Source: Marsupella aquatica
Taxonomy: Eukaryota; Plantae; Marchantiophyta
Assembly: GCA_973895155.1 (NCBI GenBank)
Contig: OZ316898.1
Location: 20,409,292-20,473,291, forward strand
Direction of reading: 5' to 3'
DNA: 64,000 nucleotides
Below, piece by piece: positions 1 to 64,000 of the stretch (within the stretch, counting starts at the first letter, position 1; each line of letters opens with the position of its first letter). The notes under the pieces were generated by a model. It saw only the letters and a list, made by a program, of their open reading frames with translations. It was not told the origin of the DNA and did not search any database. The position numbers were made by a program, and so were the translations under genes.

Positions 1-1400
1 TGGACAGCCAAAGAACAGAATGTGTTGAGGTAATTTGACACTAACATTGTTGCTCAACAATTTGTGTATTAAAACAATCTTGTCTGAATATTATATCATC
101 TAACTGTATTTGCTTTGGCAGTGAGGTTTGGCCAGGTGTTCCGATCACTTTATGTGCCCTGGCATGTGAGGAGAGCCTGGACTAAAAACATATTGAAAAA
201 AGTTAGAGATCCACATTCCCGTGCAAAAATGAATAGAGAACTTGGAGATCTCATGTATGAGAAGAACAAAGGTAAATTTTGTCCCTAGTTTGTCCCCATA
301 ATGTATTTATCTTAGTTTGTGTCTAGTTTTTGGGCTAACCCTCTACAACTGTTGATGTTTGCTATTTAATGTAATCACTGTTTTCTTTTACAGACCCAGT
401 CAAAGAGTCCCTTCAGTTCATGGCAACATGGAAAGATGAGCAGCCATTGTTCGTGGAGTATTACAAAACGTACTGGCATTGTAAGATCAGTAAGTGGGTG
501 ATTAACTTTAGGACCTTCAAGCATGCCAATCAGAACACTAATGGGGCGATTGAGAGATGGCATGGAACTCTGAAGCGGTACCTGCAAGAAGAGAAGTCTA
601 CTAAGGTAGGCCGAAAGGTGGTTTGGCTGGTAGAACAGTTGATTAACCACCTTGAACACCACTACTGGTGTATGTCTTGTATGAAGTGGCAAGGGCAAGT
701 CAGAAATCGGAAAATTGAAGACATCATCTGGAAAGCCATCTTGAAGGCAAGGACTATTCCTGCTGATGATGTTAAGTACGAGGAAGGCAAAATATTGCAT
801 TTGTACGCAGCCAAAAAAAATCCAAGAGGGGCACGTTCTTGAAGGATACCTTGGTGATAGTTGCGTCTGCACTTGTGGATCTAGTATGCACTCGGGGGTC
901 TCACTATATGGGGACCTCCTCATCGCCTGCGATGTTTTTAGGCCTCAGACCCCCTAAAATGTAAGATTTTTTAAAAAAAATTTAACCCCTATAAAGTTGG
1001 AATATTCTTGGAATATTCTAAAAATTGGATTAAAAAGACCCTAATGTTCTTATAAGTCTCAACATTGAATTTAAAAGACCCTATTGTTCTTCTACAAAAA
1101 TTCTTAAGTCTTCCCTTAGAACCAATAAAATGACCCTATCCTTCGTCGCACGTGATATGCCATTTTGTGGAAGTGAAACCCCCGAGAGTATGCAAGGGAA
1201 TACCTGCAAGCATCAGGTAATTTTACATAGCCACAACTATGATTTCATATGAATTATGAGTCTAATTATCATGACAATGTCTCATAATTGCATTTCTCTA
1301 TTGATGTGCAGATAAAGTTGTTGCTTTTGAGTGGCTTGTCCGAGTCCAAAGTTCTTCAAACCCTATGGAACTCACTATGGCACTATGGTAGGCGGCTTAA
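1..1400 (+). pseudogene. Spliced MULE (Mutator-like) transposase / SWIM zinc-finger pseudogene, 5'-truncated by the window edge
   Basis: Exons 1-29, 122-271, 394-1216 (interrupted at 891-1186) and ~1311-1400, with GT-AG introns. Spliced translation gives EQNVLSEVWPGVPITLC-x-WHVRRAW (MULE CxxH motif, +1 frameshift at ~159), NTNGAIERWHGTLK (catalytic Glu region) and SWIM CVCTCGSSM/QGNTCKHQ. Further frameshifts at the poly-A 813-820 and at ~1360. Confidence 0.8.
891..1186. mobile_element. Non-autonomous TIR element (MITE), 296 bp, with 8-bp TSD (hAT-like)
   Basis: TIRs CTCGGGGGTCTCACT (891-905) and AGTGAAACCCCCGAG (1172-1186) match at 14/15. Flanking direct repeat AGTATGCA at 883-890 and 1187-1194. 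AT-rich non-coding interior. Removing it restores the SWIM reading frame. Confidence 0.9.
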
Positions 1401-1889
1401 TAGTTGATATAGGGTCACTGACTCTTCTGAGGCTTGGCAGCGTTGCTGAAGAAGAATATGGCGTTCTGACCTCTCCAATAGGGGAAGATCTTTTTATGGC
1501 GTGTGCTGGCTGCAGGGCTATTTTCCGGTAAGAGAGCCCACCAATGTGGGCATGGAGATGGTCGCTGCCCCTACTGCCGACTTTGCTCAGAAGACAATAA
1601 GCACATATTCTTTTCATGCTATCATGCCAAAATAGCATGGAACCGGACGACCTGGTTCTATGAAAGGTTGCCCGCTCTCTCGTACCTTCCTGGCGGACAC
1701 TCATTCACAAGCACTCTGGACTTGGCTCTCGGTCGCTCGCCTCGGCTCTCCGCTCGTCTTTTTGTTATATATGAGACTGTGTGGCTCCTATGGAAAAATC
1801 GTAACACCCGGTTGTTTTGGAGCCAATCTGTTGTGTTTTCCCCATATGCAGCCGCTATATCAGTTGTTCAGCATCACCCTATTCATTAA
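1401..1889 (+). mobile_element. L1-type non-LTR retrotransposon fragment (zf-RVT region of ORF2)
   Basis: Translation across one stop and one frameshift: WQRC*RRIWRSDLSNR/KIFLWRVLAAGLFSGKRA...CPYCRLCSEDNKHIFFSCYHAKIAW...ETVWLLWKNRN. These are the canonical plant L1 zf-RVT C-C-H-C and W..W..RN motifs. Confidence 0.8.
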
Positions 1890-2299
1890 AAGTGTATTTT
1901 ATTTTGTTCACTTTTAGGCCTCTAAATGTTCACTTTTTGGTCTCTAAATGTACACTTTTTAAACCCAAAAGGTACACTATGGTATTATACTCTACACCTA
2001 AATGATCAATTGTAAACTTGAGGTGACAAAAATGATCTTGACTAGAAGGAGTCTCATCCTAGTTCATTTACAAAGGATGAACATGGTGGTACATCTGATG
2101 GCCATCAACTTTATTTCTTGCCTAATTGTACACTTTTTGAAGGCCAAATGTACACTTTCTATTGCCCAAATATTCATAAATTGAATAATAATTCACTTTT
2201 AATGAATAGATTGATCAGCACCTCCATGCCGTGGCTATTAGTTTTGATTAAGAGAAAAAGAAAAAAAGACTATACTACGCTGAAAATTTTATTTCCAAT

Positions 2300-4025
2300 C
2301 CTCTCCATGGAGAAAGCTGCCTTTTTTGACCACTATCCCGTTGGTTCTTGTCATCCATTGCCTTGGTGTCATGCATTTTTTTATTTCCTCTCCTCGTTTC
2401 TGCCCAGTACTTCTGGAATCTCTCCTAGTATACAACATCTTCTCCTAGTGAAATCTCTGTTCAACCATGGGCCTCATCTGTTGCTTGGATGTCCATAATT
2501 TTACTTTCTCTCCCCCCAAGTATTCCCTGCTCCGTAGTTTGTTTTCCCCCTTGCTATAGCCCTTGGTGCTCTGTTGTCTGGCTGCTCATTGTCCCTTGGC
2601 TCGGAACTCGGTGGGGGCTGCCGCTGATGCTGGCAGCTATTTTGGCTGGTACTGGTGGATTCTATATTGGTTTGGGCTCTGGCCTTGATGCAGCTGATTG
2701 GTGAAGTTATACTCCGTGGAGAAAGCCCTCATGGCTTTTGTGTTCGGTGGAGTACCAAGTGGTCCCCATCTCCAATATTCTTCCCTTATCATTTTATACT
2801 ACATGTTGAATGTTGGACTGACAGGGCATTGATTATTGGGTTCTTATCCCTAATCGATTGTCCCCTTTGGTCTCAATATTAGGCATTAGTATACCCTGAT
2901 CTGATTCTCCTACCTATCCAGCCATAGTATCTTGATCAATACTTTACCATCCTACAGCAATTGGCTCTTCTCTTAGAATACTCTATAGATTAATTATCCA
3001 TGGGCCCCTCCGGATCGGACTGGTTGCCCTGCATGTTTATATACTCTAGTTTAGTGTTGAAGAAGTTCCGTTGCTGGACCTATGTAACTCTCATATAGCT
3101 TAGCATGATCTCACTCTAACCATAGTATAGTGTTCTTTTGGTGATGCTACCAGGTTTGACTTATTTTGTCAGGTGGGGATGCTAGATGTATACATGGATG
3201 GATTGCTATTCTCGGTTCTGCTCATGGGCTTCTAGCCTCTCCATTCTCCACAAGCTGGCCATTCTTCTGAGCGGGTTCTCATACAACGTACGATGGTCGT
3301 GTGGCCTTCTTGGACTTCTTCAACTATTGGGACCATGCTTTCCAATCATGGCTCTATTGGTCCCCTTGTTCTCTGGAATATATCTCAGGGATTTGCAGCA
3401 TGCAGGGTGCAGCCATAGCTGATGCCCGGACTCGGGGTTGGCTCTCATCATTGGCTGCTATATGACTCTCCCTGAACACACCTCGGACTCTCATCTTGTG
3501 ACTGCATATTATTATCCTCCTCCCTCTTCAAGGCGATTCAAGTAATTGATATGTCATTCGGTATACATGTTGGCTTCCTAGGGAGTTTTCATTGGAGTCT
3601 CGGCGGGTACACATGTTGGCTTCCTAGGGAATATTGGAGTATCGACAGGTATATGCTGTTCCACCGGCTGTGGTGGAGTACACATCGGAATATCGACGGG
3701 TACAAGCTGTCTGGCCGGCTGTGGTGGATGGGGATGGCAAAGTCCATTTCAGTTCTCGTGAAGGTTTTCTAGCCGATGTTTACTTCTTTGGCTACTCTTT
3801 TAGGATAGCATTCTATCCTCCTTGGGGTCCTCCCTCCCTCTCTCTTCCGCCTCCTCCCTTCCGGCGGTCAGGGTGGAGGTCGCCCTTCACCTTCACTGGG
3901 TGTGCTCCTTTCATTGCCCCCTTAATTGCTCTTGTTCTTTCCTGCCTTCTCCTTCCAGTCAGGCTTTGTTTTTTCCTCTGGGTTCTCCTTGGAATAAAGT
4001 TTCATTAAAAAAAAGAAAAGAAAGG
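2300..4025 (+). mobile_element. Heavily degenerate LINE-like 3' fragment
   Basis: C/T-rich coding-like sequence with many stops. Short internal tandem duplications at 3563-3730. Pyrimidine-rich tail, AATAAA at ~3993 and an A-rich terminus at ~4007-4025. No intact motif was read. Confidence 0.35.
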
Positions 4026-4061
4026 AAGCAAATAATACGCTACAGTTGACAAGGACTATGT

Positions 4062-4456
4062 TGACATTTCCAGAATCTTCTGCAAAAAATTCTGCAATCT
4101 ACAAGCAAAAACTAGAGAAAATTTAGAGTCACTCCCGTTCCCGGGGGACACAATGAATGTGTAATTCAAAATGCCCCTATGAAAATGAAATTCAAAATGC
4201 CCTTGTGAAAATGTACAAGTGAAATGTGAAAAAAAATGTTCAAAGTTAATACAATTAATTGAAAGGTGACATTTCCAGAATCTTCTGCAAAAAATTCTGC
4301 AATGTACAAGCAAAAGGAGAGAAAATTTAGAGTCAATCTGTTCCCGGGACGCAATGAATGTGTAATTCAAAATGCCCCTATGAAAGTGAAATTAAAAATG
4401 CCCTTATGAAAATGTACAAGTGAAATGTGAAAAAGTTAATTCAATTTATTGAAAGG
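4062..4456. repeat. Tandem duplication, ~205-bp unit, 2 copies
   Basis: TGACATTTCCAGAATCTTCTGCAAAAAATTCTGCAA begins at 4062 and at 4267. Internal sub-repeat AATTCAAAATGCCC. Confidence 0.85.
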
Positions 4457-7400
4457 TGGGCACGGGCAGCAGCGACAGAATTCAGAGAAAAATGATTCTC
4501 TGGCCTGAAAAAGTGAGAAGGACTGAGCCAAAAATGTTAAAACACAGGGAGGGTTTCCGGTAGGCAATGGGGGAATACCGAGGCACATTTAATGACTATA
4601 CAGGGATTACTCTCCGTGAATTAAGAAATCGGCCCGTCGCAAGCCATACGACGCCACTATTTGTACCAAGGACGCCACTACAATTCACTCACTCGATACT
4701 ACAACAGATGGAATACCCCCTACAGCCGGTGTGTGAGGAGTTACAGGTCGCCCTTCATACAGAAGTGTAAAGTGTGTCATCCAAGCCCAGAAGTACGTTT
4801 TGCAAAGGTCCATCCGAGTTTCTAATGCCCTTACGAACGTTTCATCAAACTTGAAGGTCCATCTGGGCTTCAACTTAGGAAAAAGATTACCAACCTGGAG
4901 TTACCGGGAAAGTACCAGTTACCCGACAATTACATCCATGAATGGTTACACAGTAACTTGTGTTCGGAACCACCATTACTGTAGGAGTGCCATACACGGG
5001 CCTGTCACAGTTATCTGCCAGCCTAGCAGACTCGAGTGTGGACAGTTAGATCTACTGTACAGCTGAGTTCTAGATCGACGGCTCTGGGGCTCCTTAGACC
5101 GAGGAAGGAGAAATTGACGTCGCCGATCATAATAAGTTCATCTAACTGCGGTTAGAGGATGGTTAGATGCACCAACTTCTCACTCTGCATTGAAGAGCAC
5201 TCCCTCTCTGTATTGATCGCTCTCGCAATCTTTTCGTTTATCTTTTCTCGCTCCCATCGTTTCTTCTTGCCTTCAGTGTAGGATCTCTCGCCGACGGAAG
5301 GTCGGTCGGTTTGTTGATCGGGAGATGACGCGCTCAAGGTCGAGGGGCGCTCGATTGCGCATTTAGCAAGGTATTGAACGTGCCACTTCTGTCACTGTGT
5401 GGTCCAATTTTCCGGCTGTTTGGTGAGTCGTGGGATATTTGCTTGTGGATGGAAGTTTGCGGGAGTTTCTTGTATGATCTTAGTGTCTTACGTGCATTCT
5501 ACAATGCTTGCACTGCTTCGATGCTGTCGCAATGACGAGTACTTGAGAGGCCCCGCACACTTTTCAGCATGTCTATGTAGTTTGTGACGGACAAGTCAAG
5601 GACCTTCGAATGGTGAACCTAAAATTCCGGTTAGAACACTCTACTAGAGCAACGTGTTCCAGAGTAAGATCTTGTTCACTAGGTCCAACGATTTGACACT
5701 GACTCATCCAGCTTCAGGAATGTTTCTTTTGCATAAATTTGACTATTGGAAACCTAATAGATATGTCTGAAGTATATATGAAGAAACCGAAATATGGTTT
5801 TTGAAGAGTATGTGAACCTGAAAATGCAAACCAGGAGAGTTTTTCGTAAAATTCATCAAAAGATGTCTGGAATGCATCGAACTCAATGAAACTGTGAAGA
5901 CTTTCGGAAAACCCGAAACATCACCTCATAATGAGCATTAATCAGTCTGAACTCTGAAGCAAGCTGAGATGTAATTTGGTGATTACTACCAGAATTGCAG
6001 ATAAGCATTTGGGGTCCTGGGCAAGTGACCCTATCTGGAATTCTGCTGACTCCAGCAACTGTCTCGTTGCAATTGGTTAACTGTGGGGGATCTGTGGGAT
6101 TCTAACTCACAGCATTGGAAACATAGCAGCATAATTTATCTTTCCTGAATTATGTTCGCCTGTGAATAGATTTTCTTGATTCCCAGTGGCCTTGGTATCT
6201 CGATAAGGTTTTCACCCTCCTTCGAATGAACATAAGTTTTATAGAACTCTCACGTCTGCATCTGATCCGGACCAGTTTGTATTCTTGGATTCTGAAACCT
6301 TGAATGGGCAGTCTGTGGCCGCTGTAGTTTGTTGTTGGCCATCAAGGGAGAGGGGAAAACACAAGAACTTTTGGGACCTGTCCAGACTCAGTTACGGGCC
6401 AAATAAAATGTTACGAGTCCCACCTGGTTTTCTCTCCCGTGACCACGGACCGGGGGTCGACAGGCCGAACTGTGTAGTCGCCGGTGAGCACTCCGGCCTG
6501 GCGCAACATTTTCATCGCGTAATGGTCCCTTCATCTCTCGGAATCCAGCGAGAAAACTGGGTCGATTCGGCGGGATGAAATGCAAAGATCGGTTTCTCGT
6601 TGAGCATCTTGCAAGCAAGTGGTACGATTCGAAGTGCTGAAAGGTAGTGTTTGTGTATTGCAAACGATGAGTTTAATTCACTCTCTGCCCGCTCTCCTCG
6701 TTCTCCCGCGGGAAAGAGCGAAGACTGGGACTGCTGCCAGTTCACATGCTTTTCATTTGCATTTTTCATCGCAGTGCTTTCTTTCTTTGTTCAGTTGTTT
6801 CAGTATTTCTGGCTTGCCTGTCACTACGGGCTTGTCGAGCTGTCTTTGTCCATTCTTGGTCACATTTCTGGCACACCACCTGTCTTTTGGCCTGTATTTT
6901 GTGTCTGTGCCTTCCGCATTCGGAGATTGCGGGTCGAATTGAATTGAATTGCAGTGTGTATCCGTTGGTGGAAACAGACAGCAATCTCTTTTCTACCCTT
7001 AAAAATCACGTTGGTGGACCTGAATATTAGAGATAATGCCTGGCACTGCGTGTGCTTCGCCAACCTTGGCCATCCTCTTACAGGGCTTTCGATGTCCGCT
7101 TTTGGTTATCGTTCAACATTCAGGCACACCTGTGGTCACTCGGTCTGCACTGTTTGGCTTAAAACTGCTCATTTGGAGTTCTGCCGACACTAGAGTTAGT
7201 TCTGATAGAAATTGTTCATTCCTACCGTTCAGCAGAAGGGGTTTCTTTGACTAAATTACTGTTCCATGGCGCAGTTCTGCTGAAACTCAGTCCTCTTATC
7301 GAATATTGTGGTTCATGATGTCGAGTTCTCGTTACTGTATTGGGTTTGAGTATGTAATGGGACCTACGTTAACTTGTGGTCTATCTTCGTTTGTTTGCTG

Positions 7401-8043
7401 CAGTGAGTGTGGAAGAAGAGTACAGCGTGGGTTGGAGGATAAGAAGGAAGGGAAGACGATACGATTCTGTGACTGTTGCACGACTTAGAGCACAACATTT
7501 GCCTACTCGAGTACCTGCGTGCCAGATGAGAGTCGAACAAGGGAGGTGCCGAAAACGCACTGGCGTGAAAGAGCTCGAAGACATACCGACAATCCTTTAG
7601 AGGAGAAATAATGTGAACTCAATATAATGAGGGTCCAATGCGGCGTAGAATAGATGAGAAACGAGACAACAAGCGGGCAGAGATCTGTAAGGCGTCGGGA
7701 GACTCTGGTCAACACAGATAAAGCAACTGTTGGCTATGAAGTGCCGCATCGACTCATGTTGTCCATTTTCTGCGGTGTTAAATATGTGAACCTAAACTCT
7801 TTCAACCTCGTGAGGGACATTGTCCCCTGTTCTGGATGGGTACAGCAGCGGAGATTGTCGCCTTAGAGGGACCCAAATTCAATTCTTTGACACCTACGTG
7901 ATACAGCAATGGAATCGGCATAGAAATATCTCGAATTGTCAAATAGCGCTGCAGCTCTGGATTGTTGCGTATAAGACTCCACCACAAAACGTCAGACCTC
8001 CAAACTATACCAAGCCGGTGGGAAATAGTGATGCACATCGGAG

Positions 8044-10794
8044 ATGGTAGCAGTAAATTTGGGCTTTGCCCACTACTTGCTAGACCACATTTATGGAGCC
8101 ATGATGCACAGACTGAAGTTGGCGCCACCTTTCTTCTCAGGGGGATGGGGTGGCTCCAAGATGTTGCTCCTGGAGCAGATTACAAAGCAGTTGCTTCAAC
8201 AGGGACTCGAGAAAGTTTCCGAACAACGTTGGCCTCCACCTGACATTCTTCCTAAGTTGAAAACAGTATGGGAGTCTCGCACGGCGCATCTGCAAGAGGG
8301 GATCTTCGATACTCCCTGTGACGAGCTCATTCGCCAAGCACTACCCTTCGAGAGCCACGTTGTGCGCATTCGCCTGCTTACACCTAAGAACGTGCCTCGC
8401 CACAAAACCTCCTGTGTCGTCCACCTTGCTGGTATGCCTGTTCTCGAAGTCTTCTTATTCTCAATTTGATTCAAAACGATTCTGATCTTGGCGCTGTTTG
8501 AGCACTGTTAAGTGGTAAATGTTTAATTGGGTTGCTGTTTTAGCGTGATGTCAGCTGAACTTCTGTTGCAAATTACAGAATATGAATGTGAAAGAGCGAG
8601 TACAAATAAAGTAGTGGGGTTGATTTTTTAAAATTGTACTACCCTTCAAAACAGTTCACATTCCCCAGATGGTTACGGAAAATTCAAGAGCGACGGAAAA
8701 GAACTTGCAAACAAACGAGTTCTGTAGGTAAATCCTTTGCGTTGTACATAGAGAGTCCGGCCAGGGGACTTAACAATTGGGAAGGGCTGGTTTATTTGAC
8801 TGATGAACACCCACCAGAGCGAGTGTGACGAAAACTTGCCAGGGAAAATGAGAAATTGCTATTGTCAGAACTTCACCATGACTGAAGAGGGTTTGATTTT
8901 CGGCTGTTTTTGTTATGTGAATCAGGCACAGGAGATCATGGATTTGAAAGACGTCTGAGGTTGGGAGGACCATTACTGAAGGACAACATTGCCACATTAG
9001 TGTTGGAAAGGTTTATATGACGCTTCTGTGCTGCCTCTTGTAAAACATTTTTCCGATTGGGTTGCTATGGTTGATGAGAACTGTTTCGTTATTTGTAACT
9101 TTCAATGCAGCTGTCATACCTGAATGACATGGAGGAAATTTTTACATTGACTTCCAGTCTATGAATGAAAAATGGTAGATAACGAGGCTGTAGGGTTATG
9201 TCTTGAAAGAGACGACATGTTGCTTCTGTGCTATCTGTTTATTGTGAAAGAACGACTTCCTCGATGGAAGATCTCTTGATATATTTTGTTAGGACTGTGT
9301 ACTATACTGGAACTTGGAGTTGTCATAAATGAGTCTGTGGGAGGCGTGGCTTTACATGTTATTCCATGTATGGTTATTTATGAGGATGACGAGTTATCTC
9401 TACGGAGGTGCACTGCAGAAAACTAGGATTTAGCCGGTTATAATAGTTTAGAAACTAAGAGAAGTCCCCACCATATCTTTGCCAGGGAGGTGGAAAGGAC
9501 CTCAGCCTTTGTGAGCTGTGTTTTGAGGAGAGACTTACCGAGACCTCAGGCCCAATAATGGGTTTTGAAAGGTAGATTTTTGAATGGGTCTTTGATGGCT
9601 ATTGTGGGTCCAGCCCCTTCTACGGGAATCGGCGACCAAAATTACAGCGCGGTGCTAGACTGCTTTGTGTGAGTGATCTTTTGCTGCTTGGGAGGGCTAC
9701 AATTGAGGAGACACGGACACTTCTGCATTGGTTAAGCATGAAACAGGGCTTCGACAAACTTGGGGTCTGTGGACTTAGCATGGGTATACTTTCCGCTTCT
9801 TGCAACAGTTCAGAATCTCCTTTTTCCTTCTTATTGATCATGCCATCACTATAGCTATAGCCATAGCTCGCGGCCATATACCTTTGCCAAACTAGTGCTC
9901 TCATTTGTTTCCGTCTTGGCATTTTGCTGTCTATTCTGCCCGTTGTCCCGTGTGGGACACTTTTCGCTTCAAACTGAATTCGATTTATTTCCTCTGAAAA
10001 ACTTTTTATTTTGTTACAGGAGGTGTGCATGCTGCCATGGTTGGATCCTTGCATCCAACCCCAATCGCTATACTTCCATTGTTGGCACCCCACTCTGCAG
10101 CAGCAGCATTCTGTGAGGGCATTCTGCAGTACGGGACAGCATGGGACATCCTCAGGCATGACGAGTTGGCAGCAACCAGCATTGGCATGACTCTGGAACA
10201 AACAAGAGAGAGAATGCGCAACGTTTTGTCCCTCACTGATGTGACCAAGTTTCCAATTCCAAAGAACCCGAAGGCAGTCATCTTCGTGGCAGCACTTGTG
10301 AGTATCGTTCTCCTTCCAGTCCTCGGTTTCAAAATTCAGTATAGCTCTACTCTTTTAGTAAAGGACTGTACTAACTTTCAGGGCATTGAGATGGTTTACT
10401 TCTCGGATATATTGAAGGAACTCCCCAATACTCTCTGTTGATTGAGACAACCTGCTACCAAGACCGCCACACTTACACTTGAGGAGCAGTTGTTATTTAA
10501 GAATGCTGCACTTGACTTAACTTGTGTAGTAAAGAGTCAAGGACCAGGTTATTGCAGATAGTTGTTAGAGTTTGCCATGCTGAAGGCCTCACACCACAGA
10601 AAGGGCTTTACTGATTTAAGTAATGCTGCGTCCAGAACGATGGCTACATTCCAACACACTCGGTGCTACGACTGCATGAAGCGTGGCCGGAGTCAGAGGT
10701 GAGGTGGGTAACTGGGGGTCACGTTTCCTCCTTCATCCTTCACAATAAGACATTCCAGGCTGCCATTCGAGATGGACTTCAACGCTTGGAATGA
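8044..10794 (+). CDS. ABHD18: Alpha/beta hydrolase ABHD18-like (DUF2048 family), 5 coding exons
   Basis: Exons 8044-8431, 8926-9010, 9614-9783, 10020-10297 and 10636-10794, all GT-AG and in phase. Motifs PPFFSGGWGG, VHLAGTGDHGF, ESPFYG, nucleophile GLSMGG, Asp in NDGYIP and His in GGHVSS. Confidence 0.9.
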
Positions 10795-12124
10795 TCTGCA
10801 AGGACGTGAACAAATCCTACTGAACTATTCCCAAAAGCTCCTACACCATTCTTTCCATCTGCTTTCAGATGATGTATCAAGCACTATCAATAATGGGGAA
10901 GTCCAGTTCCCACAAGGGGAATCAAGGTCCCGGAACTTCACCGTGAAAAAGGACCAAGTCTACAACTGTTTTAATTGGCTGTTCTCGCATTCATATGTTG
11001 GCGGCACCGTCTCCCTCACACATACAGCTCCAACTCTTGACAATTCTTTGGCATTTATCCAACTGATTGCGATAATCCGAAACGCAATTTTACTTGGAAC
11101 TATGAATAAGTCTCCAAACAATTATAGCTCTCCCGTCTCTGTTCCGGAAGCTCTCAATAGGGCGACCGGTGTTCAAGCCTTTGCATTCTTAGCGTGTGTG
11201 TCTGACTGCTACATTAGTCTTTTGCACTTTAAACTATGAATTGCTTGAAGTAAAATTCCATTTCTCATACTAAGTTGTACAAAAAAATTCAACTTCGAGG
11301 AGTCATCATTGCTGTTGTCTTTTAAATGCCCAGATTACTTGTCGTTTTAACGTGCAAAACAAGTAAGGCTGAAGTGGCTTTCCTGCCCATTGGATACAAT
11401 TTGACCATGGTTACATGCAGTCACTCTTTGGCCAATTCACGGCCATGTTGAGTCACACATTTAAGGTCGTTTGTTTACATATTTATTATATGTATTTATA
11501 TTTATGATCAGGCTTTGCCATGTGTTCATTTTAAGATTTCATTAAACAGTTTGGCTCATGACAGTCTTTGATATGTATGCACAATGTTGTCATTGCGGCT
11601 GCTATTGATGTCGCAACAGCACGACTGCTATCATCATAGAAAGTGTCATTATAAAAATAGTTATGTTTGTCCAAAAATGTTGTCTTCAAACAAAATGTGT
11701 TTTATTGAAAGTAGGGACGAAGCAAATGGGTAGGGAGCGAGTTGGGGGACCCTTGGCTCCAGAGCTTTGGCAACAATTGCACGATTTATGTTTGGCAAAA
11801 TTTGGGGAGAGAGAATTGGGTCAGAATTTTGCCATGGGCATATCATGAGGTCAAGAAATTGATACCCCTTTTTCAGCCTCCTTTGTCCCTTTTCTCCCTT
11901 TCTCCCTTTTTTCCATTTCCCCTTTTTCTTTTTCTGTTTTTCCTTTTCCTTCTCATCTTTCCCTCCTCTTCCCCCTTTTTCCCTCCTCTTCCTTCCCACC
12001 AGCCCTTTGTATCTGGTGTTTCTGGAGGGTTGTGATGGAATCTTAAGATCAAGGAAACTTAATAAGAAGCGTTGTGGTGAAATCTAAGAGCAAACTCTTG
12101 GAGGTGAACAGTCAATTTTTATTC

Positions 12125-12385
12125 TATCGTTCCTGTAAAAGCCCCTTAAAAATATAAAATGCATTGACCACCCTTTTACGTCAGGAGACGGTGTGGATAG
12201 GTATGGTAAAGCACGAGTGACCTGGTCTAAAATGGACCCCTATCGTTCTTATAAAAAGCCCCTTCAATATTAAATGCATTGACCACCCTTTTTTGGTGAG
12301 GAGGCGGTGTGGATAGGTATGGTAAAACACAAGTGACCTGGTCTAAAATGGACCTCTGGATATGTATGGTAAAGCAGAAGTGACC
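12125..12385. repeat. Tandem duplication, ~116-bp unit, ~2.3 copies, upstream of the aminopeptidase
   Basis: TATCGTTC...TGCATTGACCACCCTTTT...GGTGTGGATAGGTATGGTAAA...GTGACCTGGTCTAAAATGGACC at 12125 and 12241, plus a partial third copy. Confidence 0.8.
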
Positions 12386-12849
12386 CTCACTTTTTGTCCT
12401 CTCGCCCTTTTAAAGCCCAATCAAATGGTCGAGTAAAACCCTTCGCTGAACCACTAAACCACTAAACCCCTCTCACGTGAAAACAGCATGATTCCTTTCT
12501 TTCCCATACCGAAAGCGGTGGAGTCTATCAGGTCCCGACGAGCGACATCGACATTGGAGAATTAAAAATCCATCCCAGCTATGGCGGTGCTCTCGTTTGC
12601 TGCCGCGGCTTTATTCGTTCGTCAATTGAATTGAATCGGCATTTGTGTACAGTTCGTCGTCAGCACTCAGCAGCTTCGAAAGCAGCGGAGGAAATTATTT
12701 ATATAGTCGGTGGCCGTCCATTCCATCCGTCATTCGTCATTCGTCCCGCTTGTCCGTTCGGCACGCTCGACCCCTACGGAAGGAAGTGCGATCCGTCGTC
12801 ACTCGTCAACTCCTCAGTTGGCGAGCTGTGCGTGGGGCAGTTTTGAAGA

Positions 12850-15800
12850 ATGTTCGGAGGCACCACCGGGTTGAATCGGACCGTAGTCAAGTCGAGCTCG
12901 TTCTTATCTCTGCTCGCGATCCGGCACTGTGAGAGTCGTTTCTTCTCGTCTTCCTCTTGCGCTCTCTCGCCTCTGCTCCAGACAGGGCGGTTGAAATCCT
13001 CGGGACGGTTGTCTATCTCGTCCGAATCGATTGATCGGAAGGGGGTTGAGGCCTTGAGAGCAGCCCACAGCTCCGGGGGATTTCCCTTCAGGCAACAGCA
13101 ACATCGACGACGAGGAGGTGTCAACCCTAATCGGGGAAGCAGGTTGATTAGGTGTTCGTCCGTTGCTACTCCATCCCCTGTCGCTTCTCCGTCGAACAAA
13201 GAAGAGGAAGATATGGCAAAGGAGGTGCGGAAGGAGATCTTTCTCAGGGATTACAAGGCGCCGGACTATTTGTTCGATTCCGTGAGCCTCACGTTTGTCC
13301 TCGGGGAGGAGTTCACCACCGTCGTGTCGAAAATCAAGGTGTCTCCACGAGCCGGGGTTGCTGGGACTCCCCCGTTGGTGCTCGATGGGGCCGATTTGAA
13401 GCTGTTGCACGTGAAGGTTAATGCGGTGGAGGTTGGGCATGATAAGTATGAACTGGAAAGCCGCAAGCTCGTGCTCAACTCGTTACCGTCGGGGTCATTT
13501 GATTTGGAGATTGCGACTGAAATTGAGCCACAGAATAATACTTCTCTGGAGGGATTGTACAAATCGAGTGGAAATTTTTGCACGCAGTGTGAGGCGGAAG
13601 GGTTTAGGAAGATCACTTTCTATCAGGACCGACCCGATGTGATGTCCAAATTTGTGACGAGGATTGAGGCTGACAAGGAGTTGTATCCTGTGTTGCTGTC
13701 GAACGGGAATCTCGTAGATCAGGGTGAGCTGGAAGGGGGTAAAAAACACTTCGCCGTGTGGGAGGATCCGTTCAGCAAGCCGTGCTACCTGTTTGCCCTT
13801 GTAGCCGGGCAGCTGTCGTCTCGGCGTGACAAATTCATCACACGTTCTGGGAAGGAGGTTGCACTCCGCATTTGGACTCCTTCTCAGGATGTGGCAAAGA
13901 CTGCGCATGCGATGGATTCTCTGAAGGCTGCCATGAAGTGGGATGAGGATGTTTTCGGGCTGGAGTATGATTTGGACCTTTTCAACATTGTTGCAGTGCC
14001 GGATTTCAACATGGGAGCAATGGAGAACAAGAGCTTGAATATTTTCAATTCCAGGCTGGTTCTGGCTTCACCTGAGACTGCAACGGATGGAGACTACTTT
14101 GCAATTGAGCGGGTTATTGGGCATGAGTACTTCCACAACTGGACAGGGAACAGGGTGACATGCAGGGATTGGTTCCAGTTGAGTTTGAAGGAAGGGCTCA
14201 CCGTTTTCAGAGACCAGGAGTTCTCTTCCGACATGGGCAGCCGAGCTGTGAAGAGAATCGAAGATGTGATGACGTTGAGAAGAGCACAGTTTCCGCAGGA
14301 TGCGGGTCCAATGGCTCATCCGGTCCGTCCCCACTCATATATCAAAATGGACAATTTCTATACAGTCACTGTGTACGAGAAGGGTGCCGAGGTTGTGAGA
14401 ATGTATCAAACTTTGTTAGGGAAGCAGGGATTCAGAAAGGGAATGGATCTCTATTTTCAGCGACACGATGGTCAAGCAGTGACATGTGAGGCCTTCAAGG
14501 CTGCCATGTTTGATGCAAACGGTGTCGATTACCCAACTTTTACCTCGTGGTACTCTCAAGCAGGAACTCCTGTCCTGACTGTGACGACATCTTACGATTC
14601 TGATGCTCATACCTTCACTGTGAAAGCCAGTCAGGTGGTTCCTCCAACTCCCGGTCAGCCTGAGAAGGAACCGAATCTCCTACCGGTTGCAATAGGATTG
14701 CTTGATTCAACAGGGAAGGACATACCCTTGTCTGGTGTGTATGACGGCAAGACGTTCATTTCTCTGAAGGATGCAAGTGGAAAGGACGTCACGACAGCCA
14801 TGCTTAGGGTGGAAAAGGCCGAGCACGAGTTCGTTTTTAAGGATATTCATGAGAGACCAGTACCATCTATTCTGCGAAACTTCAGTGCACCTGTGAGACT
14901 GAATTCTGATATCACTGAGAAAGATTTGTATTTCTTACTTGCACATGATTCTGATGAATTCAATCGGTGGGAGGCTGCGCAAATATTGGGTCGGAACGTT
15001 TTGCTTGATCTCATCTCCAGGGTGCAAAAGGGCGAAGAACTCAGCATCAACAATGCTTACGTCCAAGGATTTCGTAGCTTGTTAACTGATCCGACTTTGG
15101 ACAAGCTCTTTGTAAGCAGAGCCATCAGTCTCCCGAGTGAAAGTGAATTGATCGATATCTTGACGGTTGCAGATCCAGATGCAATCCATACGGCCCGCTC
15201 TTTTGTGGTGAAGCAGTTGGCTTCGAGCCTCCGCTCAGAACTGCTTGAATTGGTGAATGCAAACCGCAGCTCAGAAGCCTACTTTCCCTCCCACCCGCAC
15301 CGAGCGAGACGCGCAATCAAGAACACAGCTCTCTATTTCCTGGTTGCATTGAATGAGCAGGAATTCACGGATCTGGCTCTGCGAGAGTACAAATCGGCAA
15401 CGAACATGTCCGACCAGTTCAGCGCTCTGGCTGCTCTTGCTCAAAATCCTGGTGACGCGCGTACAGAAGTACTTGCAGACTTCTACAATCAGTGGCAGCA
15501 TGATCCCTTGGTGGTAAACAAATGGCTGTCTTTGCAAGCAGCTTCGGATAACCCTGGCAATGTCGACATGGTGCGACAGCTACTGGATCACCCTGCTATG
15601 GATGTTCGGAACCCTAATAAGGTTTACTCCCTCATTGGAGGATTTTGTTCATCTGCTGTTAATTTACATAGTAAGGATGGGTCGGGCTACAAGTTTTTAG
15701 GAGATATTGTCATCCAGCTTGACAAGATAAATCCTCAGGTCGCATCCAGAATGGTGTCACCCTTCTCGAGGTGGAAAAGATTTGATGAAGGAAGACAGGC

Positions 15801-15891
15801 ACTAGCAAAAGAGCAACTGGAGAGAATCACCAAGGTGGAGGGGCTTTCCGACAATGTGTATGAGATTGCATCGAAGAGTTTGGCATCTTGA
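12850..15891 (+). CDS. pepN: Aminopeptidase N (peptidase family M1, PepN type), intronless, with N-terminal organellar transit peptide
   Basis: Continuous 1013-aa ORF. GAMEN exopeptidase motif, HEYFH-x18-E zinc motif, TQCEAEGFR and the PepN C-terminal domain ([18 protein letters not shown]). Ser/Arg-rich ~120-aa N-terminal extension precedes [19 protein letters not shown]. Confidence 0.96.
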
Positions 15892-16329
15892 AAAGTGCCA
15901 GGTATTAGGTGAAGGGAAGGGTTTGTGCATCTTTTACGGAGGAAAGTTGTTAACTGGAATGCTACATAGTGTTGTCGGGAAGCCAACATTATGACAGTCA
16001 TATGCATACAATCGATTGGAAAGTATATTGAAGAGAGACCAGGGCCTACGCAGCCCATCAAGACAGGTTATATAAGTTGTACTCTTAATGATGAATACCG
16101 CTTCATCTATACAATCGCAAAGCATTACAAAATTAGAGGCCTCTGTTACTCCTGCAGGCGGCTAGGTACCTATTTGTGTGAGGTTTCCTTTCCTATTCGT
16201 TCATGCTTTCGGATGGAATTCACCAGAGCAAGTCACTAGGGAGGAAAACATACCGGGAAATTGATGAGACAGCAACACTACGTTCAGACTTTTTCGTCTT
16301 TCTGCTTTCTTTTTCTGCGGCTGTCTTGT

Positions 16330-16800
16330 AGATGCTTCCTCTGTTGCGGACCTTCCATTGTAAATGCGTTTTCTACTGCGGACCCCTCGTGGAAAATTAT
16401 TCTTCTATTGCAGCCTTGTGATCGTTAATACCTTCTCAAACACGAACTTGTCACTGAGAATTGCAGAGCTCCCATGGAACATGGTCTTAATATTCTGGAC
16501 CTTTCATTGTGTCTGCGTAGTTGTATGCAGACCTTTCATGAAAGCTTCTTTCTCTATTGCAGGCCTCGTATAGGAATTGCTTTCTCAATTACAGATGTCA
16601 CACAAATGCTTCCTCTATTGCAGATCTGATATTAGATGTATTTTTTTTGCAGATCTGTTATTAGGTATGTTTTTTTTGCAGATCTGTTATTAGATATGCT
16701 TTTTTTGCAGATCTGTTATTAGATGTACTTTTTTGGCAAACCTGTCATGGAAACGGCTCTCTTAGCATAGATCAGTTGTTTTAAATGCTTTCTCGATCGC
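16330..16800. repeat. Degenerate ~30-bp minisatellite array
   Basis: Four close copies of GCAGATCTG(A/T)TATTAG(A/G)T...TTTTTT at 16620-16735. Looser ATGCTTC(C/T)TCTATTGCAG units lie on either side. Confidence 0.7.
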
Positions 16801-17539
16801 ACACCTGCATCATTGCGCTTCCTGTTCTCCACCAGGGATTTTGCATACTAAAGAATTTAAATTTTTGCATCACTGCATTTCATGTTCTCTACCAGGGATT
16901 TGCACACTAGAGAATTTAAGTATTTACCAGTTTTTCCACACAGCTTTGGCCACCTCTCCGTTTCCATATCCTGAAAGTCGCACATGATTTATTGGGGCAA
17001 GTTTTGGCCACTTCGTATCCCTGGTCCTAATGTGCAGACTTCAATACTTCACAAAGTGGACAATTTTTGGATGTGGGATCTGGAAACGTTAATAGTTTAC
17101 TAAGTGGACAATTTAAGGACGCAAGGCATCTTTTCGCTTTTTACAACTGAGTGTCCCTCTAAACTCTCAATTATTTGCATTAAGCGAGGTTCATCCATGT
17201 TTCCGTGGTGAGGGTTGACACAATGATTACAAGAGGCATGGAACGCCGGAAGATGAATCCAATGTGGAAATTAATTCGACAGTCCATCAGAGTTCTTTGT
17301 CGAAACGGAGGGGTAGAAAGATTTCTCTCAAGGATGAAAAAAGTAAGAACCATTGCTTTGTCGATAAGATCGCCCATTTGGCAGTGCTTGCGAAGAAAGC
17401 AATCTCTCCTATGCAACAACATGAAAGCAAAACCAAAAACCTGGTCTTGGGCACTATTCACGAACTCCATCCAGACTCATCTGAAATGAAGGTAAAGCCA
17501 AATTGCACCAAAGTAGGAAACGAGACAAACTGGTAAACA

Positions 17540-17740
17540 TAGTAAACCTTATCACATACTGATGTTTTCTTTTAACCTAGTTTTGTGCAATTTTGAACGA
17601 AAATTTTCTAAGAAGTTGATGTTTTCTTTGAAACCTAGTTTTGTGCAACTTTTGAACCAAACCTTTCTAGAATAATTTGGAATTGTAGTGATGGTTTCTT
17701 TGAAAGCTAGTTTTCTGCAACTTGAACCAAAACTTTTGGA
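17540..17740. repeat. Degenerate ~60-bp tandem repeat, 3 copies
   Basis: TGATG(T/G)TTT(T)CTTT...A(C/G)CTAGTTTT(G/C)TGCAA...TTGAAC repeated three times. Confidence 0.6.
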
Positions 17741-20564
17741 TATGTACTAGCTGTTCATGTCCAACCTCTTGGCACGTGTGTTTGAACGCAATGCCCCCTT
17801 AGTTACAGTGCAGTACTGAGCCATGCATCCCAACTTTGGTTCATTAACCAGGGTCAAACTTAGAAAAGTAATTGAAACTTTGAAGGGACGGATTTCAGTC
17901 CCTAGAAACTTTCGTGCACCTTTGATCCTTTGATTAAATAAATGCCCGATTATTTTCTTGTGTGTCTTTTGACACAATATGCATGAGTAATCTCTAGTAA
18001 AGGTGGTTTACGGTTACACTAGTTACTTTAGTTAGCACCCCAACAATTCAGCTGGAATCAAAGATACCCATCAAAGACCAAACTTGCTTGTCCTTTTTAG
18101 ACGGAAAGCAGCCTAAGAGAACCCAAGTTTGCTTTCACAGTCCCATCTTATTGTAAGGAGACTAAGATACGCCTAGGTTCAAAGTACAGCCAAGTAGTCT
18201 AGGATTTGCACCTACTTACCACCTAGGAAGGGAAAAAACAAAGAAAGGAGAGAGGTAAGAGGTGTAAAGTATGCATGTGGGGTAAAAGAAAGGAGGTGAG
18301 ATTAAGAGCTAACTTGCATGTGGGGGACCCTCAAACTATAAGCCCCTTTGCACTCCCTAAATTTCCGGATGAAGGCAGATCTATATTCTCCAGGGTATCT
18401 GTTACCCTGACTCCACGAGCCTTTTTCTATGTCCCTGTTTGTTTGATTTTGATTTTTTGTCAGTTCAAAGTAAGGGACCTCAAGGGCCTGAAAATTTTAG
18501 ATCCTTGCTCTTGGTTCTCCACTTTTTATGCCATCAGGCCTTCCTGACAAGGAGGTTAAGGCACAAAATTCTCAGTCAATATTTATGGACCCCACTCGAG
18601 GTCCTTTCCAAAATTCCTGGCACCACAGTGTGCCATGTCAACAACAACCGCAACAAACAAGACTTGTCAGTTTTGTGAATCGAACTTATAGTTTTCATTT
18701 GTGTTTGTGTCAATTTGGGTGTAAATTTTGGGACACCATTCCGTAAAAGGAAATGTAAAAATTAGAAATGCAAAGAGCAAGACGGGTAAAACTGTCACTT
18801 TATAACCGTTTTAGTTACGCATCCAGTTTTAAAAATTTAATTCAAAGATGTAAAAAGTTTTTTTCATATAAGTAATAAACAAAGACGAATAACTAACTTG
18901 ATAACTTACTTGTTAAAGGGTAGATGGCACATGGAGTAAGATTTTAGGCCTTCTGCAATTAAGGCAAAACTGCCGGCTATGGTGGAACTTGAAGTCAACA
19001 AACTGATACAATTCATTTGATCAGACATTGATGTGATTTCAAATGGACTTGTCACAAATTGAATATTGACTCACTTAGCTTGAGAATTTGGTTGCATGCA
19101 GCAAAAAGACCTGATTTGACATATGCTTGTGATAACCACGATGTCGACTTCGGCCTGCAAAGCAAAGTATTCATGTGCCAGTTGAAAAAATGCCAAACTA
19201 CTCAGGTTGTCGCTGAATGGGTCCACAATGATTTCGTGACAAAATCTAATCTAAACAATGCAAACTGTAAAATCTAGTGCTCGTCCAGCACCACATGAGG
19301 ACTAGCTTCCCTTCCTAATCAAACTTCTCTCTTCTTAAAGCTTAAACTCTGCCCTTCTCCATTTGGTGAATAGTTGTGTCAATGTCATGGGGCTATTAAC
19401 CACTAATTCAAAATTTGCCAAAGTCAGACTTCAGTGAAATCTCCAGAATTTCCAATTATTTGAAATTACATTGACAAATCGGGCGACAAATATTCTACAA
19501 ACAGAACTCGGCTACTAGAAAGGGTAGGGTTCCTTGTTGAGAAAAGGAGATTTCTCAATTGATCTTGAGAAAGTAGTATTCTCAACTCAAATTGAGTGCC
19601 CATGGCACTTTAGTAGTCGAATATAGTGTCCTCTAATTCCCAAATCTAACCTAAGTAAAAAAAACTGTGCCTTGGGTTTATTAATGTTCTAAAATTAGAT
19701 AAAATATCTCATAGATCTTAAGTGTTTTAATGTGTGCTAGCAGAGCAATATGGACCATATTAGCCTCTCAAATGTCAAGCTAAAAGCCTTCATTTTCCTG
19801 GTCATTATGAAGAAGATTGCAAAATCACATTTGGATGAGGTAATTTCTCCTATACTTTCACTAAAATCTGTAAAACTATCTCATCATAATAATATGTGAT
19901 GCTAGAGTATGTTGGACCATAATAGCCTCTCACAACTTGAGTTAAAGCTAATATTACATACATTATTTTTACTCAAACAAAGCCTGAAAAATGTAGCTAG
20001 GGGGTCCACGAACTAGTTTTAATGTTATCTTTTAAATCGAGGGGCTGGAAAACAAAGGGCCGCCCCAATGCAAGTTGGCTCTGAGGATAAAATTTTCCTA
20101 AGTTGCCTAGGAATTGCACCTGGTCACCAGGGGGGGAAGAGAAAAAGGAACAAAAGGGGGAGACTATAAGGATACATGGGGGTTAATACACTTCACATGT
20201 ATTGACATGTTGAAGCATTTTGGCAACCCTTTAGGTTCATCCTGGTTTCAATAACTGCACCACCCTTTCTTTCTCACAACGTTGCTTTCTCACAATGTCA
20301 TTGCACATATAAAAGCCTCACTCGCTCCCTCTCTAATCCTCATTCCTGTCCTGTGGTGAAAGTCTCACCATAAAAGGTAAAGCACTCACCACCAATTGTG
20401 AAGCTCAAGCCTATTTCTGAATCTGTGCACTTTATAAAGAGGGCAGTGAACCAGTAGTTCTTTATAGGGGTAGTTATGGTTTAGTTATAATACTTCTACT
20501 GTAAAATAAAATGCTCCATTGAGCACAAAGAAAAGCAAATGCAAACTCCCAAAAATATGAAGAG

Positions 20565-20760
20565 GACTGTACAGGAAGACAGTGTAAGACTGTGCATTAC
20601 GAAAGTGTAAGACTGAAAAGGACGACAGTGTAAGACTATACAGTAAGACAGTGTAACCCTGACATCAGTTATGGCCAAATGGGCAGTCACTCCGAAAGTG
20701 TAAGACTGTACAGTAAGGCAGTGTAACCCTGACATCAGTTATAGCCAAATGGGGAGTCGC
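20565..20760. repeat. AGTGTAA(GACT)-rich repeat with a 70-bp duplication
   Basis: AGTGTAA at 20581, 20604, 20627, 20650, 20697 and 20720. CAGTGTAACCCTGACATCAGTTAT(G/A)GCCAAATGGG is duplicated. Confidence 0.75.
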
Positions 20761-21673
20761 TTTTCTTTGTACACCAGAGAGATCATTCCATTGCGGAGGA
20801 ATCATAAGAGCTGCCCTTCTCACATGATTCGCATCCCCTCCATCGCTCAGATTTGGCGAAGGAATAGTCAATTGATCACACATTGATTAGTGGCTCGAGT
20901 GCAGCAGAGTGGCATGTCGACTTTCGTATAACCGGCAGCATTCTCTCTCTCGAGCTGCTCGTTTGGTTCGCAATAACTAATCCACCGGCTGCTGGAAACA
21001 AATTGTGATGCACGGTGCGTCTCGTGTTCGAGAGTTGATTTTTGGGAACGATCTAGGAAGGTGAAGGATTCGGACTAGTGATTTGGAATTGCGAGAGTGC
21101 GGACTCTGCTGGCTGAGGAGAAATTGGAGCAGGAGGCATAAGTGGTGGTGCAGGACCGTGAATGAATGATAGCCAGCTGTGAAATTTTGATTGAGGTGAT
21201 CGGCCAATATTTTTGAATTGGGTTGAGGGTTTTGAAGGGTCGATTGATTAGTTCGGTTCAACAGTTCTTGTGATTTCTGAACCGTTGAACTTGGAAGAGG
21301 TGGCAGCAGAGGTGTTGCATTTTGTACCGCTGCGGGGAAAAATTCATTTAGCTGGGGTACCCGTTGTAGGGCTGCCTTTACGTAGAGGGACAGAGGTTTG
21401 TTTCGGAGGAGATTGAATGACCGGGTATGTTCAATCTTGAAGAGAGAATCAAATTCATGGTGCTGGTTTTGTAACTCGACTGCCAGTCGTTCAATCAGTC
21501 GGGCAACATTTTCAAACTAGGGCGGATTTGAAGGAGACAGAGAGCACCAGTTGATCTGCTTTGGTGCAATTATCATCGACAGTTTTCGCCGTGGAACCTG
21601 TTCATTAATACATTCACTCATTCCTTCATTTTTAAGAGAGGTAGAGAAGAAGTGAAGTTTGGGTCAGGGAGGG

Positions 21674-24600
21674 ATGCAGAGCGTGAGCAGCCAAAGCCTC
21701 TCGCTCTGCGCCACGAAAGTCATACACCTGCACAAGACCTTGACTACACGGTTGCATTCATGTTCGGTACAGGTCTGTCCTTCCCTGTCAGCCTCAACCT
21801 CTCGGTTTGCTGGTTCGGAGCCCTCTTGTATCAGCAGGAGCAGACATAGGTGGAGAACGAACGGAGAATCGCTACCAGCGGCAGGACGATTGTTTGTCCG
21901 GTCCAAGGTAGAGTCAGCAGTATTGTCCGAGCAGTCATCGTCGCCGGCATTGCTTTCCGGACAATTTGTGGATGGAGTTCTCGGTGTCCGGCAGCCAGCT
22001 GAGATTCCGCATGAGAACTCTGGGGCCTCTTCAGACTTGATCTTTTTAGGAACGGGCACAAGCGAAGGTGTACCTCGAGTCAGCTGCCTCACTCACACGT
22101 CCAAAAGATGCCCGGTAGCAATTCCTATCCTCCTCCTGTGTCGTCCTGGTTCACGATTGTTCAGGATTTGAGTTTCTTGGAGAAGACCATTCCGCCTTGT
22201 ATTCTCTCTGAGTGAATCTCCATTAAGACCCCAAATCCAAACCTCAGATCTCCAAACATCTCACTCGATCTGTTGTGCCGAAATTTTGAGGAGACCTCAA
22301 CGAAACGAATGGCAAGGGCTCCCACCCAGGGTCAATTGGATCTTCCCCAATCCAACAGAGGAGGCCGTGGAACTGAACACTATCTCATTTCCATTCGCAG
22401 ATTTGAGTTGATTTCAGCTCAATTTTTATTCATTTATAGACTTAGCTTTTATTTTCGTTTGACTGATGTTCTCCCATTTTGCCCTTTGCTTCTTGCGTCG
22501 CTCCGTCAATGCCGAAACTAATTTGATTCCATTTGCTCTTCGATATCAATAATGCACAGTTTATTCATAGACCCCTTAAGTAACTTTTCCCTTCATACCT
22601 TGCCTTTCATGTACTTACACCCGCGTCGCGTCTCCCGGGTGACTTGCATTGATATTATTACTTGCCCAGTGGCTGATTGCTTCCTACCCCTCTTCCATAT
22701 GCCAGTCATCCTGCAGAGCACTGCATGACATATTCCCCTGAAACCCCCACATTATGTCGCGCTAGACAAGAACATGAATGTGAAAGGCAACTGGGTTTAG
22801 GTGTAAGTCCTGAATACTTGGCTGGAATTCTTCATACGTATATTGAATTTTTGATAGTTTGAATGTTCAATAGGTCTGTTGGGAAGCAGTGCAGCTTGGA
22901 AACAAGAACAGGCGCCGCAATACAAGTCTCATATTGCGCGTGGCATCTGCTGATGGTACCAGGAAAAACATTCTCATAGATGCTGGCAAGTACGACCCTT
23001 GAACTTGTCTGTGAGATTACCATAGCCCCCCTTCAAAGGACATCTTAAGCACGTTGGAACTTTCTATAGATGCGTTTCAGCCGTGGAGTTTGCCCACGAA
23101 ATTTAGATTTGTAGCATGATTAGGTTTCCGAGACCTTCAAATTTAGGAAAGGTCCGCGAAGTTCTAAGCAGAAAAGCCCTTTTTGTTTGCCAATTAATTC
23201 TTTCTTCTCTTGCTGTTTTACAGATTTTTCTACCACAGTGCATTGCAGTGGTTTCCATTCTATGGGTGAGTTTAGTAGTCTTAAAGTAATGGTTTTGCAT
23301 GCCAGCTGAAGATTGTTTTGGTTAGTAACATAGTTTTTACCTTTGCCCCAATTTCCCCTTTTTCCTCAAATCTTGCAATGCTCTACGTCAAAGTTGTCCC
23401 AACAGAGTACCTGGAGCCAATGGTACTGTTAGAGTAGTGTTGGATCTGATCTGCTCATGCTTTTGCGTCAGTTCATCTTTAGTTTATTGTTGGTTAGAGA
23501 TCTGATTCTGGCTTATTGCAATGTGCAGGATTCGTAATTTGGATGCAGTAATCATCACCCATTCACATGCCGATGCTGTTGGAGGTTCTACTCCCTATCT
23601 CTACCTCCTTAATCGTTCAATCCAAGCTAAATTAGGTTCAGTCTTTTTACTTCTAATCCTTGTCATGCTGATTGCCCTACTTGTCTTCACGGGTCTTATG
23701 GTTTCCTGAACCTGTGGACACAGGTCTGGATGATTTGAGAGACTGGACCAACAATGTGCAAGCAGACGTCCCAATTTATGTGGCTCAGCGAGACATTGAG
23801 GTTTCTGAACTTAGCCCCGTACTTTTGGCTGTCATCTTGCTAGTGACGCCTTTGGATGACCCCCTCACTAGGAGAGAATCTCTAGAGTACTTGATGTGAA
23901 TTCTAAAGTAGGAAAGCAGACATGTTCGAGGGGAGTTTCCAATGAGATGGCCATGTGTTAGCATGTATGATGCTTCCTGCAAATGTACCAAGTCCTTCGT
24001 TCGTTTCCCGTGAATAGGTACTGGCCAAGTCTCATTACTATCTTGTAGATACAAGTGTAATAGCAAAGGGGACTGCTGTTTCGAACCTACAATTTAAATT
24101 GATCACCGAGGAACCATTTGATGTGCTCGGTCTCAAGGTAAGCTCCCTGTATTTTGAATGCTGACTGGGCTTGTTCTTTCCGAATCTTTGCTTCCCTAAA
24201 CGATGGAGGATGCTGTTCCTATTCTTTGTGACTTGCTTTTAACCTGTGACGTTGGGATTCGTTGGAGTCTTAGGTCTGCAGTGAATGGCTCTAATATTAA
24301 CTTCCGCCTGTCTCTATCTTTGTTTTGGGAATTAGGTGATCCCATTGCCTGTCTGGCATGGGGCAAATTATAGGTCTCTTGGATTCCGAGTGGGAAGTAT
24401 CTGCTATATAAGGTATGGAGCCAATTTGATATCATCTGATTGTTTTCAAATTCATGTAACCCAAGAAAGTCCGTCTTTAGTTGAACCCTCCGAGTTGCGC
24501 TGGTTAGTCGTTGGAGATCAGCAAGGCATCATGTATACGTAGAAACTGTAGATACCGTTCTTCTTACACTCCTAAGTTACTGGAGGGGCAGGGATCAGGG

Positions 24601-25602
24601 AAGGTACGACAGGAAGCCTGTAAGGCATCTTCAGGTGCAGCTTTTGTGACTGACATTGGCCTTTTCACTTTGTGGAACATGTACAGTGATGTGAGTGAGA
24701 TTCCTGAGGAGACATACCCTCTCCTGGAGAATTGTGACCTTCTCATCTTGGTGAGTTTTTGTACTACCCGATTTTTCCTCTTCTATTCAATATGGTTCGC
24801 CAGTTTTTGATCTTACGTGAGCTACATTCTGCAGCAATTTACAGTTGCTTGATGACAGTAGCTTCTTTAGGAACTTGTCAAGTGGTTTGTCTTCCATTGA
24901 TGAATACTTCATGCTTGTGATGTCAGGATGCCCTAAGACCGGATCGATCTAGTGCTACCCACTTTGGATTGCCCCAAGTGAGTAAATGCTTTTGCTGGCA
25001 TTGTGGTGTGTCAATGACTTGCGTACATAAGACACTTGATCCGATTATGTCTGAGGACTCGGACCTTGAACTGAGGACACTATGTATGTCGAATATTAGG
25101 TATCCTAACATTTTCATCACCATTACAGGCTCTGGAGGAAGTGCGAAAAATTCGGCCCAAAAGAACCCTCTTTACAGGTGACCCTCCATGCTTACCCAGC
25201 GAAATTGTTTTGCCTGGTGGAATAGTATTACCCTAGATTACATTCTTTGCCTGCTAGATTTATAATTTTCAACCTCTAACATGTTTTGTCGTACTCTATC
25301 TTATGATCATCGGAAACCTCAATATCCTGTTACTTTCTTTCGGCCGCCTTAACAGGATTTTGCATTTTCAAACTTGGAATTTTGCTGTGTTAACAAAACT
25401 GTCCTAATCGAGAAGTTTGTATCTGCAAGCTGTCAAGGTTTTGAAAGTTCATGACGTTCATTATAATTCGGTGTGCACTACAGGGATGATGCATACAATG
25501 AACCACGAGAAGGTCAATCAGCAGCTTGCGAAGCTGGGGAAGTCTGAGGGCTTGGATTTACAATTGAGCTATGATGGCATGCGGATCCCTATAACATTTT
25601 AA
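21674..25602 (+). CDS. Metallo-beta-lactamase-fold hydrolase (PhnP-like plant family) with transit peptide, 11 coding exons
   Basis: Exons 21674-22114, 22874-22989, 23224-23265, 23529-23584, 23724-23800, 24018-24137, 24336-24412, 24687-24750, 24927-24977, 25129-25177 and 25484-25602. Motifs LIFLGTGTSEGVP, NRRRNTS, ILIDAGK, THSHADAVGGLDDLR, PVWHG, YISDVS, THFGL and SYDGM. Confidence 0.9.
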
Positions 25603-28600
25603 TTATTGTTCAGAATTCCGTTCAAGCGAGCAATTCAGCGAGCAATTCATTGGACTGTCTAGGTTCTTTTAAATAAAACACCTCAGGGCGGTTAAATTTG
25701 TTCCTAGGTGGCAGGCAATATTAATTGCTTTCAAAGCCTTGCTGTGTTATGACGGATTTTTGATGAAGCTATGTAAGACAGCGAAGCTGTTGAGAGGTAA
25801 TTGTTGAATAATGCCCGAGGCTTGAGAGATCAAGAACCGAACTAGATCAGAAAGAGTCGCCCTGGAGCTAAGTCGAATACCTTTCAGTGAACCGATTTTG
25901 GCCCCCTGGAAACATTTCCTTTCGAGAACGACACTGCCTGAATAGTTGCGCAAAGCTGCAGATCGACAGGAGAACTTGACCCGAAATACCTTTGATTATG
26001 AATGGAAAGGAAGTTTACGCCAGAATGCATGAAGAAATTGGACTTCGAAACATCCAATTTATCGGATGCTTTCAAGGTGTCAACTTTCAAAAGATAGGGG
26101 CTTCATGATCTGGCACTCCAAAGCGTTGTCTAAACTCAGCACTGAAATCTCTCGTTGAAACCAACACCGCCATGTGTTCTAGTCTCAGTTTTTCGACTCC
26201 AATCTTTATTTGCAGTACGGAGGAACAATCCGTTTGCTAGCTCTAAACGTGTTTACTTTCTTTTACTCTGTTTCTGTGGAGGTTCTTCTCAATGTCCTCA
26301 GTCCCGATGTGCTCACTGAGCTTAGTAACGCAGACCCGGCCGTCCTTTCTATCCAGCCATGCGATCGGGCACCACATCTCTAACTTATAAATAGATAAGT
26401 AGATGGCAACTCGGTATTGGATCACAACAATTCAGCCACAGCTTGGAGTCGACAAGCGGGCGGGGCTGTGGGGAAACGGGACGTAGTCTGGTGACAGTAT
26501 CAGAAACGGCACTGTTAGCATGAAACCCATGTGGCTTGGCCCACAGGGCAGGTCCTCATTCTTGGGAGTTTTACTTGCGTGTCAAAACCGTCGAGGGACT
26601 GGGCAGCACACTTCTTGACAACATTAATTTCCTGAGAACATTCATTTGCCGGGGCAGCTCCTCATTTTGGGGGCCTTTTGATGCCCTTCTAGGAGTTTTG
26701 ACTGCCTGTCAAGTTGCCTTGAAAACCGAAAGCAGGCCCATACAAAAGAGGATAGACGTCCTGCTCTGCCAAGTTTCGGAAGGGACTAGGCCGCATTTCT
26801 TGACAATGCATTGTCACATGTTCCAGACAGCATATCAAATTCCGGGTACTATTGTCACACGTTCCAGACAGGAGACCAAAGTCCGGATACCATCGTCACA
26901 GGCATGTACCACACAGCACGTCAAAGTCTTAGCACATAGTCTGCACGGGACAACAGATTTCTTGACAACAACTCTCTCACATGTTTCACGCTATGAACCG
27001 ATCATACGCTCATTTCACCTTTCAAGTAGTTGCCAGCCTACACAGGACACACCAGTTGGCACAAGAGCTCCATCTCACACTCCATCTCCTCGTCAATTGC
27101 TGCTGTAAGAGTGCTTTGGTGACAAAAGGTACAAAAAGTGTTATAGTGGTGGGAGTCCTGGTTTCTCCATAGCCCCAGCTAGCCTTTTGGGGTTTCTCCT
27201 TAGCCCCAGCTAGCCTTTTGGGGCCCTGGTTCAACCCTCTCTCCCTCCTGTCTGGGTCCAGTCTAATCCCTGGGTATTGCCCCCCCCTTGTGGGCTACCT
27301 TACAGTGGTGCATACTCCAAAGTAGAATGTTTATTGTTTGGATTTGGTCTAAAATTCTAGCTAAATATGCCCTCCACATCAACATTTACTTGGTCCCATT
27401 GTTTGCCATGTAGGATTAGTAGCCATCATACCTGAATGGGCCCCTTGGTTCTGTAAAGTCAATTGCAGCCATTTTCCACTCATTATAAAAAGAAAACAAT
27501 GGGGCCCCAACATCTTGTGAAGCCACCCTAAAACACTACTACACAGGTTTTTTTGTATCAAACACTACAAAGAGCAATACGTCCAAAACAGGAGATGGTC
27601 TGTTTGCACAAAGTGAAAATGGTGCAAGCAAATCCTAGCCATTCACCAAATGATGAATTTTTGTGCACCAGCAGATCTAGCCACACATCCCCCCCTTGCC
27701 TTGCCTGCCTGCCCAATCTGCCCTGTGCCTGCATGAACCTGCCCACAAGAACGAAAAATAAAACATTATCCCTACTTTCCCACAATGGTACTTGGACTCT
27801 GTGACGTCACGGCAGTGTCACCTGTCTAGTGCAACGCACAAATAATGAGCTAGTATAAAAAGTTTGAATTAGAAAAGCTTTTCAGCCTGTGGTCTAAGTG
27901 TCCCTCACTTGGATGGAGGAGGTATTGAGATTGAGCTTCACTGGTGGCAATAACTGAAAGGTTTCATTTTCATGGTGACACACAGGCCTCTTGGAGGAAG
28001 GTCATCATGTAGATAGGAAAAAACCATGATGTATGTCAATTGATAATTGTGCATGAGGTTTGTCATGATTTCTATTTTACATTCAAAAAATGGGCTCTAT
28101 GGCTCCACCATAACATATGCATAGAAAGAGTGATTTGCCTAGAAAGTAGAATGATATATGTTATGTATGAATGATGACATGCATCATGGTTTTTTTTTAT
28201 CGTTTCGTTAATTTTCAAAGAATGTGAATAGAGAAAATACTTTGGTGACACTTCTATTGTACTCTCTACTATTCACATTCAAAGAACAGCTAATAGGGGC
28301 TAGTATTTGAAAAATTAGAGGCTAAGCTATTTAGTGTTTTCAATAAAGAGCTGTTAGGGGTAACTAACAACGATGCATATTAGGGGTAACTAACAAATTC
28401 AAATTCCTTCAATGAGAAAGAAATGGCAAAGAATCTTGAAAAAGCAATGACTAGACCCCTGTAAGGCCGATTCAAATTTTAATAATTGTGAAAAAAAAAC
28501 GTGAAACAAGACAGCACATAAAGTCTGTTCTTGACACAGGGCACCTGTTACAAAGCACTCTCTCATCTCACGTAATAGTGCAACATTGTTTGCCTAATTA

Positions 28601-29231
28601 TGTGCATCACCGTAATCGTTCGCTCCTTATTACACGAAAATGCCGGAAATTGCGTTCCCAACTGTGTGAGCGCCAAATTACAGGAAAAAGGTTGCGTTTC
28701 CCAATTTAGTAGTGAAAGACACGTTTGCTGTTGAGCTCCAGTTTGAAAGATCGGAATCCATCAATCCTCGAGAATTTGTGTGAAATCGAGGCGCTGCAAT
28801 TATTGGCGACGAAGAAAGTGAAGGAACGACAGCAAAAGAAAGCACACGAAGAATTTGGCCGACAGAGGAGTGGAGGTAGAGAGAGTCACTGCTTTGACAG
28901 TACGAAGGGTGAAAGGGGGCACAAGAAGAATTTGAGGATTTGAGGGGAAATTGGAGATCACCGTTTTAGAGGGAATCTGGGAAAAGGCGCGGAAAAGTGT
29001 TGAGGGAAAAAGTGGGGGAACAGAACAGCGAAAGAAGCACAAGAAGGAGAAGAATTTGGAGGGGAGGAGTGGTGGTAGAGAGAAAGACATGGTTGGCACA
29101 GAGCAAAGAGACTGACAGGAGGGGGAAGATCGAAAGCTCGAATTCGAGGGGGAATTGTGAAGATTGTCCTACTGGAAAAGGAATTTTAGACAGAGTGAAG
29201 TTTCAAAAGCGGAGCGGGAGGGCTAGACGTG

Positions 29232-32200
29232 ATGGAGTTGCCAGTGTTTGATTTGGAGGAGTACCTCTTGGCAACAGGTCGGATACGATTGCAGAAGCAG
29301 AAGCAGCAGGAGGAGGTGGGGGAAGATGGGACTGCAGGAGTAGCAGGAGCTGAGACGGAAGCGACATTGTCGGATGGATTGAGGGAGCTGTGCGAGAAAG
29401 TGGCTAGTTGCCTGAGAGAGTCTGGGGCGTTGGTGATCCGAGACCCCAGATGCACCACTGCTGACAATGACGCCTTCCTTGACATGATGGAGAAGTACTG
29501 GGGTCAAACGGAAGACTTCAAGAGACAGCAAGAACGCCCTGATGCTCACTATCAGGCAGGTCCCTGGCTTTTCTCTTTTTTTCTTCTCGTACCCTATGCC
29601 GCCCTTCTGCGAGGTTGAGATTTAATTCATATTTCTCATATCCGTGTTCAACCGTCTATTTCTGTTGGAGTCGACAATTTGGCAAATCAGAAGTTTGCAT
29701 TTCTTGTCGTTCGTAGAAATTTGTACTCTCTACTAGTTTCGTTTTTTTAAACCAGATGTCGTATGTTTTTTCTGTCTGTTAGTTTGTTTCCCTTTGGACA
29801 AATATCTTATAAGTGCACAGCCACAAATCATCAATTTCACATATCTCTAGTTCTCCGTGTTGCTTTGCAAATTTTTACTCTGACCCTCCTATATCCCGTC
29901 ATGCGGATTCTTGTCCCCACTCTCAGGATTTCCTTTTTTCGCTTCTTAGAATATTTTTATTCAGAATAGGGCCACTCTCTGGTGTATTGTATCTGCTCGG
30001 TGGTCTTTACAGTGACGAGATAGGCAGTGAGCATTCTCTGAGGAGGTGAGTGCAAATGTCCTCGTTAGGAAGCTAACTAAGTGAGAGGAATGCGATAGGA
30101 TGAAACAGGTGGGCGTGACACCTGAAGGACAAGAAACACCAAGGTTTCTATACGACGAGAAGCTGCAGGCACGAATGCGTGAGCTCTCTGAGGATGCTCG
30201 GCCTCTAGCCCCCTCTGGGGCAGACGCCAAGTGGCGCTATATGTGGAGAATCGGTCCTCGTCCAACTGTCACTCGCTTCAAGGTAGGTCATTCTAGCTGG
30301 TGTCGACAGAGTCCAAGATCGTCCCCTGAGGTTTCTGGAAGGTAATGGAAGAGTCGCACGAGAAACGAGAGAGCATTCCCCATCGGAAATACTTTGGACC
30401 ATTTAGACTGGTTGGTTGCATTATGGTCTTGAAAATTTCCCTTATTGTGGCATTTTCCATACTGCAGGAGCTAAATGCAGAAGCTGTTGTGCCCGAAGGC
30501 TTCCCAGAATGGACGGACACTATGGATAAATGGGGTCAGAAGATGCTTTCGGCTGTTGAGGTTTTACTCTTCGTACTTCATCAGAAATTTGTGAAAATGA
30601 TTTTTTTGGCTCTGAAAGGTCTCTTTGTTGGTGAAGAAGAACCAGAGGACCTGAGCTGGATTTTCGAATACATGTTGCTTCTATTTTCCAGGTAGTTGCT
30701 GAAATGATTGCAGAGGGCTTTGGGCTTCCAAAAGCGACTTTTACGTCCTTGATGAAAGAGGTACATAAGTAGCAATTTTATTTGTTTCATCATCAGATAG
30801 ACGGTTCTTCACATTAAGAAAGTGTTTGTTGGATGAGATGTGAGCTAGTTCGACATCCATGGGAAGTAAACGGAAGACTTCATCAACTCAATAGTTGTCC
30901 ACTGAAAGGATGCTTTCTTTTTTGGTGGTGGTGGGTGGGGCGCTGGAAATGGATCAAAATGAACCTGGGCCACAGGAAAATATTTTGCAACTGGGGGTCA
31001 CAGAAAATCAGGATCTTCGGGTGTGAATGACCCATTTTACCAGTTCTGTACGTATTGCTAGAAGCTGCAAAGGTTCAGCTTGGTTTGCCTTCGCTGACTG
31101 AGAAGATTGAATCCGTCGAGTTCGTAGTTGACATTGTTTTGGCGTGTAGGGACCGCACCTCCTGGCTCCTACAGGTAGTGACCTTTCACGGTATGGTATG
31201 AAAGGGACAGTTTTTGCAGGCTACCATTATGATCTCAACTTCTTGACCATACATGGAAGAAGCCGGTTTCCTGGTCTCAATATCTGGTTGAAGGATGGAA
31301 GAAAAGTTGCAGTGAGTGTTCCTGCTGGGTGTCTTTTGCTGCAAGCGGGGAAGGAGGTGATGATCTGGATCTATCAAATTGTTGTTTTTATGGAGTCTTG
31401 AAGTTCCCTCAGTAAGAATTCAGTATATAGTGGCCCTACCGCAGCGATATTGAATATGAACTGAAGGGTGATGACAGTGCAGGAAACTTAAGTCATGGAT
31501 CGAACAGTCTCATCACAGCTCATTCATCTCAGCGCCGCAAAATTGCTCTCTAAGCTGTGATTGTGACTACAGCCATGTGCGTGCTAACTCATTGGAACTT
31601 CCCACAAAGTCCAGTGTCGTGAAAAAATAACAAGCGATTGTGTTGGACGCAGTTGGAGTGGCTGACTGGTGGAGAATGTTTGGCTGGTATGCACGAGGTG
31701 GTTGTGACTGAAAAGACAATGGCAGCGATTGAAGCAGCAAATAAGACTGGGCGCAGCTTGTGGAGAGTTTCCTCCACTGTAAGCTTCTCTCTTCCTTGTA
31801 CGAATAATTTTGCAACGCTGGAAATATTAGCGACCTCTGTGGCACTGCACTACGCCTGGAAAATTCATGCATGCTTTCTGCGCAGAGTATAATGAAGTGT
31901 ATGTGAAGATTCAAGTCTCGGTGGTGATATTCTACTCTTTGTCTTTGCGAGGATGTATTATCAAACGCAGTCATCTATTGTGGTGTTGTCAGGTTTAGTT
32001 TGGGGCTTTGTTATTCCATCTTGAGAACATTATCTATTGCTTTTTGCCTTCGATACATTCAGGTATTCGGGCACATTGCCTACGATGCAGTGTTGGAACC
32101 CCTGGGGCCATTTGCAGAGGCTAAACGAGCTCAAGACTATAGCCCGGTATATGCAGGTGATTATGTAGCATCAGAAATCTCATTAATAAAATTGAAAGGG

Positions 32201-32242
32201 AAGAAGATCTTAAGTGCACAGGTTGTCCCACTCCAATCTTAG
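29232..32242 (+). CDS. 2-oxoglutarate/Fe(II)-dependent oxygenase (At5g48020-like), 7 coding exons, first intron GC-AG
   Basis: Exons 29232-29555, 30109-30282, 30468-30560, 30692-30760, 31150-31356, 31653-31778 and 32063-32242. N-terminal LPVFDL, facial triad GYHYDLNFLT...GMHEV and 2OG-binding WRVSST. Confidence 0.92.
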
Positions 32243-32843
32243 GTGATAAGTGATTCTCTGTAAATAACCTGTAGTCTGAAGCAGAGAGACGCTTAATTAG
32301 ACTTACTTACAAATCAGATGTCTTAGATATGTCTTATACCCGCTGTCAAAATACCGTCTATAGTATAACGGTGCCTTGCAATAGACTGTTCTGAATTAAA
32401 TTATAGAAGAACCCAGAGAAATTCTCTCGGCAAAAAGTAGCAGTCTTTGTTGGGACCATCTTGGTCAATGAGGACCTCTTCGTAAGCAATTGCATTCCGA
32501 AGAGCACTCTTGAGGCCAAGGGTAAATTACTTATGCAGATTTTCTTTCTTGTAATAATAAATTATTCTGTCCATTGTGCGGCTTTTGTCCATTTCTATTC
32601 TTTTACGTCAACAGCAGCTGTTTATTACCGGCCAATTCGCTAGGGGTGCCAAGCCGTGGGATGATAAACCACAAAAGAGCTTCAAAAGGCCCGTCAAATC
32701 TCTGTGAATGGTAGCGGTGACCCGACAACAGGAGGGGGCTACAATGGCGAGGGGTCCATGAGGTCCTCTGGATATCCTCTCTGGTCGAGCTTTGAACAAA
32801 GTGAACATGATGGGATACATTGACGGCCATTGAAAGGTGCATT

Positions 32844-33525
32844 TAGGGGCTCCTGATTAGCTTGAAGGGCACCTACTGCCAAGTTTGGACTGTCGCATCT
32901 CTAGGGTCTAACTGAACAACATCCATTACTCCTCTACTCCCTGCTTTTGACATCCTCCAAAGCTGGTGACCACAGAACATCAACGAAACTCGACCAAGCC
33001 CTGTGGACAATACCGACAGCCCTTAACAAGAGAGACATTGTTGTTAAGGAGGTGTTGCTATATTTTGAGAGTTCAGTTGGGCGTTTTGATGGACGGACTC
33101 TAAAGTGCATTGACAAGACTGGAGAGGTTGACAGTCACAGTTTCCAGACTGCCTTTGGGAGGGTCTAACTGAATGTCTGTCACTCATCAAGTGGACGAGT
33201 TCACTCATCAACTCTGTGCTTTGACACCCCCTATCCCGGTTTGACCTTGCCCGTCAAATTGGCCGATTTTCCCCGTCAATACGTCAACGGGGTCGCCTGG
33301 TCTCCTGGAGTCGCGGTCGGTCCGGTTGTGAGGGTTGACCCGGGCTGGCCTGGGCCGGGTTTGGGTGGGCTGGGGCGGGGTCCCGGTTGGGAGCTGGGCC
33401 GGGTCGGGAATCTGGGGGAATTTCAAGTAATATCCGTCAAACTTCTCATTTCTGGGTCGTCATTTGACGGTTTTACGTGCCCGACAAGCCGTCAACTTGC
33501 CCGTCAGGTTAAATCTGGCCCCCTA
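32844..33525. mobile_element. Putative non-autonomous DNA transposon with imperfect ~28-bp TIRs
   Basis: Left end TAGGGGCTCCTGATTAGCTTGAAGGGCA (32844-32871). Reverse complement of the right end is TAGGGGGCCAGATTTAACCTGACGGGCA (33498-33525). Many CCCGTCAA/TTGACGG subterminal motifs and a G-rich interior. Confidence 0.45.
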
Positions 33526-34020
33526 TGAATCAAAATTGAATGTTCACTCATCAACTTCCTGCCTTGACAACCCTAATTGGATGTTCTGATTCAGGACCCA
33601 TTGAGTCACTTACTCTGCAAATCAAATATATTAGCCCCAAGGTAAAGATCAACTAACACCATGCACTTAGCCTCCATATCAGCAGCATGGAGTGGAAATG
33701 TATAGGATAACGGTGGTCTGGGCTGGCCTGTAACCTTGTACTTGGAAAGTGAGCAAAACCAGCAAAACCTGAGTGGTGGTAGCCTCAAAGCTCTTCCCAG
33801 CATTCCAGATACTAGAACCCCTGCCCATACCTCTTTTATGTTAAGTAATTCTTGTCAGGAAAAAAGGTTTCCCGTGTGTAACCTTTTCTATTCGGTGCCA
33901 CCATTTCCATAACCCTCTGGCCAGAAAGTCTTGCCCGGTAAAATTTTTTTCGGACAGATATTAAGTATGATAATGCTTGTTTGGGTTGGGGTTAGGGAAA
34001 CCTGTTTCCACAAATGTTCT

Positions 34021-34136
34021 CACAAAGCTCAGAAAAACTTCTCAACTGCTGTCTGTCAACATTTGTTCACTTTCCTGTTCCCACAAAGCTCAGAAAAACT
34101 TCTCAACTACTGTCTCTCAACATTTGTTCACTTTCT
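34021..34136. repeat. Tandem duplication, 61-bp period, 2 copies
   Basis: CACAAAGCTCAGAAAAACTTCTCAACT(G/A)CTGTCT(G/C)TCAACATTTGTTCACTTTC at 34021 and 34082. Confidence 0.85.
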
Positions 34137-35210
34137 GGTCACAGGGTTACACACTATTAACCCGGACCAATCTATCATCACCCTATGCCAATCCATCATT
34201 ACCCTATACTTACTTGTCCAGAAAAAGGTTACAGATCATGTGTTTTGGGGTAAAAGGTTATCTAAAAAGCACCTATCTCCAGAAATGGTTACACAAATTG
34301 TATTCCGTACAGAAATTAAGGTTACCGACCCCTAAATACATATCTTGTTACCCACCCCTAAATTACGAATCCGCCTGAGTACTCCCGAGCCTGTACCGAA
34401 GCCATCCCGAACTGAATCCCGAACCTGAATCCTCCCCGACCCCGAATCGGGACCTCCAGGTGCGGAACAGATTTGGAAAGTGTAAGGGGGAAAGTGTAAG
34501 GGCACAAGTGTAAAGGTAAACGGACAAAAGCACCCGAGGATAGAATGATAGAGAATGGGTGGTGATCTCGAGCTTCGTGACTATGGCGGACTCGATTTTG
34601 AGGGCTTTGCTCAGCGGAGGAGCTCGCTAGGAGTCTCCGTAGAACAGAACCTGAACTCCTTTTCGGTCTCATCAGTTGAACTACGGTTGGAGGGAGACGG
34701 AGCCGATAATTATTGTCGTCCTGTGTCTTTAATGAGGAGACAGAAGAGAGCGAATAGATTTGAGGAAAATCGTGCATAGAAGATAGTGCTGAGAGCTTTC
34801 AGTGCTCAAACCGGGAGTGGAAAGTCGTCTTCAGGGGACTTCTGGACAGGAAATTTGTGTCTGTGACTAGACCGCTCGAGTTAGCCATGAGACTTTCCCC
34901 GGTGATACGGCTGTGAGCCCGTGAGTCGTTACCGTATTGTATCCTCATCCTAGGAAGCGTCACAAATACTGAGAATTGCTGTGGAATCTTCACATTCTGA
35001 TCAACAGGTGAATTTAATTGGAGCGTCATGTCGATGATGTGTTCATTATTGCGATTAATGTTGTCATTATCAGTATAAGGTCGATAATTGTCTTCATAAT
35101 ATTTGGCACTGAATTGGAGATGGTGTTGTTTACCGAGCAGGCAATTTAAGCCGACGTCTTCTTTCATAATCGGGGTGGTGCCAAATTGTCGCACAGAGCT
35201 GTCTGGCGCT

Positions 35211-37097
35211 ATGGAGTCTCTTCTGCTCCCGTTGCGTCCTACTTGTCCCGCCGTTTTGAGCCACAGCGTGTGCTGCAAAAGCTGCCGCAGTACGAATGCA
35301 AGAAATGATAGATTCTCGTTGTCGAGCTCTTACGCTCGCGTGCAGACCAACCTGTCGGCATCGTTCAAGGTTTCTGACAAGACGCACTTGAGATCAGGAA
35401 TGGGAAGGAGAAGGCTGGCTGCCAAAGCCACTCTCGCAACTGAAGAAGAGGGTGTGAATGAAGCAGAGTTGGCAGTCGAAGAAGAAGGTGTGGATGACTC
35501 GCGCCCCTCGCATGTGAGCCTCTCTGCCGTTATTCTCTGAGTAGGTACTCAATTACAGTACTGTAGTTGTTGTCGTCGACATCTCTTGAAAGTGACAATT
35601 ATATTGCTTAGTACGAGATGGCGCGGATCCATCCACTCTCGGCCACAGAAAGCTACACTTTCTGGACGAGCTACTTTCCAAAAGACTGCGTCGAGCGTCT
35701 TCATTTCAACCTGGTCAATGTCCAAGAAAATATGGATTGGTTGCTCAGCGATATATTGAGGTTTTCTCCCAGTCATTCTTACTCGGCGCTCTTTTGGCTA
35801 TTTCAGTGGAGAGTGCCGCGCCTACGAAATCAGAGAGCGACGACGGCATTGCTCAAAGTGTAGAGCTGTTAAAGACTGCTTCGAAGACCAAGAAAGTCCC
35901 CGCATCGGAAATTGTTGCAGCGTTCAAGGTCCTGGATAAGGCAAAGGTCGATCCGACGGATTTTCTTCAGATTATCGGGGGTACGAAATCCCCTGGCCGG
36001 ACATGGTTACTAGTTTTCACCTGCAACAAAAAAGAGGTATTTTGTGTCTTTCCTCCCGCTCCTCTACTTGTATAGTACTCCAAGTGATTGGAGTTGTCGT
36101 CTTCATGATCATTAATAAATATCTTTGTTTCAACTTATCTTTCGTCAAATTGGAGAGCAATATCGCGCAATGAAGTTATTGTATAAGTGTTTACTATCAC
36201 CGAACAAAAATTCCTCTTCTTGTTGGAAGTTCTCCTGTCTAAGTCTTTTACAGGTGAATGATTGTGTTTGTGATTGCACGAATTCCTGCAGTACAACAGC
36301 AGCGAAGGAAAAGGAACGTATCTTCCTGTCTCAGCGGTCCAGAATTTTGACGCTGAGGTAACTCACATCTCTCGTCCCGCTCTTTACTGCATATTTTGCT
36401 TTGCAAGTAAAGGTCGAGTGGTATAGATGAAGGAGAAAGTTGTTTATTCCATTTCGCTTGTTGACCACTGAGACAGCTTTTGTGCCTATTTCCAATATTC
36501 TTGGCTCGATAGATTTTTGGCTTATTTGAGTTTTGCTGCTGTAAAGGTCTGAGATCTCTCATATTATGAATTGCCTCAAATCTGCTCAGTTTAGCAGACA
36601 AGTTAATTATCATGGGAGCACGTGTTGTCGATATAAATGGTATCAGATGACCTCCATGGAGTAGGAAAGGAGTTCATGGATAGTGATTTTAGTCTTCGGC
36701 GGACTATACAAATTCCATTGCCAGGCCTCACAACGCTCTACACAAGAATGTCAACAATGAGGATTTATGTAACGGTTGAAAAGTTGTACTTCTCCCCTTG
36801 CAGGCAATGTCTATCGAAAATGGGGTTTATCTCGGGCCTCTCGGGGAGCTGGTATTCAGCGGGACCTTTATTTGGGAGAAGCGCAACTTGCGGTTCGTGT
36901 TCTACACGCTGAAGGTGAAAATCGGTCCATTCGGCCCGTTCAGCATCCCCGTCGGCAGCAAGGACCAGGAGATCACAAAAACCAGCCCCGGCTTCATCTG
37001 GTCCTATGTAGACGACGAAATCCTCGTCGGCAAAGGGAAGGCTGGCGGCACGGCGTTCTGGGTCAGGTGTGAAAGAGTGAAGAAGCCTTTGTACTAA
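35211..37097 (+). CDS. Plastid-targeted fibrillin-like conserved plant protein (At1g18060-like), 4 coding exons
   Basis: Exon 1 runs from ATG 35211 (Ser/Arg-rich transit peptide) with an ambiguous donor (35451/35487/35513). Other exons are ~35807-36036, 36292-36357 and 36804-37097. Conserved blocks LKTASKTKKVP, GGTKSPGRTWLLVFT, YLPVSAVQNFD, IENGVYLGPLG and YVDDEILVGKGKAGGTAFW. Confidence 0.82.
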
Positions 37098-38043
37098 ATG
37101 GAGTGTGGTGTCGATTTCACCTTAGGTAGCTGATTGCAGAACTGACCACACCGTGAGCGTATTTCGATCTGTACAGTCATGGACTTGTTGTATAATAGGT
37201 GAGGACAGAAAGTCGATTTACAAGACTGTTTAGTCGATTGCTCCCCGCTATGCCTATCACTTATCTTCTTCCCTTCGTCCATCTGTTTCTTTCTTCGTAT
37301 GATACTTATCATGACTTCCTGAGTGAGCAGTTTGGGATCTGATACTTTTGGGAAGAGACGGCACCTTGGGATCTGATAACGTGAGGAAGGAGAGGTTTAG
37401 GGTACTCTAAACAGTGCTAGAGGTTTTGATTTTGCCTACGGATTGCTGGAATTTATATTGTACTTTATGAAAGAGAGTTTACTGGGTAGTTATTCAACTT
37501 ATGAAAGCGTTAGAGGCCCGTTAGAGGCTTAGCACAAGGATTACTCGAGTGTATATTTTACTTTGTGAAAGACTGTTTACTCCGTGGTATGTACCGTCAT
37601 GCTTTAAAACAACCTGGTTTGTTTCTAAGTATCCTTGAGAGACTGGTGACTCCTTGGTCATCGATTATCTACAATGATGCTTTAAAATAACCTGGTTCTC
37701 TGAGAGGTATCCGTGAGCCTCAATCCATAGGATCCTTCAAGGATTCCCTTTTGGTACGTTCGCAAAGTTCTATTGGACTCCGCTTTCTCTGCCCTATTGA
37801 GGGTCATAGGCACAAACTCTTGAAAAGGCTGCATCGGAATATTGTGTAGCGCTAGCAATTAAGCACTATCATAACCTGTTTGGTGAAATTCCAGATAATT
37901 GTATATTGTCCACCTCCCACAACATTCTCCCCGAAATGTGACCCCAATCAAATTCCTAATTTTCCTAATTTTCCTAGAGAGAAACATTCATAAGTATCAT
38001 TCACAATCACCTTCGAGAACCTATTGGCGACAAGCTTCCCATA

Positions 38044-38248
38044 CACTCTTCCGAGACCTTAAATGCAAGTCCCGTATGTCACTCGTATGCCAACGATAAA
38101 CTTCTAAACTTCTCCTATGCACTCTGTTCCGAGACCATAAATGCAAGTCCCGTATGTCACTCGTATGCCAACGATAAACTTCTAAACTTCTCCTATGCAC
38201 TCTGTTCCGAGACCATAAATGCATGTCCCGAATGTCTCTCGTATGCAA
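38044..38248. repeat. 78-bp tandem repeat, ~2.6 copies
   Basis: CCGAGACC(T/A)TAAATGCA(A/T)GTCCCG starts at 38051, 38129 and 38207. The copies are nearly identical. Confidence 0.9.
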
Positions 38249-38899
38249 ACATCAGGACTGTCCAGGTACAGCAGACCTGTTGCAAAACCTCACATACTTA
38301 ATGAAAGAAGCACCTGACATCTGGACTGCAGATCTCAATCAGCGCTCGTAAACAAATTCTTGATTTTAGACACCATGTTCATTACAGTATGCTGAATCCG
38401 GTGAAAAAAGCAGGGGCTGCAAAAAGGTAGAAACAACAAAAGAAGAAGAACCGGTTTTCGGATGAAATGAACTGCTTCTCCGTTAGAGTTCCGGGTGCTT
38501 CATGGAGTCCAATTGTCAACCAGAAAGGTCGTTTCTATATACTACAATACGTGTTACAAAGAAATTCTCATCAGTGTCAAAATTGAAAACCACTGTCTTT
38601 GTGGAAACCCAGTAACCGAGTACCACCGACATATAAAACGTCTCTGAGGATTGCAAATTGGGCGCCTACAGTCAATCTTTGGAGTTTGCGCATAGGAATG
38701 ATGTACGTTGAAACTTTCAAAGACAGGTTTGCTGGACTAACCCTGAGGCACTTGAAGACTGTCACCGGCTTTGTGCTGACCAACATTTGTTACTACACTA
38801 TCAATTAGCACCTTCTGGCTTTTGAAGGCTCAATATTATTTTACTCAAAGCTTATTCAGTACCATGATATAAACATCAATTCAAATCCCAGAACTAAAC

Positions 38900-41800
38900 T
38901 TACAGCAGCATATTCTTTGGATCTGCCAAATTCTTCGAGAGAGCTTCCAGAAATCGGCCTGCAAAGTATAATCCAGAGTCAGCCACCGTCATGTGATTAA
39001 AAAAATGAAGGATTGTTAAAGATTAATTAGTAACCTCGATCAGTGAAGTACCTCCAATCTGGCCGTTATACACTCTGTTATCAGCTGACAAAGTCAAACC
39101 CATCTTGGTCACAGCGACTGGATGACCACCATCAGCTGACCAATCTGCAGCTTTAACACCCCTACCCACGGCCAAAATACACGCCTGAACAGTGCCATTA
39201 ACACGCGTCAGGCGCCAATTATTAGCCATACATGAGTACGAGCTAAATGTTATCAAACATTTAATAGTCATAATGTTCCCACTGATAAAGTATTCTGCTG
39301 CAACGGAACACAATTCTTGCAGTAAAGATTTGAAAATACGAACGAGAATCGCATGACCTGTGGAGGGTTGATAATTGCACTGAAGCGGTCGACAGCAAAC
39401 ATTCCCAAGTTTGAGATACTGCAACCACACAACGCAGTAACAATTACAAAAGACCCAAGAAACCTACCAAATTTGAACAGCCAAGACAACCCGAGAATCA
39501 CCTACAGGTGACCAGGATATATGAAACAATCTGGTAACTGTGTCCAAAAACTGTCCCGAGCGAAACAATTTCAGGACCAACAGTCCTGGAATGACCATGT
39601 GTGTGTAAGCCTACAAGTGATATACCTGAAAGTGCCACCTTGAAATTCTTGAGGCTTCAGTTTTCCAGTTCGTGCCCTTTCTGCCAGTGATTTGACCTGC
39701 AACGTCTCGCAGCCGTGATTTTCAAAATATTGCAGAGGATGACGTCTCATGCTGAAAAGCTTTTTCAAGTAGCAATGGTTCAGAATGCACACGTATTTCC
39801 TTCAAGACCAATACAACGTAGAGCAAGACCTCACCTCCTTAGATATCTCTGACAGAGATTTCTTATCGGCATTCTTCAAAATTGGGGTCATTAATCCCTG
39901 CCAGGTAACATACTCAACGTGTGAAACCAACTTCTCTATCCTCCAGTGAGATGAAACAGATCCATTCAATGCACAGAATATGGCTGCCGGTTGGGCAACA
40001 AGGAAGCGATTAATTAAATTACCTTATCAGTTGCGACTGCGACACATATATCTATAGAATCATTTAGCGTTATGCCCCCTGACTTCTCATCCCAGGAAGC
40101 TGCAAAAATTACGCATACGAAAATTTCCAGCCCTGCTCAATACTTGTACGCGCTTTCAAATGAAGCCCTCTTAGTGCCAGAATTTGCTAATACTGAACTG
40201 CCGTTCAGATAAACTCGTGGAGAAAAAGGAGTTCGTACATTTCTTCTTTCGATGTAGCTTTGGCACAAAGTTAAGATAATGCATTCTACAATATCCATAC
40301 AGACATATTGAGGGCAAGGTTCCATGTTGGGTTTGGTGATGTACCATTCGCTTCAGGAACATCCCTCAAAGCAAGAGCAGCTGCTTTGATAATGAAGTCA
40401 TTCACAGAGATTGATGTTCCATGCTTCTCTGTAAATCTCAAAGAAGAAGGTTTCAGAGACGAGTTCTCGACCATTTAGCTACATCGTTGGTCAACCTTCA
40501 CTAACGAAACTATTAATAAGACTGCACAATCAACAGCTAAGGGAAGCTTTAGGATAATTTCAACACAGAATAAAGTTCCATACGAGTTACTGGCTAGAGG
40601 AGAAGATGATCCTCAGAGATGAACGTCACCTTTCAGTTCTTTTCGAAGCCCAAGAGTGGCATCCACAATTGCATCTGAGACAAGGACATCAGCCACTTAG
40701 TCCTCAAAGATGAGAACATGAAACCAAAGGGAAATACGCTACCAAACACAGAACTGAAATATCCTCACAGCAATCACGAGCCGAGGTCAGAGTTACTGAT
40801 GTTAAAACTCACCAGTATTAAGATAGAAATGCGGGATTTGCGTTTTGGATTCTAAAAGCCTCTTTGCAATAATCTGCACATGAAACATCATCAATGAGAC
40901 AGCAATAATGTCTACCGACTTTCATTCGAAACCAATCTTAAAGAAGTTGCAAAGAGAAAGCTGAATGTTTCCTATAAATGGAAAATTGAAGATTACTAAC
41001 TCGAATCAAACCAATAAAAATGTTAAAGATACCTTTCGTATCTGGCTGTTAGGTATATCTGTATATGGTCCAGCTTCAGATAGAGGTGCGGCCGCTGTTG
41101 GTGAAGGTGAAGGTGGTGAAGGGCTGGCTTTGACGTCTCGCTTTACAGAAGGTTCTGGACCTGCAGAAATGTCCTTTTGTTTCGGTGGGCCGGATTTCAT
41201 GGCTGACAGAATATCACCTTTCACAAGCATTCCGTTTGGACCTGTACCTGCTACAGAAGATGCATCTAATCCACTCTCAGCCAGATATCTCCTTACAGAT
41301 GGTCCTATTCTATTCTTCTTCGGACCTGCTGCTGCTGCTGGTGGAGGTTCTCTCGAGCTTGCCTCTGAACTTTTTGCCTCGCTGGTAGGGTCAGCCTTCT
41401 TGCTCTCTGATTTTGCAGGTGCTTGACCTGTATAATCCTTAAATTTTCCCACGTCTTCCTCCTCCTCAACCTGCTCGATGAAAATATCTATAAGCTTTAA
41501 TTTGTCATGAACTTTCAACGTGCACAGACCTTATAGGTCAACTCTGACCTACATGCTCCAGCTACTTCCACAGATTCATTTTCCTCCATGTTAGAATCGT
41601 AACTTCCACAGCACTTAAATACGATCAAACTAATATCACCGAGGAATCCAGTTACTTGCATCCACGAAAATTCCAAGCGTCCAACCAATGTGAACCCAAA
41701 ACATCAACGAACATCGGTCTAGCCAAGCTGAACCTGAATTGTTCTACTTTGCAGATGAGAAACTAAATTTAGTACTCTAAAGTGACCTTACCACAACACA

Positions 41801-44800
41801 AAGGGGCTGCCCCACTGGAATATCCTTTGAACCTGCTGGTACAAGAGTTTTTGCCAAATAGCTGCCAAAGACATGACGATTAGAGTCGGTGCCAGCAATA
41901 AATATAAGAAAAACCATTGACTTTGCGTAAAATGGCAACCAGGGTCAAAATGAACTTTTGAAGTTGAGGATACCCGAAGGCTGCTACAGTGTTACCCTTT
42001 CCGTGTATTCCCTACACATCTTGATTACTACAAATCTAACGAATCTTCCTTCAAACGAAGACACAACTACTACAGTAGAGTTATATATACCTTGAAAATT
42101 GCTTTTTCACTTATAATGACGCCAAAAACGCGAACGCCTTCACAGACCGTACTTGACCATGAAGCAACCACTGAGGAAATCAAACCCTAAAATACTTTCC
42201 TCAAGACAGTGGAGTACAGCGGACTTCAAGAATTGTCAATACCAGTAACTTACCCATCTTCCATTGCTTCCATATCCAACGTAGCCTTGTCTGTCTCAAT
42301 TTCGCACAGCACATCTCCTGCGGTAACCTACAGCACATTTTAACACAGCCACTGTTATCTATCTGATATTAAGAAATCGAAGGTAAAGGAGTATTGCTCA
42401 GCGTCCTTGTCCTGGTGACGACTGTCAACCAAATATCAAACAGGTACTGGTCATCGAATCAGAAATGAAATGTCATACCTTTTCGCCTTCATTTTTCTTC
42501 CACTTGAGAAGATTGCCTTGAGTCTGCATAAAAGTTGTAAAATTAGCTGTTTCCTCAAAAGCACCAGGAAAAGGACACTCAGAGAGTTGCATATTTGCCC
42601 ACTGGATACGATGCCTATTCACTACATAACATCAGTTTTATACATCTTCTAAGAAATATCAGGAACACGAAGCTTGATCTCTTTCAAGAAAGGAATGAAT
42701 TGAAAATATACCATCGTTGGCGACAACGCAGGCATAGTAATATTTTGAAAAGGAACATCTGCCATAACCAAAACCCGATTGTTAGGAATCCACGCTTAAA
42801 AAGGCATGGCAGAATTAACAACGAACCCATCAAAATCAAGAAATCAGTGCTGGCTGCAAGTTGAAGGACTTTGATGCTACCAGGGGCAGGTGACGCCGAT
42901 GGAGGAGGTGGTCCTGCTTCCTTTGAGCCACTGCTAGGTTTGCTAATCTCTGACTTTTCTGGTGGCGTTTTAGAAGGTGCACTTGAAGGTGCTTCGCCAT
43001 TGTAGTCTGCAAACTTGGCCACATCATCTTTGTCTTCAACCTGCCATGACAATTATTGCTGTGAGATGAATTCAGCATACATTCGCTAGGGCTTCCAACA
43101 ATACTAACACTTTTCTACATGTCTCGAGGAGAAAAGATCACGAACGCATGCTGGATAGGTCGTAAACTCATCACAATACCACGGCGTTTCTTGCAACAGG
43201 GGCTTTCACCATGGAAAGTTCATAATAGTGAGACTTCCCAGTGCTCGCAGTACAGTACATGATTACCTTGCCAGAACAACTTACTTCACAGGGAGATTTC
43301 CAACTCTTTGTGCTCGTAGCCAAAATTACGACTATTTTTCCTGGACTCGTAAGTCAATGACACAGGATACTGTCACCAATATTAGACCACGTAAAGTAAG
43401 ACTCAACTCATGTAACAATAGACTTACCGTAATACAGACAGGTTGTCCCACTGGGATATCCTTTGTACCTGCTGGTGCTAAAATTTTTGCCAAGTATCTG
43501 CAACACCATGACACCCAACCACGTGTTCACAGTTCAGAAGGCATCCCTGACGAACATCATTCACAGCTGACAGCCATGAACCTTCCGATTGACAGCCGCT
43601 CTGTACAGAATATAGTTCGTGTATGCGTACTTTTTTGAGGGCCAAGACATATTCCAGAGTATGTCACACTAATACAAGAGCGGACGAAACTTCTGCATGG
43701 AACCGGAACAATTGATTGCAGTCATCGCCTCTCGTAGTCTTAACAGCTAGACTTAACTGAGCGTCTGCACTTTTCGGACATCCACCCATTTGTAACTAGG
43801 AATTGTTCTAATTTACAACTCACATGGATTTAGAACGTACATGTTCACGGTGTAAAGTAGAGATCCTAGATAAATTAATTCGCAGCAAACAAGTGCAGTA
43901 ACCATTTAAAAATTGCTGCGGTGCAAATTGTTTCAGCCCATTTAAACTGATTGAAAGCTGAGTTGAAGTTGGCTGAAATAAAACTTTCCGTTGTGAGATG
44001 CATGCCATCTTAAGAGGGAATTAACTTAGTTTGACATTAAGCACGGCGCCCGACCCTAAACGGTTATTTCAGTGCAGGATGTCCTGTCAGAATCCTTTGT
44101 CAATACTAGCGGGAATACTGAAAACCGTAATGAAGACGGGTATGCCACATACCCCCCCAATTTAGTACAATTGAACCTCAATCCCTACCTTACAGCAAAC
44201 CAGCAAATGTTCCTTCGGCGGGAATTAAAACTTATGCATCAAATTCACTCAACATAGGATTGTCAATTGAAGACAACCGTTTTATGAGACATCTCCAAAT
44301 TTAGATCCAGTTTGAGATAAAATGAAAACTTTCAGAACAAGGCTTCTTGATTGACGTTAAGCTCAACTCAGTGACAAATCATACAGCCCCTACTGGATGT
44401 CTCGCATGTTACAGAAAAATGTTCTAAAATAGGACTCCCTGACAGTACAATTCTGCTCGGGAAGCCACCTATTCCCACTTTCAGCGGAGGGGTTGCCTAG
44501 GATATGAGGTCACTTCCGATTGACCAGGGCGAAGTGAGGATATCAGTTGCTTACAAACCGGCCACCAAAGAATAGTTACGACTGATAGAAGAAAATGAAA
44601 GCACAGATGAATGTCATTATGCGGATACCTTCAACTGTCTTTCCATAAACTTTCGAAAACTACTCATATCAGATGAAGAGGGTTTTGCCATTGCGATGAC
44701 AGAAAGACATCAAGTAGGTATTGCGGCTCACACTTCAAGATACTGGGTCTAGGCCTGCAAAGGAAGTCCTGCATGAAGCATAGGAACCACACATTGCTCT

Positions 44801-47800
44801 TTAAGGATTAATCATGGCTGTAAAAACAAAAGCGTCTTTTGAGTTTTATTATATGCCTGTCCAAACTGATGAAAACCACTGCCACTCAGTGCAGCAGCAC
44901 GAAAGGTTTTGGAAGCATCACAGACTGAGGTGCTGGAAGACCTTAACAATTTTACTAATGTTGTCCGAGAATCTCTGGAAACACTGAAGTCAGCTGAATC
45001 AAAGGAGGGACTTATAGACTTGGAAGAAAGGCTTGGATGCTCTTGTACGATTACCTGCAGAAAATAGGGTTGCGGAACTACAAGGTGGGGTCTTCTTTAA
45101 AAACTAGAGATGTGCTGTTCTTATAGGAATCAGCTTTGCCTTTGGGCCAGAGAGACCAAGTCCAGAAGGTCCAAGAATCTACAAACACGTTGATAGAAAT
45201 AGACAAGAGAGATTACATGCAGAATAACCTTGTCCAGTGAGTGAGATTCAGCGTGGCTATCTCCAATCATACGGACCTCAGAAAACGGTAAGAACGGTCA
45301 GCTTTATACATTCTACAATAAGGGTCAACTTGGTATACTTCTACATAGCTTTCTCTTTTCATGTAATCAAATTTGTGAAATTGCAAAACGAAGAGCATAC
45401 GAACTGCCGTTCATGAATCTCTTGCAGTTCTGACTATGATTCTAATGGAGACAGTTCTTACTACATGCAGAAAAGTGGAAGAAAGTTCCTCTCGACATGA
45501 CTTGCCTTTCGAGTCGTTTTAAATACTTGCAGCCAGATTGGGGTTATCGATTATCATTTACGTAACTCGTTCCAAACCATCACTTCGAGCAATACAAGAA
45601 ATAGCATGGGTACAAACCGATTTTTTACAGCCCAAGAATGATATCTAGTATGCTCTAAGCTCCATCCCTCAATCGAAGGAAAGCCTATTTCCACGGTTTG
45701 TTTTCCTGTCCTTTTTAAGTTCAATCTTTTATTCTGAGTGAACCCCACGGACGGGGAGAACCAGCAGGGCAGAAGGCCCCTATATGCAGGACTTTAACTT
45801 GTGACGCGTATCAAAGTGTGCAACGTAAGAGCAGAGATTATTACGTGCAACTCAAGTTAGGATAGAAAGAAGCTTGACTTAATAACATACCCATCTTCCA
45901 TGGCTTCCAAGTCCAATGTGGCCTTGTCCGTCTCAATCTCACAGAGTACATCTCCAGCTGAAACCTGATGTGCACAGGATCGTCAGCTGACATAGTAGAC
46001 AGCGAGAATTGCCTAAATTTCAAATTTAATTATTTACAGCGTTGCGTACATGAAAGTGTTTCAAATATAAAATAAGTGCGTGGAGCACAATACCTTGTCT
46101 CCCTCATTTTTCTTCCATGTGACTATATTGCCTTGTGTCTGAAAATGGTCAGAAGAACTTTGCTTACTGATAACAGTCTTTAAACTTCCACATAAAATTG
46201 ACTTCTTGGCTACGTCGAAGGAACTTATCTTAAGCTACAAAGTCAGATGTAATGAGGCTGATGCAGGAAGAACAGAAGACTTTGATAGCAATATGTAACT
46301 CAACGTGCCAGAATAAGTATTAGTGCATTAAAGCGGTTCTGAAATGCTGGGTGTTATTCTCCATGTCCGATTGAGATTCAACCAACTATAGAAAGGTGAA
46401 CAAGAAAAACATTGCACATTGCAAACGCGTAGGTCTCCTTCTTAAGACATTCATTCAGCACGACATAGGTCACTGGGACGCTTTCATAAAGTTTCCTTGA
46501 CGTAAATGCTTCTAAGACTTTCCATACATATTTCAGGACTCACAGAAACCTGCAAGGCACTTAGTGCAACCACTAGGTTCTGAATGACGAAACACATACC
46601 ATTGTTGGAGACAATGCAGGCATGGTGATTTTCTCGTGAGCAGGCTCTCCTACAACATGCAACATAATGGACGGCAGCCTGTCAGACTTAACTCAGTTGT
46701 AGTTGGATCAAACACTGCCCATTTCACGTGAAAGACAGCCACTCCCCAGTCGCAATCAAGCAAATACGACAGTAAATGTTTGTCTATCCAAAAATAAACT
46801 CATACCGCCTGATGCAAAAGTTCGAGAGAACCCTGGAGCCTGCAAAAGCAAAGCAAAGACTCAGAATGCAGACATTTCAAAAAAATAATTGGTTAAGTCC
46901 ACGACTCCCCAAATGACAGGGCCGAACGGGCTATGGGACGACTGAACTAGAACTGGCCTAAATTGGTCGACTGTCACAGTAATGCTTTATATTACCTTCG
47001 GTCCCAGAGCCGGCCAGTGGACTCCATGGGAGAAAGAACACGAAGCAGAACTGTTCAAAATAGAAAACCAGCACACAAATTAGACAGGGATTTGCAATTA
47101 GTGATGTCAAGCAGGTGCAGTCAAACGCATGCTGCGGTAGGTCACGAGTACAGAAGCATTTGCAGGACAGAATCATCACATATAAATGAAGCTTGTCAGC
47201 CGGCGGTAAATGACGAAGCCTTCTGCCTTATTTTTTAATGATGAGAACGGTAGCTTCATGCTTTACCTTGAATCGATTCCGAATCTCCAAGTTGTATCGT
47301 GACTGCCAAGGAGACTGCATCATTCAATCAAACAAAAGAAACTAGTCTGAGTTTTGGAGATAAATACTTTCATGACCGTTACTTCACTGGAACAACAGCT
47401 ACGGGGACGCTTGAAGTAAATGCTATTGAAGGCAATTATTAAGGAACGTTTCACTGTTACACTGACAAATCCAAGAGGAGATATATTGTGAACAATTTAA
47501 ACATGTTTGTAGGTTAACTTTCGTCTATTCCAGAATCACGTCCTTGAACCAGTTAAACGTTTTATGAGTCCTGATCATGGCATGCATGCACTTTGTTTTC
47601 ATACACTAATTTCAATTCTTCGAAGTACGAATTTGGTAAACCCTTCCAACCTTGTCTGAGTGAAGGCATGAATTGAGTACAAGATTTCTACAGATGTTGT
47701 AAGGGAACAACGTCATGGTTGTAAATGTCACAATAAAAATCTCGCCTACTTGTATTGCATTGAGTCTCGTGGCAATGACAGGAAAGGTGTTTCATAAGGA

Positions 47801-48500
47801 CAGCATTGATCGAATGAAATCAAGTTGGACTAGGGAGTACGTTTTCCAGCATAAGTGTCCTACTCTGGCAGATGCTGATGTCGGAGTGCCTCCTCATGTT
47901 CATCTACGAATCTATTCCCAAGGAATGTAAAGTCATTCAAGTTAAGTTTGTGATCACAGCAATGGAAAGTAGGCTTAGCAAGTAATCGCGAGAATTTCCA
48001 TCTCCAATTCTGCTAAATACCACCGACATAAGACGATACCACCGACATAAGAAGAAACGATCCATACGGATCGAGGGATATTCATTCTCCTGTGGATAGC
48101 TACCCTCTCCACATCCGGATCCACTGACATGGCCACATCTCAAAATCCCGTATAAACTTCCAATCCTGGAGAATTTTCGACGCAACGCCAGATCCAGACG
48201 CATCGACAGAAACACAAAATCTCCCGGGATTGAAATTGGAAGTCCCGGGACAGCAAACAGGAGCAGAAGAACTGACACGGATCGATTGTAACACCGGATT
48301 TGCTCACTCCAGATTTCAAAGACACGAGGAAACGAGAAAAATTAAATTCATTCATTCATTCACCTGAACTGTCCTCGTCCAGCGAGATCACTCAAACTGC
48401 TTGTTCCGTGCACAGGCGCACCGGCGGCCCGAAATGCCCGAGCGAAAACGCGGTTCAGAGGCCGATTGTTGCGGATGCAGGCAGCTGCTGCCATCGCCAT
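38900..48500 (-). CDS. LTA3: Mitochondrial pyruvate dehydrogenase complex E2-family protein, two lipoyl domains (LTA3-like). Catalytic His absent, so possibly E3-binding protein-like
   Basis: ATG at 48500 ([24 protein letters not shown], mitochondrial presequence) and TAA at 38900-38902. Two [12 protein letters not shown]...CEIETDKAT...YLAK lipoyl domains, [12 protein letters not shown]...[14 protein letters not shown], and catalytic-domain blocks [50 protein letters not shown] and [11 protein letters not shown]. About 23 exons; the small exons between 46650 and 48363 are uncertain. Confidence 0.9.
44300..45300 (+). mobile_element. Possible degenerate LINE remnant inside the 2.4-kb E2 intron
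   Basis: The intron 43498-45890 is several-fold longer than its neighbours. The plus strand reads DVLFL*E at ~45109-45129 (resembles the APE endonuclease DxxxxQE motif) and SVAI at ~45250. Otherwise decayed. Confidence 0.25.
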
Positions 48501-49954
48501 CGTAGCGAAGGCGCTGCGCTCCTCGCTCTCTCCCTCGCCACCGGAACGACTCCTCTCTGTTTCACTCTCTCTCTGTCTCTCTCTCTAATTAGTCTGTTCC
48601 GACAAAAGACGATGAAATCGTGTGCTCTATTCGATTTAGTGTACTCGATTCCTTCGTGTAGAGCATGCAACAAAGGGCACCGGAACGAAACGAAAGAAGC
48701 GCGGGATGACCGGCTGAACGGTGTACAGTCGGACTCTTGTAGTGACTGGTTCACCGGCAGTAGGCGGTAGCAACACTACGCCAGACCGCCCGATGCTGAT
48801 GTCGGAGTGACGACGTGAAACGTGTCAAATCTAAAAATTTCTCCCCAATTCCCTCTACTTAAAGAAGGAAAGGCCCTTATTTCCATTCGCCCTCTCGTCG
48901 TTAATGCCCAATTTTTGCACATTTGCTGCCAGGTGAAGTGGCTTGCTAATGATATATATAGAGATTTAAGTACATTATCACTAAATATGTTTGCATTTAT
49001 AGTGATACAACACTTTTTATTATATTTATAAATATATCACAATTTTTGTATAAAGTTTCTTTGGTTAGGTTGGTGAATTTGTTATCCATATACAAATCTA
49101 TGGCATATATGTAAATACAAAAACAGTAATGACAATATTGTTAGTTATAACTTCTTTAGTGACAAAGTATTTAAAATTGTTTAGAAGTTTTAGTAACATT
49201 TGCCAAGATCAATGGTCGTAGAGTGACTACACTAGTAAAATTGGCCATTTTGGTACGTAGAAGCTTCTCAACTTGCCTTTCCCAAAGCCGGCAATGAGAA
49301 AGTGTTCTCTTCTTATCACAAGACTTTGAACACAATATATTTGACCAGGTTGCAAACTCTTATGTAGATTTAATATGTAATGTTTGTGCTGAATGGCACC
49401 ACCTCAAAAAGAGTGTGAATACTGCTGATGCAAGAGCATCTTAGTGATCGCAACTTCAGTTTTATCGTAGGTGGGGCAGCCCACTTCTGGGTCCTAAAAT
49501 TGCTGGTTGGGAACTCCAACATGATTGCATAGTGTTATGGACCACCATGTTTGACATAATGCTCCCGTGGACCATATTTTAGTGGTCCATGGGAGTTTTA
49601 GACTTATAACTTGATGATTATAAGTATTAAAATATTTTTTAATTTTTCACCTGCAAGGCAACTAGACTTACCCCAATATTTCATATTCACACTATGAAAA
49701 TCAATCTAATAGAGTATACCTCTATCTATTCCATTATGAACAATTCAGCCAAAATAGTCAAATATTCAATCTCATTATTCAAACTCTCTGTGTGTAGCTT
49801 ACCTACTCTTCTAGCACATCCTCAAAATTTTAAAAATATTTGAATTTATGAACATGGATGTATTACAATCAAATTCAAATTTTGGAAAATGTAGGCAATG
49901 GCGATTTGGAAAACACAAACACTATGTATCATGGGAACATCATTTTCTTTAAGA

Positions 49955-50195
49955 ACTTGAATTAATATTTTATTAATATTATGTAATGTGTACATTATTA
50001 ATTTTAATTTATTATAATTAAATTTAATAATATTAACTAAAATATAAACCCTTCAAAATTTAGACTACAAAAATAATATTATCAAAATTAAAAACTTGAA
50101 TTAGTATTATATTAACATTATTTACTATGTACACTATTAATGTTAGTTAATTAAAAAATAAACCCTTAAAATTTAGACTACACAAATAATATTAC
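49955..50195. repeat. AT-rich ~115-140-bp tandem duplication
   Basis: AACTTGAATTA...TATGTACA...ATAAACCCTT(C/A)AAATTTAGACTACA(A/C)AAATAATATTA occurs twice. Confidence 0.6.
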
Positions 50196-50852
50196 AAGTG
50201 AACAAAATGTAGACTACCTAATGTGAAAATGAGAAGACACAGAAGAGATCCTTCAAAATAACACCTCAAGAAGTGATCTACACTTGGGCCAAAAATATAC
50301 ACTACACAAGCATTTTGGGGGACCTACTCAGCCTTGAGGATTGGGAGAGGTGTATCTCGGATTGAGAGATTTCTTGCAGGCAGTCATGGGTGATTTGATA
50401 TGAACACTTCTGATGAATTCTAAATGTTCAATCTTGGAAGTTCGTGATCCTTGTAAACACCCCCCTGAGGCATTGTTCATGTCATGTAGGTTCTAAGATG
50501 TGAAAAACCATACACAATTGAAACCCATGCATTTTCTCTGCGAAGGTCTTTCACAGTATCGACATGACAAAGTGCAACAGACCCCAAAACGTTATTCACA
50601 TGAGCTGCAGCACCAATCCTCAACGGTGTGGCGTTGACTTAGTTCAAGGAGGGACAAATCGGAGTGGAAGCACAAGATAGCAACCGAAACAATCGTCAAC
50701 GCAACAGGACTTTAATAAATCAGCTAAAACTTCTGGTAAGCCGGGCGGATTTCGGAAGTAATTCTGATGCTCGTGCTACAACTATGGAGAAGATCTTTAT
50801 TAAACTTCTATCTCATTTCGCAAGAAGGGGAGTTATCCAGAGACAAAATTTA

Positions 50853-53800
50853 TCAATAGGGTGTCAAGCAAAATGTCCTTACTAGAGGAATGGACCTAGC
50901 TGACAAAGGCGAGACATCAGATGGCTGTACCTGCTTGGCATTTGTTTGTGAGGGAGGAGATGGTGGCACAAGGTCTTCATCAAAAACTATATTGAAAATT
51001 TCACTATAACTATCTACGAAGTGAACTTCAAGGCCTTCTTTCACATGTGCTGGAAGCTCGTCAAAGTCACGCTGATTTGCTTTTGGGAATATGACAATCT
51101 TCACTCCACTCCTCCTTGCTGCAACTGTTTTTTCCTTGACCTGCATGGGTGCCATTACTGAGAGTATTAAGCCAAATTCTCATAACAAAAATAAAAAGGA
51201 AGCCATTCAATTCAACGAACCTCCACAGTTCCTTCACCACACCAATAGTATAAGAATCCCCTCTCACTTGCTCTCACTCGACAATACAAGGGAAACGATC
51301 TTCTCGGGGAATAGTAGTGGCCAATTTCGATCAATATGAGCTGACACGGGAAGCATAAGCAAACAGTTACCCACCCCTCCAATGGGGAGAACACGGCCCG
51401 TCAGGGTCACCTCTCCAGTCATTGCCACATCCCGCTTGACCGCTTTGTCCATTGCCAAAGATAGGAGTGAAGTGATCATTGTACACCCTGCACTGGGTCC
51501 ATCTTTTGGAGTGGCACCAGCGGGAACATGTAGGTGAAGCCTGGAATTCGAAAAAAAGGGATTTGCAGGGTCCTTTTGACGCAATAGTGCCCTTGCAACC
51601 GTGTGAGCGATGGTAGCGCTCTCTTTCATCACGTCACCCAGTTGCCCAGTCATCTGCAGTCCTCCTTTTCCTTCATTTTGTTCAATGACACTAGTCTCAA
51701 CATATAGCGTAGAACCGCCCATTGCAGTCCAAGCAAGTCCCATAACCACACCAACAGGGGTTTGGTCATAAAGACGATCACTTTGGAAGACTGGGTTACC
51801 AACGTATTCAGAAAGATTTGAGTCATCAACTATTATAACTTCTCCTTCGTATGGTTTCTCCTCTTCATTTGACAATGTTTTAGGGGCCTGAAATATAGTA
51901 ACAATTCTTGTTGGTTAGTATCCGTAAAACGATACTGTAACATAATCTTCCTTAACTAATATTGTGGAAGTAGTAATGACTTTCATGGTAAACAAAGAGG
52001 GCAAGAGTCACTCGAAAAACAATACCTTAGAAGTGTCATCTGCTATCTTGGTCTCTGAATCTGTAGGAGTTGTGGTTCCAACTTTCTCAGCTTGTTCTTT
52101 GTCGTCCACAACTGGAAGGGGATTTATTTCTATGGCAACTTCGGCAACTGGCACAGATGTCTGAACTGTCCCTCCTTTCTTCAGGTCCCAGCGAACCAAC
52201 TTCAGTGCTATCTGCAGCCATATGGTTGTAAAGTATAACAAAGACTCTGTTAGCATGGATAAATTCTGTGAATGAAGAAGCTAAATTTCCAGAAACTAAA
52301 AACTTTCATGCCACAAGGGACTTTATAAGTTCCAAGGCTAAGTTGGCCCTAGATATCACAAACGGAAGGCGCACCTTGCGATATATCTTCTCAATGTGTT
52401 TTTGCAGACTGCGAACTCCTGCCTCTCGACAATATGTTTCTATTAATGTGTGAAGCGCAGCATCTGTGACTTTTACCTGCACACATCAGGTGGAGTGAAT
52501 GAGAAAAACCCTGTGGAACAATAGAGGAACCTAAAACTCAGACACAAAATAGCACCATTCCTTTTCCCTTTTCCAGATAGCTCATCTGGTACAAGCACTG
52601 CAATGGACAAACATACCTGCTCGGGTTTAACCCCGGAACCTTCACGTGCAGCACGCTCCAAGTAATCACGAGCAATGTGCATTTTCTCGTCTGTGATGTA
52701 TCCCACTAATCTTATCACTTCCATCCTGTCCAAAAGCGGGTTTGGAATACTCTCCACAACATTCGCAGTACACATGAAAAGAACCTGGACAACCAAAGAT
52801 ATCCATCAGGTTCAAGCTGATCGAGCTGCTGAATTCCAAAATAGATTCAATGCAGGCTACTTCACAGCGATATTTTTGTAAGGAACAAGTACTACGACCA
52901 CCCAAAGGAATGTCCGTGTTATCTAGCAACAATTAGAAATGGAATGCTTGATAACAAGGACGTTGTCAATCGTAAATGCTCATAGTGCAAACACCTGTCT
53001 AAAAAACCCTAAAACTTGCATAAAAGGTCATACATGAATCATAGACATGATTCATGTCAGAGCTTCCTGAGTACACACCTTTGACACGTCAATGGGAACA
53101 TCCAGGTAATGGTCCAAAAAGTTAGCATTCTGTTCAGGGTCCAGTAGCTCTAAAAGAGCACTAGCTGGGTCTCCTGCATGTCCACGACCCAACTGTCCCA
53201 TCCTTGCTCATCAGAAAGAGTGAGACGGGTTTTGCACACCAAAAAAAGGAACAAAACTCATTTCTACGTTCTCTTAGCTTTGCCATGGTTGTCCAAACCT
53301 GCCAGCTGTAACCGCAGCCATTGTATGTTTTATCAAATGCACTTTACTTCAGTCTCATCTCTTAGAGAATGCATAGCAATTTCGGTGCTAGCGTTTAGTT
53401 TTTCGAACCTTGTCAATTTCGTCAATTAAAACCAAAGGATTGGCAGTTCCTGCCGCTTTAAGGCACTGCACCATCTTTCCTGGCATGGCTCCCACATATG
53501 TCCTCCGATGCCCCTGCATGAACACCGTAACTCAGTTTTGGATTGAAAGTAAACTTCCTACAGCAAAAAGCCCAAAACCAGGTCTTCTGTCAGCATAGGA
53601 AATGGAACGCAGCTCATGACGCAGTGGCGATTCAGAAGTGTGACGACGATGGGTTTCCAGATATTGATTTTACGTAAAGAATTTTAAAACTTCTTACAGC
53701 AGATATTCCAAAACCGGGGATTGAAAGAGACATCGTCCTTCTGCTGGAGAAAATTACTAACATAGTCCTTTCCAACAATGCTTGTAAGGTAGGACAAATC

Positions 53801-56800
53801 AAGTTGGAAGGTATAGTGCAAATGCAAGCAAATCGCTGTACTTGACGTAACACTACGTGAATGAAAGTGTTCATAGAAAATATACTTGGAGAGTGAAAGC
53901 TTACTTTGATTTCAGCGACATCACCAAGGCCTCCAACAGAGAAACGGTAGTATTGTCTGTTGAGTGCATGTGCTATGGAACGCACAATGCTCGTCTTCCC
54001 TACTCCAGGTGGGCCAGCTAAACAAATTATTTTACCTGCATAGAAGCTCACAATGCCAACATCAGAGAATGGAGGTGGCGCACCTCGAGGCTTAGAGCAA
54101 AAGGGTAATCCCCAAGCATTAGCAGACTTTGGTGACGTATAATGCATTTACCTTGAGCTGTACCACGTAACTTCCCCACGGCAATAAACTCCAGAATGCG
54201 TTCTTTCACATCAGCTAATCCATAGTGCTCGGCATCCAGTATTTCTTGCGCTCGATGGACATCAAAGTTTTCCTCACTACACAAATTAGAAAGATTTATT
54301 CAAAGAATTCTCGAACTGGAAACAAATGAATGAACAAACAAGGGGACAAAGATATTATAAAGTCTCCACTCTTTAAATGCTACCATTAAAGCTAAGCATT
54401 GTGGATTTCAAGCAATTTGCTAGGGGTAAGATCAAAATTTACGTCACATTCCACAATGCAAATAAAACAACAAGCTCCCATGTGGAAGGAATAACTTCAA
54501 ATTACCACAGTCCACATCCTAGCACCTAGTGAAACAGGCGAGGAATTCATCTGAGGAAACTGAGGAAATAGGAACCTTATCTTCTAGAAACACTGTTAAA
54601 GAGAGGATATATGTCACCTGTACTGCCCCCATGGAAGGGATGTGAGCCAGTCCAAGTAGTTGCGAGTGACATTGAATTCGCTGGAGCTGGACTCCAAGCC
54701 TTGAAGTTTGTTCAGCTCGTCGTCAATCACTTGCAACACATGTGGAGGACAACCCTGCCTACGAGGCTCTAGCCTTTCCTTAAATTTTACTGCACACAGG
54801 GGCAGCACAAAAGCTGAGTGTTCTTACTTTACTTTAACATATAGTCCACCTCTATGGTATCGAGAGGAAACCCGACCACGGAAAGGGGAATAGTAAAATA
54901 GAACGCATGAAGGACACCAGTAGACAACTGAAAAATCTAGTTATATTTTGTAACAGTCCAGGGGCAATAATAATCAGACTCCTTTTCGAAGAACAACACA
55001 GATACCATCAAATGTAGATTAACCGGACTTACTTGTCACTGCAGTTTTGTCATCTGTCTCTAATCCAAGCTCCTACAATCAAGCATCATTACAAATTACA
55101 AGCAGTCAATGTCATGGTTCATACTAAAGCAGGTCTTCCAGCACCCTGGTAAGAACAACTGATGCCAAAACGACCCAAGTCTGGGCACACCAAGTGAGTC
55201 TCACCGCTATATACTGACCCTGCCAATGAATTTTTAACAGCTACTGTTCCAGTTTTAGGCCAGATTATTATACTGCAGCCGGAAAGGCCAGACAAGTTTC
55301 GCTGATCTAACTAAGAAACATATCAACTTTTTGAGTTCGGACGGCAAGTGCTTCAAAGATCACCTTGGTCTCCTAACACGAAGGGATTTTTTTCATACAA
55401 ACAGATTAATGAATCAGTCGGAAGGGAATTGTCTGACCTTCTTAATGGCCTTGAACTGCTCCATCAAGAAAAAGCGCCTCTGCTCACCACTAATTTTCTC
55501 TTCCACGCCTTTAGCTATTGACGCCTGGGTTATACACATGACAATCATCTCGCTCAGAAAGACCTAGAACGTGCTTGCACTTAGTTCCCAGATATTGCTT
55601 TAAAGGAAAAAGAGAATCTCTGGACTTAATAGACAGTGGATTTCGACATAAGAACCAGTCATCATGACAGGCATCTCACAGATATGCCAGTGGTCCCACA
55701 GACAACCAAGCCATGAGCTATAAGCAGGTCCATAGGACTAAGACTACCCGTCTAACAGATCTAACTAATTGCATCGTGAATAGTGTTGTTCATTAATACC
55801 AGACTGAGTGATATTACAATCAACAGTGTTTGAGAACATGGGACGCAGCACAAATTGCACGCACCTGAAGCTTGCTGAGCTCCAACTCTTTCTTGAGTAG
55901 AGTTAGTGTCATGTACAAGCGGTTTGTAACCTGCAGTCGATGCAAACAAAGAATTCGATACCAAGGTGATTAAGGTTGAGAGTCTAGCCATTGATGCATG
56001 GCCTTGAGTGACAGAGTTCCTAGCAATTACACCATATCAAACAAAAGTGCAAAGAGTTCGCAAGCAAATTATAAACCTTGACAGCCATGACTTCATGTGC
56101 AAACTACAAGTTCATAGACATCCATCTATAAGAGATATGTGCACTCACGTCAAGCTCTTCAAGAACTTCTTGCAAAGACGGCTCATCTGCTGTTGTAAGA
56201 GCAGCTCCAAAGTCAGCCAATTTGGATGCATTAAACTCTCCCATGTGCTGCCAGAGAACAAAATTGGTCACCAGATTAGGAACATACCGACTCACACCGC
56301 TGAAGCTTAATTTGCAGATATCCAGACAAACGTTTTCACTGAGAAATAACTTCAACTAACCTGGATGAATAATTGAATGTGTTCTTTGTAGAGTGGATTG
56401 AGGCGAATCAAATCTTTCATTGTAGTTACAACTTCCATCACTGTTGCCTTGATTACATCCTGGTTGCTATCATATGGCTTATCCTGCATAAAGTGTTATA
56501 CTCTGATGAGTGAGACAATTTGATGAGAGTTTAACACTTTTCATATTACATTAGTAAGCATACCCCAGGCCTGAGAACACCTAAATGACCAGTCCATAAG
56601 AAGAATTACATCATTGTCAGATCAACTTCGAAACTAAACTATCTATTCTCTGAACTGATTGCGATGCGATACAAGAAAAAGGAGCGCTTGGTAACAGCTG
56701 GCTATTAAGTATTAAACCCAAATATATGATTCTACTAAACAATGGATCTAGGTCTAAGCACTTTCAATTTTCCAATTGACTAGAGAGACCAACAATTGAC

Positions 56801-59238
56801 GCCTACGCAGGGAACAGTCTAGAGCAAAACAAGTACGGTTGCACCAGTCTCTAGTTTGGCCAATATTTTTCAGGCCTCTTCCAATTCTCATCGTACTTAG
56901 TTTACTAACCTGAGGCTTACTCATTCAAGATCCATTGTTACGAACAATTGAATAAAACAGGCCCTGGAGAATGGACGAAATACTGTAGGTTCTCGCTGGA
57001 GGAGGGCAACCACCGAAACGTTTTTCACAACAAAAGCTATAGGTGAATGAGTCCACACGACAAGCCTGATAAACAGCAAAGATATTACGAAGGAAAATAC
57101 CTTAACATGCTCCACAGAAACTGTAAGAGGGTCGCTCTCTACCTGCAGGAAGTAAATGAACTTCGATCACAGGTCCGGAGAATACACAATTGCAACATAG
57201 CAAAGTGCTCATTATACAAAGCAGATCGTTAAGATTTCACTCAAGGTCGAGCCACAAGAGTTAAACTACTATTATGTTGCGTGCAAAACCATATCTCCAT
57301 ACAGCCTGGGGACATCTTTGTCTTGCAGACAAGACAACCAATTACTTACCATGCCTGTGAGCCGCAGGCGTCGATGGCCCATTAAGAGAAACTGAGAGGA
57401 ACCTTCTCCACCATCAACTTGCCTGAAGACATTTGTGATCTGTTCCAAAAGCATGAACCGCTAAGTTTTCCTAAGTGGATGCACATGTACCCTATAAGTG
57501 CTGCTACTTTACGAGTGATTTTCGTTGTAATATAAGCACTAAACGGCACATTCTAATGTCGACGTGTACTTAACACTCAGGAAGCGAACCAAGCACGCCT
57601 TTGATCATTGGCAGATTGTTAATGCAACTAACTCACTTCCTAACATTATCCAAACTAACCTCGGACGATTGTCTATCCTCGTCTGGGATTATGTGCACCA
57701 GTTGCCAAATCTAGTCTGCTAGATATGCACTCAATATATAGGGAACTAAAGTGCACAACGTTTAAGTATATTCATCAGCGCAAGCTTCCTTTTCACTCGC
57801 AATTGTCTTGACTATCTTACTCAAAAGGAATCAAAAGAACAATTTATTGATTCTAGGACAGACAACAAAACCTGTGCAAAAGTCCCATACTCATGTAGAG
57901 ACTTGTACAGTTCTTCACCATGAAGCTCGTCCTCGTTTTTGGCTTGTCCATCTGATCCTGGAAAGACCACGAGGTCTTTGCTCTTACCAGCGTCTTTCAT
58001 CAGAAAAGTGCCAACCCAAGGTGTTCCTCGCATTCGCAAGTCCATCAGCTTTGCTGCAAGCTTTTGATCCTGTTGGAGGTAGATTGATAAATTGGTTAAA
58101 CACAACACAGACTCTCATGCCCAACTCTTAAATAATGCAGATCACTCTTCGCAAGACAGCCTTGAAGCATAGAGTGCTTCGACTACTGCACAATCAAGAA
58201 GGATTGATCGAGTTGATTTAAAGTTGATGAACAAATTACAGAGAAAGTGATGGTACAGCGAATTGACTTCACCTTCGTTGAGAAAGGAACATAGAAGCCT
58301 GGGAACAATGGCCTCCTGGTCAACCTTATGGCTACAACCTGAAGCACAAAAGGAAAAGCGAATGTTGTCGTGAACACAGTTTCTGAACACTAGCTCATTT
58401 TTTAGAGTGCCTCCCTCGTTTCCACTAAAGAAGATTGAAGTTGAAGCAGATATGAGTTTCAGTATCGTCAGAACAAACTCAAAAGCCAAACAGATAACGA
58501 TGTGGAGAGCAGCAGTGGAACTAATCTAGTCGTCTCGAGCACTTGGCAGAAACTTGAGTTACCTCTATGTGGATAATTAAAGAAAGGTGCTAAGAATCCA
58601 CGGACGGTTACAATTCTCACCTCTGGGAAGTTTTCTGGCCTAGGGCTGGAAGGGACCATAGCAGCTGAAACCACTGGCTCTCCTTCAGTTGATTGAGGAG
58701 CCTCTGGACTTTCTTTCTCAGCTCCATTCTCATCACCAGATTCTTTCTCAAGTACTATTTCCTTTACGACAGCGGTTTCCTTCTCGCCTGCACTTTCCTG
58801 CTCCGCCGCAATTTCCTTTGGGTCCTTCTTGGAAGAGGGTCTTTTGAAGGGGTTCAGCCTGTCCAAAAGCGTCGTCCCGGCCTTAGTCACTTCATTGAAT
58901 CCCTTTTCAGCTTCTCCTTTGAGGGCGTGCTCGGCATTGCTCTCACCATCCGCCACATCGGGTCCTTCCTCAGGAGGGCTTTCTCCATCGGACTTCCCAG
59001 AACCATCTCCAGATTTACTAGATGAAGAAGACGAAAGCAACCGGCCCCATTGCGGCGCACCAAGTGCAGCTACTTTAGACCGGGCTTGTACTGCATCCCA
59101 TAGCGCGAGAAGAGGTGGACGATCTCCCCCTTTCGCATCATAGCACTGCTGCTGCAACCCTGCTTGTCGTGGACGTGCAGCGTTCCTTACAGCCGCTACA
59201 CTCCGCCCGTAAATGGACGGAGCAACAACTGCCAGCAT
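50853..59238 (-). CDS. LON1: Mitochondrial ATP-dependent Lon protease, ~20 coding exons
   Basis: ATG at 59238 with an Arg/Ala-rich presequence. Lon N domain [29 protein letters not shown], Walker [23 protein letters not shown], Walker B LIDEIDK, Ser-Lys dyad PKDGPSAG...GVKEK. Stop at 50853-50855. GT-AG boundaries checked for most exons. Confidence 0.95.
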
Positions 59239-62200
59239 CTATACCTCCCTCTCCCAACTTCCGCCAGTTTCAAATTTTCGTCAGTACGCAGTTCTCTTCA
59301 CGTTCACGAGAGCCTGTCAAACAAATGGTCAGATTCAGAAACCTTTCAAACGGCTTTTCAGCAGGGTTATTCTGCTTGTGTCCAGGAATTTGTCAAGCAC
59401 ATTAAACGCGAGTATGGCATCTGCATCCTGTGATCACCATATTTTTATTTTCCTCTTCGAGATTCAAGCAAAAAATTAAAAAACCGGAGATTACACGATG
59501 CAGATGTCATATATGGGGCAAGGGCTGGACCAATGAACGAATTTAGTCCCGAATGAGTTGGACTATAGTGAATGAAAGGTCGCAGCCACTTGAAAACATC
59601 AGGCCAGTAGTTTAAGATTGATCCTGTGACGCGAGTCCTTTAACTAGAAATACCACTGGTATTGATGAGCACTACTATTAATCTCGCCGTAACGAACTTC
59701 TTGTGTAGTTATTTTGCCACTCGACTTGAACAATCGTGATTAGAGCGTGACAGGTTGCTTTGTGCCGGTTACAAAATTGATGTAAAGCCCTGGAAGAATT
59801 TATGTGTTCTCAACACTTCAAACATTTTATTCGGCACACTGTGTCAAAACCCTCGAAAAACCCTAGCCTAAAATGCACAGATTCGCATCCACAGAAGAGA
59901 AGCCAGATCAACCACGGCAGCTGCACGATCCGCAGGAAATTCTAATTACAGATGAGGCTGAGGGTTTAAGGAATAAATCACGCACAGTATTCAGTCAGCT
60001 AGAATTCACTGCCGACCATCCCAGGTATTATCGGGAGGAGGGACGAACGTGAAACAAAAGCCCCAACAGAATAAAGCATAACAGAATCGCATTTCTCATT
60101 TCTGCTAAGGTGTTTCTGCTACGGAACTTCTGCGTTTGTGAAGTCAGGCGTCCTGGAGGGTCTGTAAGTGCAATAGATCCCTTCAGAAGGGGTCCACCGA
60201 TGCGGAAGCACAAAGTAGGAGAACAAAAGGAGATCGAAGGGGAAAACCAGGAGAAAACCCGTTCGAGTAAACCAGCATGGAGATCTGACCCTCACCTTGA
60301 TCGCATACTCGTAGGAGAAGAAGAGGAATAGTTCCGCCTGAGAGGCAAACAATGTCCTCACTGTTCGAACCATCACCTTGGTCAATTTCTTCGGTTGTGT
60401 TTCACCAGGCACCTCAATTCCGGCTCCAAGCTGTGAAGCTCATTCGTGCCGACTGAATGTCCCCTCTCGCCGACTGACGCAGCTTCGATATCTGGTGATC
60501 AAGAGACCTCACAGGTCGAAGTTCCTTGCTCGATCGGAATTCTTCGGAAGAATTTGATATGGTGCTCTCTTCGCGCCTCACATTAGTTCAGTGACCTTCG
60601 TGTAAACGTGGTAGTAGTTGGCAAGAGTGTAAGCACACTGTCTGAGGTCAAGTAAAAGCGTAATCGAAAACTGCATGACTGTAAGTAATGTGGAGTAGAA
60701 GTGTAAGGCAGAGTAGTAGACTGTATGAGTGTAAGCAAGGGTGTGTTACGAGGAGCTCATGACTTTGACTTGGCATTACTTACGGTGTACGGTTTTGTAT
60801 CACGAGTAGTTCTTTATTTATTATTTTTACATGTCCACTTAGAAAGTACCACAAAGTTGTAAACCCTTTGGTTACCATGGGAATACCAAGGGAACTTAAT
60901 AAACCCCTCTGTTACTTTAACATTTTGTAAGTAATTTATGGAATGGCATATGGGCTCTATGGACATAGGAGTAGTAAGGGAACATTATCTTGAATAGTCT
61001 ACTCTTTTGGTCTCTCATCTCCATAGTCAAGCCTATTCCACCATGAAAATCGTCATCTCTCTAACTTGTTGATTAAAGTCTGATTTGCATAACCAAAGGG
61101 TCCTCTAACTAATTTTGATCAATATTCAAATAATGGGGATTCAGGCTGTATATAATAAATTATGGGTAATTAACTCCGAAGCCTTGAGAGTCCAACTGAG
61201 CTGTACTATGTTTCATGGTTGTATACTACTTGTTATTGCATTTCTAAGCTTAGATAACACTGTTTGGGTCATTTCCACATGAGCACCCAATCAAGCCTAC
61301 TAACATGCCATCATTAGTACTCGTATATGCTTGAAGTGGAGGCAAGAGGGAGGCTAGGAGGAGAAGTAATTCAGCTTTCTTTGCCAAAACTTTCTAGCAG
61401 ACTTTGCAAGTAGGATGGACCATACTGAAACCCTATTCTTTTGCTAAAGAGCCTGAATGCCTGCTCTTTGAATGTGAATACAAATGATGACAAAATTATC
61501 ATGCATGCTGGTCATTTTGACATACACAACATCCCATCCATTTTTCCATCAACATAAGTTTGGTGGGGCCCTAGGGGTTAAGATCTAGATGCTTCCCTCT
61601 AGCTTTTGGTCACAATTTATTAGTAAGATATGGTAAATTTATACCTATGGGCAAAAAATGTGACCTGAATAGACAATATTGAAACCCCCTTTTCTGCTCC
61701 TATCACACATATTACACCTATGAATGATTGGGGGTAGTTAGGATCTAAATTGAAGCTAGGACGGACCTCCATGTTTGCCAAAACTCTCCTATAGAGTTTG
61801 CAACTAGAATGGACCATATTGAAACCCTATTTTCTGACATAATTATGGTACATATTACATCTACGAGCAAAAATGTGACAAGAAAAGGGATGGGTATTGA
61901 AATTGTCTTCCTGCTCATAGGCACTTATTATACCGAGTGAAAAGTAAAGTCGCTGATTTGAGCTGAGTCTGAGGGTGCCTTTGGTCCTCGCGGTTTGCAA
62001 AAGGGCTATCTCATTGGCTTGCCAAACCGTGTTCAGTCTCCCACATGAGCTTGCGTTGGGGATACAACACTGAGTAGGCATGGATGTTGAGCCAAGTGCA
62101 TCTTGCCCTCAGACTTTTGGTTGAGATGGAACCGTAGAGACAGTTGCTAGAGTTGGGGACAAGCTAACTATTTGGGCCATGGGCATGTCCTGATGGTATG

Positions 62201-62759
62201 GGGGTCAGTTAATAATGGATGGAAAGTGAGGAAGCTCGAGCAACATCCGACAAAGGGGTTGTTTTGGACGAACAATGGGTGCTAACGCTAGCTTCAACTT
62301 ATGATAAGGTCACACCAGCCCAAGAGGCTCTGTCCACACACCTATTTACCAAAGATTGTTGAGTTTAAGAAAAATAATGGTCTTGGGATCCAAAATCAAG
62401 GTGGATTACTTACCGATACACTTGGTTGCTTGTGTAGACAATAAGAGCCGTTGAATTACGGTCGTGTTGAGTAGCCAGTGCAACTTTGTATGAGAGTTAT
62501 TGCTGATGGTGATAAAGACACCGAGTTATTTGCTCATGAAGTTCTAGGCATTTGGGCACCAAGAATACTAAAGAAAAAAATATAGGATTTGGTGAAAGTA
62601 CTAGGTGGCTAGGTCCACCACTAATAACAAGAAAATTAACATATGTAAGAGCAAGTGAAATTAAACAAGAAAACAGAAGTCATCTTTTGAAATTAATTTG
62701 GAGATACCTCTTTTCTGCTCATGTAGCACATATTATATTTATGAGTGAAAAGAGTGAAA

Positions 62760-63200
62760 TGTGACAAGAAAAGGCTTTCTCAATTCAATTTGAACATATT
62801 ATTTTCCAAGCCTCTTCTAGCAAGCTCAAGAAGAGCCAATTAGACTTTGAGATATTATGCTCATTGCAAAGATTTTTCCAAGTCTCTTCTAGCAAAGCCC
62901 AAGAAAAGCAAATTCTAGAGATGAAAGTATAAGTAAGCCTCTTGTGGCAAGCCCAAGAAGAGCAAATTCCAGAGATGAATGTCTAAGTTAGCTGCTCAAT
63001 TTTTCTGGAAAGGAAATATCAAATGATCTTTAGAATTCATAGCAGATATTGAATGTCATCTTGAAAGTCTACGTTGGCTGCTCAAAAACTTTTAGAAATC
63101 CATAGCTCTCTCACTCCATGAAAACTAGCCACATTAGACTTGTTAGAAGGATCTTTGAGAGACTCTTCTAACGAGACATTAGACTTGTTAGGACTTCTGA
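62760..63200. repeat. Degenerate tandem repeats in intergenic/TE-derived DNA
   Basis: AGCCTCTT(C/G)T(A/G)GCAAGC(T/C)CAAGAAGAGC recurs three times at 62805-62970. ACATTAGACTTGTTAG is duplicated at 63131 and 63176. Confidence 0.5.
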
Positions 63201-64000
63201 GAAAACCGCTCCGATGACAGTGCATATCAATGGACATATTGCAAGTCGAAATTTGCTGCCATGTTTTCGAAAATGAGAAGGTATCAACGAGAAGGTATAC
63301 CATGCAACTCCTGTTAATTCGAATAATACTTGAGAACTTCGAGAGACAGGTGGAGTTTTATTGTTGGATGCATTCACAATCACTATTTCTGAATTCGTCC
63401 GCGAACTTAGATGTCACAAATACTCTGCATGTAAGGTGTTCCCGCATGTTTTGAAATGTTGTGCAAGTAGCCGGACCTTTTAAGCAAGAGTTAAATTCCC
63501 ATTCCCATCTTCCTTCCCCATAATCCATTCCATACACAAACTAGGGCTGATCTCAAAGCTTACCATATGCATTTGATCTCTAAGCCGTAAAACATTCAAA
63601 TATCTTCAAATCCTACATTCTCTGTTGCATTTCACAATGTGATGAGCAGCAACCGCTCGACAAACATCATACATGCATGCAGTCCTTCATTGGTACCAAG
63701 GCCTTTAAATACTGAAAGCATGTGCTCAGTTCCAAGATATTGACAAAATATTACAATGGATCGTTGTACACATCTAAAGCTTTCCATATGTTTAGTGGAT
63801 CTATCTAGTACCAGTGAAGTACAAATCATACATAGATTGCCACGCTTCTATGGTACAAGTCAATCTCATCTTCAATCGAGTTTCCAATTCCTCTAAAATA
63901 TATAACTATGAAATTACAATCTCATTGCCAAATATTCTGGTTAATATCACCAGAACATAAATTATAATGAATTAAAAATCGAAAACAAAAATGCGAGGCA

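Follow-up and report, generated by a model that had tools for sequence, protein, structure and literature searches.

The data presented here describe a mitochondrial PDC E2-type subunit from a liverwort that carries Asn in place of the catalytic His and is encoded by an otherwise intact and constrained gene. The gene lies on the minus strand at 38900..48500 of the window, i.e. the whole 64,000-nucleotide stretch of Marsupella aquatica DNA that was analysed, and its 23 exons encode a 666-aa protein of the mtE2-1/LTA3 lineage in which the E2 active-site motif DHRxxDG reads DNRVYNG. We lean towards the view that this protein would be a catalytically impaired, lipoyl-bearing core scaffold, E3BP-like in function, on the strength of its sequence, its conservation and the recurrence of the same loss elsewhere in the green lineage.

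A sequence-only reading had placed the gene at 38900-41470, a span that does cover the PSBD and the catalytic part; the gene itself extends to 48500, where its ATG is found. From there to the stop codon at 38902-38900 the coding sequence comprises 2001 nt with a single terminal stop and none internal, and GT-AG borders are present at 22/22 introns of a coordinate-based exon model joined by script, in agreement with the earlier description of an otherwise intact gene. The spliced sequence was put together solely by script, to check the frame and to obtain pairwise identity, dN/dS and the tree; searches were run exon by exon, with an alignment (A5) in which the exons form separate rows, or with the orthologue P0141 from Calypogeia fissa. 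Exon 1 (48364..48500), matched by tblastn with the P0141 N-terminus, holds the ATG and an Arg-rich presequence, and exons 2-4 (47314-47267, 47050-46996 and 46839-46806) hold the remaining N-terminal region, to ...FSRTFASGG. The presequence that had been proposed for this protein is borne out by the composition of the first 45 aa, among which there are 6 R+K and 1 D+E.

Two lipoyl domains follow, each spread over four exons. Lipoyl domain 1 (43428..46649) is encoded by 46649-46600, 46138-46094, 45964-45891 and 43497-43428, and lipoyl domain 2 (41792..42758) by 42758-42712, 42523-42479, 42327-42254 and 41861-41792. Both lipoyl Lys residues were found within ETDKA as previously claimed, with AAG codons at 45925-45923 in domain 1 and 42288-42286 in domain 2, and the two exons concerned both attain the Pfam threshold for Biotin_lipoyl (for domain 1, 24.9 bits against 22.1 with the single exon 45964-45893). 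The domains are separated by an Ala/Pro/Ser-rich linker exon (linker 1, 42881..43040). Exon 14 (41033..41470) carries a further linker and the PSBD, whose core lies at 41198..41314, and encodes the first part of the catalytic domain. The catalytic (inner-core) domain proper is encoded by nine exons (40873-40813, 40674-40630, 40428-40345, 40099-40023, 39897-39835, 39696-39626, 39418-39358, 39184-39052 and 38958-38900; 38900..40873 in all). Single-exon searches with Pfam 2-oxoacid_dh gave weak matches for two catalytic exons, under the 23-bit cut-off, and the window exons are collinear with the E2 family in the alignment, a complete CAT-like core domain being present.

The active-site motif lies at 39062..39082 on the minus strand, in the exon 39184-39052 (44 translated residues), and is encoded by GAT AAC AGA GTG TAT AAC GGC, read from 39082 to 39062. 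Codon read-out and translation place DNRVYNG and both AAC codons exactly where they had first been noted, i.e. 39079-39077 at the His position and 39067-39065 at the Asp position, so that the catalytic His, together with the Asp, that characterises a PDC E2 is absent from this gene. What is present is the domain order of an E2 together with a core from which the catalytic His is missing, a combination expected of an E3BP. The window was searched for an alternative or second motif exon with DHR and none was found. The rest of the domain is well preserved: 88/90 columns that are conserved (>=93%) among His-keeping green-lineage and α-proteobacterial E2s are retained, the exceptions being the His itself and one Ser, which is Cys in the window protein (DICVAV, 40044..40046 on the minus strand, a coordinate derived manually from the frame of the exon) and Ser in His-keeping relatives. 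The protein had been called catalytically dead; the loss of His from a maintained gene stands, but the 88 retained columns and the nature of the substitution, Asn, would be compatible with residual activity, and the protein is here read as probably impaired.

The closest relative is P0141 of C. fissa (CAM6126923.1), which is 88.1% identical to the window protein over 658 aa and 92% identical over the last 330 residues, and which also reads DNRVYNG. A second C. fissa copy, P0330, is likewise 88% identical to the window model and 97% identical to P0141, and carries the same motif, i.e. both C. fissa copies of the mtE2-1 lineage are His-less. The C. fissa genomic locus that encodes P0141 (L055) matches the window gene in exon structure, is syntenic with it in its flanks, and shares all seven motif codons; DNA identity is 79-98% in exons and ~70% in gene-wide alignments that include introns. 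Since DNRVYNG is common to both species, both substitutions predate their split. Nei-Gojobori comparison of the window gene with L055 gave a dS of 0.353, a dN of 0.053 and a dN/dS of 0.149 for the whole gene, with lower values for the catalytic domain (0.077), lipoyl domain 1 (0.061), lipoyl domain 2 (0.139) and the PSBD core (0.063); linker 1 (0.63) is the fastest-evolving part. It is thus highly improbable that the motif stems from a mistake in sequencing or assembly or from a pseudogene in decay, given that two gene copies of another species carry it, that L055 has the same two AAC codons, that all introns are canonical in a frame free of stops and frameshifts, and that dN/dS is in the range 0.08-0.15. 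Error in the assembly is excluded for practical purposes and effectively refuted by the comparison of sequences, and, judged by its substitution pattern, the gene is functional and constrained and no pseudogene. Both outcomes had been named beforehand as fatal to the initial interpretation, and the comparison of sequences speaks against both.

Retrieval of more distant homologues began with the motif exon, which returned two moss fragments (P0005 and P0006) amid what was otherwise mostly repeat-protein noise; by way of these fragments a set of partly spliced metatranscriptome contigs resembling Sphagnum (L001-L003) was reached, and a piece of L003 followed by the profile A5 then recovered the plant and algal homologues. 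An exact DNA pattern had no match in the metagenome contigs scanned, and a protein-guided scan of metagenome contigs found relatives at 27-39% identity and nothing closer. A maximum likelihood tree (LG+C20+F+G4) was built from the last 330 residues of 58 sequences from green plants and algae, protists and α-proteobacteria. It contains a Viridiplantae clade (99/97) that holds the window gene together with the angiosperm proteins annotated as acetyltransferase component 1, and its branching mirrors the species tree, from chlorophytes and zygnematophytes to lycophytes, liverworts, mosses, ferns and seed plants. This placement identifies the window gene as an orthologue of the plant mtE2-1/LTA3 lineage: by phylogeny it is an mtE2-1/LTA3 orthologue, at a locus syntenic with that of C. 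fissa, and the affiliation suggested at the outset is upheld.

Within the tree, the state at the His position changes 9 times overall, 8 times in the 44 Viridiplantae rows and 5 times in the 30 land-plant rows, and excluding the motif columns from tree building leaves these counts unchanged. All five land-plant events are His to Asn: one in the window species and Calypogeia, one in Riccia sorocarpa (His is kept in R. fluitans, Marchantia paleacea and M. polymorpha), one in Selaginella and Diphasiastrum, one in a single fern transcript cluster and one in Stephania cephalantha. Algae have Asn, Gly, Ala or Tyr at this position (for example Tyr in Netrium and Ala in Closterium), and among algal and protist relatives together the residues include Ala, Gly, Tyr, Arg, Gln, Glu and Cys. 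On this reconstruction the mtE2-1/LTA3 lineage has lost its catalytic His at least eight times in the Viridiplantae. Repeated loss of the His while the gene is retained makes catalysis by the mtE2-1 subunit look dispensable, as it is in E3BP. Meanwhile, 160/164 seed-plant orthologues read DHR, which agrees with the sequence-only reading, where Arabidopsis LTA3 was said to keep this motif. The same reading had raised the possibility that the LTA3 clade is the plant equivalent of E3BP; the recurrent losses speak for it, but the persistence of DHR in nearly all seed-plant orthologues tells against a clade that is non-catalytic as a whole.

The PSBD of the window protein was confirmed to read GTGPNGML. 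It scores 40.7 bits against Pfam E3_binding (PF02817; cut-off 23.7) and its best PDB matches are PSBDs (E 3e-6), although similarity to solved structures is without discrimination between E2 (22.7 bits) and E3BP (22.3 bits). In human E3BP the residue at the Arg position of the E2 PSBD is hydrophobic, and the GML of the window protein had been set beside it. The Arg of the canonical GRI is indeed missing, but a hydrophobic residue takes its place throughout the mtE2-1 lineage, including members that keep DHR (GPHGML in Sphagnum and Marchantia, GPRGIL in Ceratodon). The GML-type PSBD is a clade character uncoupled from loss of the His, and the change from Arg to Met at GRI/GML is only suggestive of E3 binding.

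A model of how such a subunit might work can be constructed. The common ancestor of the window species and C. fissa swapped the general-base His and its partner Asp for Asn in what is now, in a leafy liverwort related to Calypogeia, probably a single-locus mtE2-1/LTA3 orthologue. Its product would most likely form part of the PDC core while contributing little acetyltransferase activity, or none. The lipoyl arms of the subunit would be acetylated by E1 and reoxidised by E3, its PSBD would tether a peripheral enzyme, and the transfer of acetyl groups to CoA would be left to His-containing E2 subunits. Each active site of E2 is shared between two subunits, one contributing His and Asp and the neighbouring one Ser (PMC9681731; PMC8421416), and in a mixed trimer a His-less subunit would still supply the complementary (Ser-side) half-site, which would explain the conserved active-site channel.

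The main competitor of this model is an ordinary, still-active di-lipoyl E2 in which Asn is a tolerated active-site variant that sustains thiol-thioester acetyl transfer sufficiently through proximity and hydrogen bonding. We consider this possible but doubtful. Every one of the five independent land-plant replacements is Asn, all other conserved catalytic-domain columns but one are retained, the catalytic-domain dN/dS is typical of an enzyme, and P0141 exceeds the cut-off of the NCBIfam equivalog TIGR01349 (598 against 445 bits). Experiments on model enzymes have reportedly diverged: yeast E2 H427N and H427A are said to be nearly fully active, the former being the precedent for an active Asn enzyme, and His mutants of E. 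coli and A. vinelandii E2 nearly inactive. However, D-H-R has been described as invariant among E2 sequences, with the His as the general base (PMC8421416), and the Ala, Gly, Tyr, Arg, Gln, Glu or Cys of algal and protist relatives cannot all be catalytic. Furthermore, seed plants have kept the His in nearly all orthologues, so it is not neutral where it is kept, and in the window gene the partner Asp has gone as well. This second substitution is to be read with care, since Asn occurs naturally at the Asp position of the active A. vinelandii E2p (PMC9681731; PMC8421416) and the change from Asp to Asn alone therefore proves nothing.

An impaired scaffold could also have arisen by descent, if animal PDHX and the plant LTA3 lineage go back to one ancient eukaryotic E2/E3BP duplication, which would make the window protein a true PDHX-family member. 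With motif columns included, the tree groups the plant clade with His-less E2-like sequences of Amoebozoa (DNR in Physarum) and other protists, apart from α-proteobacterial E2 (99/92), and the hydrophobic PSBD residue at the Arg position is shared with human E3BP. Once the motif columns are removed, however, α-proteobacterial E2 nests among the His-less protist sequences, i.e. the deep grouping is unstable, and it comes from a tree in which DLAT, PDHX, fungal and plant mono-lipoyl E2 sequences have no place. The PSBD similarity is equivocal, many members of the plant lineage retain the His, which implies a catalytic ancestor, and P0141 scores 467 bits against mammalian E2 (DLAT), with both lipoyl domains collinear, versus 328 bits against PDHX. 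Shared descent with PDHX is accordingly judged unlikely.

In descriptions of plant mitochondrial PDC there are, to our knowledge, three genes for E2 and none for E3BP, and a full-text literature search found no description of a plant E3BP or of a His-less plant E2. The interest of the finding lies less in one gene than in the recurrent, selectively tolerated loss of the His across the di-lipoyl E2 clade of the green lineage. It is conceivable, albeit tentative, that in green plants and algae alike the di-lipoyl E2 component 1 plays the part that E3BP has in animals, as a lipoyl-bearing subunit whose own acetyltransferase activity is dispensable and to which a peripheral enzyme is tethered. If this is true, activity would have been discarded at least eight times, in liverworts, lycophytes, a fern, zygnematophytes and chlorophytes, and the plant PDC core would be a mixture of catalytic and non-catalytic subunits like that of mammals, although plants are usually said to be without protein X. 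Recurrent loss of the His gives a testable reason to suspect that plant E2 types split their labour between catalysis and scaffolding, a division that would have consequences for core stoichiometry, kinase docking and the regulation of plant respiration. Natural pairs for such work are provided by Riccia sorocarpa (Asn) and R. fluitans (His), and by Calypogeia and Marchantia. The result is also a warning for annotation: TIGR01349 is the equivalog for active acetyltransferases, His-less proteins pass it, and pipelines will call them active E2.

The known systems resemble the window protein to different degrees. Nearest is plant mtE2-1/LTA3 itself (At3g52200), orthologous by the tree, which likewise has a presequence, two lipoyl domains, a PSBD without the GRI Arg and an E2 core; its seed-plant members read DHRxxDG, as counted above, in contrast to DNRVYNG of the window gene, and the Arabidopsis protein is treated simply as an E2 (PMC11686435). 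Mammalian DLAT has the same domain order as P0141 and an intact triad (Ser566/His620/Asp624; PMC9681731), whereas the His and Asp positions of the window protein are both Asn. DLAT is also the best solved-structure match of P0141, collinear with it from the two lipoyl domains through the PSBD to the core. P0141 scores 253 bits against PF00198, and its AlphaFold model, with a pLDDT of ~90 in all four domains, has a core that superposes on mammalian E2 cores with a TM of 0.90 at 50-51% identity and on the E3BP model 6h60 with a TM of 0.86. As P0141 is closer to DLAT than to PDHX, the likeness to E3BP is one of analogy, and orthology with PDHX is not claimed.

That analogy is with mammalian PDHX, or protein X, which also combines lipoyl domain, PSBD and an E2-fold core without the catalytic His. 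Animal E3BP is told from E2 by its missing catalytic His (PMC10156792), and the mammalian protein replaces E2 in the core (PMC9681731), as would be the case for the scaffold proposed here; PDHX differs in having one lipoyl domain and Ser in place of His, where the window protein has two lipoyl domains and Asn. Fungal protein X (Pdx1/PX) may be comparable in concept, as an accessory, non-catalytic and E3-recruiting component, but it sits inside the E2 core by means of a small divergent core-binding domain (PMC7494870; PMC9681731). No such short divergent C-terminal domain is present in the window protein, which has the full-length fold of an E2 catalytic domain instead.

The catalytic-motif variant DNRVYNG is common to both Calypogeia fissa orthologues of the two-lipoyl E2-type gene studied here (P0141 and P0330), which are 97% identical to each other, lie on separate contigs of 3.8 Mb and 24 Mb and may represent homeologues or haplotypes. 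Around the gene, the window matches the C. fissa upstream flank, the end of a diacylglycerol-kinase gene, at 63486-63984 and the downstream flank, a 2OG-Fe(II) oxygenase-like gene, at 31894-32536. The upstream-flank match lies approximately 15 kb from the gene in the window but only approximately 2 kb from it in C. fissa, and the window genome therefore contains additional intervening DNA. Within lipoyl domain 1, a 2.4-kb intron (43498-45890) has kept both its length and its position between the two liverworts and is approximately 71% identical to its C. fissa counterpart along most of its length.

Lipoyl-domain number differs across land plants: the moss orthologues, represented by P0135-P0139 (Sphagnum, Ceratodon and Physcomitrium; 686-775 aa) and positions 1-1250 of the Sphagnum-like contig L001, have three lipoyl domains, and two are present in the liverwort and Selaginella orthologues and in Theobroma, the sole angiosperm examined. 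L001 is one of three JGI metatranscriptome contigs (L001-L003) that contain Sphagnum-like transcripts of the orthologous E2 gene with differing retained introns, and fragment 'proteins' such as P0005 and P0006, matched by the motif exon, arose from gene callers breaking up such intron-retaining transcripts.

A second substitution may co-vary with loss of the catalytic His. In the alignment, the Cys of DICVAV (40044-40046, minus strand) falls in a column occupied by Ser, with at least 93% conservation, among E2s that keep the His of DHRxxDG; this Ser is replaced by Cys or Ala in 8 of the 17 green-lineage sequences that lack the His, including the window gene and Calypogeia. Both motif states occur within the angiosperm genus Stephania, where S. 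japonica P0257 reads DHRVFNG and S. cephalantha P0262 reads DNRVFDE, the latter of which could reflect either a very recent loss of the His or an annotation or sequencing problem.

Beyond plants, E2-like proteins without the catalytic His (P0086, P0075, P0038, P0077, P0046, P0055, P0071 and P0131), from Physarum and other eukaryote or metagenome sources, rank among the best non-plant matches, and these eight carry Asn, Cys, Arg, Gln or Glu at the His position.
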